Shown: piece after piece, positions 1 to 64,000 of the stretch | Position numbering within the stretch: the stretch's first letter is position 1 | How the letters are laid out: each line of letters begins with the position of its first letter | DNA from: Rhizodiscina lignyota | Taxonomy: Eukaryota | Direction: 5' to 3' | NCBI GenBank assembly: GCA_010015805.1 | Contig: ML978133.1 | Location: 434,001-498,000, forward strand | DNA: 64,000 nt | Translations under genes and position numbers: made by a program | The notes under the pieces: model-generated | The model's database searches: none | The model's input: only the letters and a program-made list of their open reading frames with translations | Told to the model about the DNA's origin: nothing

Positions 1-364
1 AGTTTGAAGCGTCAACTTTGAGATCGTAAGATTTGTTGGTCAACTAACAATCAGCCTTCTTAATCTTCAACTCAACTCCATCGTACTTCGAAAGGTCCCA
101 TGATCGTTCGTCTCCACTCGTCCTCTGTGAAGCGAATCCTGCTCCACCAAGCGTTTTGATGTCAAGCGTGCCTCTGAACTTGGCGGCGGAGAATGAGGCA
201 TTGATATCTAGATATGATTCGGATTTGCCGCCTCGGACTGTGTCGTTACTGGCGCTCCAATCGGCGGAGTTCCATTTTCTGATAATCGTCAGTAAATTGT
301 CTGTTTAAGACTTGGGACGGTCATACTTGTCACCACCAAACAGATATACCCGCTTCGGATGCAT
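1..364 (-). CDS. CIA30-family (complex I intermediate-associated protein 30-like) protein, 5' part; runs off the window start
   Basis: Not in the ORF track. ATG at 364 gives MHPKRVYLFGGDK, intron 326-279, then KWNSADWSASNDTVRGGKSESYLDI...FRGTLDIKTLGGAGFASQRT...WDLSKYDGVELKIKKAD, then a donor at 48. The DxVRGGxS and GAGFAS motifs are typical of CIA30 domains. Confidence 0.8.
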
Positions 365-1051
365 CTTGAATTACCTCATGGCCGAAAATTAAGAACAAGG
401 CGGAGGTCCAAATATGCAATGGAACTTATTATATGATCATGACGTGAACAAATAGCACGTGCAGCTGGACCCTTGGATCATCCAGCCTGCCAGGATCCAG
501 CGTCAAATTCGAAGTCTCCTTGACGTCTCCTTGTGTCCGTCTGACTATGAGTACAATGGTTGGAGCGATAGAGAGGAGGGATTCAACCTCCTGTCTCATG
601 CTGTGGTAATGTTCGTGATAAGTTTTCTGCTGCTGGCATGTGTAGTTGAGCAGCAGTGCGGCTTGCGTCGGGAGCTCCTTCCAATTCTTTGCGCGTCGGA
701 GGGAAGGCACGACGCAACGCGAAATGAGGTGCCGCTAGATTCACACGTCAACACATAAAATTGAGCTTAACATTCGATGACTCTCTTTTTCTCTCACCGG
801 TTCATTCCGCCGCGCTTTCGCTCATATTCCGTTTGATCAAACCTCTTCCTTACAACCTCGTTTCTCGCTCTTCAAACCCACAACCGTCTCTCACGACGCG
901 CTCTATCTGCACGTCTTCTCCTTCCAGCGGCCTCTTGAGTCCGTATCTCTTCATGACCGTTGTTTACTAGTGCACAACCTCTGTAGACTCTGTCAGAAGA
1001 TTAGGCCAATATTGTCTCAATATTGCGCGCAACTTCGTTCAGGTCTCCAAC

Positions 1052-4000
1052 ATGGCAACTAACTTCAACCCCTTCAGCGTCCTCGCTGAGTAAGTTTCTC
1101 TTATTTACTGAAAGCTATGAATATGGCTGACGTTTTATTCGCACAGGAATGAAGAAACGGGTAAGAACACGCATTCTCCGATTCCGCTGTCTCAATCCGA
1201 GTGCCACGCGACATTCTCGTAACAACTCAAAACCTGCAGACAGCGCATATGCCAGCGGCGGGACTCCAAGTGTTGGGATAAACGAAGATGCTTATGATCC
1301 TCTCCAATCAGATATGCAAAGCCACGATGGTGACGGCGATACTTTGGTCGTAGCCTCGCCGGATAGAAGCAGCCCAAAGAGGACAATGTCTAGCTTGGTA
1401 ACGCACAAACCGAAAGAGTCAAACCTGCAAATTAACCTTACAGCCTTGAAGACAACTCCAAGCCAAACCCCGCAGAAGTCTTTGCACAAGGCGCCTGCCT
1501 CATTTGCCTCATCGAAAGACGTAGCGAATGTGACCCCAGAGCAAATTACGAAGAAGACACCACCGTCGATCTCACAAACCCCAACTGTGAGACTGTCAGG
1601 AGTGACCAGCCCGAAGGATAAGGAACCCGGCCGACCATCTGCGGCGACCGACCAGCTTCCCATCACCACTCATCGCACAAATGTTATCCGAAATGCTTCA
1701 AAGCAGATGATGATTACTAAGGATGGTAGCCCGCAGAAAATTGTGAGCACTACTAGCGCTGCCTCGCAATCGAAGACGACTCCAAAAAAGACGGAGTCGA
1801 TTGCAGCGCCGAACCAAGCCAGTGCAACCACACATCCTAGCATAGTTCAAGAGAGAATCGTCCGTCCAGTACCCCCAACAGGTCCCAGGAATCCTCAATT
1901 TGCGCCACGAAGGCTCCCTGTCCAACGCTTTGCGAGCGACCGAAACCTGCCAGCTGTCATAGCATGGCGACAACGCCAGCCACCAGTCAAAGTCCATGAG
2001 CTGGCTCGAAATTTCGACCCATCTAACCAAAAGACTGATGCGATCAGAACTAGGAATGGGACTCACTTCCCTATGCTTGAGCATATCGCCTCGCTGACTA
2101 ACACCCACCTCGCAATCTGGCGCTCCTCCGGCAAATGCTTCGAAGTACACATTTGGGGAAGCCCGGAAGACGCTCGAAATGCGATTGTCGAGATTGATTG
2201 GTGGGTGAAGAACATATTCGGACGGACTGGTACACAGAAGTTCGTCAAGATACCACGATTGACGGAAGACGAATGGTACATGATTGAGAAGAAGATCCTC
2301 AATGAGGAGAAGCGACAACGTTTTCGGCGCATCCCAGCTGAAGGGGATAGATTCGCGTACAAGGCATGAAATAAGATGGTCCCAGAACCTAACTTGTTCT
2401 AACTTTGTAACAGTGTCATTTGATATGGCCGGAGAGGGATTGGGCAGTGACAGAGGTCTTGGGCTCGGGGCTTGAGGCGCTTGATGAGATCCGCATGGAT
2501 TGCTTCTCTTACATTCGCTTCCTCACCAGGTCACGCAACCCAGGCCAGGGCTGCGTGTTCGAGGTGTTGAGCAATAACAGGAACCGCATGCTCAATGCTC
2601 TTGAGAGACTCGGTGGCATAATCGACCAGCAGGATGCCAGGCAGTTGTCGCGACCCCGATGGTATCTTGTCAGGCCATGCGACGCGACTCAATTGCGTAA
2701 ACTTGTTAAACTTGAGAAGTACAAGGGACCGAAGCCAGGGCAACTTGGTCAACAGAACCCTTCTACATCTGTTGCCCATCAAGCTCCAGTCGCGATCTCA
2801 GCAGTCCCTCTGCTCCACGGACCTATACTTAGCCCAGATGAGCGCGAGGAGAGGGAGAAGCTCATCGAGAGGGTTAAACCCGGCACAGTAGTGATTGGTG
2901 GCGCGGGCGTCGAAAGTCTGAACATCGAGAGCATCGAAGCGGTGGCTATGACGACCTTGAAGATCCTTACTCACTATCGCGGACATCTCCAAATGAGAGC
3001 ATCGCTCGGGAAGTTCGGCCTTACAAATTTCCCCAAGGAAGACGACAAGCCAAAGCTTGAGTATGAACTTAACAGCTTCGAGGACTTGCTATATAGTGCC
3101 AACGGAGAAGAGAATCCAATGGCAGGCCATGTGACAAAAGAGTGAGTGTGACGGTAGACTCCATTTTGAGGAACTGGATGCTGATCTCATATACAGGCTT
3201 GGGGCTCCTGAATTGGAGCATACGCTGCTTGACCGCTTCAAGGCGGCGGCCCATTTGCTGCTGCCACATGACGCGCGTAGCCCGAGACTCTCAGACGTGC
3301 GGCCGATATACTGCGTTACATTCGTCATTGCAAATCTCAACCAAGACGGCCCTCACTATCAGCTTGAGCTCGAATTCCAAGACATCGACGAGAAGGCTGA
3401 GTTCCGCAGCAAGCGATGGTTGCGTCTCGACGTCAACGAAGAAGATCTGACATCGCTCATGGACATAAACATGATCAACCTCGAAGGCCCCTTGTCCTTC
3501 AACCTGAGCATTGCCGCTGCCAATGCCGTGGTCGAGTCGCGCCTTCCGGCGCACTACGAGAAGTTCGCCAGTGATGTTCAGGTCAACTTAGAAAAAGCAC
3601 GCGACTTCCAGAGCCCGACCGCAGAGGAGTGTTTCTTTAACTACCCGCTAAAGAAGGAAGATAAGAACCCGACTGTGCCAATAGTCCGGATGACGCAGAA
3701 GAGGGCCTGGAGATTTGTGTTGAGCGGCACCGACTACGTTACTGAGGTCGCCACCGTACAGAACGTCAAGTTCAACCCTGATCATGCGAGCATCAAGATC
3801 GTCAGTGGCAACATTACGAAGCCACCGGCCCCGAGGGTGCAGCCGTACGAGATGCGCTGGTCCCTGCAGATGTGGCATCAAGTCTGGGACATGTGGCTGC
3901 CGGGAAATAAAGAGCTGGAACTGGGCGAGGGTGCCATGTGGAGGGCCGAGGAGTCCTTCCTGTTCCCGCCTGACAGGAACATGCTGAGATCGCTAGCCAA

Positions 4001-4205
4001 TCTCAGCGTAGACGATGAAGTTCGCGATATGTTCTTCAGTGCCGGCGAGGGCTTCCAGGCGTTGGTGGAGAAGTTGGAGTGTCTCGAACGCATTGCATGT
4101 GGTGAAGAGGACGGCAAGGGAGATGGTGAGGGAGATGGTGAGGGTCAGTTTTCTGTTGTCTCCGACTCTTTCGGAGTTGATGATGATGTTGACGATGATG
4201 GATGA
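1052..4205 (+). CDS. Uncharacterised fungal protein (about 970 aa) with a low-complexity S/T/P N-terminus and a globular C-terminal half
   Basis: Exons 1052-1089, 1147-1160, 1240-2363, 2414-3141 and 3197-4205 join in frame and merge ORFs 1149, 2420 and 3213. Introns have branch-like sites and CAG acceptors; the third donor is GC. Confidence 0.7.
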
Positions 4206-4898
4206 AACATGACTTACAACTTTGAGGACTAGGGATGAGGCGCAGCTACTGGTCGAACTTGCGAAGTCTTCCTTCGAAGACCCCCTCCAACGGCAGTCCA
4301 TGATCGTCTTTGTTTTTGCCCTTCTTTCTTTCTCACTTTTTTGCTTTAATACTCTGATTTCTGTTTATACACGGCTGTGGATGGAGCTGAATGCATGGGG
4401 CCGGAAGAGGGTACGGTGGAGGCACGTGGTTGGGTGGTGAAGTACCTCATTCCGATTTGCAATTACGATCATTCATGTGCCATGAGCACGTGTTTCATAC
4501 AACTTCAAGATCTCTGGGAATGGGCCAAGCCCAAGAGTCAAAAGATTTTGTAAGGCAGCTCAAGCAAGTAGAGAATGTCAAAAGTCCGGTTCATTTGACT
4601 AATCCGAAGCCTCGCAAAGGCGAGCAACAGAAGAGTTATCCGAAAATGCAATGGGGGTATACCGGCGTCTGCAACGCCAGTCTACCGTTCGTCATCAGGT
4701 TTTGTACGCCGTAAGCCTCGTCTTCAGCGTCATGTTTATTACGCCATTCGCAATGCGCTCGTCGTTCGAGCTTTTTCCCTTTCTCCCTGCAAATGCAATG
4801 AAAGATTCCCAGATCCGTTACTCCTTTTTGCTCCAGAGAACCCCGGCTTGCGCCATGCGCCACGCCCCTTAAAGCCTGCTCCCCATTATTTCCCCCCA

Positions 4899-5798
4899 TC
4901 AGGCAGCGCACTTGGTCTCCCAGTCGTAGAACTCGTCCTCCCGGTCCAGATGCGCCTCGACGCGCGTGACCACGTCCTTCAACACGGCGTCGGGCGTCCT
5001 CTCGACGTCCACCTCGATCACGTCCTCGGCCTTCTCCTTCCGGCTCGGCGACTGGAGGCTCTCGAACTGGCTCTTCACCATGTCCGACTTCATGTAGTGT
5101 CCCTTGCGCGCGGCGACGCGGTTGAGCGATTCCTGCTGCGAGATGGAGAGGTAGATGAAGTGCACGCTGATGTTCAGGCCCTGCGAGTGGATCGGGTGCG
5201 CGGCTACGCGGAACTCGTCGCGGTACTTGAGCTTCAGGGCGGAGCAGGTGACGACCACTGCCTTTGGGGGAGAGCCGGAATTGGCTGCTGGGGGAGGGAG
5301 CAGAGTCGTGTCGGCAGAGGAAGAAGGGTTGGTGGGTGGTGGCTGCGCGAGCATGTTGATGGCGTGGTCGCGGAGAGCAATCAGCCAGTCCCAGCGGTCG
5401 GCGTCGGTGAGAGGGATGCCGCTGTTCATCTTTTTGACGTTCTCAGGTGGGTGATGCTGTTGTTATGAAGTCAACACTCGCTTCTTTTTTCATGAAATGG
5501 CAAGACTTACATCGTCGCCCTCAACGTAGGGCACACCAAGGTGATTGGCGAGGGCCTGGCCGACAGTGGTCTTGCCACAGCCTGCTGGACCCGTGACGAC
5601 CCAGATGTGCTGGCGAGGCTTGCTGCCCTTTGCGGGAGAGAGACTGCGTGTCATCGTAGTGTAGTGGGATTGACCTTGGGGTTGAGGGTGAGATCGAATG
5701 GGAGTGACTGCGGACACGGACTGCCGCTGCGAGGGGCGGATTGTTGGCGAGACATAATGGGCTTGTGCCGGGGTCGGAGTATATGTAGCAACCGTCAT
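4899..5798 (-). CDS. Gluconokinase (thermoresistant gluconokinase / IdnK-GntK family)
   Basis: P-loop GPAGCGKTT, EGDD-HHPPENVKKMNSGIPLTDADRWDWL, TCSALKLKYRD and RKGHYMKSDMVKSQFESL; intron 5510-5457. Confidence 0.92.
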
Positions 5799-8376
5799 CG
5801 AGGTGCGAGTTTATCGGCGCGTGGTGTTATGGCGTGGCTTGTCCCGGCACGTGGTTCGGTTTCGTGTGGTGTTGCTGATATCAAGGGCTCGGGCAAGCGA
5901 CAATCGTGCGATTGGGCAGAAGTCGGAGTTTGATGATTGAAAGACTGATGTTTTCCTAGTACGAGATGCGCCGGATTCTGGGTAAACGGAACAATTGCCA
6001 CACGAAGAAAAATTCCCAACAATTGACAGGGAGGGTAGGGGTACGGCGAGTGACAGCGTGGGAGAGTGTAAGGTGGAGGTGGTGAGGCTCTTAGGGGACG
6101 AGATGCGGAGAGACACGATCAGGGATGCCAGATTCGCGGGTCCTGGGACTTGGGACTGGAAAGAGATGAAGAGACGTGCGAGCGCGCGGACTCTTAACCT
6201 TTTAATGGAACATGACGACAGTGTGAGGAGGCGCGGGCAGGGTCACCGCAGGTAGAGGCCTAAGGTTTGGAGGCCACGAGGACATGGCGGAACGGCGGAA
6301 GGCAGGCAGTGGCATGTCTGCGACGAGGAAGCGTTCCTTACGCCTTACCTTACGTGAACAGGCGCCGAATGGGTCGGCAGTGGCAGAGCTAGGGAGATGT
6401 CGAGTGGGAGAGTGGGCGAGTTGATGTCAGTCACGGCGGCGCAGGGATGCGGCAGGCACTGGCAGCAGCGCGAAAATCCCCCACGTTTGCGATCCAGCAT
6501 CCATGCGGACGGGCATGCGAGTGAGAGCTTCCTTAGCCCTCCCGCTGCGTCGTCGTTAATCATCGCAGCGCCGAGCGCCATTTTCGCACGCCTCCTACTC
6601 GCTGGCCCTGTGCGGAGTTGCGCTCGCAGCGCCCTCCCATTCGCCTGCGATGCACTGAGGCCCGAGTCACACGCACGCATGGCGACGAGATGTAAGATTT
6701 CAGGAGCACAGCAGGGCGTGGCGCAGCTATTATGCCACGACTCGGCAGGAAACCCGACTTCCCCGCGCGTTCGGGCATGAGAAAGAGACGGCGACAAGAA
6801 CAGTCGCGCGGAACCCACTGCCTCGCAGCTGGCACAAAAATTACCCTACTGGTCGAAAAGAGTAAGAGGCAGACGCAGCAGAAGCAAGCAAGCACGAGAC
6901 CATGCTCCACCACTCCCCCCTGGCGTGCAACCTGCAAATGTGCCAATTTTAGCTGGCCACGTTCGACCTACAAGACCGTCGACATTGACCTCTCCAGCGC
7001 ATCGTAGGGAGCCGGCAACCGAAGTGCGTGCGCCGAGAGCACGCAGAGAGTTGAGGTCTGACGTAGAGCACCCCGTCTCGTGACCCCTTCCAACCAACAA
7101 GCTTCCCCAGACACCTCACATCGCAGCAGACGCATACACTCAACCTGCGAGTCAGATGGAGAATTACGTCGCCGTCCGCCGAGCGCGAAGCAATTGACGT
7201 GCAAGCGAGCATCAATTGCGGCCAGCAAAGCAACTCCATACGACGTGCGAACAAAATCATCAATCACACTGCATGCTCCTTCGGGGTAGCGTTCACCGCC
7301 TTTCCCTGCGTCAGTTTTGCCTGTCGTACATGCTTCGTTCTTCCGCCCTTTTCGCCCTCCCTGTAATCTTGCTTGCTCCATCACACTGTCTTCTAACCTC
7401 ACCGTCCCCACATCTGCTCGAGTTCTCGACGCTCCAGAGGCTCGCTGAGAGTTGGTGACCCCCACGCTCTTTACTCGTTGCAGGCCGTTGGGGTCTCCAC
7501 TACCCCTTTAGCGTCTTAATCCGCCAGACTTCCGACTAAAGTGGCTTCTTTTCCGAACGAGCAATTATGGCTGAGAGGCGAGTGAGGGTCAACATGGACG
7601 TTCGAGCTGCTTTGCATGCCACCGCTGAGCATTCCGGCTGCAGGCTTCGGGTCGGATGGACGCAACGGTTCGGGCGATTCGTCAGAAATCACGAGGAATC
7701 AAGGGGTATGAGGGACTGATTGATATTCCCATGGATCCTCGCAGGCCCACGATAATTTTACACTGCTTACCATACGTCCACTTCGCCCTCTCGTTCAAGC
7801 GATGTTGAAGGTGGACCATGAAGCTCCCGGATAAAGTAGCAGTTGCAGGCTCACTTGCATCCCCAGACAAGCCCAAGCTTTCGAAACAGACGGCCAAGGC
7901 CGAATATCAAATCAACATTCACGAAAGATGCCTTCAGCTGCACTCATCTTAAGGACACTCGATTCACAGAGTATGTTGAAGAGCTGCAGGTCACTCTCAC
8001 AGTTGCATCCGTACTCGTACATCGAGAATTCAGGCTAAGTATCTTAAGCCTATCTTGGCTGGGCCCCCTAAGCGTCTTTCGCTTCCGTTCATGTCGTCAA
8101 TTCCGATTCAGGCGATCTCATCTGTCCATATCCCCTGTTGCGAATCTCCAGCATTGGCACAACCGATCATGGTCAACATCTTCGATCCCTAATCCCCATG
8201 AATACCCCAGCTTTGTTTCGCTTCGTATCAGCAGCTGCTGGAGCCTCACCATAACGTTACAGCCATGGCATATTCCGAGATGCAGCCTGGGGAACTAGTG
8301 GCACCGTTGGGCTGCAGTAAACGAGGACGTTTGATATCACAGGAAACATCGCAGCAAACGCTGTTCGACGTCGGCC

Positions 8377-9555
8377 TTACCCTTGATCTCTCAACTTTGC
8401 CATTGCAGCCAGAAACCCCTCGCTTAGCCCTTCATTTGCGGTATTTTTGCTTGCGGGCTTCGACCCGGTGCTGGATTGACCAGGCTTCTTGGACATATCA
8501 GAAGCCTCCGCTTCTGCTTCGGCCAACGCCGCTTCGTCGTCCAGCTCAGCGCCTGCGTCGAGCATCATTGCGTCACCTGCAGGTCTGGCTGCACCCCTCC
8601 TATCTGCATCTGCAGTCCCCAGTGCCCCAGATAACGGCCGAGAAGGTCCAGAACTGATCGCTTCCCCAATTCGAGCGGCAACCAGTGGATCGTTTTCCCT
8701 ATCTGCCCTCGACACGTCTCTCGACAGATTCGCGACTGCGTTGTCTCGCGCGAGGCCCCTCTTCGCCGCCTTCTTCACTCGAAACGGCTCCCTCACTGCT
8801 CCGCACCACCGCTTCACCTTCTTCTCGCCCCACCCCGCAACCAGCGCGACCTCCTCCGGCCTTGCGTTCATCGCAGTTCGCAGACTCCCAAAGTTCGAGA
8901 CGAGACCGACGGCATCAGTCTTGTTGATGCTGCGTGGAGTCGTCACGAACGCGACCATCTTATCACCGTACGTCTCCGCTCTGTGCCCACGGATGGACTG
9001 GTTAGACGGGCTGGCGTGCTCGTACATCTTGTAGAGTTCGAGATAGCGCGCTGCCTCCGCGGCAGACCAGCATAGCATAATGGTAATATTATTGATCAAA
9101 CTGGTCTTCGAAAGCTCTCTCAGCGGCTCCTCATGGTCGTCGACGTCCACTAGCGTGAGGAGGATACGCAGTTGATATTTGCCTTGGAGCTGCCGTATGC
9201 GGTTATAGACATATTCAGGATGTAGACGGTGGTATTTGATGCTGAGGAAGAAGGCGCAGGTAGTCAGGCCGAGCACGTAGTCGGCTGGAATGTCGGAGTA
9301 CTCCCATGGCACGGCTTTGATAGACTTCAGCAGCGGATTGCCTTTCTGTCGGGTTGAGACGAGTATAGAACTAGGCCCGGCGCGTTGAGCGAGAGCTTGA
9401 GGCTTCGGCTGCTGGACCTTGGGTAGGCCATTTTGATTCTGTGAAGTGCTGCCTGCGCCAGAATTGATGACCGTTGATGAGGCGCTCTGTGCACCGCGCT
9501 CAGACGCGGCGATGGCGGCAGAGAAGTCGACATCGTCCCCGAAGTCGTCGTCCAT
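8377..9555 (-). CDS. RAD10: ERCC1/Rad10/Swi10 DNA repair endonuclease subunit
   Basis: ILVSTRQKGNPLLKSI...IPADYVLG...FLSIKYHRLHPEY and a C-terminal HhH region (VAGWGEKKVKR). Likely start is MDDDF at 9555. Confidence 0.93.
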   Translation of the reverse strand: MDDDFGDDVDFSAAIAASERGAQSASSTVINSGAGSTSQNQNGLPKVQQPKPQALAQRAGPSSILVSTRQKGNPLLKSIKAVPWEYSDIPADYVLGLTTCAFFLSIKYHRLHPEYVYNRIRQLQGKYQLRILLTLVDVDDHEEPLRELSKTSLINNITIMLCWSAAEAARYLELYKMYEHASPSNQSIRGHRAETYGDKMVAFVTTPRSINKTDAVGLVSNFGSLRTAMNARPEEVALVAGWGEKKVKRWCGAVREPFRVKKAAKRGLARDNAVANLSRDVSRADRENDPLVAARIGEAISSGPSRPLSGALGTADADRRGAARPAGDAMMLDAGAELDDEAALAEAEAEASDMSKKPGQSSTGSKPASKNTANEGLSEGFLAAMAKLRDQG

Positions 9556-10097
9556 GAGGCCAGATATAGTGCTGTCCGACGTGGGAAACAGCTGTTTCCG
9601 CCGCCGCGGTCTCCTTTTCACTCAGCGCGCAGATTGAAAAAGGGCCGACGGGCGTGAGTGGCTGGGTGTCAGGCTTCGCGCGCGTGTGTTCAAAATACCT
9701 TTAGCGCGGGCAGGCGTAGCGGCTAGCCTGCCCTGCCCTACCTATTCTCACGCTCGCTACAAGATCGCCCAACCGATCCATCCAACTTCTCTACCACCAC
9801 CATCCTCCCATTGCCGCCGACTGCACACCCTCTCCGTCCACGTACACACCGACTCTACGATACAAACCACAATCGAAAGGTCTTTCCAGCCTCTGAAAGC
9901 GCACGGCGTCATCGCAAGCCGACCACCCGAGCAGGCGCCCCGTGCGCAGTCTGACAAAGAAAGCGAACCACAGCGCAGGGCAAAGCCGCAACACCTCCAC
10001 CACCACCGCATCCCCAGAACTCCAGCAACACAGAAAGCGACAGATCGATTGCAACCGCACCAGCATACACCATCCACTCAATCTGGCGGCCGCTCTC

Positions 10098-11254
10098 ATG
10101 TCCGCGTACAAGCGGCCGCGGCTGACCGGATCCTTCTCGCCAGCGAGCCCGCCGTACCACCTCGCAAAGGGCGTGGAGCAAAAGGAGCGCCCCGTGCAGC
10201 AGCCGAACACACCGACGAGCCCGCCGCCGACAATGTCTGCGCAAGTGATTCCCGGCCTGAGCATGAGCGGGCCGTCCGCATCGACGGCCAGCGCCGCGAG
10301 CACCGTGAACACGCAGCTTGCGGACGACACTCCGGCGAGCAGTGCTGCGGGCACTGTGTCATTTGCGCCGCAGGATAGGGATGGTGATGCAGTGATGGGG
10401 GACGGTGGAGAAAAGGTCGAGGGCGAGGATGGCGACAAGAAGAGCAATCACATGCGGACTGACCATGAACGGATACAAGAGGGCCTGAAGCTCGTAGGCG
10501 AGCAAGAGGCGCTGAGGGACTATCTGCTGAATGTAGATGTGGGGCCGATGTACAAGCTTTGCGAGAAACGTAAGGCTCTCTGCTCCCCGCTCTTAACATG
10601 CACTTCAGTTTTCAAAACGGCGTTGCTCAACTCTGCAAAATAGAATATACGCGCTCTGTACCACACCCGTCGCAGAACCTCATCACCCTCTTCAACCTCA
10701 CCGATATCGCCAAGTCGGTCGAGCGCAAAGACCCCGTCACAGGCGAGAAGACGAATAAGCTCCGGAAGAGCTACGAGAACCAGATCAAGACGCTTGCGAT
10801 TGCGGGCCGCAACAAGGCCATCGATGGCAACGGCGACTTCCAAACTCTGCTCAAATTCCCTGATGAAGAGTACTTCAACCAGCACGTAAACGGCAAATCG
10901 GTCGAGTCGGGCTTGACTGCCTCGTGGGAAGCGAGGTTGGACAAGGCATTGGCGATGCCCGTACCACAGATCAAGCTCCCAGAGCCGGAGAACGAGAGGT
11001 GGAAATCTCTCATTGGGACGGAAGAGCCAGTGAAGCTGGCACGTCCGCTGGTGCAGGGGCACGATTCGTCCACAACTGCTCCGGCTGTCGGATCGAAGCA
11101 GCAGAATGCCAGTGGTAGACCCGAACGCGCGAACAAGAAGAGGAGGTATAACGATTCCAGCTTTGCGGGATATGGAGAGGGATATTTGGACGACCACCTC
11201 GACTCTGAGGATGATACCTCGCTTGCTGCTAGACGAAAGAGGGTGAGAAGCTGA
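10098..11254 (+). CDS. MED19: Mediator subunit Med19/Rox3
   Basis: PHPSQNLITLFNL...RKDPVTGEKTNKLRKSYENQIKTLAIAGRNK motif; intron 10570-10643. The 3' end is uncertain because a further intron may start near 11243. Confidence 0.85.
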
Positions 11255-12363
11255 ATAAGCATAAACGGAAGATCATCTCACTTCAGTGTACTACTGACTA
11301 CACCGCTACCTACGGATAACCTTGCACGGCACGACTCGGACGGAAGCGGCATTTTGCCGGCGTTTAAGCTCCGTTGGACGGAGCGAGGTGGATATGCTTG
11401 CTTGCCCTTCAAGGTCTTTCTTTTTTCTGCAGTATGAATACCATGGGCTTTTTGTCACGGTCTAAAAGGGCTGGATCGCCCATACACAAAGGATGAATTG
11501 ACGAAGATTGTTTATTTTTCCCCCTCAGCTGCGGCGTTTGTACATGGTACATTGGGGATGCTGCGAAAATGCTCACTGCCGATGATGAGCGGTTGTTGGA
11601 CTGTTGACTTTTGATCTTTCCTTTCCCTGTTCAATAGATGGGATCGACTACTACTGCTGCGGCCCTTTCGGCTTCGAGGGCAGATTTGTTTATATGCGAA
11701 AGAAATCGAATCGAAGACATTGTTCAAGATGTGAGCTGATTCTTGCGTATCGGGCCTCTTGGGACGCCACCGAGCTGAGTGGTCATGGAATCACATATCT
11801 AATTGACAGCCTATTTTTGCACTAGCAGTGCCATTGCTTGAGCCCTAACATGTTTGAAGGTGAAGCTCCACATTACCTGGCATCAGAGCATCTGGAAGTA
11901 GGCAGTTTCTTGGTAACGAATGAGCCAATCAAGGAACCAAGTTCTGGGTGGAAGCCACCTAATAGCTGGGTGGCTCCTGCCCTAACTCGGTTCATGTCCG
12001 GGACGTCTGTTCGCTCCCGAGAAACTGTATCTTTCGTACGTTCCTGACATACGCCCACTCTTGTTCAACATCTCCCCCAGCAGTTTTGCTCTGCAACTCT
12101 TGGTAGTAAGACTTGACGTAATTTAGACGTAGTTTAACTAATGTTATGCTAGGGTGGATGAGCTAAAGTGGAGCAAGCTCGTCCAATAGTCGACGCAGCC
12201 TTGCAGCCTTGCAGCCTCATTAACATGCAGGAGGAAGATGGCGGTGGCTTGAACAATTTTACGAGGCTGAGTTGGCAAGGCTCGCTGCTGCTTTTCTTTA
12301 TCTAATGGCGGTTTCCTCAATCTCATCAATTTTCTTCAATGGCTCTGACTCTCTCGCTTCAGC

Positions 12364-15300
12364 ATGGACCCTGTTTCAGCTCTTGGTGTTGCAGCAGCGG
12401 CCGTCCAGTTCGTTGAATTCAGCGGCAGCACCGTGAAGACCATTGTCAAAAATTATCGTTCTTTCGGAGCTCAAGGCTTCCTGGATGACTTTCAGCACCT
12501 GAAAAGACAAGCTGAACTTCTAAAGTCTTCTAATCTGCGCCTTAGACGAGCACTGGATGTAAAAGTTTTAAGAAGACAGCCAAATGAGTCCGAGAGGGAT
12601 TTGCTCTCCGTTTCTGAGCAAGCCATCGAAGTCGCCTCAGAAATTCTAAAAGCTCTTGCTGGATTCGATCTTGATTCCGACGACTCAAAAATCAAGGCCA
12701 TACGTAATGCAATCAAAGCAACATGGGATAAGCGGAAGTGGGAGTCACTAGAGAAGCGGTTGTCGGAATCGCGTTCTCAGTTGGCATCTGCTGTTTTGCT
12801 CGGTCTCCGGTAAAAGTCTTCCAAACAAGTACTTCAAGCAGACAGCTGATCGACTCAACGTATAGAGACGAAGTGAGCCAGATTGCTCAAGACATCACCG
12901 CTGTGCGAGACGGGAGCAACGCGTTGTGGAATGGGTCTCTGAACGTTGGAGAAGAAATCATGGAGCAACTCAAGCAAGTGACACAATGGCAGCAAAATCT
13001 GGATACGGCTTTTCAGGAGATGAAGTCCAAGAATATGCCGATGGAGCACATTCTACCAGTCCTTGACGAGGCGCCGTCCAACAAACACGATAGAGCTGAT
13101 TTATTCGCCCTCACACCTCTCACGACAACTCTGATGGATAGGCTTCTGCTCAGCCTGGACTTTCCAAGCATTAACACAAGACAACAGCGCATAGCACACC
13201 CCCATACTAAGACGTTCAAGTGGATATTCAGCCGAAGGTCAGGTTATAAGACATGGTCAAACTTTGCGTCATGGCTTCAGTCTGGTAGTGGTCTCTACTG
13301 GATTACAGGCAAGGCAGGCTCCGGAAAGAGCACACTAATGAAGTTTATCGTACACCACCCAAGGACTAAAACTCTACTTGCCTCGTGGGCTGGGGGTTCC
13401 CCCCCGATTGTCGCTTCTTTCTACTTCTGGCATGCAGGGAACATGATGCAAACATCCCAAGAGGGCCTTCTGCAAACACTCCTATACCAGGCGATAAGTC
13501 AATACCGAATCCTGGCACCGGAGAAGCGTCCTGGACGATGGGCATCTTTCTCACTTTCGAGAGATTTCAATGAGGCCTGGAAATGGCCGGAGCTGGAGAA
13601 GGCCTTCAGATTCTTGCTCGAGGAGCAAGCGCCGTTTCTGAAGTTTTGTTTTCTGATTGATGGTCTGGACGAGTTCAAGGGAGAACTTCAAACCCTTTTA
13701 TCCCTGGTCAAGCGCATCTCTCAGTATCCGAATGTCAAGATATGTGTGTCAAGCAGGCCATGGATGATATTCGAAGATACGTTTCAAGCAAAACCCCAGC
13801 TTATGTTGCAGGACCTAACGCTCCCTGATATAAGAATATATGTCAACGACAATTTGACTCAAACTCCCGGATTCATGGAACTGCGCTGCATGGACGAACA
13901 GTACGCAGCATCTCTGGTCGAAAATATCGCAACAAAAGCGTCAGGAGTCTTTCTTTGGGTTGTGCTGGTTGTAAAGTCACTTCTCGAGGGCTTAAGAGAT
14001 GGCGACCACTTGTCCGACTTGCAAAGAAGACTGGATGAGCTCCCGGAGGAATTGGACGATCTCTTCCGAAGGATACTGCACAATTTTGATACTCGCTATT
14101 TCCGGGACGCATCGGTCTTGTTCCAGCTAGTCAAAGCCTCAGTTTCCCCGCCAACCCTGCTGGCTTTATCCTTTGCTGAGCAGACAAATGAGGATCTTGC
14201 AATCGAGGCAGAGATGAAGCCCCTGACCAGCAATGAGAAATTTTACAGATCTTTGACCATGAGACGACGACTCGATAGCAGATGCAGAGGCCTTCTCGAA
14301 ACCGAGGTTCACGATGACTGGACTGAGGACGATGGTTGGCTTCCAATGAACGAGGACGATGGCTGCCTTCCGATGAACGAGGTCAACAAAGAAGCTCCTG
14401 GGGAAAGAAGAGCCAGGATTTTGAGAGACATGAGCAAACTAGGCCTTAAAGACGCAGATATCCTTGCTAAATCAAAAGTCGACTTCCTACACAGGACTGT
14501 GTCGGAGTTCCTTGAGAGGGCCGACATCTGGGAAAAGTTCCTTGCCGCAACTGACAATTCCTTCAAGCCGTTCGCTGCACTAGCACAATCGTGGCTTCTC
14601 CAACTCAAGAGGGTATATACTGATCCGTTCTTTGACAGCGCCAAGTTTCTGTGGGGTGCTGTTTATGGCGTTCTTGAGTACGCTGGAAAATCAGACACAC
14701 AGGAAATAGTTTCGCAGACGCGCTTGCTTGATGAACTTGACCGTTGTGCAGGGAAGGCTTTCACCGAAAAGCGAGGGCCTGAAAGGATTAGTGTCATGCA
14801 GAAGCAGTTAGGTCACAACTCATCTCACTGGGCTGCTACGACATCGTTTGTAGAAGGTCCAGGGTACACGGACTTTTTAGATGTCGTAATAAGATGCGGG
14901 CTTGCAAGATATGTCCATGAAAAACTAATGAAAGACCCGCCATACATGAGAAGACTCCGGTCGTTTTTCATAGTTGCTCTTGTTGGGTACCCGTTCGCAT
15001 TTGCAAAAGATGATGGATCAACATTTCGTCGTCCCAGGCCGAGCATCGAGATTGTCCGGGTCCTAATGGACCACAGCGAACTCTCGGAGACAACTAAGTC
15101 AAAGTGGTACCAAAAAGCGAGAGCACTCGGACACCCAGCAAGTGATGTTCCTCCCGCCCTGAGCATCGGACAGGAATTCGATCAGGACATTGCACCGAAG
15201 AATCAGTCTAATCAGCAAAAGCCTAAAACTCAACAATCTGCTAGGACGATTCCCCAAAACACAGCAAATGGCTCACTCGAGAGTGATTCCACAGCCTATT

Positions 15301-15398
15301 CATTAGAGACCACTTCACCGACCCAACAAGCACCGAAAGAGAGACAAATCAGATATTGGGAGAAGCTTCTTTTCTGGACGAAGCCATCGCATCCCTGA
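12364..15398 (+). CDS. NACHT/STAND NTPase (fungal NLR-like) with an N-terminal helical SesA/HeLo-like domain
   Basis: N-terminus MDPVSALGVAAAAVQFVEF; Walker A WITGKAGSGKSTLMK; Walker B FLIDGLDE; KICVSSRPW; KASGVFLWV; DFLHRTVSEFL; intron 12810-12865. Confidence 0.9.
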
Positions 15399-15519
15399 GC
15401 GTTGTCGATGCATCTCAAAACTTCTAGCGTGATAGCGTAGCTTATTTACAAGATACATTAAAGACGGTTTGCCAAACTCCTGAGCGCTATTCCCATACTA
15501 GACATCTCTATGACCGCAA

Positions 15520-16917
15520 TCATGAAATCTCAAACTCGTAAAAGACGTATGCCGTGTAGTCTTCGCCTGCGTGGCCCGCGGCCTGCATATCATTCGACAC
15601 TGAGCTGTCGTCTTGCATGATTCTTCCTTTCTTGTCGCGGCCCAGAGCATTGCCTGCAAGGTATGAATAGCGAGCATCTAGGGACGACTTGGCTTTTTTG
15701 GCCAGTTTTGGAGTTGTCTGTATGTGTGTCAGTTGAGCGTATCTGCCAATTGAGCTCGCTCCATACAAGTATATGTATGGAGTTCAGCTTGAAGAAAGGA
15801 ATAAACCGCAAAACTCACCTGAATAAGTCCACAGACGTACTCCAACGGCAACCCATATCTCAGCACCGTCTCTACGAACACTCGCAGCGCAAGGACATGC
15901 ACCCAGACCATGGCACCTTCGCTATATCCTGTCCGTCCCATTCTCAGCGCCTCTCCCCAAACCTTCCTCTCCTCTCCACCCAACTTTTCCACTTCCTTCG
16001 CCTCCTCCTCCTTACCGCCCTCCTTGTACTTGTAGTCCCTCGGCGTCCACCTCTTCTCCCTGCATTTATGCACAAATTCGGCAGAGTGCTTCTTGAACGT
16101 CACCACTGCGAACAGTGTAAACTCGTCGTCCTTGGCGACCTGTATCGAGCTGCGCGGGACGACCATGGGCGAGAGAGTCTCGTACGAGCGCAGATAATCC
16201 TTCACCATTTGGTTGGGAACGGCGATTAGGTGCGTTTCGAGATACTCTGAGTCTTGGATGAGGGTCTGGGGCGAGACGATCGAGGTGAGAGAGCGGGTGG
16301 AGAGGTTGCCGGTCTGTTTACGCTGCGAGGCTGCTAGGTTGGTCTTGATTTGGTTGTATTGGCTGAATTTGGCTTTGACGTCGTTGTCGAGGCTTGTTAT
16401 TTCCTTGGGAAGGGCGGGTTAGGGAACCGTCCAACTGTGAGGCTGTTGTGGAGATGTACCTTCTGTAACGAGTCTATAAGCTCTGCAATTGATTTGTCCG
16501 CTCTGTATTTTACTTTGTTCCATTGGAACGTTCGTAGGTACTGGTCCACTGGCTCTGAAGTACTGGTAAGCATGACTCCTGCTAGAAGCATGTCCCGTAT
16601 GAGCCGAATGCCTTACTGTCGTTGATAGTCTTCTGTTGTTCAATCTTCTCTTCGTCCCCATCCAAGATTCCCCTCAGGCTGTCGCCAACCTTGCTAACCA
16701 CGCCCTCGCATGACGAACTGAGCTTCGCGAGTTCATCTGCTTGCTGTATGAGCGCATCGACTGTTCCTATCTTGAACTCGGGTATCGAGAATGGATAGGT
16801 CGTCCCGTAGTCGCTTGAGATGGACGCCTTAAGAGCTTGTAGCGCTTCCTCATGGTCTCTGGAGGGTGATATGTGCGTCGGCAGAGAGACCAAGAGGTAC
16901 ATAGCCGGGTTCGACAT
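15520..16917 (-). CDS. VMA5: V-type ATPase subunit C
   Basis: FSIPEFKIGTVDAL, FQWNKVKYRADK, RVFVETVLRYGLP and a C-terminal YVFYEFE; three introns. Confidence 0.95.
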
Positions 16918-17069
16918 GATGGCGGGGGAGGAGACGTCGCAATTGTAAGTCTGCCTTGGATGCCGGAGCTATCATCGAGCTTGATGCTGGAGCTTGAAGA
17001 GCGGATAGGGTCCGTGCCCAGCGGCGTCATTTTTGGCATCCGTTCGACAGCCCCGCCATCTTTTCAACA

Positions 17070-18539
17070 ATGTCGTCCAAGAGAGCAGCATTGAGGGCCT
17101 GGACGGTGTGTAACCGTCCAAATTTACAATCTGGAAGTCGTGGCTATTGCAATGTAAGAGCATTGGGATCAAATCAATTGCGTGTCATCAGTTCCAGTGG
17201 CGCTGCGAGGGCAATATCAGGGGAGCAGCAAAAATCGAAGCTTGCACTTCAATGTCAGGTACAGAGACGAGAATGGCCGAGAAGTTATGCGACATCCAAA
17301 GAGCAGTTGAGGAAGACGGCATTGTATGACCTTCATTTGAAACATGGCGGAAAGATGGTGCCTTTTGGCGGCTTCTACATGCCCGTCCAATACAGCGATC
17401 TTGGGATTGGAGACTCGCACAAATGGACGCGAGAGAAGGCTAGTTTGTTTGATGTTAGCCACATGTATGCTACCACCCTCTCGTCTCTTCTAATTCATAA
17501 TTAACAACCCTATACAAGGCTGCAACATTCGCTGTCTGGCCCCGGAGCTGCTGCTCTCCTCAAACAGATCACTCCATCATCGATCGACAGCCTGGAAGAG
17601 AATCATTCCACTTTATCATGCCTGCTCCATCCAACTGGCGGAATCGTTGATGACACTGTTATCACTCGCCTAGGCCAGGCGGAATTCTACTTTGTCACCA
17701 ATGCCGGATGCCGTGATAAGGACTGCGAATTCCTCGCCTCGGAAATCTCTCACTTCACGAAGGAGCACCCTGAACTACCGGTACACTGGGAGACCCTCGA
17801 TGATCGCGGATTAGTTGCTCTGCAAGGACCTTTGGCTGCCGACATTCTCACGGCAGTGCTTGCCAATCCGGAGAAGGACGACCTGTCAAAGTTGTATTTT
17901 GGTCAGTGCAAGAATATCGCAATACGCTTGGCCTCAGGATCTACTGTCGACGTCATGGCCTCTCGTGGCGGGTACACCGGCGAAGATGGATTTGAGCTTA
18001 GCATCCCTAACTCTGATGCTACGGTAGACGTCACTGAGACGCTGCTGCAGTCGGCCGGGGAAGATAAGCTTCGCCTTGCCGGCCTCGGTGCGCGAGACAG
18101 TCTCAGGCTTGAAGCCGGCATGTGCCTCTACGGCCACGACATAGACGACTCCACGACTCCAGCCGAGGCCGCGCTAGGCTGGGTCGTTGCGAAAGACCGC
18201 CGTACCGATGGGGGTTTCCACGGCGCCGATAAGATCGTCGCACAGCTGAAGCCAAAGAGCAAGGGCGGCGCGGGTGTAGAGCGACGGCGAGTTGGATTTA
18301 CAGTGGAAGTGGCGCCTGCTAGAGAAGGGGCCGAAATTCTGGACGCGGAAGGTAATGTTGTAGGCAAGGTAACAAGTGGCTGCCCAAGCCCAAGCACGGG
18401 GAAGAATGTTGCCATGGGCTATGTGAAGGATGGGCTGCACAAGGCCGGGACGGAGCTGTGGGCAGTGGTTCGTGGGAAGAAGAGGAAAGCGATTGTGACG
18501 AAGATGCCGTTTGTAGAGACAAAGTATTACAAGTCGTGA
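17070..18539 (+). CDS. GCV1: Glycine cleavage system T protein (aminomethyltransferase), mitochondrial
   Basis: [53 protein letters not shown] and VTSGCPSP; intron 17465-17518; Arg/Ser-rich presequence. Confidence 0.96.
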
Positions 18540-20117
18540 CAAGGTTGAATGGTCTAATATATTTGTTTCAGCGTCAAAATTTTATGTACTCTGCGTACGA
18601 CGCCGTGAAAATGAAGTCGGAGTATTGATTTGTCAAAGACTCTCGATCAAATTGTGTCGAGAAGATTTACCAAACGAGGGTATATTATCCCAGCTGAGGA
18701 TCTCGTCTGAATGAGATTCGCAGAAAATGAATGAGATAATCTGATAGACGATAACATAACTACTAGAGATGGCCATTCCCGTTTTCGAACAAGCTGTTTT
18801 ATTCTGCTCTCTTATGAAACACAATGGCTGACAAAGGGTCTTGGTTTTGGTCGTTGAAGATGATTATGGGAGTCGACGTAAGCAAGGGTAAAGATACCGT
18901 CCCGGGCCACCTGGGGGTGAGAATGACGCACAATGACAGCTATTATAGTGCTTACTGGAGGAGACAGAGAGATTAAGCATATTTTCGAAGCGATATAAAG
19001 GGGACTGCCATGCTCTTTGATTATAACTTCTCAGCTCCCGCGCAACGCCGTAAAGACTACCGCAATCCTTCCATCACCAGGTACAGAGCAGGGTTGGAGC
19101 CGATCAGAAATCCATATAATCGACAAGAGTCTCTGACATTTAATAGATAAAACCAAATGGCTAGAAGCAGAACTGCTGCAGTTTGTCCTTGACGTACTCG
19201 ACGATGCCGTGCCTCAACTTGGAGGATCTGCTTGACTTGCTTCTGCTACCGAGGAAGAATGATTGGTCTGGATTCAGATCTCAAGTTCAGATCTTATTCG
19301 TCAACGCAGGCACGTCTATCGTTCAACATCAGCGCTCCGGTATGTTCTTGATATAAATGCTGGACGTGGGTCTTCGAGTCGCTGATTCTCTATCATGGCA
19401 TGCATTTCCTTCCTGCACAGTCCACGAAACTAGCCATTGTTGCTGTCTGCTTCTCGCATGTTTCCCCTCTTTTAGCGTCCTGCAAAAGGTAACTGTACCG
19501 AGCTTTTTAAACCCGGCCAAGAATCACTCAACAGTCAGGAGGTATGAAGCCAAGAGGAAAGTCGGCGCACTTACTCTCTTGAGAGACATGCAGCAGGACG
19601 GACGAATGTTCAATTCATTCAGCTTTAGCTCTGGATCCAGTTCTTGTCCCTCGGCCAAAAGCTATCCAGGATCGTCAATGGACGTGTCAAATCCAGCTAT
19701 CCGATTGAAGCAAAGCTTCGCCGGCCGAAAACAGTTGATAATCAAAGCCTCGGGAATGAGACCCTGATCCAAGAAACGCCACGGCTCTAAAATTGCCCCG
19801 CGTTTTGAGGTGTGCAGCATGGGGAGAGCTCCGTGAAAGGCTGGAGTAGTTCCACAATGGTTCCACATACGCGGCTCGGGCCCGCTGTTACTCGGCATGG
19901 TAAATGCTCCTGCCAACGATGCGTGGCCGCGCTGTGCAGCTTCCGCTAAGTATTTCATCATTCCACGGGCCCACTTCTTCTTGTCTCCGACTCGTATCTC
20001 TTTCTTGGTGGAGGCAGCAGCAGGTTACCCGGTCCTTCCTTTGAACCGCGGCCCCTTTGCAACCCCAGACCCCTTCTGCTGTAGGTACCTATAAAAGTCT
20101 CCGTTTAGCTTTTCGTC

Positions 20118-22171
20118 ATGTCAAAGCCTACTCCCCAAAACCCCCCAGAGATGGCAAAAACGGCGCAGCATCCGGAGTACAAGGCTCATGGAGCCATACG
20201 GCGCGTCAATGGATACAATGCTGACGCGTACACTTACTACCCTGTCGTGGTTATTGGAGCTGGAGAGAGTGGTATTGCCATGGGTGCACAATTGAGAGAA
20301 AAGCTTGGGTTCGACCAATTCCGGATATTCGACAAGCAGGCAGGAATTGGAGGGACCTGGTGGATCAATAGATACCCAGGTATTGCTTGTGATGTGTAAG
20401 TTCGTGAGAGATTAGCTTTATGCATATATCCACTGACTACGCCATAGTCCCGCAGTGTTCTATAGCTTCTCATTCAGCCCCAACCCACAATGGACATCAC
20501 TCTACCCTTCTGGCCCTGAAATCGTTCAATACCTCCAGTCCGTCTGTGAGAAGTTTGAAATCACCGACAAAATACAGCTCAACACCGAGGTGCAAGGATG
20601 CCGATGGTTGGAAGACGAGGAGCTTTGGGAGGTTCAGCTCCGATATCTTGTGCCAGGGACAGGTGACCTGAGTGAGAAGGACCGACAGAGTATCATCGAA
20701 GAGCAGGGAGAAAGAGGTGTATATACCGCGACTGAAAGGATCAAGGCGAAGATTGTAGTGAGCTGTGTTGGCGGATTGGTGGAACCGAGGGAGCCCCCTC
20801 CCAAAATTCCTGGCTGGGATAATTTCAAGGGCGAGGTCTTCCATTCCGCCCGATGGAGACAAGACATCGATTTCAAAGATAAGGATGTCGTTGTGGTAGG
20901 CACTGGATGTAGCGCTGCCCAGCTTGTTCCAAAGATAACGAAGGCACCTTACAACGCAAAATCGGTCACTCAGCTCATGCGCTCACCTCCGTGGGTCTGC
21001 CCGAAGATTGTTCCACCTGGAGGTGAGAACAGCTTCGGTAAATGGGCACCAACGATCTTCACCTACGTCCCGGGTGCGTTGAGATTTGTGCGTATGATGC
21101 TCTTCTTGGGAGGCGAGTACGAATTCCAGATGTTCGGAGGAGAGCAGAAGCACGCGGAATTTCGCAAGAAGACCGAGAAAGGGCTTCTGAAGCACATGAA
21201 GGCGCAAGTCCCAGAAAAATACTACGAGGTCCTCACACCAGATTACGGCGTGGGCTGCAAGCGACGCATCTTTGACTATGAGTGGCTCCGAAGCCTGCAT
21301 GATCCTCAGATCGAGCTGACTACGCTTCCATTGACTGAAGTCCATGAGCATAGCGTCACGTTGGGCCCAGGCAGATGCTATCCGGACCCGAAGAATGTTG
21401 AATCGAGCGTGCCGATGGAGAAGCGAGAGGCCCCTGCCGACGTAATCATTCTAGCAAACGGCTTCAACACGACACAATGGTTCCATCCCCTAGACATCAA
21501 GGGTCGAGGCGGAAAGGACCTGATTGAAACGATGGAAGAACGCGGTGGTCCACAGGCGTATCTTGGAATCGCCCTGGACAACTTCCCCAATTTCTTTGCC
21601 ATCTTCGGTCCAAACACTGCCACTGGGCACAGCTCCGTGATTCTGGCGACTGAGAACACGGTGCAGTACTCTCTGAAGTGCATGAAGCCGGTCCTGAGAG
21701 GCGATGCCACCACCGCCGAGGTTAAGAAAGAGGCAGAAATTGCATACACGCAAGATATCCAAAAAGCTCTCAAGAATACGGTATTCCAGAATGGTGGATG
21801 CTCGAGCTGGTACTTCAGAGAAGACGGATGGAACTCGACAGTCTTGCCGTAAGTTCGCCTTCTGCTCAAGTCGAGACGATGTGCAAGCTAACTGGTGCTA
21901 CAGCTATTCGCAATTCTGGGCATGTTACCGATATGCGTTCCCATATTGGTCGCACTGGAATTTCACATATACGAAACAGGGAAAGAGACGGATGGCGATA
22001 AGGCGCGCCCTGAGGATATTCGCCCTCAGCGCAGTGCTCTTTGGACTGATCCGAGCGCGACGGAGAGGCGTCACTTGGGAAGACGTCAAGTTCTCTCTCC
22101 AGGTCTCTGCTGGGCAGGTCCTGCATGCCGTCGAGGCGGGATTGCAATCCGTCAAGAATGCGATCTTGTAA
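20118..22171 (+). CDS. Flavin-binding Baeyer-Villiger-type monooxygenase
   Basis: GAGESG FAD motif, GGTWWINRYPGIACDVP, BVMO fingerprint FKGEVFHSARW and GTGCSA; introns 20396-20447 and 21849-21903. Confidence 0.92.
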
Positions 22172-22537
22172 TTCTATTTGGGGAGTAATGATCTGAGAAT
22201 ATTACGATGCGCTATCGGCGATGGATGCTTTGACGAACGGCCTCTCCACTGTATTCCATATTTAATTAGCGCGGTGTCAGCAATAGACTGGCTTGTGAAG
22301 GATTTTACGTCGCTTCATCAATCACTTCTATTTAAGGTTTTTAATGTGCAGACTCCATTGTAGTCCATCGCTGGTGATTAAGCGGTAAACACGCACGCCA
22401 AGCTTATCGATAGCGCTTGGCGCGGCTACGCCTGTGAGGGCTGCTTAATCACTTCTACCTCCGTCTTTGTTGTTCGAAACAAAAGCTCTAAATAAACATC
22501 AGAAACCCTTCTTACCTCCGACATACACTCTATCACC

Positions 22538-22956
22538 ATGTCTGCATCCGCACAAGGTTCCTCGGAAACCACGAAAGCCGTCACAGACGACACCCAGTAC
22601 GATCAAAGCGGCGCGCCGAAAGATCAACAGAAAGCGGCGGCGGAGCTGGGCGAGGACGATGAGTTCGAAGACTTCCCGGCCGAAGGTACGTCTGAGAATA
22701 CAAATGCAGGAGATTAAGCGCTTGGTCGATTGCTAAAATCAGGTAACCCTGCAGACTGGGCGAAAGAAGATACCGAACTGCCTGGCGGCAACCAGCACTT
22801 GTGGGAGGAGAGCTGGGACGACGATGATACGAGCGACGACTTCTCGGCGCAGTTGAAGTGAGTTTCTATACCTCGGCAACTCGGAAGTGGCAGTGATGGC
22901 TAACAGATGGGTATAGGGAGGAGTTGAAGAAGGTGGAGGCGAACAAGCGAAGCTGA
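22538..22956 (+). CDS. SEM1: Sem1/DSS1 proteasome lid subunit
   Basis: Missed by the ORF track. Exons 22538-22685, 22755-22857 and 22917-22956 give ...LGEDDEFEDFPAEDW...HLWEESWDDDDTSDDFSAQLKEELKKVE. Confidence 0.95.
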
Positions 22957-23247
22957 GGAAACGCGCATTGAGATCAGCCAGCGAAACTGCATATCCGGCG
23001 TTTAGGAAGGCATCACGATCGCACGCTTTAGATTAGGGCTTCACGAGCGCTAGAGCATATATCAAAGCCTGTGAAGATATCCAAATATTTACAACTTTTC
23101 GTGCCCTACTCTCATTCTACCTGACGTGGCGCGAGGAGAGAAAAAACCATCACAGTCGTAACGAAGCACTCGTCCCTTTAGCACCCTCAACAATCAGAGC
23201 TGTAGGCTAAAAACGCCGCGCAGTCCTCGAGACTCCGCATTGACATT

Positions 23248-24611
23248 CTACTTACTTGAGAGGGCCGAAACACCCGGCAGATCCTTGCCCTCGAGCAGCT
23301 CCAGCGAGGCACCACCGCCGGTCGACACGTGGCTCAGCTTGTCCTCGACGCCGTACTTGGCCGCGACGGTTGCGGTATCGCCGCCACCGATGATGACGAT
23401 CTTGCCGCTCTGCGCCGCGGCGACAGCCGCGTCCATGGTCTGCTTCGTGCCGTTAGCGAAGGCGTCGAACTCGAAGACGCCCGGCGGGCCATTCCACAGG
23501 ATCGTCTTGGCCTCATCGATGGTCTTCTTGTACAGCTCGAGACTCTTCTCGCCGCAGTCGAGGCCCATCCAACCGTCGGGGATGCCGTCCTCATCAGTTG
23601 CGTAGCCGGTCTTAGCGTCGGGCGCAAACTTGTCGGCGGTGATGTAGTCGACAGGCAAGACGATCTTGACGCCGTTCTTCTCGGCCTTCTCGACGAGGTT
23701 CTTGACCGTCTTGCTGCCGGCCTCGTCGAACAAGCTGTTGCCAATCTTGACGCCGTACAGAGTCTTCTTGAACGTGAAGGCCATGCCGCCGCAGATGATG
23801 AGGGAGTTGACTTTGCCGAGGAGGTTGTCGATGAGCTGGATCTTATCCGAGACTTTAGCGCCACCGAGAATAGCGAGGAAGGGACGTTGTGGGTTCTCGA
23901 GGGCCTGGGCGAAGTAATCGAGCTCCTTCTTAACGAGGAAGCCTGATGCCTTTTGCGGGAGATCGACACCGACCATGGAGCTGTGTCCGCGATGAGCGGT
24001 GCCAAAGGCATCGTCTGCGACTCTCGTTAGACATGAAGCTGACCGTAGGAAAGACTATACATACTGATGTAGATATCTCCCAGTGCGGTCAAGCCTTTCC
24101 TGAACTCCGCTACGGCAGCCTTGTCAGCCTTGACCTTGTTGCCCTCTGCATCCTTGCTGCTGCCCTCCTCCTCTGCGTGGAATCTCAGGTTCTCCAACAG
24201 GATGACCTGGCCGTCCTTTGCACTGTTCACAGTATCCTCGACCTCCTTGCCGACGCAGTCGTGCGTGAAAGTGACGGATTTGCCGAGCAGCTTCTCGAGC
24301 TCAGGCACGACAGGCTTCAGGCTGTATTTGGGATTGGCCTTGCCATCCGGACGGCCGAGATGGGACATGAGGATGACCGCCTTTGCGCCATTCTCAATGG
24401 CATATTTGATTGTTGGGAGGGCGCCGACAATACGCTGGTTGTTTGTGACTTTCTTGTCTGCGTCGAGAGGGACATTGAAGTCAACCTAAAGATGCCGTGA
24501 GATCCCACTCCTTGATTACACTTATGAGGGAGAGAAGATGCATACGCGGATGAGGACGCGTTTGCCCTTCAAGTCGCAGTCCGTGATGGCTAGTTTGTTG
24601 GACAAGCTCAT
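23248..24611 (-). CDS. PGK1: Phosphoglycerate kinase
   Basis: [43 protein letters not shown] and [16 protein letters not shown]; two introns; strong codon bias. Confidence 0.98.
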
Positions 24612-25213
24612 TGTGCCGGTTGACGCTGAGACGCAGCTTAAAGTGTTCGATGCGTTTTGTGGTGCAATTGTTTGAGGGCAATGCAATTACTTCGCAATCT
24701 CGACAATTAGTTGGTAGTGGAAAAGAAAAGCTGAAAATGTTCGGACGCCGAAGCTCTTGGTTGACGTCGGTGTGGGGTGAGCTTGGGAATTTTTGGCGGG
24801 ACGGGATGGGATGGAGGGGTGGTCTGCATTCCTCTTAATACCCAATGACCTCCGTCATATTCCGACATGTAAACCTCCTCCCAGGGAGCTCATAATCCCG
24901 ATGCCTGTGATATTCCGGGCTGGAATTGAGTCTCCTGATTTAGACTGACAGGAACACAAAAGTGGCGTTGTTGCAGCGGCCAAGCCGAACTTGATGGAAG
25001 TAAGAATTGAATTCTCGAATGTAACCAGCGAGCGCCTATGTACACCAAGCCATACCCAGTCCAAGAAAGGTCGTTAAGCCAGCGCCGTACGATGCAATTG
25101 GCAATAGCTAATGTATGCCGTCACTCCAAACCCAGTTTGTATAACGCAGCAGGGTAGCAAGAACAGTTTCCACCATGAAGACCATTGAAGCAGTCGACGC
25201 CAAAACAAACGAT

Positions 25214-26288
25214 TTACTCCTCCTCCTCCTCCTCCTCAGACGCATTCGTGAGAGAGAGGTAAGCGGTCCAGGCGATACCAACAGTCGAAACAAATGGCTG
25301 CGAACCCGTTAGCATCCTGGTCTGAAATGGGATCCGGCTTAACTTACAATCTGGAACTGGATCGGAATGATTCTAAAGTTCAGGATCTGTACTGCAGGCC
25401 AGACCATGAAGTTTGCCTTCAATGCCGGAATATAAACGTCCTGGAACTTGCGAGCAACCGCACGCCTGCCTCCGCCCTCGGCAACAGTCATGAATGTGAA
25501 AAAGCATGCGAGGCCGAGGGGCGCAAAGAGGAACTGGTCGAATGCTACTCTCTTCATTGCTGGAATTGTGCCAGAGCCCTTCGTGATGGGGAAAGTGGCT
25601 GCGAGGAAGCTGAACCATCGGTGCTGGATCGGAGCCATGAGGAAACCGTACGCCATGAATCGCGTTAGGCGTTCGAAGTCGAAAGGTGGTGGTAACCTTA
25701 TGGATGCAGGAATGAGATCTTCGTCGGACAGAGGATTTCGCTTGTCGAGTTCGTGAATCTCGATAGCCCAGAAATCGTCCTTGTCAACGCCACCGGCCTT
25801 GCGCACGGCCTTTTGTCGTATCGCAGTCAGAGATTGCGCCACGGTGTCCGCAATACCACCTAGGACCTAGAATGACATCTTGTGAGTATATGTGACTCGT
25901 AGTTTGCTGCGAAGTTGGGTCGTATGCCCTTGATTGGGGGCTGGGGCTGGGAGGAATGTGGAAACGTACGGCGTTGGTTATCATTGTAGTAATTACTATT
26001 GAAGCAGCAATATTAGCTAGAGTCTCATGAATACCATAGCAGTACACTCACCTGGTCGGCTGGCATAGTAGGAGTTGAATCGGCGGATTAGGAGGGAGAC
26101 CATGGTCATCTGGAGGAAGAAGATAATACTGTGGAGTAGCGGCTGTCAAAACCAACGATGTTAGCATCGGAGCGCTTCATTCGACAGAAACGACTGTGGG
26201 GGGTCGGGTGGCAGCGTACAACTCGTCCATAGATGTAGCGGGTGTTGAGAGCCCTCAAAAGACGGCGACGCTGGTGTTCGATCGCCAT
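25214..26288 (-). CDS. Mpv17/PMP22 family membrane protein (YOR292C/Sym1-like)
   Basis: Five exons encoding FNSYYASRPVITTMITNAVLGGIADTVAQ, FDFERLTRF, KRVAFDQFLFAP, ANFMVWPAVQILNF and PFVSTVGIAWTAYLS. Confidence 0.88.
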
Positions 26289-26788
26289 ATTCGGAGCCTT
26301 AGTGACGTCGCAAATCGTAATGAGGTAGGTGCGCCACAGGCTGCCCAGTGAGACGAAGACAAAGAGGTATGCTGCAAGCCAGCCAGCAGCGCTACAAGTA
26401 AGTAAAGCGTCGCCAGATGCTGTCTGTCGGCCTCGAAGACGAAAGGAAGTTGCGTAGGTGGATGTTGGCGACTGGAGGCGGGAAAAGGTGAAGCACGGCG
26501 AAGTAAGGATTGCGGCGCGGCACGAGGGCGCTGACTGACTGGGCGCTGCGGAGAGCACTGTGCGAGCGATCGTCACCCTCTCCTACGAGCTGATCGACTG
26601 AGTAATTCTTACGCTTTCGCACACAGGCGACGAGCAAAATTGGGGATAGAATTTCTAATCTATTTTCAAGAGCTGAAAGGCGGTTCCGACTGCGCACTAA
26701 TGTATTTTCCGTCTCTCCTCAAGTTCAGCAAGCCACCGAAGGCGATCCCAAGGCCATTTCAGATATATGGCAAGCCAGATTCTTCTAC

Positions 26789-28622
26789 TTATTCTAGAAG
26801 CGCGACAATATCTGGCAGATCTGTCACATCCGTGGCTTCTCGCGTGTTCAGATCGACAACGCGCACGGCGTCCATGTGTAAAACACCTGGGGCAGCGGCA
26901 AGGAACTTCAGTTCAGTGGTGGAACAGGCTGACGCAGCCAAAGGCCTAATCGAGTAAAAGTCAATGCGGCGAAGGACATCTTATGTGGCTAGTGATCTTA
27001 CCCCAATCGTGCACTCGTACTAAGACATGTAAGCTCTGAAGGTTCGAAGAACCAACTAATAGGCATGTCATATGCGTCCTGGCCAGATGGGATATTCCGG
27101 GCATTTGGATACGTTCCATTCGCCTTGTTGATGGGAAAGACCGCTAGATTTTGGACCACATCCGATCGATTGACAATAAAGACTTCCCAGCGGAACGGCT
27201 TTCCAACGAAAACCCGTTCGGGACCAGTAATGGTCACTGTCACTCCAGTGGGTCCGGTAGGAGTCTCGGGCTTATCGAGATTGCCCTCGCCCGAGTACGG
27301 AAGAGTATCCGGTCCTGGAAGACGTGGCCGCTCTTGTCCATTAGCAATTCCGTCACCAGATTTCGCCTGAGACGGCTTCTGGTCAAATGAGAAGTCCGCT
27401 GTTGTGCTCCAATTGATGTTCACATAGGGCGTGCAATCGTCAGATATCCTCGCAATAGCCTTGATAGAGATGTTCAGCTGGTCGGTCAGTCCAGTAGTCG
27501 AAACACCATATCCACGATTTTGCGAAGAGTGCAGCTTGAAGAGGATGGTGAATTGGTCGCCAGGTCTGCAACATATTGGCAAATTTGGTCCCAATTGCTG
27601 CACTTTGCCGCGCATGAGATGAAGGTCAACCTTTTCGATCGATATGCTGCACGGCCAGAATGGTGTCACTTCGAGCTCGAGCGAGGCAAAGATCGAATTT
27701 GTCTTTGGAGGTGCAGTCGTCTTAGAAAACCTTATCCTCCAGAACAACGCAGGACCAGCCCGAAATAGCCTCCGCGGAGCAGCTCGAAGATTTTGTGCTC
27801 GTTCTCGAGTTACAGGTGCTGCTGGTGCAACCTTGGTGATTCTCGATGATGACAAGTATGGCTGTTTGCCTGCAAACCGGGGATCGAAATCAAACGGTTG
27901 TAGCAAGTTTATCGGCTGTGGAACAAGGCTGGGAAGATACTGTTCGGTTCCATCCTCTTCCTGAACCTTAGCTGCTGCATTGAGAGACACAGACGGAGAC
28001 AGATACACTGATAATTTGTGCAACTTGACCCTTGGCCGGTCTACGAAAGTTAGAGAAATTCCATTTCCTCACAAAAGCAAGACGTACTCAACGGGAGTTC
28101 GACATTCCATATGACAAACAAGACTGGCTCTCCATCATTGCCATCTTGCGTTCGTGCTTTGCTCGCGACTACTACCGGCTCGTTGGTGCGGTCCACTGTA
28201 AGTTCAGACAGAAGCTCTTTCACAGGGGCAGGACGAGGATCATTAGGCTTCGGTGCTGGGCCAATGCCTGTGGCATAGAGTTCCAGTGCTATCGATAGCC
28301 TCGATAGATATGCTTGAATAGCCTCCTCTTCTACATATGGGGTCTTGAGCACAAGCAGTGCGCTGAGCGATTCGTCTGCGAGCTGTCAGCATTCGTGGCT
28401 TTGATTTGGATCCCTTTGGATGATATTACCGAGAAGTAAAAAGTCGCGTTGCTTCACCCATGCAAGTAATGACGGATTGCCCTCATCGTGGTCCTGATCT
28501 TCCTGCTCGAAGAGTTCTTGAATGGACAGATTCGCACTTGCTGGTACTATGGCTTCCACGACAGAACCTTCCACGAAATCCGTATCGTCGGTGGCAGTCT
28601 CATCCTGGGTCGGGATACTCAT
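26789..28622 (-). CDS. TRS65: TRAPPII trafficking subunit Trs65
   Basis: Multi-exon. The C-terminal region WEVFIVNRS...LTCLSTSARLG-PLAASACSTTELKFLA...DLPDIVA resembles the fungal Trs65 domain. Confidence 0.75.
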
Positions 28623-28969
28623 TCTGCCCTGATGATACCAGTAGCATCAGCGTTTCCATGCCTAAGTAACCATTGTGTCCATGAGAAAGTTTTCAGGCCA
28701 TTTTATTCAAGTCAAAATACCTTGTCATGAACCACCGCGACGAACCCAAGCGATACCGCAAGTGGGATGGCGGTAGAGCACGGGCCAACAGAAGCGCCTC
28801 GCGTCGGCAAAACAGCGCAGCGCGGAACTACTTCGTCTTTCGCTCTCGAAACCAAAACACTTTCGCTTCACCTTCAACTCTACCTCAACAACCAACTCCT
28901 CCTGACCAACCACGCACGTACCCCCTCTATTCTCGCCATCGTTCGCCCAATCGGGCAGGTACAGCAAAC

Positions 28970-31308
28970 ATGAACGGAGCTTCGCCTGGCCTCTGGCAGG
29001 AGGCGCGTGCCGAGGATGGAAGAGTTTACTACTGGAATACCAGCACGAAAGAAGTATCCTGGGCCAAGCCAGAGGGCATGCAGAATGTGCAGGAGCATGG
29101 CCAAGCACCCCAACCTTGGACCGAGTACACCCATCACGACGGCCGCAAGTACTGGCACAACAAGGAGACTGGACAGAGTGTGTGGGATATGCCAAAAGAG
29201 TACAAAGATATGCTGGAACAGAACGCGCCGTCCAGGCCCTCTGCGCCGTGAGTTTATGGAATTAGCCTCGCTAATTCTTATTATACTGTTAAGCGGTTAC
29301 TACATTCTAATTGTTTTATAGAGCGTTTGTCGCCGGCGGCGGATCGACCTACTCTCAAGCCCTTTCCCGTACTCGAGATCGCGAAGAGCATTCACTTCCC
29401 GACCGCCCGACCAATGATCGGCAGATAGTCCCCTATCAAAGCGCTGCGGATGGATACCGGGGCCCTGCCTTCGTGCCTCAAGGCGAAGTGGAATACTCAT
29501 CTCGCGAGGAGGCTGAGGCTGCCTTTTTCAAATTTCTGAAGCGTGTTGGTGTCAAGATTGACTGGACGTGGGAGAAGGTCATGGATGAGGCAATCGGCGA
29601 GCCAGACTTCCGTGCGATCAAAGAGCCTAGGGAGCGGAAGCCAGCATTTGAGAAATATGTGGCTGAACTCCAGGCACAAGAGAGAGAAAGAGAGCGGGAG
29701 AGACAGGCTACGCTGCGCTCTGACTTCATGAGCATGCTGAAGAGGAATCCCGAAGTCGGCTACTACTCAAAATGGGAGAATGTGAGGCCAATGCTTGAGG
29801 CAGAGCTGGTCTTTAAATCCGCCAAGAACGAAGACGAGAGGATCGCTCTCTTCAATGAGTATCGCACCGACTTGTACAAAGCGCACGTACAACACGAGAG
29901 AACTGCACGCATCTCTGCACTTGATGAGCTAAGCTCTGTTCTGAATTCCCTCGACCTCAAGCCGTACACACAATGGGAAGAGGGACACAGCCTTATCCAG
30001 TCATCTAATCGGTTTACGACGGACAAGAAGTTTGAGACGCTTACGAGCATGGATATCCTAAAGGCGTTTGACACCCACAAACAGTTCCTCGAGCGCATAT
30101 TCAACGATGAGCGACAAAGGGACATGAGAACCAAGGCGAGGCGAGCACGGAAGGCACGCGATGGCTTCAAAGCGTTGCTCAATGAGCTCAAGTCCGAGAA
30201 GAAGCTCAAAGCCAGTTCCAAGTGGAAGGACATTTATCCGATGATTGCAAATGACCCTCGATACACTGCGATGCTTGAGCAGCATCAAGGCTCAACAGCC
30301 TCGGACCTGTTCTGGGACGCGATCGTGGATGAGAAGCAAGAGATGCGCCGCAAGCGCTGGATGGCTGAGGAGACTTTCCCTGTAAGTTTGACACACTTCT
30401 ATTTCAAAGGGAAGGCTTTTACTAAAACGCAGAAGGAAATCAAAAATATCCTGGATATGAGTTTCACCAAGTTTGTTGAGCTTTTGCGCTCTAATCCCCG
30501 CACCAAGAACTTCGATGAGGAGACACTGTCCGCTACCTTCGAAACTCTTCGTGAGAAAGCCAAGAAGGAGGAAAGTCGTCATGCTCATGTTAAAGAGCGG
30601 GATTTGATCGATGATCTTCGTTCGAAGCTTAAGTACATGGACCCGCCTATCAGGACCAGTGATACGTATGACCAAGTGCGGCCTCGCATCGAACATTTTG
30701 CGGAATTTCGAGCCCTTGATTCAGAGGATCTGCGCCGCTCCGCCTTTGACAAGGTCATTCGTCGCCTGAAAGATAAGGAAGAGGACAACGCGAGGGAGCA
30801 GAAGTCGCGCCGAGACCATCGTGACCGCGACGGTCGCAATGGACATTCCCGCCATCACAGGACCCGTTCTCCGGAACCTGACCCCTATGAAGCCGATCGC
30901 AAGAAGTCTGCGGCGGCCCGCGAACGCCAGTTCCGCAAGTCGAGCCTGAGGGAGGCCTCGCCTCGTCGAGACGATAGGGCTTCAAGCAAACATGGTGGTA
31001 GCTTCTATGAGCGAGAGCGCAAGGATAGGGAGGCAGAGAGGGAGCGTTCGTACATCAGTCGTGCGGACCCTCGCGACAACTCGAGCGTGCAGTTGGACTA
31101 TGGTGATAGCCGTCCGTCGAGCACCAGGAAGCGTCCAGAGAGCGAGGCTGGTAGTCCTGGAAGCCGTCGGGACAGCAAGAGGTTGCGTCGGGACAAGGAC
31201 TCTCGTGAACGTACGTTCTCCCCAAGAGGTCATAAAGCTAGAACACCAGAGCCAATGTCTGGAGTCGTCGATGGCGGCTCCGAAGACGGCGAACTTGAAG
31301 AAGTTTAG
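28970..31308 (+). CDS. PRP40: U1 snRNP-associated WW/FF domain protein Prp40
   Basis: Two WW domains (WQEARAEDGRVYYWN; WTEYTHHDGRKYWHN), FF repeats and an RS/RD-rich tail; introns about 29248-29321 and 30382-30432. Confidence 0.92.
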
Positions 31309-32027
31309 GTGATCGAGAAAAACTGGAGCTGGATAAGCTGCTTGCACAAGTGTGGTGGTTTTGATTGGCGGTTGCGGTATGTTGTTGCATGAGATTGCTT
31401 TTTGGGTTCAAGTTTTCGCTGATGCCAGCGCCATCAGATGATGATTTGCAAGCGATTCATGATGGGCATTGGCGGTATGTTTTTGCACAAGATTGCTTCA
31501 CACTTTTTTCTCTTCACTGATACGACCGGTGTCAGATGGTGGGCTTGCAAGCGATTCACAAAGGCGATGGTTGGCAGCGGTACGTTGCACAAAATTGTCT
31601 TTGCTTTCACACGATGCAGGCACCACCAACCTGGATTTTCCTACTCTACTGATTTCTGTACTTTACTGGATTGACCCCATATACTCTTTTCCCACTAAAA
31701 GCACTGGTATGTAGTGCGATTTGTTCACTAGTGTCCAAATCTGCACATTACATTTCATTAAAACCCATGTTCACCGCATTCTGGCGGCGGGCACCTAACT
31801 TGACCCACGCTCTGCAAAATAAGTGACTTTTGAGAGAGCAGGAGGTAGACCACCGCTCGGCGTTGTAGTCGTCTTCATCGTCATCATCAGTCGTGGTCTC
31901 ATCATCCGGGAGGCCGCCGGTGCCTTTCCTTACTCCTCCACGCCGGCATCCCTGGGATGCGCCGCTCTCAGTACCGCCTGAGGTGTCCGTGTCACGTGGA
32001 GGAGGATTGTTCTTTTCGAGGCCCTTT

Positions 32028-34050
<2,023 letters not shown>

Positions 34051-34427
34051 TTAAAAGTTTGCGTGCCTTTGGACAGCGCAAGCGGGCAGGGCTTGTGATA
34101 CCGCCAGAAATTATTAGAATGAGTCAAGCGACAATAGGCTGTAATGACTGGCCGTTGTGCCGGGCTGTGTCGTCAATACGCACGGAAACTTTGTATTGTT
34201 CAGTTAGTTCACTTGCTCGTGGTGCTGACACTGACTAGTACAAAGCCAGTTAGGCTGGCCGAGCTTGCCAGGTTCCGCGGCAGATCTTGGCGCTCGCTTT
34301 ACCTTTCAACCTTACGCCGTGGCCGGACCTCTCCAACCCTCTTCCAATCCACCAACGAACACCACCTCGCACTCCACGCTCACAAAAAACTCTACGAATC
34401 CAACCACCCTTTGAGGGTTTGTGAGCC

Positions 34428-37400
34428 ATGGCCTGTAAGTTAAATCTGTTTTATTGCATATTCACGCGCGCGTCGTCTCGAAAATCGGCCATATCTGCCG
34501 TCGATTACCGCCCTCGAAAGTCATCAACACCTCATCATATATTGCCGTCAAACTTGACGTACAGTGCCTCTGGGCGTTGAAATTGATGTGCTTTCGCTTG
34601 TTGACATTCACACGACACTGGTGGACTCGTCAAATTCCCCCAGCTCGGCTTGGGAGTTCCCACCGACACTTAAACACCTTCATCACCAGATCTTCAATAC
34701 CATCAAGAACAATAGCGGACCTTCTCTCTTGTCCATTTTAGGGCAATTCCTCTTCATTTTCGCGTCTTCGGGGTCGCCTGTGTCTGGTGTTTACAACGCA
34801 CTTGTGTTTCACGCGTCGCGACGTGTTGTCATTGAGATCGAAAGCTAACTGTCGCTCAACCAGCCGGGTCAATCCTCATGCCCTCATCCTCCGACTCCAA
34901 CCCCACCATGCCCCCCCAAAACGGCCATCTGTCTCCTTCTGAGCAGAATGGGTCGACTCCTAACGACGCCGCATCGTCAAGCGGTAGCGAACTCTCCGAA
35001 GTGCGAGATAACATCGATCTCGCCGTCCCTCCATCAAAGGCGGAGGGCGTGATTGAAGATGCGATGCAAGACATTCAAGTTGATATGTCTGATTATGTTG
35101 ATGAAGATGCGGAAGGTTCCGCGGATGGAGACTACGACCTTGAGACACCTCCTGGCGACCGTGCCAGCCTTGCGCCGGATCACTCGTCCTCCACCGACTC
35201 CACGCAGTCGAAGAAGCGAAAGGCTAGCATCGAAGCCAATGAGCTGATTCAGAAGAATCCGGAACTCTATGGATTAAGGCGAAGCGGCCGTGCAAGACAG
35301 AATCGTCAAGTGATCGACAGTTCCGATGAAGAGGATGGTGCCTCGCGTGACCATAACCCACGCTCTCGAAAGAAGCGACGCACTGGTCCGAAGGCATCGA
35401 ATCAGCCTACTTCAGCATCTCTTACCTCCGAGTCCGATGCCGCGTCTGATGTGTACGTTGGCGGCCGTCGCAACGCTCTCACGAGGAAGCAGCGCCTACA
35501 TCAGCTCCAGGTCGCCAATGGCCTTGCTCCACCATCCAAGGGTGAAGTTCGCTTCTCCTCGCGCACTGCCAACAAGATCACAAACTACAATGTAGACGAC
35601 GATGATGAGGATATGGAAGACGAGCTTGTTATCACACCCAACTACACCTGGGAAGACAATACTCCGGCCATTGACGTCGTTCTGGACCATCAGCTCAAGG
35701 AGGGCAAAGCACTGAATGATGCCGACCTCACCAAGCACGATTTCGAGTACAAGATCAAGTGGCAAGGCAAGGCGTACTACCACGCTACGATAGAGACCTT
35801 TGAGTCTATTGCGGAGAAGCAAGCTCGGGGCCTCAAGCGTCTCGACAATTATTTCGTCAAGCATGTCGAAACCCACATTCTCATGTCCACCAGCGAAGAC
35901 GTTCCCATGGAAGACAAGGAGCAGTATTTCATGGATCGTGAGAAACGATTGGATGCGAATGATGAGCATAACGAAATTGAGCGTATCATCGATATGCATA
36001 AGGGAGACGACGAGACTGAATACTTGGTCAAGTGGAAGGGCGTTGAGTACCAATACTGCACTTGGGAGCCTTCTTCCTTGATCGTCAATGAGAAGCTCAA
36101 TGCTCAGGACGAAATCGACCGATACCTTGACCGATCATCGAAGCTGCCTGTTTCCGACAAGTCCCAGTCGAACAAGAAGACGCGTCGGCCATATGTTCCT
36201 TTCAAGGAACAGCCAGACTATATCAAACATGGCCAGCTCCGTGAGTTTCAGATTAAGGGTGTCAATTTCCTTGCACATCAATGGTGCCATGGAGATAACG
36301 TTATCCTGGCTGACGAGATGGGTCTCGGAAAGACGGTACAATCTGTGGCATTTGTCAACTGGCTTCGACACGACCGCGGCCAGCACGGTCCTTTCCTCGT
36401 TGTGGTCCCACTGAGTACCATACCTGCGTGGGCCGACACTCTCAAGAACTGGACTCCGGATGTTAACTATGTGGTCTACCTTGGTCGAGCGCCGTCTCGT
36501 GAGATCATCCGTGACAAGGAAATCACTGCGGGCGGATTCTCGAAGAAAGTCAAGTGCAACGTCCTCATTACCTCGTACGAGTTTGTCCTCAGCGACGTCT
36601 CATTTCTGACGGCCCTCCCATGGCAATTCTTGGTGGTTGACGAAGCTCATCGTCTGAAGAACCCTGACTCTCAATTGTACAATAAGCTCATGGATTTCAA
36701 CATTCCTAACCGTCTCTTGATCACCGGAACCCCCCTGCAGAACAATCTGGCCGAGTTAGCTGCATTGATGAACTTTCTCTCCCCCGGCAAGTTCAAAATC
36801 GACGACAATATTGACCTGCAATCCGAGACGGCGAGCGAGAAGATCCGAGAGCTCACAGAAGCTATCCGCCCTTACATGTTACGTCGTACCAAGCAGAAGG
36901 TCGAGAAGGATTTACCACCAAAGACCGAGAGAATCATTCGTGTCGAATTGTCCGATGTCCAACTCGAATACTACAAGAACATTCTGACCCGCAATTATGC
37001 GGCCTTGAACCAAGGCGCTAAGGGACCGAAGCAATCATTGCTCAATGTCATGATGGAGCTGAAAAAGGCTAGCAACCATCCCTTCATGTTCCCAAATGCC
37101 GAGGACCGTATTCTTGGCGACAATCCGCGAAGGGAAGATACCTTGAAAGGCCTGATTACTAGCAGTGGCAAATTGATGCTGCTTGACCGCTTCCTGGTCA
37201 AGTTGAAGGCAGAAGGCCACCGAGTTCTGATATTCAGCCAAATGGTGAAGATGCTTGACATCCTCCAGGATTATTGTCGCCTTCGCGGTTACCAGTATCA
37301 GCGCATAGACGGCACGATTCCAGCTAGTACCCGACGAATCGCTATTGACCACTTCAATGCTCCCGACAGTGAAGACTTTTGCTTCCTGCTATCTACTCGT

Positions 37401-39689
37401 GCTGGTGGCCTTGGAATCAATCTAATGACAGCCGACACCGTAATTCTCTTCGACTCGGATTGGAATCCACAAGCGGACCTCCAAGCCATGGCTCGAGCTC
37501 ACCGAATCGGCCAGACAAAGCCTGTCACTGTCTATCGCCTTGTGTCGAAGGACACGGTCGAGGAAGAGATTCTAGAACGTGCTAGGAACAAGCTTATGCT
37601 TGAGTTTATCACAATCCAGCGTGGCGTCACTGATCAAGATGCGGATTCAAAGCTTTTTGCAGACAAAGACTTCTCCCAGAGAGTTGCACGTGCTAACAAG
37701 AAGTTGAGCGAGCCCTCTTCATCGGACGATATCTCCCGAATCCTTAAGAAGCGCGGTCAAAAGATGTTCGAGCAGACAGGCAATCAGAAGAAGCTGGAAG
37801 AACTTGATATCGATGCTGTCTTGGCCAATGCCGAGGAGCACAAGACTGAGCAACCCGAAGGCATCACCACGGATGGCGGAGAGGAATTCTTACGAAGCTT
37901 CGAATACACCGATGTCAAGCTTGACGTTGAATGGGACGACATTATCCCCAAGGACCAGCTCGAAGCGATCAAGGCCGAAGAGAAAAAGAAGGAAGAGGAG
38001 CGTTACCTGGCGGAAGTCATCGAGCAGAACCAGCCGCGCAAGAGGAAATCAGCTGCCATTGAAGAACGCGAACAGCGAGCGGCTAAGAAGCGTGCACGCG
38101 TGGCTGCTGCAGCAGACCTTGCAGAAGACGGCTCAGACGATGATTCCAGCCCAGATGAAGACCCGAAGCGCCCTCTGAACGAGAAGGAGTTGCGAAACTT
38201 GATTCGTGCCTACGAACGCTTTGGATCATTTGAAGAGAAGGCCGATGAGATAATCAACGATGCCAAGTTGTCGAGCCGCGACCGCGATCTTCTCAAGTCG
38301 ACCCTCGATGAGGTCATCAGCCACAGTCAGAAGCTCTTGAAAGTGGAGCAAGACAGGGTTGAGAAGTTAGAGAAAGAGACGAACAAGGCTCTCACAAAGA
38401 AGGACAGGAAAGCTGTTCTCTTCGACTTCAAAAACGTCAAGCGCATTAACGCTGAGACCATCATGGAGCGTCCGGCCGAGATGCGCATGCTTCGAAAGGT
38501 TATCGAAACCGCACCGGATTGGAAGAACTTCCGTATACCAGAAGCAGCAAAACCCACCCAGTATACCGCACCTTGGGGCGCACGTGAGGACGGCATGCTC
38601 TGCGTAGGTATCGCCCGTTACGGCTTTGGTGCATGGACACAGATCCGTGATGACCCTGAGCTTGGCTTGGGAGACAAGTTCTATCTCGAAGAGCATCGTG
38701 TGGAGAAGAAAGAGGAGCGCAAGACCGCGGATGATAAGAAGAACATCAAGTCACCTGGAGCTGTGCACCTTGTGCGTCGAGCGAACTATCTTCTTAGCGT
38801 ACTCAAGGACAAGACCAGCAACGGCACGAATATTACCGCCAGGCGCGCACTCGAGAATCATCATCGCAACAACAAGAAGTGGTCTAAGCACGGCATCCGT
38901 GGCGACGCGTCGTCGAGCATCTCCGCTAGCCCTGCGCCATCTGCGTTCTCGTCGAAGACCAAAGTTCGTGGTGAGTTAGAGCAGGCTCGACGCGCCATTA
39001 CCAACGCCACCGACCACCGTCAGCGCGAAGGCCGTCCAAGTGATCATCGTTCGGAGCACCGTTCCAGTGAATATCGTCACAGCTCAGAGCGTCGCGCACC
39101 CAGATCAGATCGTAGGGGCACGCCTGACATTCGTCGACAGCATAGCGGCGACAAGGATGGCAAGCTTCATCGGAGCAAGTCAGACAATCGTACACACGGT
39201 TATCATCGTCACGATAGCAATGGTTCCATCAAGAGAGTCGCATCGAATGGCTCCATCAAGAAGCCTACATCGAATATTGAGGACCATGTGCCAAAGATCT
39301 GCGCTCCAATCGAGAAGCATCTCAAGCGACTTTTGGCAGCTGCATCTGGCACCTTGAAGGAGGCAGATGAGAAGGGCAATCAAGCTCAGATCATCAAGAC
39401 CGAGCTCGTTATTGTAGGCGACTTCATTGAGGGCAAGTGCAAGGAGGGGGGCGCGAATCTGCAGAATCGATTCTGGTAAGTCATCACACTCGCATCCGAT
39501 TAGGTTGGACTAAACTAACACTGGCACAGGGGTTTCGTCGTTGATCACTATTGGCCCAAGAAGAATGTCTTACCCGACACACTTCGCTCAATGTACTTGA
39601 AGATCGTTGCTGCAAAGAAGCAGGAGGGCCATCCGGGCCAGAAGGCGCAAGACAAGGGTAGGCCGCAGGTTGCGGCGGCGCGTGCATAG
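34428..39689 (+). CDS. CHD1: Chromodomain helicase CHD1/Hrp3 chromatin remodeller
   Basis: Double chromodomain, ILADEMGLGKT, DEAH, LLSTRAGGLGINL, QAMARAHRIGQ and a SANT/SLIDE region; last intron 39476-39529. Probable 7-nt first exon at 34428-34434, otherwise the start is 34878. Confidence 0.96.
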
Positions 39690-40110
39690 ATGCCGATGCA
39701 TCTTGCACATCAAAACTTTCTTCGAACGACCAGGGTGGGCTGCAGTTGGCAGCGGCGAGTGCATGGATGCCGATGCGTCTTGTTGCACGTCAATACTTTC
39801 TTCTTTCTTTCTTTGTTTCTTTGAACAGCACAATTGCATACTAGGAACTGGGGACTGGCACCACATTAGGTGCTTCTGATTCTGCTAATGCATAGCCGGG
39901 GCGTGTCTTTACCTTGTTTAAAAGTTTGGGAGGAACTCTCTTTTGGGCCACGATGTTTTCCGGCTCAGGGTTTTCGGCATCGAAGTCGCACGAGCGTATT
40001 GTCAAGATACGCTTCGTCACATTGCGGGCATCTGCTTTTTCTGGATTTCTGCATGCATGTTCTGCTTTACTGCTTTCTTGCATATTCTGCATGTTCTGCT
40101 TTTTTGCATG

Positions 40111-40393
40111 TTCTGCCTCTTCTGCCTCTTCTGCCTCTTCTGCCTCTTCTGCCTCTTCTGCTTCTTCTGCCTCTTCTGCTTTTTCTGCTTTTTCTGCTTT
40201 TTCTGCCTCTACTGCTTTTCTGCTTCTTTTGCCTCTTCTGCCTCTTCTGCCTCTTGTGCTTCTTGTGCCTCTTCTGCTTTTTCTGCCTTTTCTGCCTTTT
40301 CTGCTTTCTCTGCCTTTTCTGCCTTTGCTGTCTTTTCTGCTTCTTCTGCTTCTTCTGCTTCTTCTGCTTCTTCTGCTTCTTCTGCTTCTTCTG
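40111..40393. repeat. 9-bp tandem repeat (TTCTGCYTY), about 31 copies
   Basis: Units ttctgcctc, ttctgcttc and ttctgcttt read directly from the sequence. Confidence 0.95.
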
Positions 40394-40779
40394 TTTTTTT
40401 GTGTTTGCTGCGTTCTGCGTTTGCTACGTCTTCCGCGTTTCAACATCTAGACTGTATTGAGAGTATAGCATGGGAAAGGGATTGTACCTCTGGCGTCTGC
40501 TATTTGTAACCTGTTGTTTGCTAACCGAAGCGGCCTACATACTGGCTGAGGCGGACTGTAATCACTGCTTGTTAGTTGAAGCAGCCTTCGGGTTGAGGCG
40601 ACTAGCAAGTAATGGTTACAGGCCGAGGCAGCTAGTATGTAGGCTGAAGCGGCTGGCACGTAATAGGTTGCAAATAGTAGATACTGAAGATGCATTTCCC
40701 TTTCCTATACTATGCTATCATGCAGTCTGGGTGTCGTGACTCGGAAACGTGGTAAACGTAGACGCAGTAAACGCCGAAA

Positions 40780-41017
40780 GGCAGAAGGGCAGGAGGGCAG
40801 GAAAGCAGAAGGGCGGAAAGGCAGGAAAGCAGAAAAGCAGAAGGGCGGAAGGGTAGAAGGGCAGAAGGGTAGAAGGGTAGAAGGGCAGAAGGGTAGAAGG
40901 GCAGAAGGGCAGAAGGGTGGAAGGGTGGAAGGGTAGAAGGGTAGAAGGGCGGAAGGGCGGAAGGGCAGAAAGGCAGAAAGGCAAAGGACAGAAGGGCAGA
41001 AGGGCAGAAAGGCAGGA
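40780..41017. repeat. 8-bp tandem repeat (GGYRGAAG), about 30 copies, complementary to the 9-bp array
   Basis: Units ggcagaag, ggtagaag and ggcggaag; the reverse complement CTTCTGCC equals the left unit minus one T. Confidence 0.93.
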
Positions 41018-42058
41018 AAACAATGGGCTACAAATAGCCTCCATAGACATTCAATTGACGAAGTATACTTATCCGTTCTTTGAACCTGCTGCGTGCAATG
41101 CTTTCTACGATGAGCGGACAACTCCCCCAATCAGAGCGATTTTGCTTATGTGAGCCCTTACTCTTAAACGTACAGTGATAGTGCACCCTGGTCGGCTGGC
41201 CCACGGGATGTTTGACACCCACCATCCGACCGAGATCATGCGCCTTCGATTCGCACATTTGTGCAACCGAGGCGACTTGCCCGAGTTAGAACACATATGG
41301 CCGCTGTGGCTGCTCCCTTTCTGGCTGATGCGGCCGACGGGGCCAAGGCCAGGCCCGCAAATGGAATGAATCACAAGAAGCAGACTCAGCTCATAAGGCG
41401 CTCTGCCGAGTATCGACATTTCGGCATCTTGCGGTTCTTCTCTCACTGCTCTCCTGTTTCCGCCGCTTCTAATTCTGTATAAGAAGCTTGTTTCCGCCTA
41501 AGATTGAGCTCCTTGGCATCTCGACATTGCACAGTTCTCCTCGTTGGTGCAGTTAGAGGCCTGCTTCACCTCTCATAAAGCCAAATTAAAGTGAACAAGC
41601 TGGTTGCTGATAGGTATGCTATTTCAACACATTCTCCTGAGGGATTTATAGAATCCGTTCATCCGAGTCTCTGTTATGCGCGTACTTCAACGACGAACAA
41701 AGAAATGTCTTGCCGCCTTATATTTCAAGCGCCTCAATCTCACCTCCCTTAATTCATCTTCGAATTGAAGTCTGCAAGGACGCGCTATTAGAGTAGATAT
41801 GGCAGACATGTTTTCACAAGGCCTTCATTTTCCAGCTTGAGGGACCATAGACGTTGCAAATTAAGGCCCTCCGTGTTATGATACCTTCAGTCGAGGCAGT
41901 CTGCAAGGCGCGAACATCATTCCTACTCAGATACCTGAGCCTCACAATAGCACTTCTTTCTGCTACAAACTTTCGTCTTTCATCTATTGAATATCGGCGA
42001 TAGAGCGAAGCCCTCTAACGTTACTCAGGATTCAAGAACTTCTTTCAAACAGGACGTA

Positions 42059-43460
42059 ATGGCTTCTTCACTCCTAGACAGCTCTCTGCAATACCTTGAA
42101 CCCGTCATCGAAACGGCGAAGCAACACGTCGGCCTGACGATCGGCGCCTCCGCAGCGCTCTACATTATCGCCTGCAATGCCTTACGCTTCCAACGCGTTC
42201 GCTGGTGGGAGAAGCATCTCCCATACAAGACACGCGATGACTACTCTCGCATGACTGCGGAGCACGCACGTGAAATCACGCACTATATTGCAGTTGCTGA
42301 GTTCCCTTGGGTTTACCTTAAGGGAATGCAGTTTGCGCTCTTCCGCACGTACGGTATTCCGACCATTTCGAAGCTCCTTGTGGCGACGAAGCAGTTGTCC
42401 TCTCGTGCGCACGCGACAAAGCGTTATGCTGATACGGAGATGCTGCTCGGCGAGTTCACGACACAGAAGGCGGGCTCTGAGCGCTCGAATGCGGCACTGG
42501 CGAGGCTGAATTACATCCATGGAGTGTATCAGAAGAAAGGCCAGATTACCAATGATGATATGCTGTATACGTTGTCGATGTTTGCGCTCGAGCCGAAGAG
42601 GTGGATTGCGCGGTACGAGTGGAGAGAGGTGACTCCGTTAGAGCTCTGCGCCTTGTACGTTATTTACGTCCATTGTCTCTATTGCACACACTGACAAGGA
42701 ATTGTGCAGCGGAACAGAATGGAAAGAGATCGGCGACGCTATGAACATCTCGTACGAGCCTTTGCCTTCGTACGAGAAAGGCTGGAAGGACGGGCTTCAC
42801 TGGGTCGAGGAACTTGACGAGTGGGCTTCTGCGTACGAAGAGAGGTGTATGGTTCCAAACAAGTGGAATCATCAAACCGCGGAGGAGACGACGGCAATGC
42901 TTCTTTACACGGTTCCGGAGTGGGTCAAGCCAATTGGAAGGAACCTTGTGAGCACCTTGATGGACGATAGACTCAGGAAAGCAATGATGTATGTTGTGCT
43001 TTGAAATAATCTAGTACTTTTGTCGAACGAAGCTGATATACAAAGGTATCCTGCACCTCCGCCATCGTACCCAATGTTTGTCAACACAATCTTCCGCATC
43101 CGCAAATTCATCCACAGATACCTCAGCCTTCCGCGCCCGTGGTTCCTCCGCCTTGACTTCGAGTTTCCGCAGGACAAGAAGACAGGCCGACTCCAGCGCA
43201 AGAACTACGAGCATGATCCCTGGTATGTCAAGCCGAGTCTGAAGAACCGATGGGGCAAGCAGGCCTGGATGAATTGGATGAATGGAATGCCAGCCCCAGG
43301 AGATGGTGGCGATAAGTTCTGGCCTCAAGGCGTACACTACAGCGAAATCGGTCCCGCCAGTATGCTGGGGAAGGGTGCAGAAGAAGTTGAGGCGACCAAG
43401 GCGAAACTCATGAGCATGAAGTTGGGAGGCTGCCCGTTTGCGATGGGCAAGGCGACATGA
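42059..43460 (+). CDS. MpaB/DUF2236-like ER-bound oxygenase family protein
   Basis: N-terminal hydrophobic segment, FALFRTYGIPTISKLL, KRYADT, ARLNYIH and ITNDDMLYTLSMFA, C-terminal GCPF; introns 42655-42709 and 42989-43045. Confidence 0.85.
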
Positions 43461-43480
43461 ACCCCTGCGGGATCCCGGTT

Positions 43481-44471
43481 TCAGCGAAACCACCAGTTGA
43501 CCTACATTGCTGTTAGCTCCTATCGTAAAGAAAATGCGTAGTATATATTCGCGCAGTATACCAAAATGGGAACATACCGATCCGATCATGCCTTCGTCCA
43601 CGCTCTTTATACTGTGCCACCAACCCTTGGGGATGAAAATACCATCCCCAGGACCGAGTTCCGCATCTATGAGTTTCTCTCCCTGAGAGTTTTGCCCTGC
43701 TGAGCCCCAAACCGCTTCTTCAAGGACTTTCCTCTCCTGACCAGCCATCATCTCGTCCCCACGGAATGAAGCACTGCCGCGATTCTCGCCAGTCTTTCTC
43801 CTTACTTCTCGATACAGAGTCTCCCCATCTTCTGGGTTGATAAGGCGTGCGGCTTTCCTTCCCGCTAACTGCACGAAAAGATTCGGGTTCGGATCCTTGT
43901 GCAGCGGTGTATATGTCGGCGCACGTCCAAGCCAGATGCTGCTGTCATACACGTCACCTCTGCCTGCTTCTTTGACTACTTCAGGCGTCGGAAGATCCTC
44001 TTGCAGCTCAGAAGGCAAGTCCGACAGCGGACATTGCGCGATGTAGAGCCTAGAGTTTGAGGCTTGAGCGTTCAAACCAAGGCTTTTAGCAGCCGAGCCG
44101 TGGAGGAACATCAGCAACGGCGCAGTGAGACGGGTAAATTCTATGTGGCTCCCGTTTGATGATCCATGTGTCTCTGTAAGCTCCATCGGGACGAAGGTGT
44201 CCCCATATTGCTTGAGATAGGAGACATTGATGGCGGCTGATGGTTTGGGGGTATCTCGAATGCTATGAAACCATTTTGAGATCGCTGGCAAAGCTGTAAA
44301 ATGGCCGCGCGGAAACAAGACTGGTTTCTCTTGGACGAAATACTCTCGGCGGAAGTATTCGATGGACGGGTCCTTCAAAAGGGGGACGGGAACAGTTTGT
44401 GGCGTTGTTGATATGCTTCTGCATCGACATGGAACAAAAAGCAATTGTCTCCGAGCAGCATAAGACAACAT
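43481..44471 (-). CDS. JmjC/cupin-8 2OG-Fe(II) oxygenase (JMJD5/KDM8-like)
   Basis: YIAQ, SSIWLG...TPLHKDPNPNLFVQLAGRK and LGPGDGIFIPKGWWHSI (HxD..H triad); intron 43577-43502, then VNWWFR and stop. Confidence 0.88.
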
Positions 44472-44727
44472 GAAGACGATAGAACCCCAATCAATGCAAT
44501 CTAAACGGAAACATACTCTTCTGATATAATTCTGCACCTCGATATCACCCCCTGTCGAAATGCGAGATGCGAGGCTCTCTCGGCTCGTCCCGAAGAAAGC
44601 GTAAGCACGTCATCGCTTCTGCAACCTTAAAAATTATTGGGACAATTCGCGCTGGAGAATAATGTAAGTGATCAATTACTTTTCCCTCCAGTTTCCTTTC
44701 ACTCTTTACTCTTGGAATCTCTCAGCC

Positions 44728-45484
44728 ATGGCTACGTAAGTTAAATGCGTACTTTTCAGCGTTCCCAATTTCTGTCGACCACCTGCTAACGTTCACCCCA
44801 CCAGAAACATCACATGGCATCCGTCTCTCTCACGTCGCGAGCGCAATGGCTTCCGCAAGCAGCGTGGAATGACTATCTGGTTCACGGGTCTCAGCGCATC
44901 CGGCAAATCCACAATCGCAACAGCCCTTGAGCAGCACTTGCTCCACCTCGGCCTCGCAGCATACAGGTTAGACGGAGACAATGTTCGATTCGGGCTGAAC
45001 AAGGACCTTGGGTTCTCAGAGAAGGACCGCAATGAGAATATCAGACGGATAGCCGAAGTATGCATCAACCACCCATGGTTAATAGAGCGACATGCTGACG
45101 AAACCGGGTGGAAAGGTCGCGAAACTCTTCGCTGATTCTTCTACTATTGCCCTTACTTCATTCATCTCTCCATACCGAGCAGACCGCCAGACCGCACGAG
45201 AGCTGCACGCTGAACCCGCGAAGGACCCAAAAATAGACGACGAACCGCTGCCGTTCATCGAAGTCTTCGTAGATATACCAGTTGAAGTCGCCGAGCAGCG
45301 TGATCCAAAAGGTCTGTATAAGAAGGCGAGGGAGGGCATCATCAAGGAGTTCACCGGCATAAGTGCGCCGTATGAGGCACCCGAGAAGCCGGAGATACAT
45401 ATACGGAGCGACAAGACGAGCGTGGAGGATGCGGTAAAGCAAATTGTGGCCTATTTAGAGGAGAAGGATTTGCTTAAGCTATAA
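44728..45484 (+). CDS. MET14: Adenylyl-sulfate (APS) kinase
   Basis: [44 protein letters not shown] and FTGISAPYE; introns 44736-44804 and 45058-45115. Confidence 0.97.
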
Positions 45485-45906
45485 GCGGATGATTTGCTGA
45501 ATAGGATGATCACCAATCATTGCATGACACCTACGACACGAGGCAGACATCTCAGCAGTTCAGAACAGGCGCATCCTATCATAGACGGGGTTATAGAGTG
45601 AGAGACTCCTTGCTAATAGTTCACCGCTGAAGGTATTGACCTTGCCAATTGAGCAGTGGTCCGCGACTCTGAAATCTATAGACGACAGTACTTATGTCGA
45701 ATACAATCATCTACGCCGCAATCAATCAGATATTCATTCTTTATATAAATGTGAAATGTTGTCACGTGCTCACGCGTTGACCTGTCGGCATTTCGGGGAA
45801 ATGATCCGGCTGTCGACTTCATCGCAGGTCTGCGGAAGAAGACAGGTCGGACGGCGCGAAAAATCGAGATTGCGTTAGACTCGCCTTCGCGGAGGGGGAG
45901 TGAGCA

Positions 45907-47941
45907 ATGAACAATGCACTCACGATAACGCTACGCTCCTTATCTTCTACAGGATGCTGCCGCCAGCAATTCTCGAAGCTGGCAAGCCAGCGCAGGCCCT
46001 CCGCCGACTTCTTCACCCGTGAACTTTCCTACCTCTTTCGAACGTCGCACAACGCATGCTTTGCGCCGGATCACAGGTCGACGTCGACACTATCTCAATG
46101 GCTTAATTCAAGGGATAAATTAAGTCGTCAGTTCTCACAGTATCCATCATGTCGTGCGAGAAAAGAGAAGAAATTTAGCCCGAGTAGAACTACAGGACAT
46201 AGGAGGCCTACCGATCATATTACCGCCGCTGCAGCTGCAGCTGAAGCTGAATCGAAGAACCAGCAACAACGCCGTCGTCAACGGAGTGACTCGCCTCCAG
46301 CATTGCCGGAACAGCCATTCACAGACACCCAGATTAAGCAGATCTTCGGCGCTAATGCGGATATCGACAGCGACACAGGAAACTACTTGCTATCTGTCAT
46401 TCACTATCGTCGAGAGACCGGTTCACTGGCAGAGCATGGGGTCGGCCCCACTATACACGAAGTATGGTCTGAGGAGATGGGACAACGGGGACTAAAGTGG
46501 CTGAGAGAACGATACCCACTGGATGAGGAAGCAGCAGCAGCTGACTGGGCTGAACATGAGGCGGCAAAACTGGAGGATAACATGTACATCAAAAGAGGCC
46601 AGCAATTGGGCCTATATAAGAGAGATAAGGACAGTGAGGTTGACACAGAGAAAGATGACACCGGCTGGAGAGACATTGTGTATGGAAAAAGTGGACTGGA
46701 TATGATTCGGGAAGAAAACATAGCTCGACGCGCGGAAAAACACAGACAGAAAGAGGAAGAGGAGCGGCGGGAAGAGCAGAGACAAAGGGCCAACGCACAG
46801 TTGGAGTTGGCTCAGGCAGAGTCTGCAAGAAAACTGGGCAGAAGACGAGATGGACGTCCCTTACCCAAGAATCAGAAACGTTCAGGCGAATCAGATGCTC
46901 TAGTAGGGACGGAGAAAGAATCTGCGTGGGATTACTGGCGCAGACGTGCCGTTGTGCTTGACAGTCCCACTCCGCCCAGATTGAGTACGGTGAGTCTCGT
47001 CTATTTCTTCCAATACTTATTGGACCTATTATTGATCAGTTAGTAGATGGAGAGAATAGGGCCCACCACGCTAGTCACCCTCCTCACCGTTGCTGCTTGT
47101 ATTCTCTTCGCTTCCATCTACACTCCACCAGATCGCGACTCACGCTGGTTCCCGGATGTTCCTCCCGCAATCGCTACGGCTTTGGGCCTCACTGCCATTC
47201 ACGTACTGGTTTTTCTGGCGTGGAGAGGCCTTGGCCCTGCGTGGCGGTTTCTCAACATGTACTTTGTCCATGTTCCAGGCTACCCCTTCGCCATGAGCAC
47301 CATCGGGAGCGTCTTCAGCCATCAAGAACTAGCTCATTTAGCTGTTAACTCGCTATGGCTGGGGACGGTGTGCGTACAGCTTCATGAGCTCATTGGTAGA
47401 GGTAACTTCCTTGCCGTATATGTTTCGAGCGGCGTCATTGGAGTATGGGCGAGTATGGTATGGCACGTCAGCCGAGGAGTCTTGATCACAAGTTCCCTAG
47501 GTGCTAGTGGTGCAATCTACGGATGTATCAGTGCCTTGTGCCTACTGCTACCTAAGTATGTTATGTCACTCTCCAATTCTCGTCTGCAAACGCATTGAAT
47601 ATGGACATTTGCTAACAATTTCTCGGCACAGCCAACGAATCGACATGTGGATACCTTTTACTAATTGGGATTGGGGCATCCCATCAATACCTGTGCTGGT
47701 TATATTGGCCTTGTACGAAGCTTTTGGGCTGTTCCGATTGTCATCGCGGACCAGTGTCGATCACGGGGCGCATATTGGAGGCATGGTGACAGGCATTGTG
47801 GGCGCGCAGTTGATACGGTGGCAAGTGGCACATCGAGCAACGAAAGCAGAGGAGATGAGACAGGAGAAGGGTGCCTTTGGAGGCAATGCGCCGTGGAGGC
47901 AAAGTAAAGCTGAAGGCGTAAAACCTGAGGAAACTGACTAG
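45907..47941 (+). CDS. PCP1: Mitochondrial rhomboid protease (Pcp1/PARL-like)
   Basis: Presequence-like N-terminus; FSHQELAHLAVN, catalytic GASG and DHGAHIGG; introns 46990-47046 and 47556-47630. Confidence 0.85.
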
Positions 47942-48417
47942 CTGACTACCCACCCACTCAGAATCTGTACTATACTTGTACATAAAGAAAAGCGACTTCG
48001 TACTTCACTGCCAGTAAGAATCTAACTTCTCTTCTCTTCCTGCTGAGCGGTGAGGTTTGTGCTGAAAAACGAGGTTATGGGCAACGTGCACGGATCTCGT
48101 GGGTGCAGGCACATGCTTTGCCTGTTGCGTCACTCGTCCACCAGAACTTCTCCATCCCTGCCGAACCGCGACCTTGCGCGTCCGCCGCCGCCCACTTGCG
48201 CCTCGCACCCGTGCCTGACCATGGATGCAACTTGTTCATATTGCCATTCTTGCCATCTCCCGTGTCTCTATGGATAGGGGCTTAGCATCATGTCAGCGAT
48301 GCGTTGTTGTTTCACTGCAGCCCACAACTTGCCATAGTGTGTAACTTGACCGTCGACGAAGACAAACAAATACCGGAGCGTGCCTCGAGTAGACGTTGGA
48401 ACGAGAAGGAAATAGCA

Positions 48418-51261
48418 ATGGCGCCATTCAACCAATTCATTAGAGATGTGCGGCAGCATGACGAAAGCCCCCCGCCGGTCGTTGCCCGATTCTTTTTCAC
48501 CTCGCCGTATGCCATAGACGATCCGCTCTCGCCTCTCCCTCCGCCGATGACATTGAACAGCGATGCCCGAGCCATTAGACAGGCTCCGAGACCGTTTTCG
48601 GTGTATGACAATGACGCCTTGGAAGAGGCATGGACGAAGTTGCGCAGGGAGATACACAGAGTGACATATGAGGGAGAGGATCAAGCCCGGAGAACTAAAG
48701 TAGCTGGCAGTGGCGAGGGCAAGAGTCAATCTAAGCAAACAGCTGCCAGAGATGTTCAGCGGACGCAAAAGCAAGACGTATCTAGGTACAGTTCGGATGG
48801 TGACGCTCCATCGTCGTCCTTGCCCATACGGGAGCATAGCAGTTCCATATCTGGGATGGACACGACCGGGAATCCGTTCATTCGAGCTCCATCTAGAAAG
48901 AACATCAGTCAAGCTCAAGAGGCACGTCTGGAGTCGAGGCCACTCGCCCAGATGATGGATAGCTATGAATGGGATGATGAATTCCACGGGCAAGAGGAAC
49001 AGGTGACGCAGCGGCCCAGTACAGCAGAGTCTGTTGGACCTACCGAGAAGGTTCCGGTGGGTATCTCACGATTGCATTCGGTGGTAATGCCTCAGCTACA
49101 GTGGGTATTCTTAAGGTGTTTACAGCTATATAAAGCAGCTAACTTTCTCAGGATGGAACCAATCTATTGGTCTCCCGTAAACGACATCGCCCCTGTGGTT
49201 CGAGCAACTTGGTTCTACAAGGATAACATGCTACCAGTCGAAGTCGAGGTTGCGAATATGCTTGAAGCTGGATATGCTGCAATGCGGCCGTGGACAGAGA
49301 CATGGAGGGATGAGTTGAACAGTGCGGTCGAAGTCGGAGCTATAGGCGAGATGAAGATAGTCCATCGCTTATGGCCCGAAAAGGTCACTAAGCGGGAAAG
49401 TCGACCCAGCACGTCTGGAGCGTTGGAATCTGGTTCGGCAATGGGGTATGGCCTCTTTACCCGACTCAAATACGACCATACTGACTATGGTTTAGGAGTG
49501 TTGAGCCCGATGATCCAGAAAAGGAGCATCGAGAAATACTCTCAACAGCATCAGCTATCATTGACTCCGCGGTTGGAGAACAAGACGTTGATAATAAGGC
49601 TTCCGGCTCGACGCCATTCGGAAGAGATGGATACCCACGAAAATATGCGCAGGCTGGAGTCATTTATGCCAATGAGACGGAAGCGTATCTTCTTCGGCCA
49701 AATTTGCAACCGTCAGATTACTATGGCCGCAAACCTCTTGCAAGCTACATTCGAAAAGGCCGAAGGATTGGCATACCGGTCGTTCGGGGATTCAATCAGA
49801 CAGCTTGGGATGTTCTCCACCCCACCAAGAAGTCACCTACGGCCGTGAAGGCTCAAGAAGGTGTTTCGAGTGCGGAAGCTGGAGCGCCGCAGAACCGTCG
49901 CCAGAAGCTGGATCCGACGTTTGCTCTGTCTGAAAGACCGAAAGTGACTGATTTGATTCTAGTGATTCACGGAATCGGACAGAAGCTTTCGGAAAGAATT
50001 GAAAGTTATCATTTCACTCATGCGATGAATGCATTCCGAAGGGAAATTAACATAGAACTCGGGACGGATGCGGTGAAGGCTCATTTACGGAAGGATATGG
50101 GTGGAGTTATGCTGCTGCCGGTAAGTCAAATGCTCTCTTAAAATCGCGACCCTTGAAGTCCGCATGTCTTGACGATTGAGATGTCGACGTGCATATTTTA
50201 GCACTCAATGCTGACTGGCACAGATTAATTGGAGATTGAGTCTCAAGTTTGAAGATGGTGGCTACCACGATGGCTCAGAGGATTCGATATCAAATCACTA
50301 TTCTCTGAAAGACATCACCCCGGACACTCTTCCATCTGTGCGCAACATTGTCGGCGACGTTCTGCTGGACCTTCCTTATTACCTATCTCAGGAGCACAAT
50401 CCAAAGATGGTGCGGGCATGTATCCAGGAAGCCAATCGTATCTATCGACTATGGTGTGCGAATAACCCCGGTTTTGCAGAATATGGGCGCGTCCATATTC
50501 TAGCTCACTCACTCGGAAGCGTTATGGCATTTGATATCCTGAGTAACCAACCAACGCACGTCGACAAGAGCTGGGCCGACCCGAGTGTGCCAGAATCAGA
50601 CCTGCCACAAGACTGCTTCTTGTTCGACACTAGCACACTCTTCTCAGCCGGTAGTCCTGTTGGCTTTTTCTTACTCCTCAAACGAGCGCAACTACTTCCC
50701 CGAAAACATAGGCGTAAACCTGGTGTCGATGAGGCCGTGTCCAGCACTCCTGGTGTAGCCGGCGAGCGAGGTCAGTTTGGGTGTCTGGCACTTGACAACA
50801 TCTTCAATGTCATCAACGGATACGACCCGGTTGCGTATCAGCTCAATGCGGCTTTTGATGTCGCGTACAGCAAAACATTAAAGCCAGCCTTCTTGCCCAG
50901 CGCCAATAAGTCTTGGTACCTTGCCAATCCATTCAGCCGCGGTGGGGCTGATACTAGCCTGAAGCCTCCAGTGCCGCGACTACCCTCGAACGTGGAGCTC
51001 GAGACGCACAACTTTACAAGAGAAGAGATTGCGGAGGAGCGGGCGTATCTGCTCAACGACAACGGGCAGGTCGACTACTTCTTGCGATACGGCGGCGGAC
51101 CGCTAGAGATTCAATACCTGACGATGCTAGGTGCGCATAGTAGTTACTGGATCAGTAAGGATTTCATTAGATTTATGGTGATTGAAGTTGGTCGGGAGCG
51201 GGGGAGAGAAGGAACGCTGCAGGTAATGAGGGCGCAGAAGAAGAAGCAGGCTGGAGTGTAA
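48418..51261 (+). CDS. DDHD-domain phospholipase A1 (PA-PLA1 family)
   Basis: LILVIHGIGQ, lipase motif AHSLGS, AGSPVG, DPVAY and VDYFL...AHSSYW; three introns. Confidence 0.9.
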
Positions 51262-51531
51262 AAGCGGCTCGATGTGCGAGCATTGTGATACCCTAGAACG
51301 ACTGATTAGATTGTTGCAATATATGGTACATTCTCTCACGTATACATTCTCTCTCAAATTCTCGCCAGCTCAAGTCGGCCTGATGTCAGCATCCCTGCAT
51401 AAAAAGTTGAGAACATCGCGGTCCCGAAAAAGAATTGTTGGAGGTAACATCAACGCCTCCCTATAACATATAACCCTTCCGGCCTGCTTGATAAATGGTA
51501 AGATGCTCACTTCAAACTGTAAACTGCAAAA

Positions 51532-52470
51532 ATGCCGTATCTAATTCACCCAGCTCTCGAACGTGCGATAGCAATGGCACAATCAAACCCGCCTCCGGTG
51601 CGGGCATGTCTCTTTGACATGGACGGCCTCCTCATCGACTCGGAAGAGCTGTACACCCTCATCACAAACGACATCCTGCGCGAGTACGGCAAGCCAGATC
51701 TACCGTGGTCCATCAAGGCCCAAATGCAAGGCCGCCCGGGCCCCGAATCGGCGCTCATCTTCCACAACTGGGCGCAGCTGCCCATCACGCACGAGCAGTT
51801 CATGGAGAAGCAGAAGCCGCTGCAAGCACATTATTTCCCCCGCTCGCAGCCATTGCCGGGGACGAGGGAGTTGCTGGAGAGCTTTAAGAGGACGAGTCCG
51901 AGGGTGCATATTGCGCTCGCGACGAGCAGTCACAAGAGGAACTTTGAGCTCAAGACGACGCACCTGCCCGATTTCTTTAGTGTGTTTGACGACGACCATG
52001 TTGTGCTGGGAGATGACCCGAGGATACCGAAGGGGAGGGGCAAGCCGGCGCCGGATATTTATCTGCTGGCGCTGAAGACGATTAATGAGAAGTTGAGACA
52101 GCAGGGCTCGAGTGAGATTGAGCCCGAGGAGTGCCTTGTATTTGAGGACTCCGTGCCGGGGGTAGAGGCGGGAAGAAGAGCGGGAATGCAGGTTGTGTGG
52201 TGTCCGCATGTGGAGCTGTTGGCTGAATACAAGGGCAGGGAGAAGGAGGTGCTTGCGGGCTTGACGGGCGAGCATAAGGATGACGAGCTCAAGGATGGGG
52301 AGAAGGCGGCCAAGGATGAAGAGGAGGATGTCTCTGGAAAGGAGAAAAAGACCAAGTCACGCATTCCGGGCTCACCAGGGGAGATTGATGATGGATGGGG
52401 ACGACTCTTTACGACATTAGAAGACTTCCCGTTCGAGGAATATGGGATCAAGGTCCAGTCCAAGATATAA
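51532..52470 (+). CDS. HAD-superfamily hydrolase (pseudouridine-5'-phosphatase HDHD1/YKL033W-A-like)
   Basis: FDMDGLLIDSE, ALATSS, GKPAPDIY and CLVFEDSVPGVEAG. The start may be 51574. Confidence 0.88.
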   Translation: MPYLIHPALERAIAMAQSNPPPVRACLFDMDGLLIDSEELYTLITNDILREYGKPDLPWSIKAQMQGRPGPESALIFHNWAQLPITHEQFMEKQKPLQAHYFPRSQPLPGTRELLESFKRTSPRVHIALATSSHKRNFELKTTHLPDFFSVFDDDHVVLGDDPRIPKGRGKPAPDIYLLALKTINEKLRQQGSSEIEPEECLVFEDSVPGVEAGRRAGMQVVWCPHVELLAEYKGREKEVLAGLTGEHKDDELKDGEKAAKDEEEDVSGKEKKTKSRIPGSPGEIDDGWGRLFTTLEDFPFEEYGIKVQSKI

Positions 52471-52628
52471 ACATAGATAGATGAGGTGATATCCATAGAG
52501 GTCATATGCCCAATGATGCAAATCATGATGAATCTAGACAGACATGTCCAGAAGCTCCCAAGCAATAACCCACTCTCGAACGCCTGCTTCCGCGCTGAAA
52601 CTCAAAGTCGTGCAAAGGACCCAGCTCC

Positions 52629-53376
52629 TCAACTCTTCAAGGCTTCCAGTCGCCCTCTCATCTGCTCCAGCAGCTCCTCCTGGTTCTCTTCCTCTTCCAC
52701 CTCTTCCGTCGGTGCAGACGGTATCTCTTCTGCAGGCTTCGGTTCCGCCGCAGCAGGCAGCTTGTCCTTCAGTACCTCGCTCAGGACCTTGTCTACCTCC
52801 GTCTCTGCCTCCTCGTCCTCACCCTCCAGCAGCTCATCGCTCGGCAGAGTATCGCCCACCATCTCCTCGATAATGCCCGCCTTGACCAGCTCCTGACTCA
52901 ACTCCCTCATCGTGCCTGTCAGCTCGGGCATCCTCACCAGCGAATTTACATCCTTCATAATGCCCGTGCTGGCCTTGATACTCCCCTCAATCTTGCGCAC
53001 GCTAAACGCCTCGTTGACCTGCATCTGCACGCTCTGCAACTGCGCCTTGCTCGTCGCTAGCCGTCCGCCCTGCTTTCGTACGCGGATCAGCTCGCGCGCG
53101 AATATGCGGGTTTCTTGGGCGGCCTGCTTTGCCTGGGACGGGTTGCGCTGACCACGCTTCGAGGCGGATTGGATGAAGTTCTTGGTTTTGTACTCGAGTG
53201 CTTTGAGGCTTTGGATATCGCGGTCCAGCTTGCGGACGTTGGCGCGCACGAGGGCATTGCATTTTCTCTTCTGTAAAGGATGTGAGTAAATGTATCAAAG
53301 GGCGCTGACGTAGTGGAGATGTACATACTTGGGCCTCTGGATCAGGCTTCCAAAAGATTGATTTTAGGGAGTCCAT
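52629..53376 (-). CDS. VPS24: ESCRT-III subunit Vps24/CHMP3
   Basis: Snf7-family coiled coil with ELVKAGIIEEM and a C-terminal MRGRLEALKS; intron 53328-53271. Confidence 0.93.
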
Positions 53377-53964
53377 CGCTGCTGGCGCCAGCGGCAATTG
53401 CGCGTCATAGAACAGCAAGGTCGAGAGAGTATGGGAGGTTGGCTTTAGGTTGGTGAATAAGCAGTTCCTTGTACCTATTGCTGAGTGGCTCTTGGTGGTC
53501 TTGGGGGAGAGGTTGCCCACGAGGCCAGCGACACAGGGCTGAAGGTGGGGTGGTTGGGTGCCTGTTGCGTAGGAAATGCTCCATCGCCATCACTAACGAC
53601 GCTGTTGGCATCACAAGAGAACAAATTTTCCTGGGCAACACGATCCACCACAGACTGCTCAATCCTGCCCCTTCAGGAAAGTGTTCCGCGCAAATTAAAT
53701 CGCGAAAGCATTGCTGAGCTAGGCAAGCTGCTGCTGGTCCGTACTCGCGCAGCGCCCACATTCGATTTGTTTCTCTCCAAATCTTCACAGCCTCACGAAC
53801 TGACTTCCCTTTCTGCCTCCAGACTCTGCTCCAGACCGGCGCGCACACTCAATCCCAAGCTCCGCTGAAGCATACTTTACAAGTTTATCGAATTTCCTTC
53901 GAGTTACTGCTCCCATTTACCTCCAACCATCCCCTGAGCTCTTCCTCGATTCGCCATCTCCATC

Positions 53965-54846
53965 ATGTCTGAACCAACGTTGACACCAGAAGGTACGCAC
54001 ACCTCACCAACCCGTTCGCATATACAACTCTATAATTGTAGCATTGTCATATATGCAAGCTTTTTGTCTGCATTGCAAAATTGCGTCACTCCTTGCATGC
54101 AAGCATCGTATCGCCTTGAGTCCAGCGCATACAAAAAGTCTCGACACCGTGTACTAACAGCAGATGAACAGTCACCTGGGCGCAGCGCTCCTCCAGCACC
54201 GATGCCGAGAAGAACTACATCTTCCTGACGCTCATGGTCCCCGATGTCCCCAAGGACGCCATGAAGCTCGACATCCAGCCTACCAAGCTCACCTTCACCG
54301 GCAGGTCGAACTCCAAGAAGGCGACCTACTCCGTCGAGCTGCCCTTCTTCGCCGAGATCGACCCCGCAGAGAGCAAGACGCACCACACTGACCGTGACTT
54401 GGAGCTTGTGCTACGCAAGAAGGAGCTCAAGGAGGAGTACTGGCCAAGACTGCTCAAGGATAACAAGAAGATGCACTTCTTGAAGACGGACTTCGACAAG
54501 GTCAGTAGAGACTATGCATGCCCTATACCATGGTATTCCACACAAAACAGCTTTGTTAACAGACGTATAGTGGGTCGATGAGGACGAGCAGGACGTCGCG
54601 CCTGATGACGATGACTACATGTCGCGCATGGCTGGAATGGGCGGCGGCGGTGATGGTGGCTTTGGTGGCATTGACTTCTCTAAGCTCGGCGCCGGTGCTG
54701 GCCCTGAAGCCGGTGGCGAGGATGATGAGGACATGGCTGATGAGGAGGACGACGACGAGATGCCAGCCCTGGAAGGAGACGAGGACAAGACAGAGGGAGG
54801 CGCAGAAGCAGGCAAGGGCAAGGCGAAGATTGAAGAGGTCGAGTAG
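53965..54846 (+). CDS. SBA1: Hsp90 co-chaperone p23 (Sba1/Wos2)
   Basis: PEVTWAQRS, EYWPRLLK, FLKTDFDKWVDEDEQ and a Gly/Met/acidic tail; introns 53993-54171 and 54501-54570. Confidence 0.95.
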
Positions 54847-55345
54847 GCTTGCGATTCGCAGGCAAGGACCAATTCTTCGCGATTGATGTTGCCAAAATCT
54901 CGATTCCCTTCGAATGGACATTTCGGGCTTGGTCAAAAGGCGGCAGGCAAACTTCTGGCGTAACTCAGATGAGCAGGAGTATTGCGGTGACTAATAAGTT
55001 ACTGTGGTGGATGAGGATGAAAAAAATACGGATATGGGCGTAGATAGTGCATAAAGCATTGTGTCAGAAAGCTCAAGATAATTCATTAAAGCCTAAGCTT
55101 CTACGAATCTCACCAGTTTCCGGCAGACACAGATCATGCCAGCAAGGCCAATTGCAGTGGGGCGTTGTTACTTCTTCACACAAAGCAAAGCAAAGCTCGG
55201 AGCTCTCCGCACCTTCCCGTACCTCTCCCTTTACGGAGGAAGTGACAGTAGTGCAGGATCCGACGCTCTCGTGATCCACAATTCCAAACACCCACTTTAG
55301 TTTGTATAAGAGGATGTAGAAGATGCATCATCTTCCCTTGACAAC

Positions 55346-57844
55346 ATGGCTTCCTCCTTAAGTGCGGATGAGCGCGTCGCGCAGCTTACCCGCGACGCCG
55401 ACAAGAGCATTACAGCGGGGAGCCTCGAGCTCGCGCTGCGCCAGCTGCAGGAGGCTTCCGCTATTGATTCGGGCAACGCCAAATTGAAAGAGACATGGGA
55501 GAGGCTGGAGAAGCAGCGGGATCAATCGCCGCTCGTCAGCCTGTGTCAGAAATGGCTCGACAGCCAGGTCGACGAGCAAGGGGAGGAGGCGCTAGACTAC
55601 ATGGCCCATCATGAGATACCCTCGATCGCCGCAGAAAGAGCTATGGAAGTCCTCTTACGATACTCTGGAGAGTCGGACGTGGCTGACCAGCTATGCGGTG
55701 TGCTGATGAAGCAGCCTGGAGCTCAGAAAACCGTTGCTGGGCAGTTTCATGAGCAACCCACAGACACTTTCAGGAAACTCTGGGAGCATGGCGACGACAG
55801 CGTCGAAGGCCTGGTCGTAACAGTGTTCGCTAAGTCGGCCTGGCCGTCCGACACAGACAGGACAGCTGCTCTCCGTGACGTCTTTCAGCTTGCTCTCGCG
55901 GAGCTGATGTCGCCTGGCTTGGAGCATCCCGATCGGGCCATGAAGGCAGTATCACGACTTCTTGGCGCGGAGGCCTCGAAGCTCAACGGCATCATTGATG
56001 CTGACGGCTTCGATGTGATCCTTACGTCTTTGGACATACGACTCCCGCAGACTCTACGAAGTCATGCGACGGTTGCAACGGCTAAACTGCTGCAGCTCTC
56101 GCCAGACAGCGCACAGCAGCTGATATCGAACTACGTAACGAATAAAGTGGTCAAGCCGACAGCCGAGAGCCTACTCCTCGCATTCTCAGCAGCTGCAGCA
56201 GTCTTTCCAATGGCGCCCACTGTCGCCGCCGATCTGTTCCTCTCAGAGGGCTTCTTAAGCGCCTTCGTGCCAATGGTCAAAACCAGGAAGAGCCGGCACG
56301 TAGAGCAGGCTGCGTTGGAGCTTCTGAGCGCTGCGTGCATCAACAAGGCGTGTCGGGAAGGCATTGCAAAGTTCTGCCGGGACTGGCTAGAGGATATCGC
56401 ATCAACTGCTACGGATCCGAAGCGCGCGAGTCTCGCGGCGCTCATTTTGATCAAGATTGAAGATGAGACGGTCCGCGTGGGCAGCCCGCTGCAAAGCCGA
56501 GGCCCAGGACTCGACCAAGATACGGACTTGGTGAACAACTTTAAGAACATGGTCCTCACTCCCGACGACACGAGCAAGAAGGATGCAGTTGAAGGACTAG
56601 CCTACGCCTCACTAAAACCACACGTGAAGGAATATCTAGCAAAGGACCAAACATTTCTCATTCACCTGATAAACCTACTCAGCAACTCGCGCGACGGCAG
56701 ACCCTCCCTATTCGGCGGCTTGACCATCTTCGCGAACCTCACAGCCTACCGCCCGGCCATGTCTGAAGAGCAGAAGAAGCTCTCCCAGCTTAAAGCATAC
56801 GCGAACACCACCAAGCCCGCTGATGCCGATCCGCTTGACGATGACGAACGAGTTACCGCGCGCTGCAAGAAAGTCCTCGACGCGGGCATCGTGCCACTAC
56901 TCGTGACGTGCAGCAAGGGTGCCACGCAGACCATCATCGTCCTCGTCGTGCAGATCCTATTCTCGCTTGCAAAAGAGCAGAAACACCGCGGCGTCATGTC
57001 GCAGCAGGGTTCCGTGAAACTGCTGCTTTATCTGTACGACACCGTCTCCGTGCAGCCCGCGTCCGTAGACGGAGGGCTTGGAAGCAAAATCAGCTCATTG
57101 CGCCTCGCTGCGCACGCTGCTGCCCGCATCCTGATCTCTGTGAACCCGACGCACGTCTTCGGCTCCGCAACGGCGCTCATCTCCCCCATCCGTCCGCTCG
57201 TGTCCCTGCTCAATCCCATAGACGATGAATCCTCATCTGGTTCCATTCCAAGTTCCAGTCCGCCGCTCCTCGCGACGTTCGAGGCCCTCCTCGCGCTGAC
57301 GAACCTCGCGTCGACCGACGCGCCGACCGCTGACGCCATCGTGCGCGCGGCGTGGCCGCAGACCGAGGACCTGCTGCTCTCCAGCCACGAGATGGTGCAG
57401 CGCGCTGCTGCGGAGCTGGTCTGCAATTTGTGCGCGGCGCCGCAGGGAATCGCGAAATTCGCGGACGGCTCCGGGCCTGCGGGTAATCGGCTGCATATCC
57501 TGCTCGCCTTGGCCGACGCGGAGGATGTGGCGACGAGGCGCGCAGCCGGAGGTGCACTGGCGATGCTGACGGAGTGGCCCGAGGTGGTTGATGCGGTATT
57601 GAAGCGCGAGAAAGGGATAGATATCTTGTTGGAGATGTGTGAGGATGAGGATGGAGAGGATTTGAGACATCGGGGTTTTGTCTGTGTGAGTAATGTTGTA
57701 AGTGCGAGCGGAGAGGTCGGAAAGAGAGCGAAAGCGGAGGTTCTGGAGAACGATGGAAAGGCTAGAGTGACGGCTGTGCTGAAGGAGACGAAGAATCCCG
57801 AGGTGTTGAGCGTGGGGATTGGCATTTTGAAGGCTATTGCGTGA
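55346..57844 (+). CDS. SHE4: UCS-domain myosin chaperone (She4/Cro1/UNC-45)
   Basis: EGLAYASL, LKAYA, HRGVMSQQG, ARILISVNP, FEALLALTNLAS and VQRAAAELVCNL. Confidence 0.92.
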   Translation: MASSLSADERVAQLTRDADKSITAGSLELALRQLQEASAIDSGNAKLKETWERLEKQRDQSPLVSLCQKWLDSQVDEQGEEALDYMAHHEIPSIAAERAMEVLLRYSGESDVADQLCGVLMKQPGAQKTVAGQFHEQPTDTFRKLWEHGDDSVEGLVVTVFAKSAWPSDTDRTAALRDVFQLALAELMSPGLEHPDRAMKAVSRLLGAEASKLNGIIDADGFDVILTSLDIRLPQTLRSHATVATAKLLQLSPDSAQQLISNYVTNKVVKPTAESLLLAFSAAAAVFPMAPTVAADLFLSEGFLSAFVPMVKTRKSRHVEQAALELLSAACINKACREGIAKFCRDWLEDIASTATDPKRASLAALILIKIEDETVRVGSPLQSRGPGLDQDTDLVNNFKNMVLTPDDTSKKDAVEGLAYASLKPHVKEYLAKDQTFLIHLINLLSNSRDGRPSLFGGLTIFANLTAYRPAMSEEQKKLSQLKAYANTTKPADADPLDDDERVTARCKKVLDAGIVPLLVTCSKGATQTIIVLVVQILFSLAKEQKHRGVMSQQGSVKLLLYLYDTVSVQPASVDGGLGSKISSLRLAAHAAARILISVNPTHVFGSATALISPIRPLVSLLNPIDDESSSGSIPSSSPPLLATFEALLALTNLASTDAPTADAIVRAAWPQTEDLLLSSHEMVQRAAAELVCNLCAAPQGIAKFADGSGPAGNRLHILLALADAEDVATRRAAGGALAMLTEWPEVVDAVLKREKGIDILLEMCEDEDGEDLRHRGFVCVSNVVSASGEVGKRAKAEVLENDGKARVTAVLKETKNPEVLSVGIGILKAIA

Positions 57845-58030
57845 GAAACTGGGGTTTGGGTGGTTTGGGACTTACGGTAAAAGTTTGCGAAAAACGGATG
57901 TCTTTCCGTACATCATTCTTAGAGGCTGTATTAGTAGCTACTGCATCACAATGGCGTAGCTAGACGTAGAGGATGGTGGCGGCACACACCGGTAGTCGTA
58001 GCACAGGCAATTCAATGAGATTTGAAGTAT

Positions 58031-59408
58031 TCAGGATCCAGCCTTTCTACTCCGTCTCGAGCCAGCCTTCTTGGCATTGGCAGTCTCAGTGCTTCCGCTC
58101 TCATCCGCCTTCTCGCTGCCCTTCTCCTTCTCTTTCTTCTCAGATTCTGCCAATTTGGCTTCTTTCGCTCTTCGAACAGCTCCTTCCTTCTCAAGCTGTT
58201 GGATGATGGTCTCCGTATCCTTCCACAGCTCCTGCTGGACATAATCATTTGAGACTTCGTCCCGCACGATCTTCACCTCACTGCACTCCTTTACCATCGC
58301 ACCGCCCTCTCCTAGCACAAAGCCAGCTTCCATGGCCGCATACAAGAAGCTCTGCGCGCCCTGGTCGGCGCTCTTTAGAAGCAGCCACCACAGCGGGTAC
58401 AATATTATGTACAACAGCAGACCCCAGAGACTGCCGAACGTCAGGAAGCGCTGCATGCCCGGCGTACGTGTCCAGCCGGGGTTGACGAGCAGGATGCGAG
58501 CGTTGTTGGGCTGCTTGTCTGGCCGGACGTAGGAGGATAGGTGCTTCTGGAAGGATTGGGCGAAGGTCATTAACGCGAGCTTGGAGTTTGCGTAAGGAGA
58601 GGTGGTTCTTGCTGGTCGCAGGTTCTTGTATGTTGGAGTTGGGGGCTGTGGCGCGGACTTTGCTTTCCGCTCTTTCTTCGAGGTCTTCTCCTCGCCGCCG
58701 TCTTTGCCTTCTTCTAACGAGGGAACCGGGAAGGATCCGCCTATGTACGAGGAACAGGTTCCAAAGAGTATCCGCACGTCTCGATCAGGCGGCTGCGCTC
58801 GCAGGGCGGGACTCAGGATGCTCAGCAGGTGGAAGTTGGCGACATAGTTCAAGCCCCAGTCCAGCTCAATTCCGTCTTCCGTCACACCTCGTTTCCCCCA
58901 TGCCGGCGTCTGAGTGTTCGCGCAGAGTATGACCATATCGAGTCTTCGCGGTGGAGCATTATCGACCCATTTTGTAGCGAATTTGCGAACGCTGTGTAAT
59001 GAGGTGAGATCAACCTCTTCAGCCGTGATGAGCTCGTTGTTCGTCGTAGTACGCAGGTCCATTATGTATTCCACCAGAAACGGATCGGTGAGGGGGTGCT
59101 GCGTCAGGAGCACGATTTGAGCGCCGCGAGTCGCGAGCTCGCGAGCTACGGATGCTCCGATGCCAGATGTTCCTCCCTAAGATAACGAATTAGATAGCTC
59201 TTCCGGATTTCTGTTATAAGGGAAGATATACCGTCATCAGCACCACTTTCGAGTGCATATTGCGCTCGGAGGTGTTGACTGCTCCGCCGCAGTACCACTT
59301 GAGCAGATAGAGCGCGACGAGCCATGGTACGGTCTTGATAATTGTCCAGAAGTATGGGATGCCGCTGATTCCCTCGGAGAGGACATAGTTTATTAGTGGA
59401 ATCGGCAT
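58031..59408 (-). CDS. PBR1: Short-chain dehydrogenase/reductase, YNL181W/Pbr1-like
   Basis: MPIPLI...GIPYFWTIIKTVPW...NTSERNMHSKVVLMT-GGTSGIG, VDLTSLHSVRKFATKW and YANSK; intron 59232-59177. Confidence 0.85.
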
Positions 59409-60299
59409 CTTGGCCGTGCGAGATGTCGAATCCAACTTTCAGAAACTTGGAACTTTTTGTGGCGATGGGATGGGCAGCTCCCCCGATGATTTGCCGGACT
59501 TTCGTCACTTCATGCTTCACTCTTGGGTGGACGACTCAAAGGATTGCGCTCTCTGTCCTAAACTATTTACAATATCAGGTGTCATGCATGATTTTAGTGA
59601 CCCTAGGCTATTCAACTAGCATTGAAGAAGCAATTCCACGTATTCTTTTGCTGCACGTAGCTCCGTCAAAATAGAAAAGACCAACGACTCACATATCCAA
59701 CGCAACTCGTTCGAAGTGACCATCAGATATGTTCCCGAGATGCATGTAGGCCGAGCTACATGTTGGGCCACCTGCCAACTTTTGAGTGTTGAGGAGGCCA
59801 TTCGATTGCGCCGTACTGGCGTTGGTTCTGCTTCGAAGCCGCAAAATGGGGGATGATTTTTCAGGCACCAAAGCTTCTCGATGTTTCCGATTTTATATAT
59901 CCCTCAAGAATGATAGATATATAATGATTCCAATGATCTCATGTTGTAGCGATTAACCTCGAGGCGCCGTGCCGGGGAAGAAATACCTCATGACATTGAT
60001 ATCGGAAGCGCCCCCACAGCTAGTTAAATACAGCGTTGATTAGCAGGCCCGTGAGAGAGACTGTTGTAATTCAGAATATGTCGCAGATACATTCGCGTCT
60101 TCTTGCGCTTCTAGTCCTGGAAATGAAGGGGGCAAAAAGGATGGTAGGCACAAGAAATCTAGTTTAGTATAACTGTTGGTAAATACTTTCTACCTTGAAA
60201 GTCGCTTGCACCCAGCTTCACAGAACACAACACAATGGCGTATGCCCATCTCCTAACGCTGGTAGTTTAAAAATTAATTTAAAAAAAATAGAAGATAAA

Positions 60300-60500
60300 A
60301 ACTGCAAAAAAGAAGCGGGTACTAGCCGGTTCTTTTAGGGCACCGCTCCAAAGAGGAACACTTGCTTCGAAATGCAAGTGCGACGCTAGAGAGCGGGAGC
60401 ACAAGTGGTGACGCGAGAATCGAACTCGAGAAACTTAGTGCACAAAGGATTAGAGCCCGACATTCCAAAGGCTATCTAACTGACCCATTCGACGGTGGAT
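60300..60500 (-). ncRNA. Putative RNA polymerase III transcription unit (tRNA-like A/B boxes, hairpin, oligo-T terminator)
   Basis: On the minus strand: TATA-like 60535-60523, A box TGGGTCAGTTAG (60487-60476), B box/T-arm CGAGTTCGATTCTCG (60428-60414), hairpin 60400-60340 and T6 at 60311-60306. Confidence 0.55.
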
Positions 60501-60835
60501 GTCTGAGGGAGAGAACATTTAGAATTATACATATAGTACACAAAACTAACAACACATATAATAAATCCGCGTCAAACTGCGCGTTTTCACTCACAAGCAA
60601 CCCTAGCCGCCGCGATGACAGGTTGTTCCTTCCTCTGCAGCGTGTGCATGATCGCGACTGTGACGTACGTGGTCGCACATCAGCGCTTATGGCCTCAGGA
60701 ACAACTATAAATGCACAATCAGCTTTCTACTGCAACCCTCTCCTCTTTACTCACACAACTTCGACCGGAACTTGATCAAGAAGCAACAACGCAAGAAAGT
60801 CACAACCACCTTGCGAAGTATCACTCTTCTCCATC

Positions 60836-61179
60836 ATGAAGTCTACCATTATCATCGTCTGCTTCGGCCTCATCGCCTCCGCTGCAGCCCAGTTGACTAC
60901 CATTACGAAGGTTGTCACCAATGTCATCGACGGCCAGCTCGCTCTGTGGACCGTTGTGACGACTTCGACTATGCCACCAGGCCCAGGCTGCACTGAAGAC
61001 GCGCAGGGCATCCCGAACTGCTTCGGTATGTGGAAAGGATCGTGCCTTCTCTTTATAGATCATCTCAGCTAACGTTCGTGGCAGATGGCTGCATCCATGA
61101 CGGCGACTGCTGCAGCAACTTCTGCAACAACGGATTGTGCATGGATCCGAACAACCAGAACTGCCCGAAGAACCCGTGA
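60836..61179 (+). CDS. Small secreted cysteine-rich protein (94 aa) with a knottin-like C-terminus
   Basis: Signal peptide MKSTIIIVCFGLIASAAA; intron 61026-61084 (GTATGT..GCTAAC..CAG); C-terminus CTEDAQGIPNCFDGCIHDGDCCSNFCNNGLCMDPNNQNCPKNP; TATAAA at about 60706. Confidence 0.85.
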
Positions 61180-61990
61180 GCTCTAGCAGCGCATATCGGT
61201 ACCCTCGAGGCACAATGATTGTTTCGACGAAAGCATGAGCTATGATTTGATGAATGGCATGGCGACTCTGACTTCTCTTGACCTGGGGTCGCTCGTCGGC
61301 AGGTCGCGGCGAGGAAATGGAAAACTCCTTGAAGAGGCTTGAGATGGCTTTCAATGTACCAACATAGCACTCAAACTCTTGCTGCAAACCATAACTACCT
61401 CTTTTCTTCCATGCAGCTCACAGTGAAAGGAAATTTAGATGACGGTGAAACGTTCCGGAATCGTTCCTTCGGCGTGCAATAAAGCAAATGAGACATATTT
61501 CCCATTTCCTCTTTCATAGGTCTCAAGACGAAACATTGTAGAGCATCGACAGCTATCTTTTGATGCCTTTCGGGTCGGAATTGAGCCCCATTCAGCGAAA
61601 TGTAATGGATCTTTCAATTGATCTGATGGGATGTCGTCGGGATTTCAACCGAAGGGCTTTGATTGGATACCACTAATGGCTTCCTCACATGGCAGTTTAT
61701 CTTTCGGCGCGATTCCTACCTCATTCTTTTCATCTAACTATTTCATATTTCACATCGCATCTGTTAGTTCTTTTCTCACTGGTCTTCCGGTCGCACTTGC
61801 TGGCACATTCAGATAAAGACTTTGTAAATCTTCCCATTGCGCGACCGTCCGAACGGTGATTTCCGCCTTTGTCCTCGATCTACTCTCATTGAGGACATAT
61901 TCTGTGCAAGAGAATTTTGTATCTCTTTAATTGAATTCTTTCATGCTACATCCCCGCAAGAGCCCACATCGGAAAATGTTTTCGATACGG

Positions 61991-63529
61991 ATGGGGGCTG
62001 AACTCCTGTCACTTCCTGCGGAACTTCTGGATCAAATCTTCGAGTGTTGCGACCGAGGTGCACAATCAGCTTTATGTAGGACATGTAAAGGCATTTATAC
62101 TCGAGTTGTGTGTCTGGCAAACCATTCATTTGGGCTCGGCTAACAAAAGCCATTAGATTCCGATACTGTACAGGAACATTGATCTAAGCTGCCACAACTC
62201 GACGCTTCGGGGACATACCGGCCCACCTCATTGTGCCCCTACGCATAGGCTCGTTCCGTCAAGGTTCATGGCAAGATATCGCACGCCTCTGGATGACGAA
62301 GTTTTCTATCGACAGCAACTTTTGAGCAGAAGTATCTGCAACAATTCGAGGTTGGGCGAATACACGAAATCGTTGGTTTGGACTGTCCTCGATGAATCGG
62401 GAAAAGGAGGCCCTGATAAATCTTTTCTGGCTATCTATCCCAAAAAGGACATGATTGGAAGGTGGAATGAAGCCGGATATGAGCTCTACCTGGATGACGG
62501 CAAGTGGTTTAAACCCCGCATTAACATCATCGAGTTATATCCCGCCTGACTATGTTTTAGGTAACCTTTGGAAGACTTTCGAGAGTTTCATCAATGTGCG
62601 CAACGTGGACATTGCTTGGTTTCGGTTCGTCGATACATTCACTTATGGGCGAAAGGCTGAAGTTGACATTCCATTATAGTGACTGCAGAGAAACAACCGC
62701 ATCGATTCCGTCCTTTTTCAGAAGCGCAACTTCGCTTACAGTAGGAGGACAAGCAAGCAAGAAATTCGCAACGAAAGTACTGGGCACAGTCGAACCCCAA
62801 AACTTGACTCATCTGTGCTTTTCCAATCTTCAGCAATTCGCCGAGCCACTACCGGCGCCATCAGATCATCCATCGCTTCAGCAACTTGTCGAATATTGCG
62901 CAAATATCCGCCATCATACTGCGCCTGGACCCATGCGTGGCCACTTTCAAGATCTGATCGGCAAACTCACATCACTACGTTCCCTGCGTATCGACACCTT
63001 CGCTCCAAGTAGCTCACCGCCCACCAATGAGATTACCACATGCTATCGTGACTGGGCTGCTCTAATACGGTCGGTTAGCGGCACCTTGACGAATCTAACG
63101 GTCGAGCAAGGCCATTGGCACTGGATATACAGAAACCCTTCAAATGCCCACAACGGTGTCCACCAAAGAGAGCGTCCGACGGACAGACTCTTCGTTGACC
63201 ACATTGCACCAGCAATCCTGGAGTCCCAATGGCCGGAGCTCCGTGAACTAGAGATTCGTGGCCTCGGCAGATGCTCCATGCAGATGGTACATCGCGTTCG
63301 ACCAGAGGAGCTTCAACTGAGTGCGGATGAAGGATATGAGATCCTCAGGGAGCGGGGAAATACTTGGATTGGAAACAGGATATTCCATTATAATGGCACT
63401 CGTGCCGCTATTCGGAGACACCTCGAGCCCGACGCTGTTGTCATTATTGAGGAGGAGTCCAAGAATTTTGAGTATTGTGAGAACACAGGGATTCCGGAGT
63501 TCTACGTGGACACGCAAGGACTCGTATAG
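61991..63529 (+). CDS. F-box-like protein with an LRR-like C-terminal region
   Basis: LLSLPAELLDQIFECC...SALCRTCK...IPILYRNIDL; introns 62108-62156, 62500-62560 (GC donor) and 62625-62679 join the ORFs in frame. Confidence 0.75.
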
Positions 63530-63961
63530 CTGAGATTTGGCATCATGATGGTATCGAATATATGCAGGAGTTCTTTCAGAGGTGAAGGTTGGCAGTAGAT
63601 ATGGGACGTAATTCACGTCCACAGTGTACACTTAGAGGTACACGGCATTTAGAGTAGAAGAAAGGTCCCCAAAGTTGGATAAATTATTCACACAATGACA
63701 TCTTTAAGTTCCGTCTAGTTGGTGATGTTATGTGCTGGACGTCTTGTGAATCTTTCCGCGAAATGCATTGAAGTTGAGGAGGCAAGGGGTTATGTAGAGT
63801 CGCAGAGTCATTTGAGGTGCGCCGCTGAGTACTTCTACGGGGGACTGCGGTCGAACTTCTGCCATCAACTCACTCACCTCCACCACCGTCTGCGATCATA
63901 AATTGAAACGATCACGGCGTCGCGTCTTCCAACTCGCATCTCCTATTTCCCGTCGCAAGTC

Positions 63962-64000
63962 ATGACAGAGAGCGATGATGAGTTCTACACCATCCCGATA
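63962..64000 (+). CDS. Possible start of a gene running off the window end (MTESDDEFYTIPI...)
   Basis: ATG in a plausible context (gtcATG) followed by an open acidic N-terminus; too short to identify. Confidence 0.35.
   Translation, partial: MTESDDEFYTIPI

What the first reader, a model, noticed from the sequence alone, without database searches (positions are those of the whole stretch)
40111..41017. Mutually complementary 9-mer and 8-mer arrays form a periodically bulged duplex
Seen: a left array of about 31 x CTTCTGCCT and a right array of about 30 x GGCAGAAG lie symmetrically around the core stem. The left unit is the reverse complement of the right unit plus one T, so folding gives about 30 helices of 8 bp, each followed by a bulged U. 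Common variants (left C>T; right GGTAGAAG, GGCGGAAG, GGTGGAAG) remain pairable as G.U on the + strand. Different periods with nearly equal copy numbers suggest co-evolving arrays rather than a simple duplication. Inference: an extensible dsRNA scaffold with repeated identical binding sites, or a source of multicopy siRNAs.
Basis: partly seen in the sequence, partly recalled or inferred. Interest (0 to 1): 0.72.

Follow-up and report, generated by a model that had tools for sequence, protein, structure and literature searches.

The report
Modular 900-base fungal hairpin locus
Behind a fungal chromatin-remodeller gene lies a single-copy stretch that would fold into a 400-base-pair RNA rod built by matched duplications on both arms, which looks like a working hairpin RNA, but nobody has yet shown that it is transcribed.

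Summary
At 40110-41019 a single-copy rod of about 400 bp folds on the + strand behind a fungal CHD1 gene. It has 32 degenerate 9-mers facing 30 degenerate 8-mers around a 190-bp core with a cUUCGg apex. Only 12 of 34 array helices are exactly 8 bp, and unit order shows no locked co-variation. New here: the core holds three 3x3 purine loops of one pattern (G-ARG-C on both strands), and it grew by a 51-nt direct duplication on each arm with facing junctions. The arrays repeat that growth at 9/8 nt. G.U outnumbers A.C 29:7, but 17 of the 29 sit in TpA/TpG context, so one-strand RIP is a serious rival for that signal; comparison of the duplicated copies leans against RIP as the sole cause. I found no relative, no convincing target and no Rfam family; expression was not testable. 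Odds: selected + strand RNA about 0.6 (Dicer substrate 0.38, scaffold or 3'UTR element 0.25), neutral relic about 0.3. The scan noted a similar array-arm design before in a bacterial repeat (e1-2132377; homology not tested).

The parts
34881..39689 (+). CHD1/Hrp3 chromatin remodeller gene (upstream neighbour; stop TAG at 39687-39689, about 420 nt before the rod)
   Evidence: Pfam chromo, SNF2, helicase, CHD1 HTH and C-terminal domains; last exon matches the C-terminus of P0001; stop codon
40033..40109 (+). Degenerate TGC-cored units continuing the left array; no partner on the right arm in the MFE
   Evidence: unit parsing, fold
40110..40396 (+). Left array: 32 degenerate 9-mers, consensus CTTCTGCCT; carries the bulged base
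40397..40503 (+). Outer core, left arm; its first 35 nt are decayed array-like units with left-side bulges
40504..40554 (+). 51-nt module, left copy (flank + unit hairpin H1); direct duplicate of 40555-40601
   Evidence: alignment score 51 vs shuffle mean 22, 0 of 2000 shuffles
40528..40530 (+). 3x3 loop 1, AAG facing AAG at 40647-40649, closed by G-C and C-G
40549..40551 (+). 3x3 loop 2, AGG facing AGG at 40626-40628
40555..40622 (+). Apical module: flank, unit hairpin H2 with 3x3 loop 3 (AAG 40579-40581 facing AGG 40596-40598), flank
40586..40591 (+). cUUCGg apex at the exact centre of symmetry (closing pair probability 0.99)
   Evidence: its extra stability in RNA is recalled knowledge
40623..40673 (+). 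51-nt module, right copy (unit hairpin H3 + flank); direct duplicate of 40576-40622; its 8-nt loop is the reverse complement of H1's loop
   Evidence: score 49 vs shuffle mean 24, 0 of 2000 shuffles; sequence
40674..40779 (+). Outer core, right arm
40780..41019 (+). Right array: 30 degenerate 8-mers (one of 7 nt), consensus GGCAGAAG
42059..43460 (+). Downstream neighbour gene, in three open frames; MpaB/Lcp-like oxygenase as a lead only
   Evidence: ORFs; no Pfam hit; Atlas score 0.86, PF09995 on 23-37% of cluster members

Best explanation
A lineage-restricted long hairpin RNA locus, read on the + strand by Pol II (own promoter or read-through from CHD1). It folds into a rod of about 400 bp, and selection keeps it paired. 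It grew outward by direct duplications on each arm that match in length: first a 51-nt module (three copies of one unit hairpin, with one loop turned round so that H1 and H3 pair with each other), then 9-nt and 8-nt units by slippage. Because each arm copies its own sequence, the built-in mismatch (3x3 purine loop, one-base bulge) is repeated. Most likely it works like a hairpin-RNA (hpRNA) gene: Dicer cuts the 12-22 bp core helices and the bulged arrays into small RNAs loaded on Argonaute. Shown: anatomy, duplication history, strand asymmetry, presence of Dicer and Piwi-domain genes. Inferred: transcription, selection, dicing, any target.
For: Strand asymmetry: G.U 29 vs A.C 7 in the core (p = 3e-4, same in 6 of 6 alignment settings), 23 vs 7 after dropping the array-like outer 35 nt; three other inverted repeats of this genome are balanced (1:1, 5.5:4.5, 6:5). 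cUUCGg at the exact centre on the same strand. Three 3x3 all-purine loops of one pattern: 0 of 20000 simulated decays of a plain inverted repeat gave two. Matched 51-nt duplications with facing junctions, 40554/40555 opposite 40622/40623. Between the duplicated helices, over 25 aligned positions (40511-40535; 40510 dropped as it lies at an indel): 9 same pair, 8 one-side changes that still pair, 2 two-side changes that still pair, 3 paired in one copy only, 3 loop. Of 9 G.U pairs whose duplicate is Watson-Crick, 4 face A-U (A>G the simplest reading) and the 5 that face G-C are not in CpA context, which RIP does not predict. A>G in 10 of 90 right-array sites vs T>C in 1 of 128 left-array sites (units are not independent). 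Genome has a Dicer dimerisation domain and Piwi matches at 4 loci. Runs of T5-T7 in and just before the left array (7 places) argue against Pol III (inference).
Against: 17 of 29 G.U pairs are TpA facing TpG, against 14 of 65 surviving C in CpA (Fisher p = 7e-4): the footprint of CpA>TpA on one strand. Outside that context the bias is 12:5 (p = 0.14). The duplicate-polarised bias is 9:2 (p = 0.065). The three loops can be inherited from one loop by duplication, so the simulation rejects only a plain inverted repeat. No register-specific co-variation. No hairpin behind CHD1 in 55 of 55 loci long enough to test (80 fetched), though none is a close relative (81% protein identity at best). No target for the 20-mer tested from the best helix (1 other 3-mismatch site vs 5 in the control). 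Top-tier fungal milRNA hairpins are short (PMC9757828 section 11). No TATA motif by pattern in 39650-42100.
Confidence: 0.38

Rival explanations
1. Neutral relic. A small DNA hairpin was enlarged by slippage and template switching, one or a few rounds of RIP hit the + strand and turned C-G into T.G, and the two outer units expanded as microsatellites. No RNA function.
For: CpA-context signature on one strand, 17 vs 2; core TpA/ApT 31/19 vs 0.61 in the window; right-array CpA>TpA 8 of 30 vs left TpG>TpA 0 of 32. About 91.9% of RIP clusters are all C>T or all G>A in Neurospora (PMC7296669, passage); 240 of 242 RIP changes are in CpA in Zymoseptoria (PMC10294615, passage); inverted repeats are RIP substrates (bioRxiv 2021.04.05.438447, passages). 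Three C5-methyltransferase loci in this genome, one RID-like by recalled motif. Template switching can create and repair stems (PMC8794818, abstract and Discussion). No relatives found.
Against: Needs several structure-extending accidents in a row: matched duplications on both arms, loop inversion, a UUCG apex, and two arrays of 32 and 30 units where 400 kb of background has none. The per-CpA RIP rate measured in Zymoseptoria is 0.54%, so 17 of 31 sites would need many rounds, which should hit both strands. Polarised G.U pairs are not CpA>TpA. A>G variants are not RIP products.
Confidence: 0.32
2. Structured lncRNA that acts as a scaffold or decoy: the three identical purine loops and about 30 bulged modules are repeated protein-binding sites, and the bulges keep it from being diced.
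For: G, A, G and C of the G-ARG-C motif are invariant in 6 of 6 strands while the flanking stems differ between copies; motif occurs 6 times in 130 nt vs at most 2 in background; no siRNA target found.
Against: No binding protein known; motif chosen after the fact; loops are only in the most stable 13% of 1000 possible 3x3 loops; outer register is fluid and units are degenerate; no second locus with the motif in a hairpin.
Confidence: 0.15
3. Cis element of a long CHD1 3'UTR (or read-through isoform) that controls the mRNA's stability, export or dicing.
For: Folding strand is the CHD1 sense strand and the rod starts about 420 nt after the stop; no AATAAA found by pattern in between.
Against: Absent behind CHD1 in 55 of 55 other fungal loci tested; T-rich tract at about 39800-39830 could mark an earlier 3' end (inference).
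Confidence: 0.1
4. Relic of a foldback-type transposon or MITE (tandem-repeat outer domain, unique inner domain).
For: Gross layout resembles foldback TIRs (PMC4079207, passages).
Against: Single copy; no flanking direct repeat of 9-10 bp, and the one 8-mer is array-like and 80 nt off the end; the two outer domains have different periods.
Confidence: 0.03
5. Assembly artefact inflating the left array.
For: No contig of X1 spans 40188-40402.
Against: Core and right array lie in one 24.7 kb contig with 0 differences; two 39-nt repeat contigs have depth 270 and 989 vs about 150, as a real multi-copy unit gives; left units are varied, not clonal.
Confidence: 0.02

Closest known systems
Drosophila hairpin RNAs (hpRNAs; hp-CG4068, Nmy/Tmy; PMC12697358, passages)
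   Same: Long imperfect inverted repeat, lineage-restricted, intergenic; many have no overt target
   Different: Defined by 21-22 nt reads from the arms, not testable here; tandem hpRNAs repeat whole hairpins, whereas here units repeat within each arm and the arms differ in period
Fungal milRNA/hairpin small-RNA loci (Johnson et al. 2022, PMC9757828; abstract, sections 10-11, passages)
   Same: Intergenic or near-gene foldback in a fungus with Dicer and Argonaute; no Rfam match; conservation usually only among close species
   Different: Top-tier fungal hairpins are short; this is about 400 bp with repeat arrays
Foldback transposons (FB, Tetris; PMC4079207, passages)
   Same: Inverted arms with a tandem-repeat outer domain and a unique inner domain
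   Different: Single copy, no target-site duplication, no middle domain, arms of unequal period
Template-switch hairpins (Monttinen and Loytynoja 2022, PMC8794818; abstract and Discussion)
   Same: Could explain the first hairpin and the turned H1/H3 loop
   Different: Makes perfect complements; cannot copy ARG-facing-ARG loops or a 9-vs-8 period from one arm to the other
RIP-mutated inverted repeats (PMC7296669; bioRxiv 2021.04.05.438447; passages)
   Same: One-strand CpA>TpA would give G.U bias on that strand
   Different: Does not make A>G changes, loops, duplications or a UUCG apex

Membership tests
hpRNA / milRNA locus | Long foldback on one strand without side branches | tested here: met
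   Unbranched core, z -22.7; about 400 bp in all
hpRNA / milRNA locus | Transcribed as a single-stranded precursor | not testable with these tools
   No expression data could be examined
hpRNA / milRNA locus | 20-24 nt reads from the arms, over 80% from the hairpin strand, Dicer-dependent | not testable with these tools
   Criteria from PMC9757828 and PMC12697358; no small-RNA data
hpRNA / milRNA locus | Host has Dicer and Argonaute | tested here: met
   Dicer_dimer 1 match; Piwi 7 matches at 4 loci
hpRNA / milRNA locus | Complementary target elsewhere | tested here: inconclusive
   Left core arm: only itself at E<=10; one 20-mer: chance level; left-array 21-mer: 2 other loci, one sense match in an 829-aa frame
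hpRNA / milRNA locus | Not a structural RNA of Rfam | tested here: met
   0 matches at gathering score; one 21-bit mir-1827 match vs cut-off 82, E 0.19
hpRNA / milRNA locus | Conserved in related genomes (top tier only) | tested here: inconclusive
   0 of 55 distant CHD1 loci; no close relative available
Foldback transposon / MITE | Dispersed copies | tested here: not met
Foldback transposon / MITE | Target-site duplication | tested here: not met
   No 9-10 bp direct repeat at the ends
Foldback transposon / MITE | Same terminal repeat at both ends | tested here: not met
   Periods 9 and 8
RIP-mutated repeat | C>T changes enriched at CpA | tested here: inconclusive
   Context enrichment present, but 0 of 5 polarised C>T G.U pairs are at CpA
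RIP-mutated repeat | [quoted passage not shown] | tested here: not met
   Core 31/19 = 1.6 and 51/52 = 1.0
Telomerase RNA, ribozyme-bearing rod, Pol III gene | Telomere template, hammerhead/hairpin ribozyme, B box | tested here: not met
   Pattern scan with recalled motifs found no template or B box and one isolated CTGANGA; no Rfam match

The most novel reading that the evidence does not exclude
A new kind of fungal RNA rod that lengthens by matched duplications on both arms and uses repeated mismatch modules (three G-ARG-C purine loops, about 30 one-base bulges) as protein-binding sites. Its 9-versus-8 period and G.U pairs keep the RNA paired while breaking DNA-level identity between the arms, so a long double-stranded RNA gene could persist in a genome with RIP.
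Probability: 0.15. Interest if true: 0.8.

Novelty: new variant of a known kind. Interest (0 to 1): 0.52.

Why it matters
If transcribed, it would be a natural long hairpin RNA in a fungus, where catalogued hairpin loci are mostly short, and its sequence records step by step how such a rod grows. It would show how a long dsRNA gene can be kept next to RIP. There is also a method point: in RIP-competent fungi a G.U excess on one strand of an inverted repeat can come from mutation alone, so it should be checked for CpA context before being read as RNA selection.

Tried and rejected
Expression: no RNA holder listed (2 runs, one at share 0.92, one at 0.05); no evidence either way. X2 covers only three short pieces and was not used. 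Metagenome scan for the paired 16-mers: 0 hits. CHD1 synteny: 80 loci fetched, 25 dropped as too short, 55 scanned, best hairpin score 22.6 vs 393.8 here; blastn hits of the hairpin in the part of the output shown were to simple repeats only; neither downstream neighbour was syntenic. Viral contigs: 32 matches to a spaced-motif pattern, none in a comparable hairpin (best score 37.6), and 0 to the apex pattern. Own-genome motif searches gave only chance-level extra hits: 5, 4 and 1; those are not in hairpins, the one was not folded. Register-locked co-evolution rejected. A fourth, older copy of the 51-nt module was not supported (5 alignments, p 0.13-0.95). Coding role rejected: frames over the arrays are low-complexity stop-to-stop frames. 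DNA cruciform judged unlikely, as the strands fold unequally even with DNA parameters (-96 vs -71). The sigma-70 scan does not apply to a fungus. Ten literature searches listed no paper on such a fungal element; I saw listings only for most, did not search by species name and read no supplements.

Full report
Setting. The window is fungal. The flagged stretch lies between a CHD1/Hrp3 gene (stop at 39687-39689) and a + strand gene starting near 42059 (oxygenase-like as a lead only). A 156-residue part of CHD1 is 100% identical to a protein that NCBI labels Rhizodiscina lignyota; the next hits are at most 81% identical. The core and the right array occur once in the 33.4 Mb genome; a four-unit run like the left array occurs at one other place. 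Rfam has no match at gathering score.

Observation. Two arrays are present: 32 units of 9 nt at 40110-40396 and 30 units of 8 nt at 40780-41019. The left consensus is the reverse complement of the right plus one T. The region folds into one rod on the + strand (-602 vs -415 kcal/mol), about 400 bp in all. It is the strongest hairpin in 746 tiles covering 464 kb of the genome, 333 against 64.6 for the best other locus. Only 7 of 32 and 6 of 30 units are exact. In the MFE 12 of 34 array helices have 8 bp, and 20 of 29 single left bulges are U. The outer register is loose. Contigs of run X1 reproduce the flanks, the core and the right array with no difference but do not span the left array, and X1 may be the source sample.

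Co-evolution of the arrays. The arrays cannot be an inverted copy of each other, since their periods differ and 31 of 32 asymmetric loops are left-heavy. Changes inside units favour G.U over A.C: 22 vs 3 by units, 14 vs 2 by runs after dropping the one 7-nt unit. But order does not matter: 289 of 300 shuffled unit orders and 21 of 29 rotations pair as well or better. So there is general compatibility, not unit-by-unit matching. At unit junctions the right array has 11 G>A changes, which pair only where the left offers a T.

The core has three 3x3 internal loops of one pattern, G-AAG-C or G-AGG-C on both strands, at 40528-30/40647-49, 40549-51/40626-28 and 40579-81/40596-98, and a cUUCGg loop at the centre. 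A plain inverted repeat decaying with the observed numbers of changes gave two all-purine 3x3 loops in 0 of 20000 runs. The reason is a duplication history. The left arm holds a 51-nt direct repeat (40504-40554 vs 40555-40601) and so does the right arm (40576-40622 vs 40623-40673); each beats 2000 of 2000 shuffles, and lag 51 beats 200 of 200 all-lag controls. The layout is flank-H1-flank-H2-flank-H3-flank, with three copies of one unit hairpin. The two duplication junctions face each other in the rod, and the loop of H3 is the reverse complement of the loop of H1, so H1 and H3 pair with each other. The rod is 20 kcal/mol more stable than the three-hairpin form. Each arm copied its own sequence, which is why loops and bulges are repeated; the arrays look like the same process at 9 and 8 nt (inference). 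Between the duplicated helices, 19 of the 22 non-loop positions pair in both copies, 2 of them through changes on both sides (position 40510 dropped because of an indel).

Is the G.U excess evidence for an RNA? The core has 136 Watson-Crick pairs, 29 G.U, 7 A.C and 16 other mismatches. Strand-symmetric decay never gave the 82 kcal/mol gap between strands (0 of 60), and three control inverted repeats are balanced. But 17 of the 29 G.U pairs are TpA facing TpG, against 14 of 65 surviving C in CpA. RIP acts on one strand per round (91.9% of clusters; PMC7296669, passage), prefers CpA in a Dothideomycete (240 of 242; PMC10294615, passage) and attacks inverted repeats (bioRxiv 2021.04.05.438447, passages; bioRxiv 115501, passages, counts strands separately). 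This genome has three C5-methyltransferase loci, one RID-like by a recalled motif. One-strand RIP would therefore mimic RNA selection. Outside that context the bias is 12:5 and not significant. Three things lean against RIP as the whole cause. Of 9 G.U pairs that the duplicate copy can polarise, 4 face A-U and the 5 facing G-C are not at CpA (two of the four could also be double RIP hits). A>G variants occur in 10 of 90 right-array sites against 1 T>C in 128 left sites (units are not independent). And the measured rate per CpA in Zymoseptoria, 0.54%, would need many rounds to reach 17 of 31 sites. The standard RIP index thresholds are not met.

Relatives and targets. No homologue turned up in metagenomes or viral contigs, and no hairpin lies behind CHD1 in 55 of 55 usable loci out of 80; none is a close relative, so this is a weak test. 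A 21-mer antisense to the left array has 18 exact matches: 11 in the locus, 6 in one array at C18:480673-480738 whose overlapping frames are short and low in complexity, and 1 in the sense strand of a frame of at least 829 codons at C18:357926 (no Pfam family). That is a lead only. One core 20-mer had chance-level matches.

How it most likely works. I put about 0.6 on a selected + strand RNA, because the apex loop, the matched duplications, the turned loop, the matched array lengths and the strand bias all push towards one long rod. Within that, a Dicer substrate of the hpRNA type is the default fate in a fungus with Dicer and Argonaute and gets 0.38; a protein scaffold 0.15; a CHD1 3'UTR element 0.10. 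A neutral relic shaped by slippage, template switching (PMC8794818) and RIP gets 0.32. Transcription, dicing and binding are all inferred.

Comparison. It works like Drosophila hpRNAs or fungal milRNA loci if expressed, but the defining small-RNA tests could not be run, so it is not filed as a member. It fails three tests for a foldback transposon. Ten literature searches listed no such fungal element, within the limits given under Tried and rejected. Earlier notes of this scan report other lone hairpins in this genome and an array-armed foldback repeat in bacteria; I did not test them.

Verdict. Real, unusual and well ordered; function unproven. New variant of a known kind; interest 0.52.

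Noticed in passing
window 39651-39803: A 77-nt tandem duplication (1.9 copies, 81%) that overlaps the CHD1 stop codon and repeats it in the 3' region.
   Followed up: no
window 41026-41039: A small hairpin just outside the rod; 41018-41038 is also 86% complementary to core 40499-40519.
   Followed up: no
window 40525-40652: The core motif GARGCRG is the reverse complement of CYGCYTC, found 17 times in the left array, so array and core modules may share an origin or pair in an alternative fold.
   Followed up: partly
L125 about 5692-5765 (G000:C13 near 543.7 kb): Near-perfect 73-nt palindrome, strand-symmetric (34 WC, 1 G.U, 1 A.C); used as a control.
   Followed up: partly
L146 about 3824-3988 (G000:C7 near 303.9 kb): 165-nt inverted repeat with well-matched outer 30 bp, MITE-like in look; balanced G.U/A.C.
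   Followed up: no
L026 1500-1570 (G000:C18:480672-480738): Seven to eight perfect 9-nt units, the reverse complement of the inner left-array unit, inside a purine-rich tract with no long frame.
   Followed up: partly
L217 1501-1521 (G000:C18:357926): Sense-strand 21-nt match to the left-array antisense in a Lys/Gln-rich patch of an unannotated protein of at least 829 residues.
   Followed up: partly
L152 (G000:C7:1111865-1112873): C5-methyltransferase of 766 residues with a non-canonical motif, RID-like by recall.
   Followed up: partly

Follow-up and report, generated by a model that had tools for sequence, protein, structure and literature searches.

An intergenic inverted duplication in Rhizodiscina lignyota combines three purine internal loops with a RIP-like, one-strand mutation signature

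In filamentous ascomycetes, repeat-induced point mutation (RIP) alters duplicated DNA (10.1101/344036; 10.1101/115501), and in Neurospora it reportedly acts on inverted repeats that lie close together (10.1101/344036). RIP mutations have also been scored strand by strand, in passages that contain no statement of a one-strand bias (10.1101/115501). Fungi are further known to have hairpin small-RNA loci, the milRNA and hpRNA loci, which are intergenic stem-loops with strong strand-specific folding (PMC9757828). Foldback transposons, such as Tetris of Drosophila virilis, are described as having inverted arms with short tandem repeats (PMC4079207). The structure described here, an intergenic foldback in a 64,000-nucleotide stretch of Rhizodiscina lignyota DNA (the window), resembles each of these in part.

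As in RIP-mutated duplications, the DNA is duplicated over a few hundred base pairs per arm, most of the differences between the arms are C:G to T:A transitions, preferentially CpA to TpA, and TpA/ApT is raised locally, only in the duplicated stretch. Unlike them, the foldback has nearly all of its changes on one physical strand, in both arms, and it contains three motif-centred blocks of transversions that are beyond the reach of RIP. With the fungal milRNA and hpRNA loci it shares an intergenic stem-loop and a strong strand-specific fold, and with many small-RNA precursors it shares G.U-rich pairing and symmetric internal loops, but it is much longer than the fungal loci (its core measures 176 nt, and the repeat arms bring it to as much as about 1 kb). 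We know of no small-RNA precursor that has three repeats of one dyad loop module. Like Tetris, the foldback has a unique middle between long inverted arms in which short tandem repeats make up a part; unlike Tetris, it is present as a single copy in a fungal host, with neither a transposase nor a clear target-site duplication.

The window is fungal nuclear DNA of low coding density, with introns and with genes for CHD1, a NACHT-type NLR, JmjC/cupin and UNC-45-like proteins and others. The NLR-type gene is represented by an 886-aa ORF at 12738-15398 that has NPHP3_N, NACHT and DUF7791 domains. The foldback itself is intergenic, lying about 0.35 kb past the stop codon of CHD1 and about 1 kb before a gene for an mpaB-like oxygenase, and both of these genes are on the + strand (Table 1). 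The long CHD1 ORF stops at a TAA overlapping the GTAAGT of a splice donor (39476-39481). The final intron (39476-39529) has a CTAAC branch site and a CAG acceptor ending at 39529, and the HYWPK..MY.K pattern of the last exon follows the CHD1 match in five of the 28 metagenome CHD1 loci described below. From the last CHD1 codons into the 3' flank runs a 77-bp tandem duplication (39651-39803; 1.9 copies, 81% matches), and the differences between its copies include several transitions. On the other side of the foldback, the best homologue of the oxygenase has an identity of 67%, a value suggesting that the protein database contains no close relative; most of the named hits come from Dothideomycetes, at about 50-58%. 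The domain PF09995 is annotated in the homologues, yet it gives no score on the 41987-42694 ORF alone. As the homologues are about 400 aa long, the oxygenase gene probably extends past this ORF.

Table 1. Positions of the features of the foldback and of the genes on either side of it, numbered from the first letter of the window.
Feature	Position	Strand	Details
CHD1 last exon and stop	39530..39689	+	Translation GFVVDHYWPKK... to TAG (39687-39689); 52 codons
Left-arm tandem repeat	40085..40393		Unit TTCTGCCTC, 9 bp, about 35 copies; Tandem Repeats Finder
Left arm, outer unique part	40394..40498		Pairs with 40679-40785 (arm-to-arm alignment)
Core hairpin	40499..40678	+	88 columns per arm: 62 Watson-Crick, 13 G.U, 2 A.C, 11 transversion mismatches
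Dyad motif 1L	40523..40535	+	AACCG-AAG-CGGCC; opposite 1R, loop 1
Dyad motif 2L	40544..40556	+	GGCTG-AGG-CGGAC; opposite 2R, loop 2
Dyad motif 3L	40574..40586	+	AGTTG-AAG-CAGCC; opposite 3R, loop 3
Apical tetraloop TTCG	40587..40590	+	C-G closing pair, giving C(UUCG)G on the + strand
Dyad motif 3R	40591..40603	+	GGTTG-AGG-CGACT; three mismatches to the 13-mer consensus
Dyad motif 2R	40621..40633	+	GGCCG-AGG-CAGCT
Dyad motif 1R	40642..40654	+	GGCTG-AAG-CGGCT
Loop 1 triplets	40528-30/40647-49	+	AAG/AAG
Loop 2 triplets	40549-51/40626-28	+	AGG/AGG
Loop 3 triplets	40579-81/40596-98	+	AAG/AGG
Right arm, outer unique part	40679..40775		Fold and arm-to-arm alignment
Right-arm tandem repeat	40776..41015		Unit GAAGGGCA, 8 bp, about 30 copies; Tandem Repeats Finder
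mpaB-like oxygenase ORF	41987-42694	+	Homologous to ER-bound oxygenase mpaB / rubber-oxygenase-like proteins

When folded as RNA, the + strand of 40502-40675 (also delimited as 40500-40675) forms a long hairpin interrupted by three 3 x 3 purine loops. The 176-nt core has a folding energy of -107 kcal/mol, compared with a mean of -54.7 kcal/mol for shuffled sequences (z -13.1, with 0 of 200 shuffles as good) and with a minimum free energy of -67.9 kcal/mol for the - strand of the same core. An earlier note on this DNA had described a hairpin at 40520-40655 with three identical loops of this kind. Sequence, fold and triplet coordinates all place the loops where that note had them, and they are of one type, ARG facing ARG; they are not identical, since the three pairs are AAG/AAG, AGG/AGG and AAG/AGG. 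The helix lengths that it gave also need some amendment, the 27-bp helix being made up of 25 pairs and two 1 x 1 mismatches (A/G and C/A), and the 18-bp and 5-bp helices containing G.U pairs. On the + strand each of the six sides of the loops has the sequence G-ARG-C, and within the hairpin GARGC is found six times on + and 0 times on -. The energy model charges +0.4 kcal/mol for each of the purine loops on the + strand, against +2.0 for each of the pyrimidine loops on the - strand. Loop 1 is separated from loop 2 by a spacing of 21 nt.

Could such loops arise by the random decay of an inverted repeat? The 88 columns of the core contain 11 transversion-type mismatches, and nine of these fall in three runs of three. 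When 11 mismatches were placed randomly, at least three such runs were obtained in one of 200,000 permutation trials (P about 5e-6). Clustering of this degree puts the loops beyond point-mutational decay, as had been supposed, and we conclude that the three purine loops are real and non-random.

Each loop triplet is centred in a 13-nt motif with self-complementary flanks, for which the consensus is GGCYG-ARG-CRGCC; the local palindromes remarked on earlier are thus present at every loop. Five of the six copies have at most two mismatches from the 13-mer consensus. Deviations from GGCCG...CGGCC are mostly transitions, and those of the inner flanks from CCG...CGG are transitions without exception. 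There are three copies in each arm, and they have the same sense in both arms. Because the flanks are dyad-symmetric, the motif can pair across the hairpin in either orientation, save for its asymmetric central triplet, which alone shows the orientation and cannot pair; purine centres face purine centres because all six copies share one sense. If orientation were random, the probability of finding all six motifs on one strand would be 2/64, or 0.03. To change CTT into AAG takes three transversions or, equivalently, a single 3-nt micro-inversion. The triplets are alike within pairs 1 and 2 and unlike between pairs, a pattern that, as read from the sequence, fits inversion of the centres and does not fit independent mutation.

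The shorter version of the motif, CYGARGCRG, occurs four times on the + strand of the window, all of them within the core, and five times on the - strand; by these counts there is no enrichment elsewhere in the 64 kb. Two more overlapping dyads of the GGCYG-NNN-CRGCC type, GGCTGATGCGGCC and GGCCGACGGGGCC, are found at 41323-41344, about 0.7 kb downstream of the hairpin and outside the foldback.

Two structural roles that had been suggested for the loops fare poorly. Mini-hairpins formed by the six single motifs are worth only -0.8 to -3.6 kcal/mol each, compared with -107 kcal/mol for the long hairpin, which argues against their serving as branch points for an alternative cruciform. Sheared tandem G.A motifs have the order 5'-GA-3' or 5'-GNA-3' on each strand. 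All six strands here read 5'-A-R-G-3', the reverse of that order, and sheared G.A modules are correspondingly disfavoured.

The hairpin extends well beyond the limits first given to it. Good pairing covers 40440-40739, and an inverted repeat spans 40131-41015; the hairpin forms the core of an inverted duplication, or foldback, that measures about 0.9-1 kb (40020-41040). When the window is compared with itself, 40131-41015 matches its reverse complement in an alignment of 918 columns with 70.6% identity, which gives arms of about 440 bp. From the outside inwards, each arm consists of a short tandem repeat, about 100 bp of unique sequence and the 88-nt core. The reverse complement of the left repeat unit, GAGGCAGAA, mirrors the right-arm repeat, the two units being reverse complements save for one base per unit. 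The fold of 40440-40745 reaches -179.3 kcal/mol on the + strand and -119.9 kcal/mol on the - strand, with 21 G.U among its 126 pairs, and for the whole of 40020-41040 (1021 nt) the values are -602.9 and -414.7 kcal/mol. This foldback of about 1 kb with its tandem-repeat arms, the RIP-like signature in its G.U pairs and its single-copy state were all absent from the earlier note.

Past the tandem repeats, no palindromy was found in the unique flanks, where the best local score was 22 compared with a maximum of 26 in 200 shuffles. As judged by eye, a weak direct similarity brackets the array, with CATTGCGGGCAT near 40020 and CAATGGGCTAC near 41023. The left-arm base of the core hairpin (40499-40519) has a second complementary partner at 41018-41038, just past the right repeat, with 18 of 21 nt matching; two direct copies of one segment of about 20 nt thereby bracket the right repeat, and there is no counterpart to the left of the left repeat. 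Read from the core outward, each arm begins with an ATG and a basic segment resembling KRGxRRSKRR, after which comes low-complexity sequence encoded by the tandem repeat (39841-40446 on the - strand and 40712-40936 on the + strand), and the period-9 repeat of the left arm stays in frame as E/A/K repeats. Searches with these arm ORFs found no Pfam domain, only low-complexity noise, and no homologue, including for the unique part of the 201-aa ORF. In Rfam, the whole window gave 0 hits at the gathering score, and the sole weak hit for 39900-41200 was mir-1827, a chance match scoring 21 bits where the cut-off is 82.

As DNA, the two arms share only about 70% identity, and their differences are far from uniform in kind. 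Arm-to-arm alignment of 40394-40785 gives 39 transition and 17 transversion differences. The loop triplets account for nine of the 17 transversions, and outside the loops there are about seven other single transversions in 192 aligned columns. Among the 39 transitions, 32 are of the G.U type, that is C to T on the + strand, and seven are of the A.C type (binomial P 7e-5); the T's of the G.U-type differences are shared between the arms, 19 in the left and 13 in the right. The pyrimidine opposite G on the + strand is T in 17 of 31 cases before A, compared with 15 of 66 otherwise (odds ratio 4.1, P 0.003), and when CpA targets are counted on each strand, 17 of 31 have been converted on + compared with two of 19 on - (P 0.002). 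The base counts of 40394-40785 are C 78, G 109, T 114 and A 91, where a palindrome is expected to hold as many C as G and as many A as T.

The usual cut-offs for the RIP indices are 0.89 for TpA/ApT and 1.03 for (CpA+TpG)/(ApC+GpT). TpA/ApT reaches 2.29 in the core and 1.63 across 40394-40785, compared with 0.61 in the window, and the second index is 1.00-1.04 here and 1.30 in the window. When the window is divided into 400-bp bins, the top seven all fall inside the foldback. The changes in the tandem repeats have the same polarity, with T in place of the C of GGCA/GGCG in eight of 25 scorable units on the right (GGTAG in six, GGTGG in two) and CTA in place of CTG in one of 29 units on the left. 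The signature is RIP-like, restricted to the only duplicated DNA of the window and nearly all on its + strand. A single RIP event may tend to fall on one strand.

A mutation process of this kind has a direct consequence for folding. On the + strand, C-to-T changes turn C-G pairs into U.G pairs, and for this reason the + strand can form a near-continuous hairpin when the - strand cannot. Since such changes preserve pairing, a G.U excess and a strand-specific fold are not in themselves proof of selection on an RNA. One-strand RIP acting on an inverted duplication, a known process, explains most of the G.U-rich hairpin, though not the same-sense motifs that create the loops.

The number of copies and the distribution of the foldback bear on its origin. 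Among public runs, the stretch was found in a single one and in no RNA run. Of the 15,746 contigs of that run, one matches the stretch at a likeness of at least 80%; it is the same as 40394-40775, with 0 differences and a mean word depth of 147, in a run that may be the window's own source data. Self-comparison revealed no second copy of the foldback in the 64-kb window. The foldback is single-copy at a likeness of at least 80%, a level at which more degraded copies would escape. An orthologue scan of metagenomes with the CHD1 C-terminus gave 28 loci of 39-66% identity, which come from distant organisms and are uninformative on close relatives. Comparison of these 28 loci with 39480-42000 by blastn gave nothing above a 54-nt, 80% low-complexity match, and a local inverted repeat of at least 40 bp was found at 0 of the 28.

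The reading that we favour, tentatively and at somewhat less than an even chance, is that the locus is a single-copy inverted duplication scarred by RIP, in which the motif centres either escaped inversion or were flipped by template switching. The ancestral arm would already have carried three copies of the small dyad motif. When the inverted copy was formed, or later, the centres in one arm would have been left un-inverted, or else flipped through template switching at the 5-bp GC-rich mini-palindromes. The identity of the triplets within pairs (AAG/AAG and AGG/AGG) would be as expected from descent with flipping. One-strand RIP would then have produced the good + strand RNA fold as a by-product, and the loops would have no selected function. 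Small hairpin-flanked inversions, known as loop 'flip-flop' and involving template switching, are best known from plastid genomes. The present motifs are like them in having an asymmetric short centre between self-complementary flanks, in an orientation opposite to that predicted by descent; they are unlike them in that the stems are only 5 bp and the three flips would all be in one arm of a larger palindrome.

This relic reading has its weak points. It calls for three independent flips at 5-bp stems in a foldback that has only about seven other single transversions, and free flipping still gives six of six motifs on the same strand with a probability of about 0.03. Moreover, the + strand is shared by four features, namely the purine loops, the C-to-T changes, the C(UUCG)G apex and the sense in which both flanking genes are coded. 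This four-way coincidence is not predicted by a neutral relic.

Both the strand coincidence and the uniform orientation of the motifs would be accounted for if the + strand were a functional hairpin RNA, an alternative that we consider rather unlikely overall. A putative transcript of this kind would come from read-through of CHD1, whose stop is so close upstream, or from a transcript beginning upstream of the mpaB-like gene, both genes having the same sense. Dicer might process it into small RNAs, or it might serve, between same-sense genes, as an element for termination or for cleavage of the RNase III type. The symmetric purine loops would then be selected modules, for the docking of a dimeric protein or as marks of the cleavage register. 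Several properties of the structure are in keeping with this, among them the much better folding of the + strand both in the core and over the whole foldback, its many G.U pairs, the low energetic cost of the purine loops, the C(UUCG)G apex and the 21-nt spacing of loops 1 and 2, and fungi do have hairpin small-RNA loci (PMC9757828). Against it, one-strand RIP yields a G.U excess without selection, as C-to-T changes on the + strand never break + strand pairs; there is no match to an Rfam family; and the structure far exceeds the typical length of a fungal milRNA hairpin.

A more specific form of the RNA proposal, which must be counted less probable again, would make the whole of the roughly 1-kb + strand an RNA element whose core modules are predicted to dock a homodimeric RNA-binding or RNase III-type protein and so to set cleavage or termination. 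Each module would consist of a 13-nt strand facing an identical 13-nt strand, with a centre of A.G, R.R and G.A, and one-strand RIP would have broken the DNA palindrome and spared the RNA structure. A function for the loops is possible but unproven.

The motifs might instead act as double-stranded DNA, the six copies being candidate sites for a Zn2Cys6 factor in a regulatory cluster upstream of the mpaB-like gene, a proposal that we think improbable. Far/CTF1 factors bind CCTCGG, the complement of CCGAGG (PMC5068947), and the likely ancestral motif, CCG-ARG-CGG, would be an everted CGG pair, its AGG form (CCG-AGG-CGG) also holding CCGAGG. The flanks have the form CYG...CRG, with every deviation from CCG...CGG a transition; a + strand gene has its likely start about 1.4 kb downstream of the cluster; and a spacing of 21 bp between sites 1 and 2 amounts to about two turns of B-DNA. 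The sites, candidates by their sequence, differ from everted CGG sites and the Far/CTF1 element in that transitions have eroded five copies out of six and all six have a uniform orientation. CCG-N3-CGG is intact in one of the six sites and CCGAGG likewise in one of six, other parts of the window show no enrichment of the motif, and no fatty-acid or peroxisomal gene was identified adjacent to the cluster. Nor do dimer dyad sites need a fixed orientation of the spacer, which leaves the six-of-six same sense unaccounted for.

About equally doubtful is the possibility that the foldback is what remains of a DNA transposon of the foldback type (FB-like or MULE-like) or of a MITE, with the arms as terminal repeats and the dyads as putative transposase-binding sites. 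An architecture with short tandem repeats outside and unique sequence inside would suit such an element, but the foldback is single-copy both among the contigs, at a likeness of at least 80%, and in the window; 39500-42700 contains no transposase-like ORF; the putative target duplication is not significant, alignment of the flanks being no better than that of shuffles; and the unique flanks are non-palindromic. Finally, palindromes and GGC-rich motifs are known sequencing trouble spots, but an assembly or sequencing artefact, whether a chimeric palindromic read or motif-specific errors, is very improbable, since an artefactual fold-back would have identical arms and these differ, in a structured way, at about 30% of positions, and since a separately built contig, possibly from the same data, reproduces 40394-40775 exactly.

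If the locus is neutral, as the RIP-scarred duplication that we tentatively favour would be, it provides a clean natural case in which one-strand RIP has made a DNA palindrome pair well on one strand only. It would then also carry a caution, that selection on an RNA need not lie behind a G.U excess and a strand-specific fold when these are met in fungal inverted repeats, and would suggest that small dyad motifs within palindromes can escape inversion. Should the RNA reading prove true, the foldback would represent a fungal hairpin element of a new kind, one in which a symmetric loop module is repeated.
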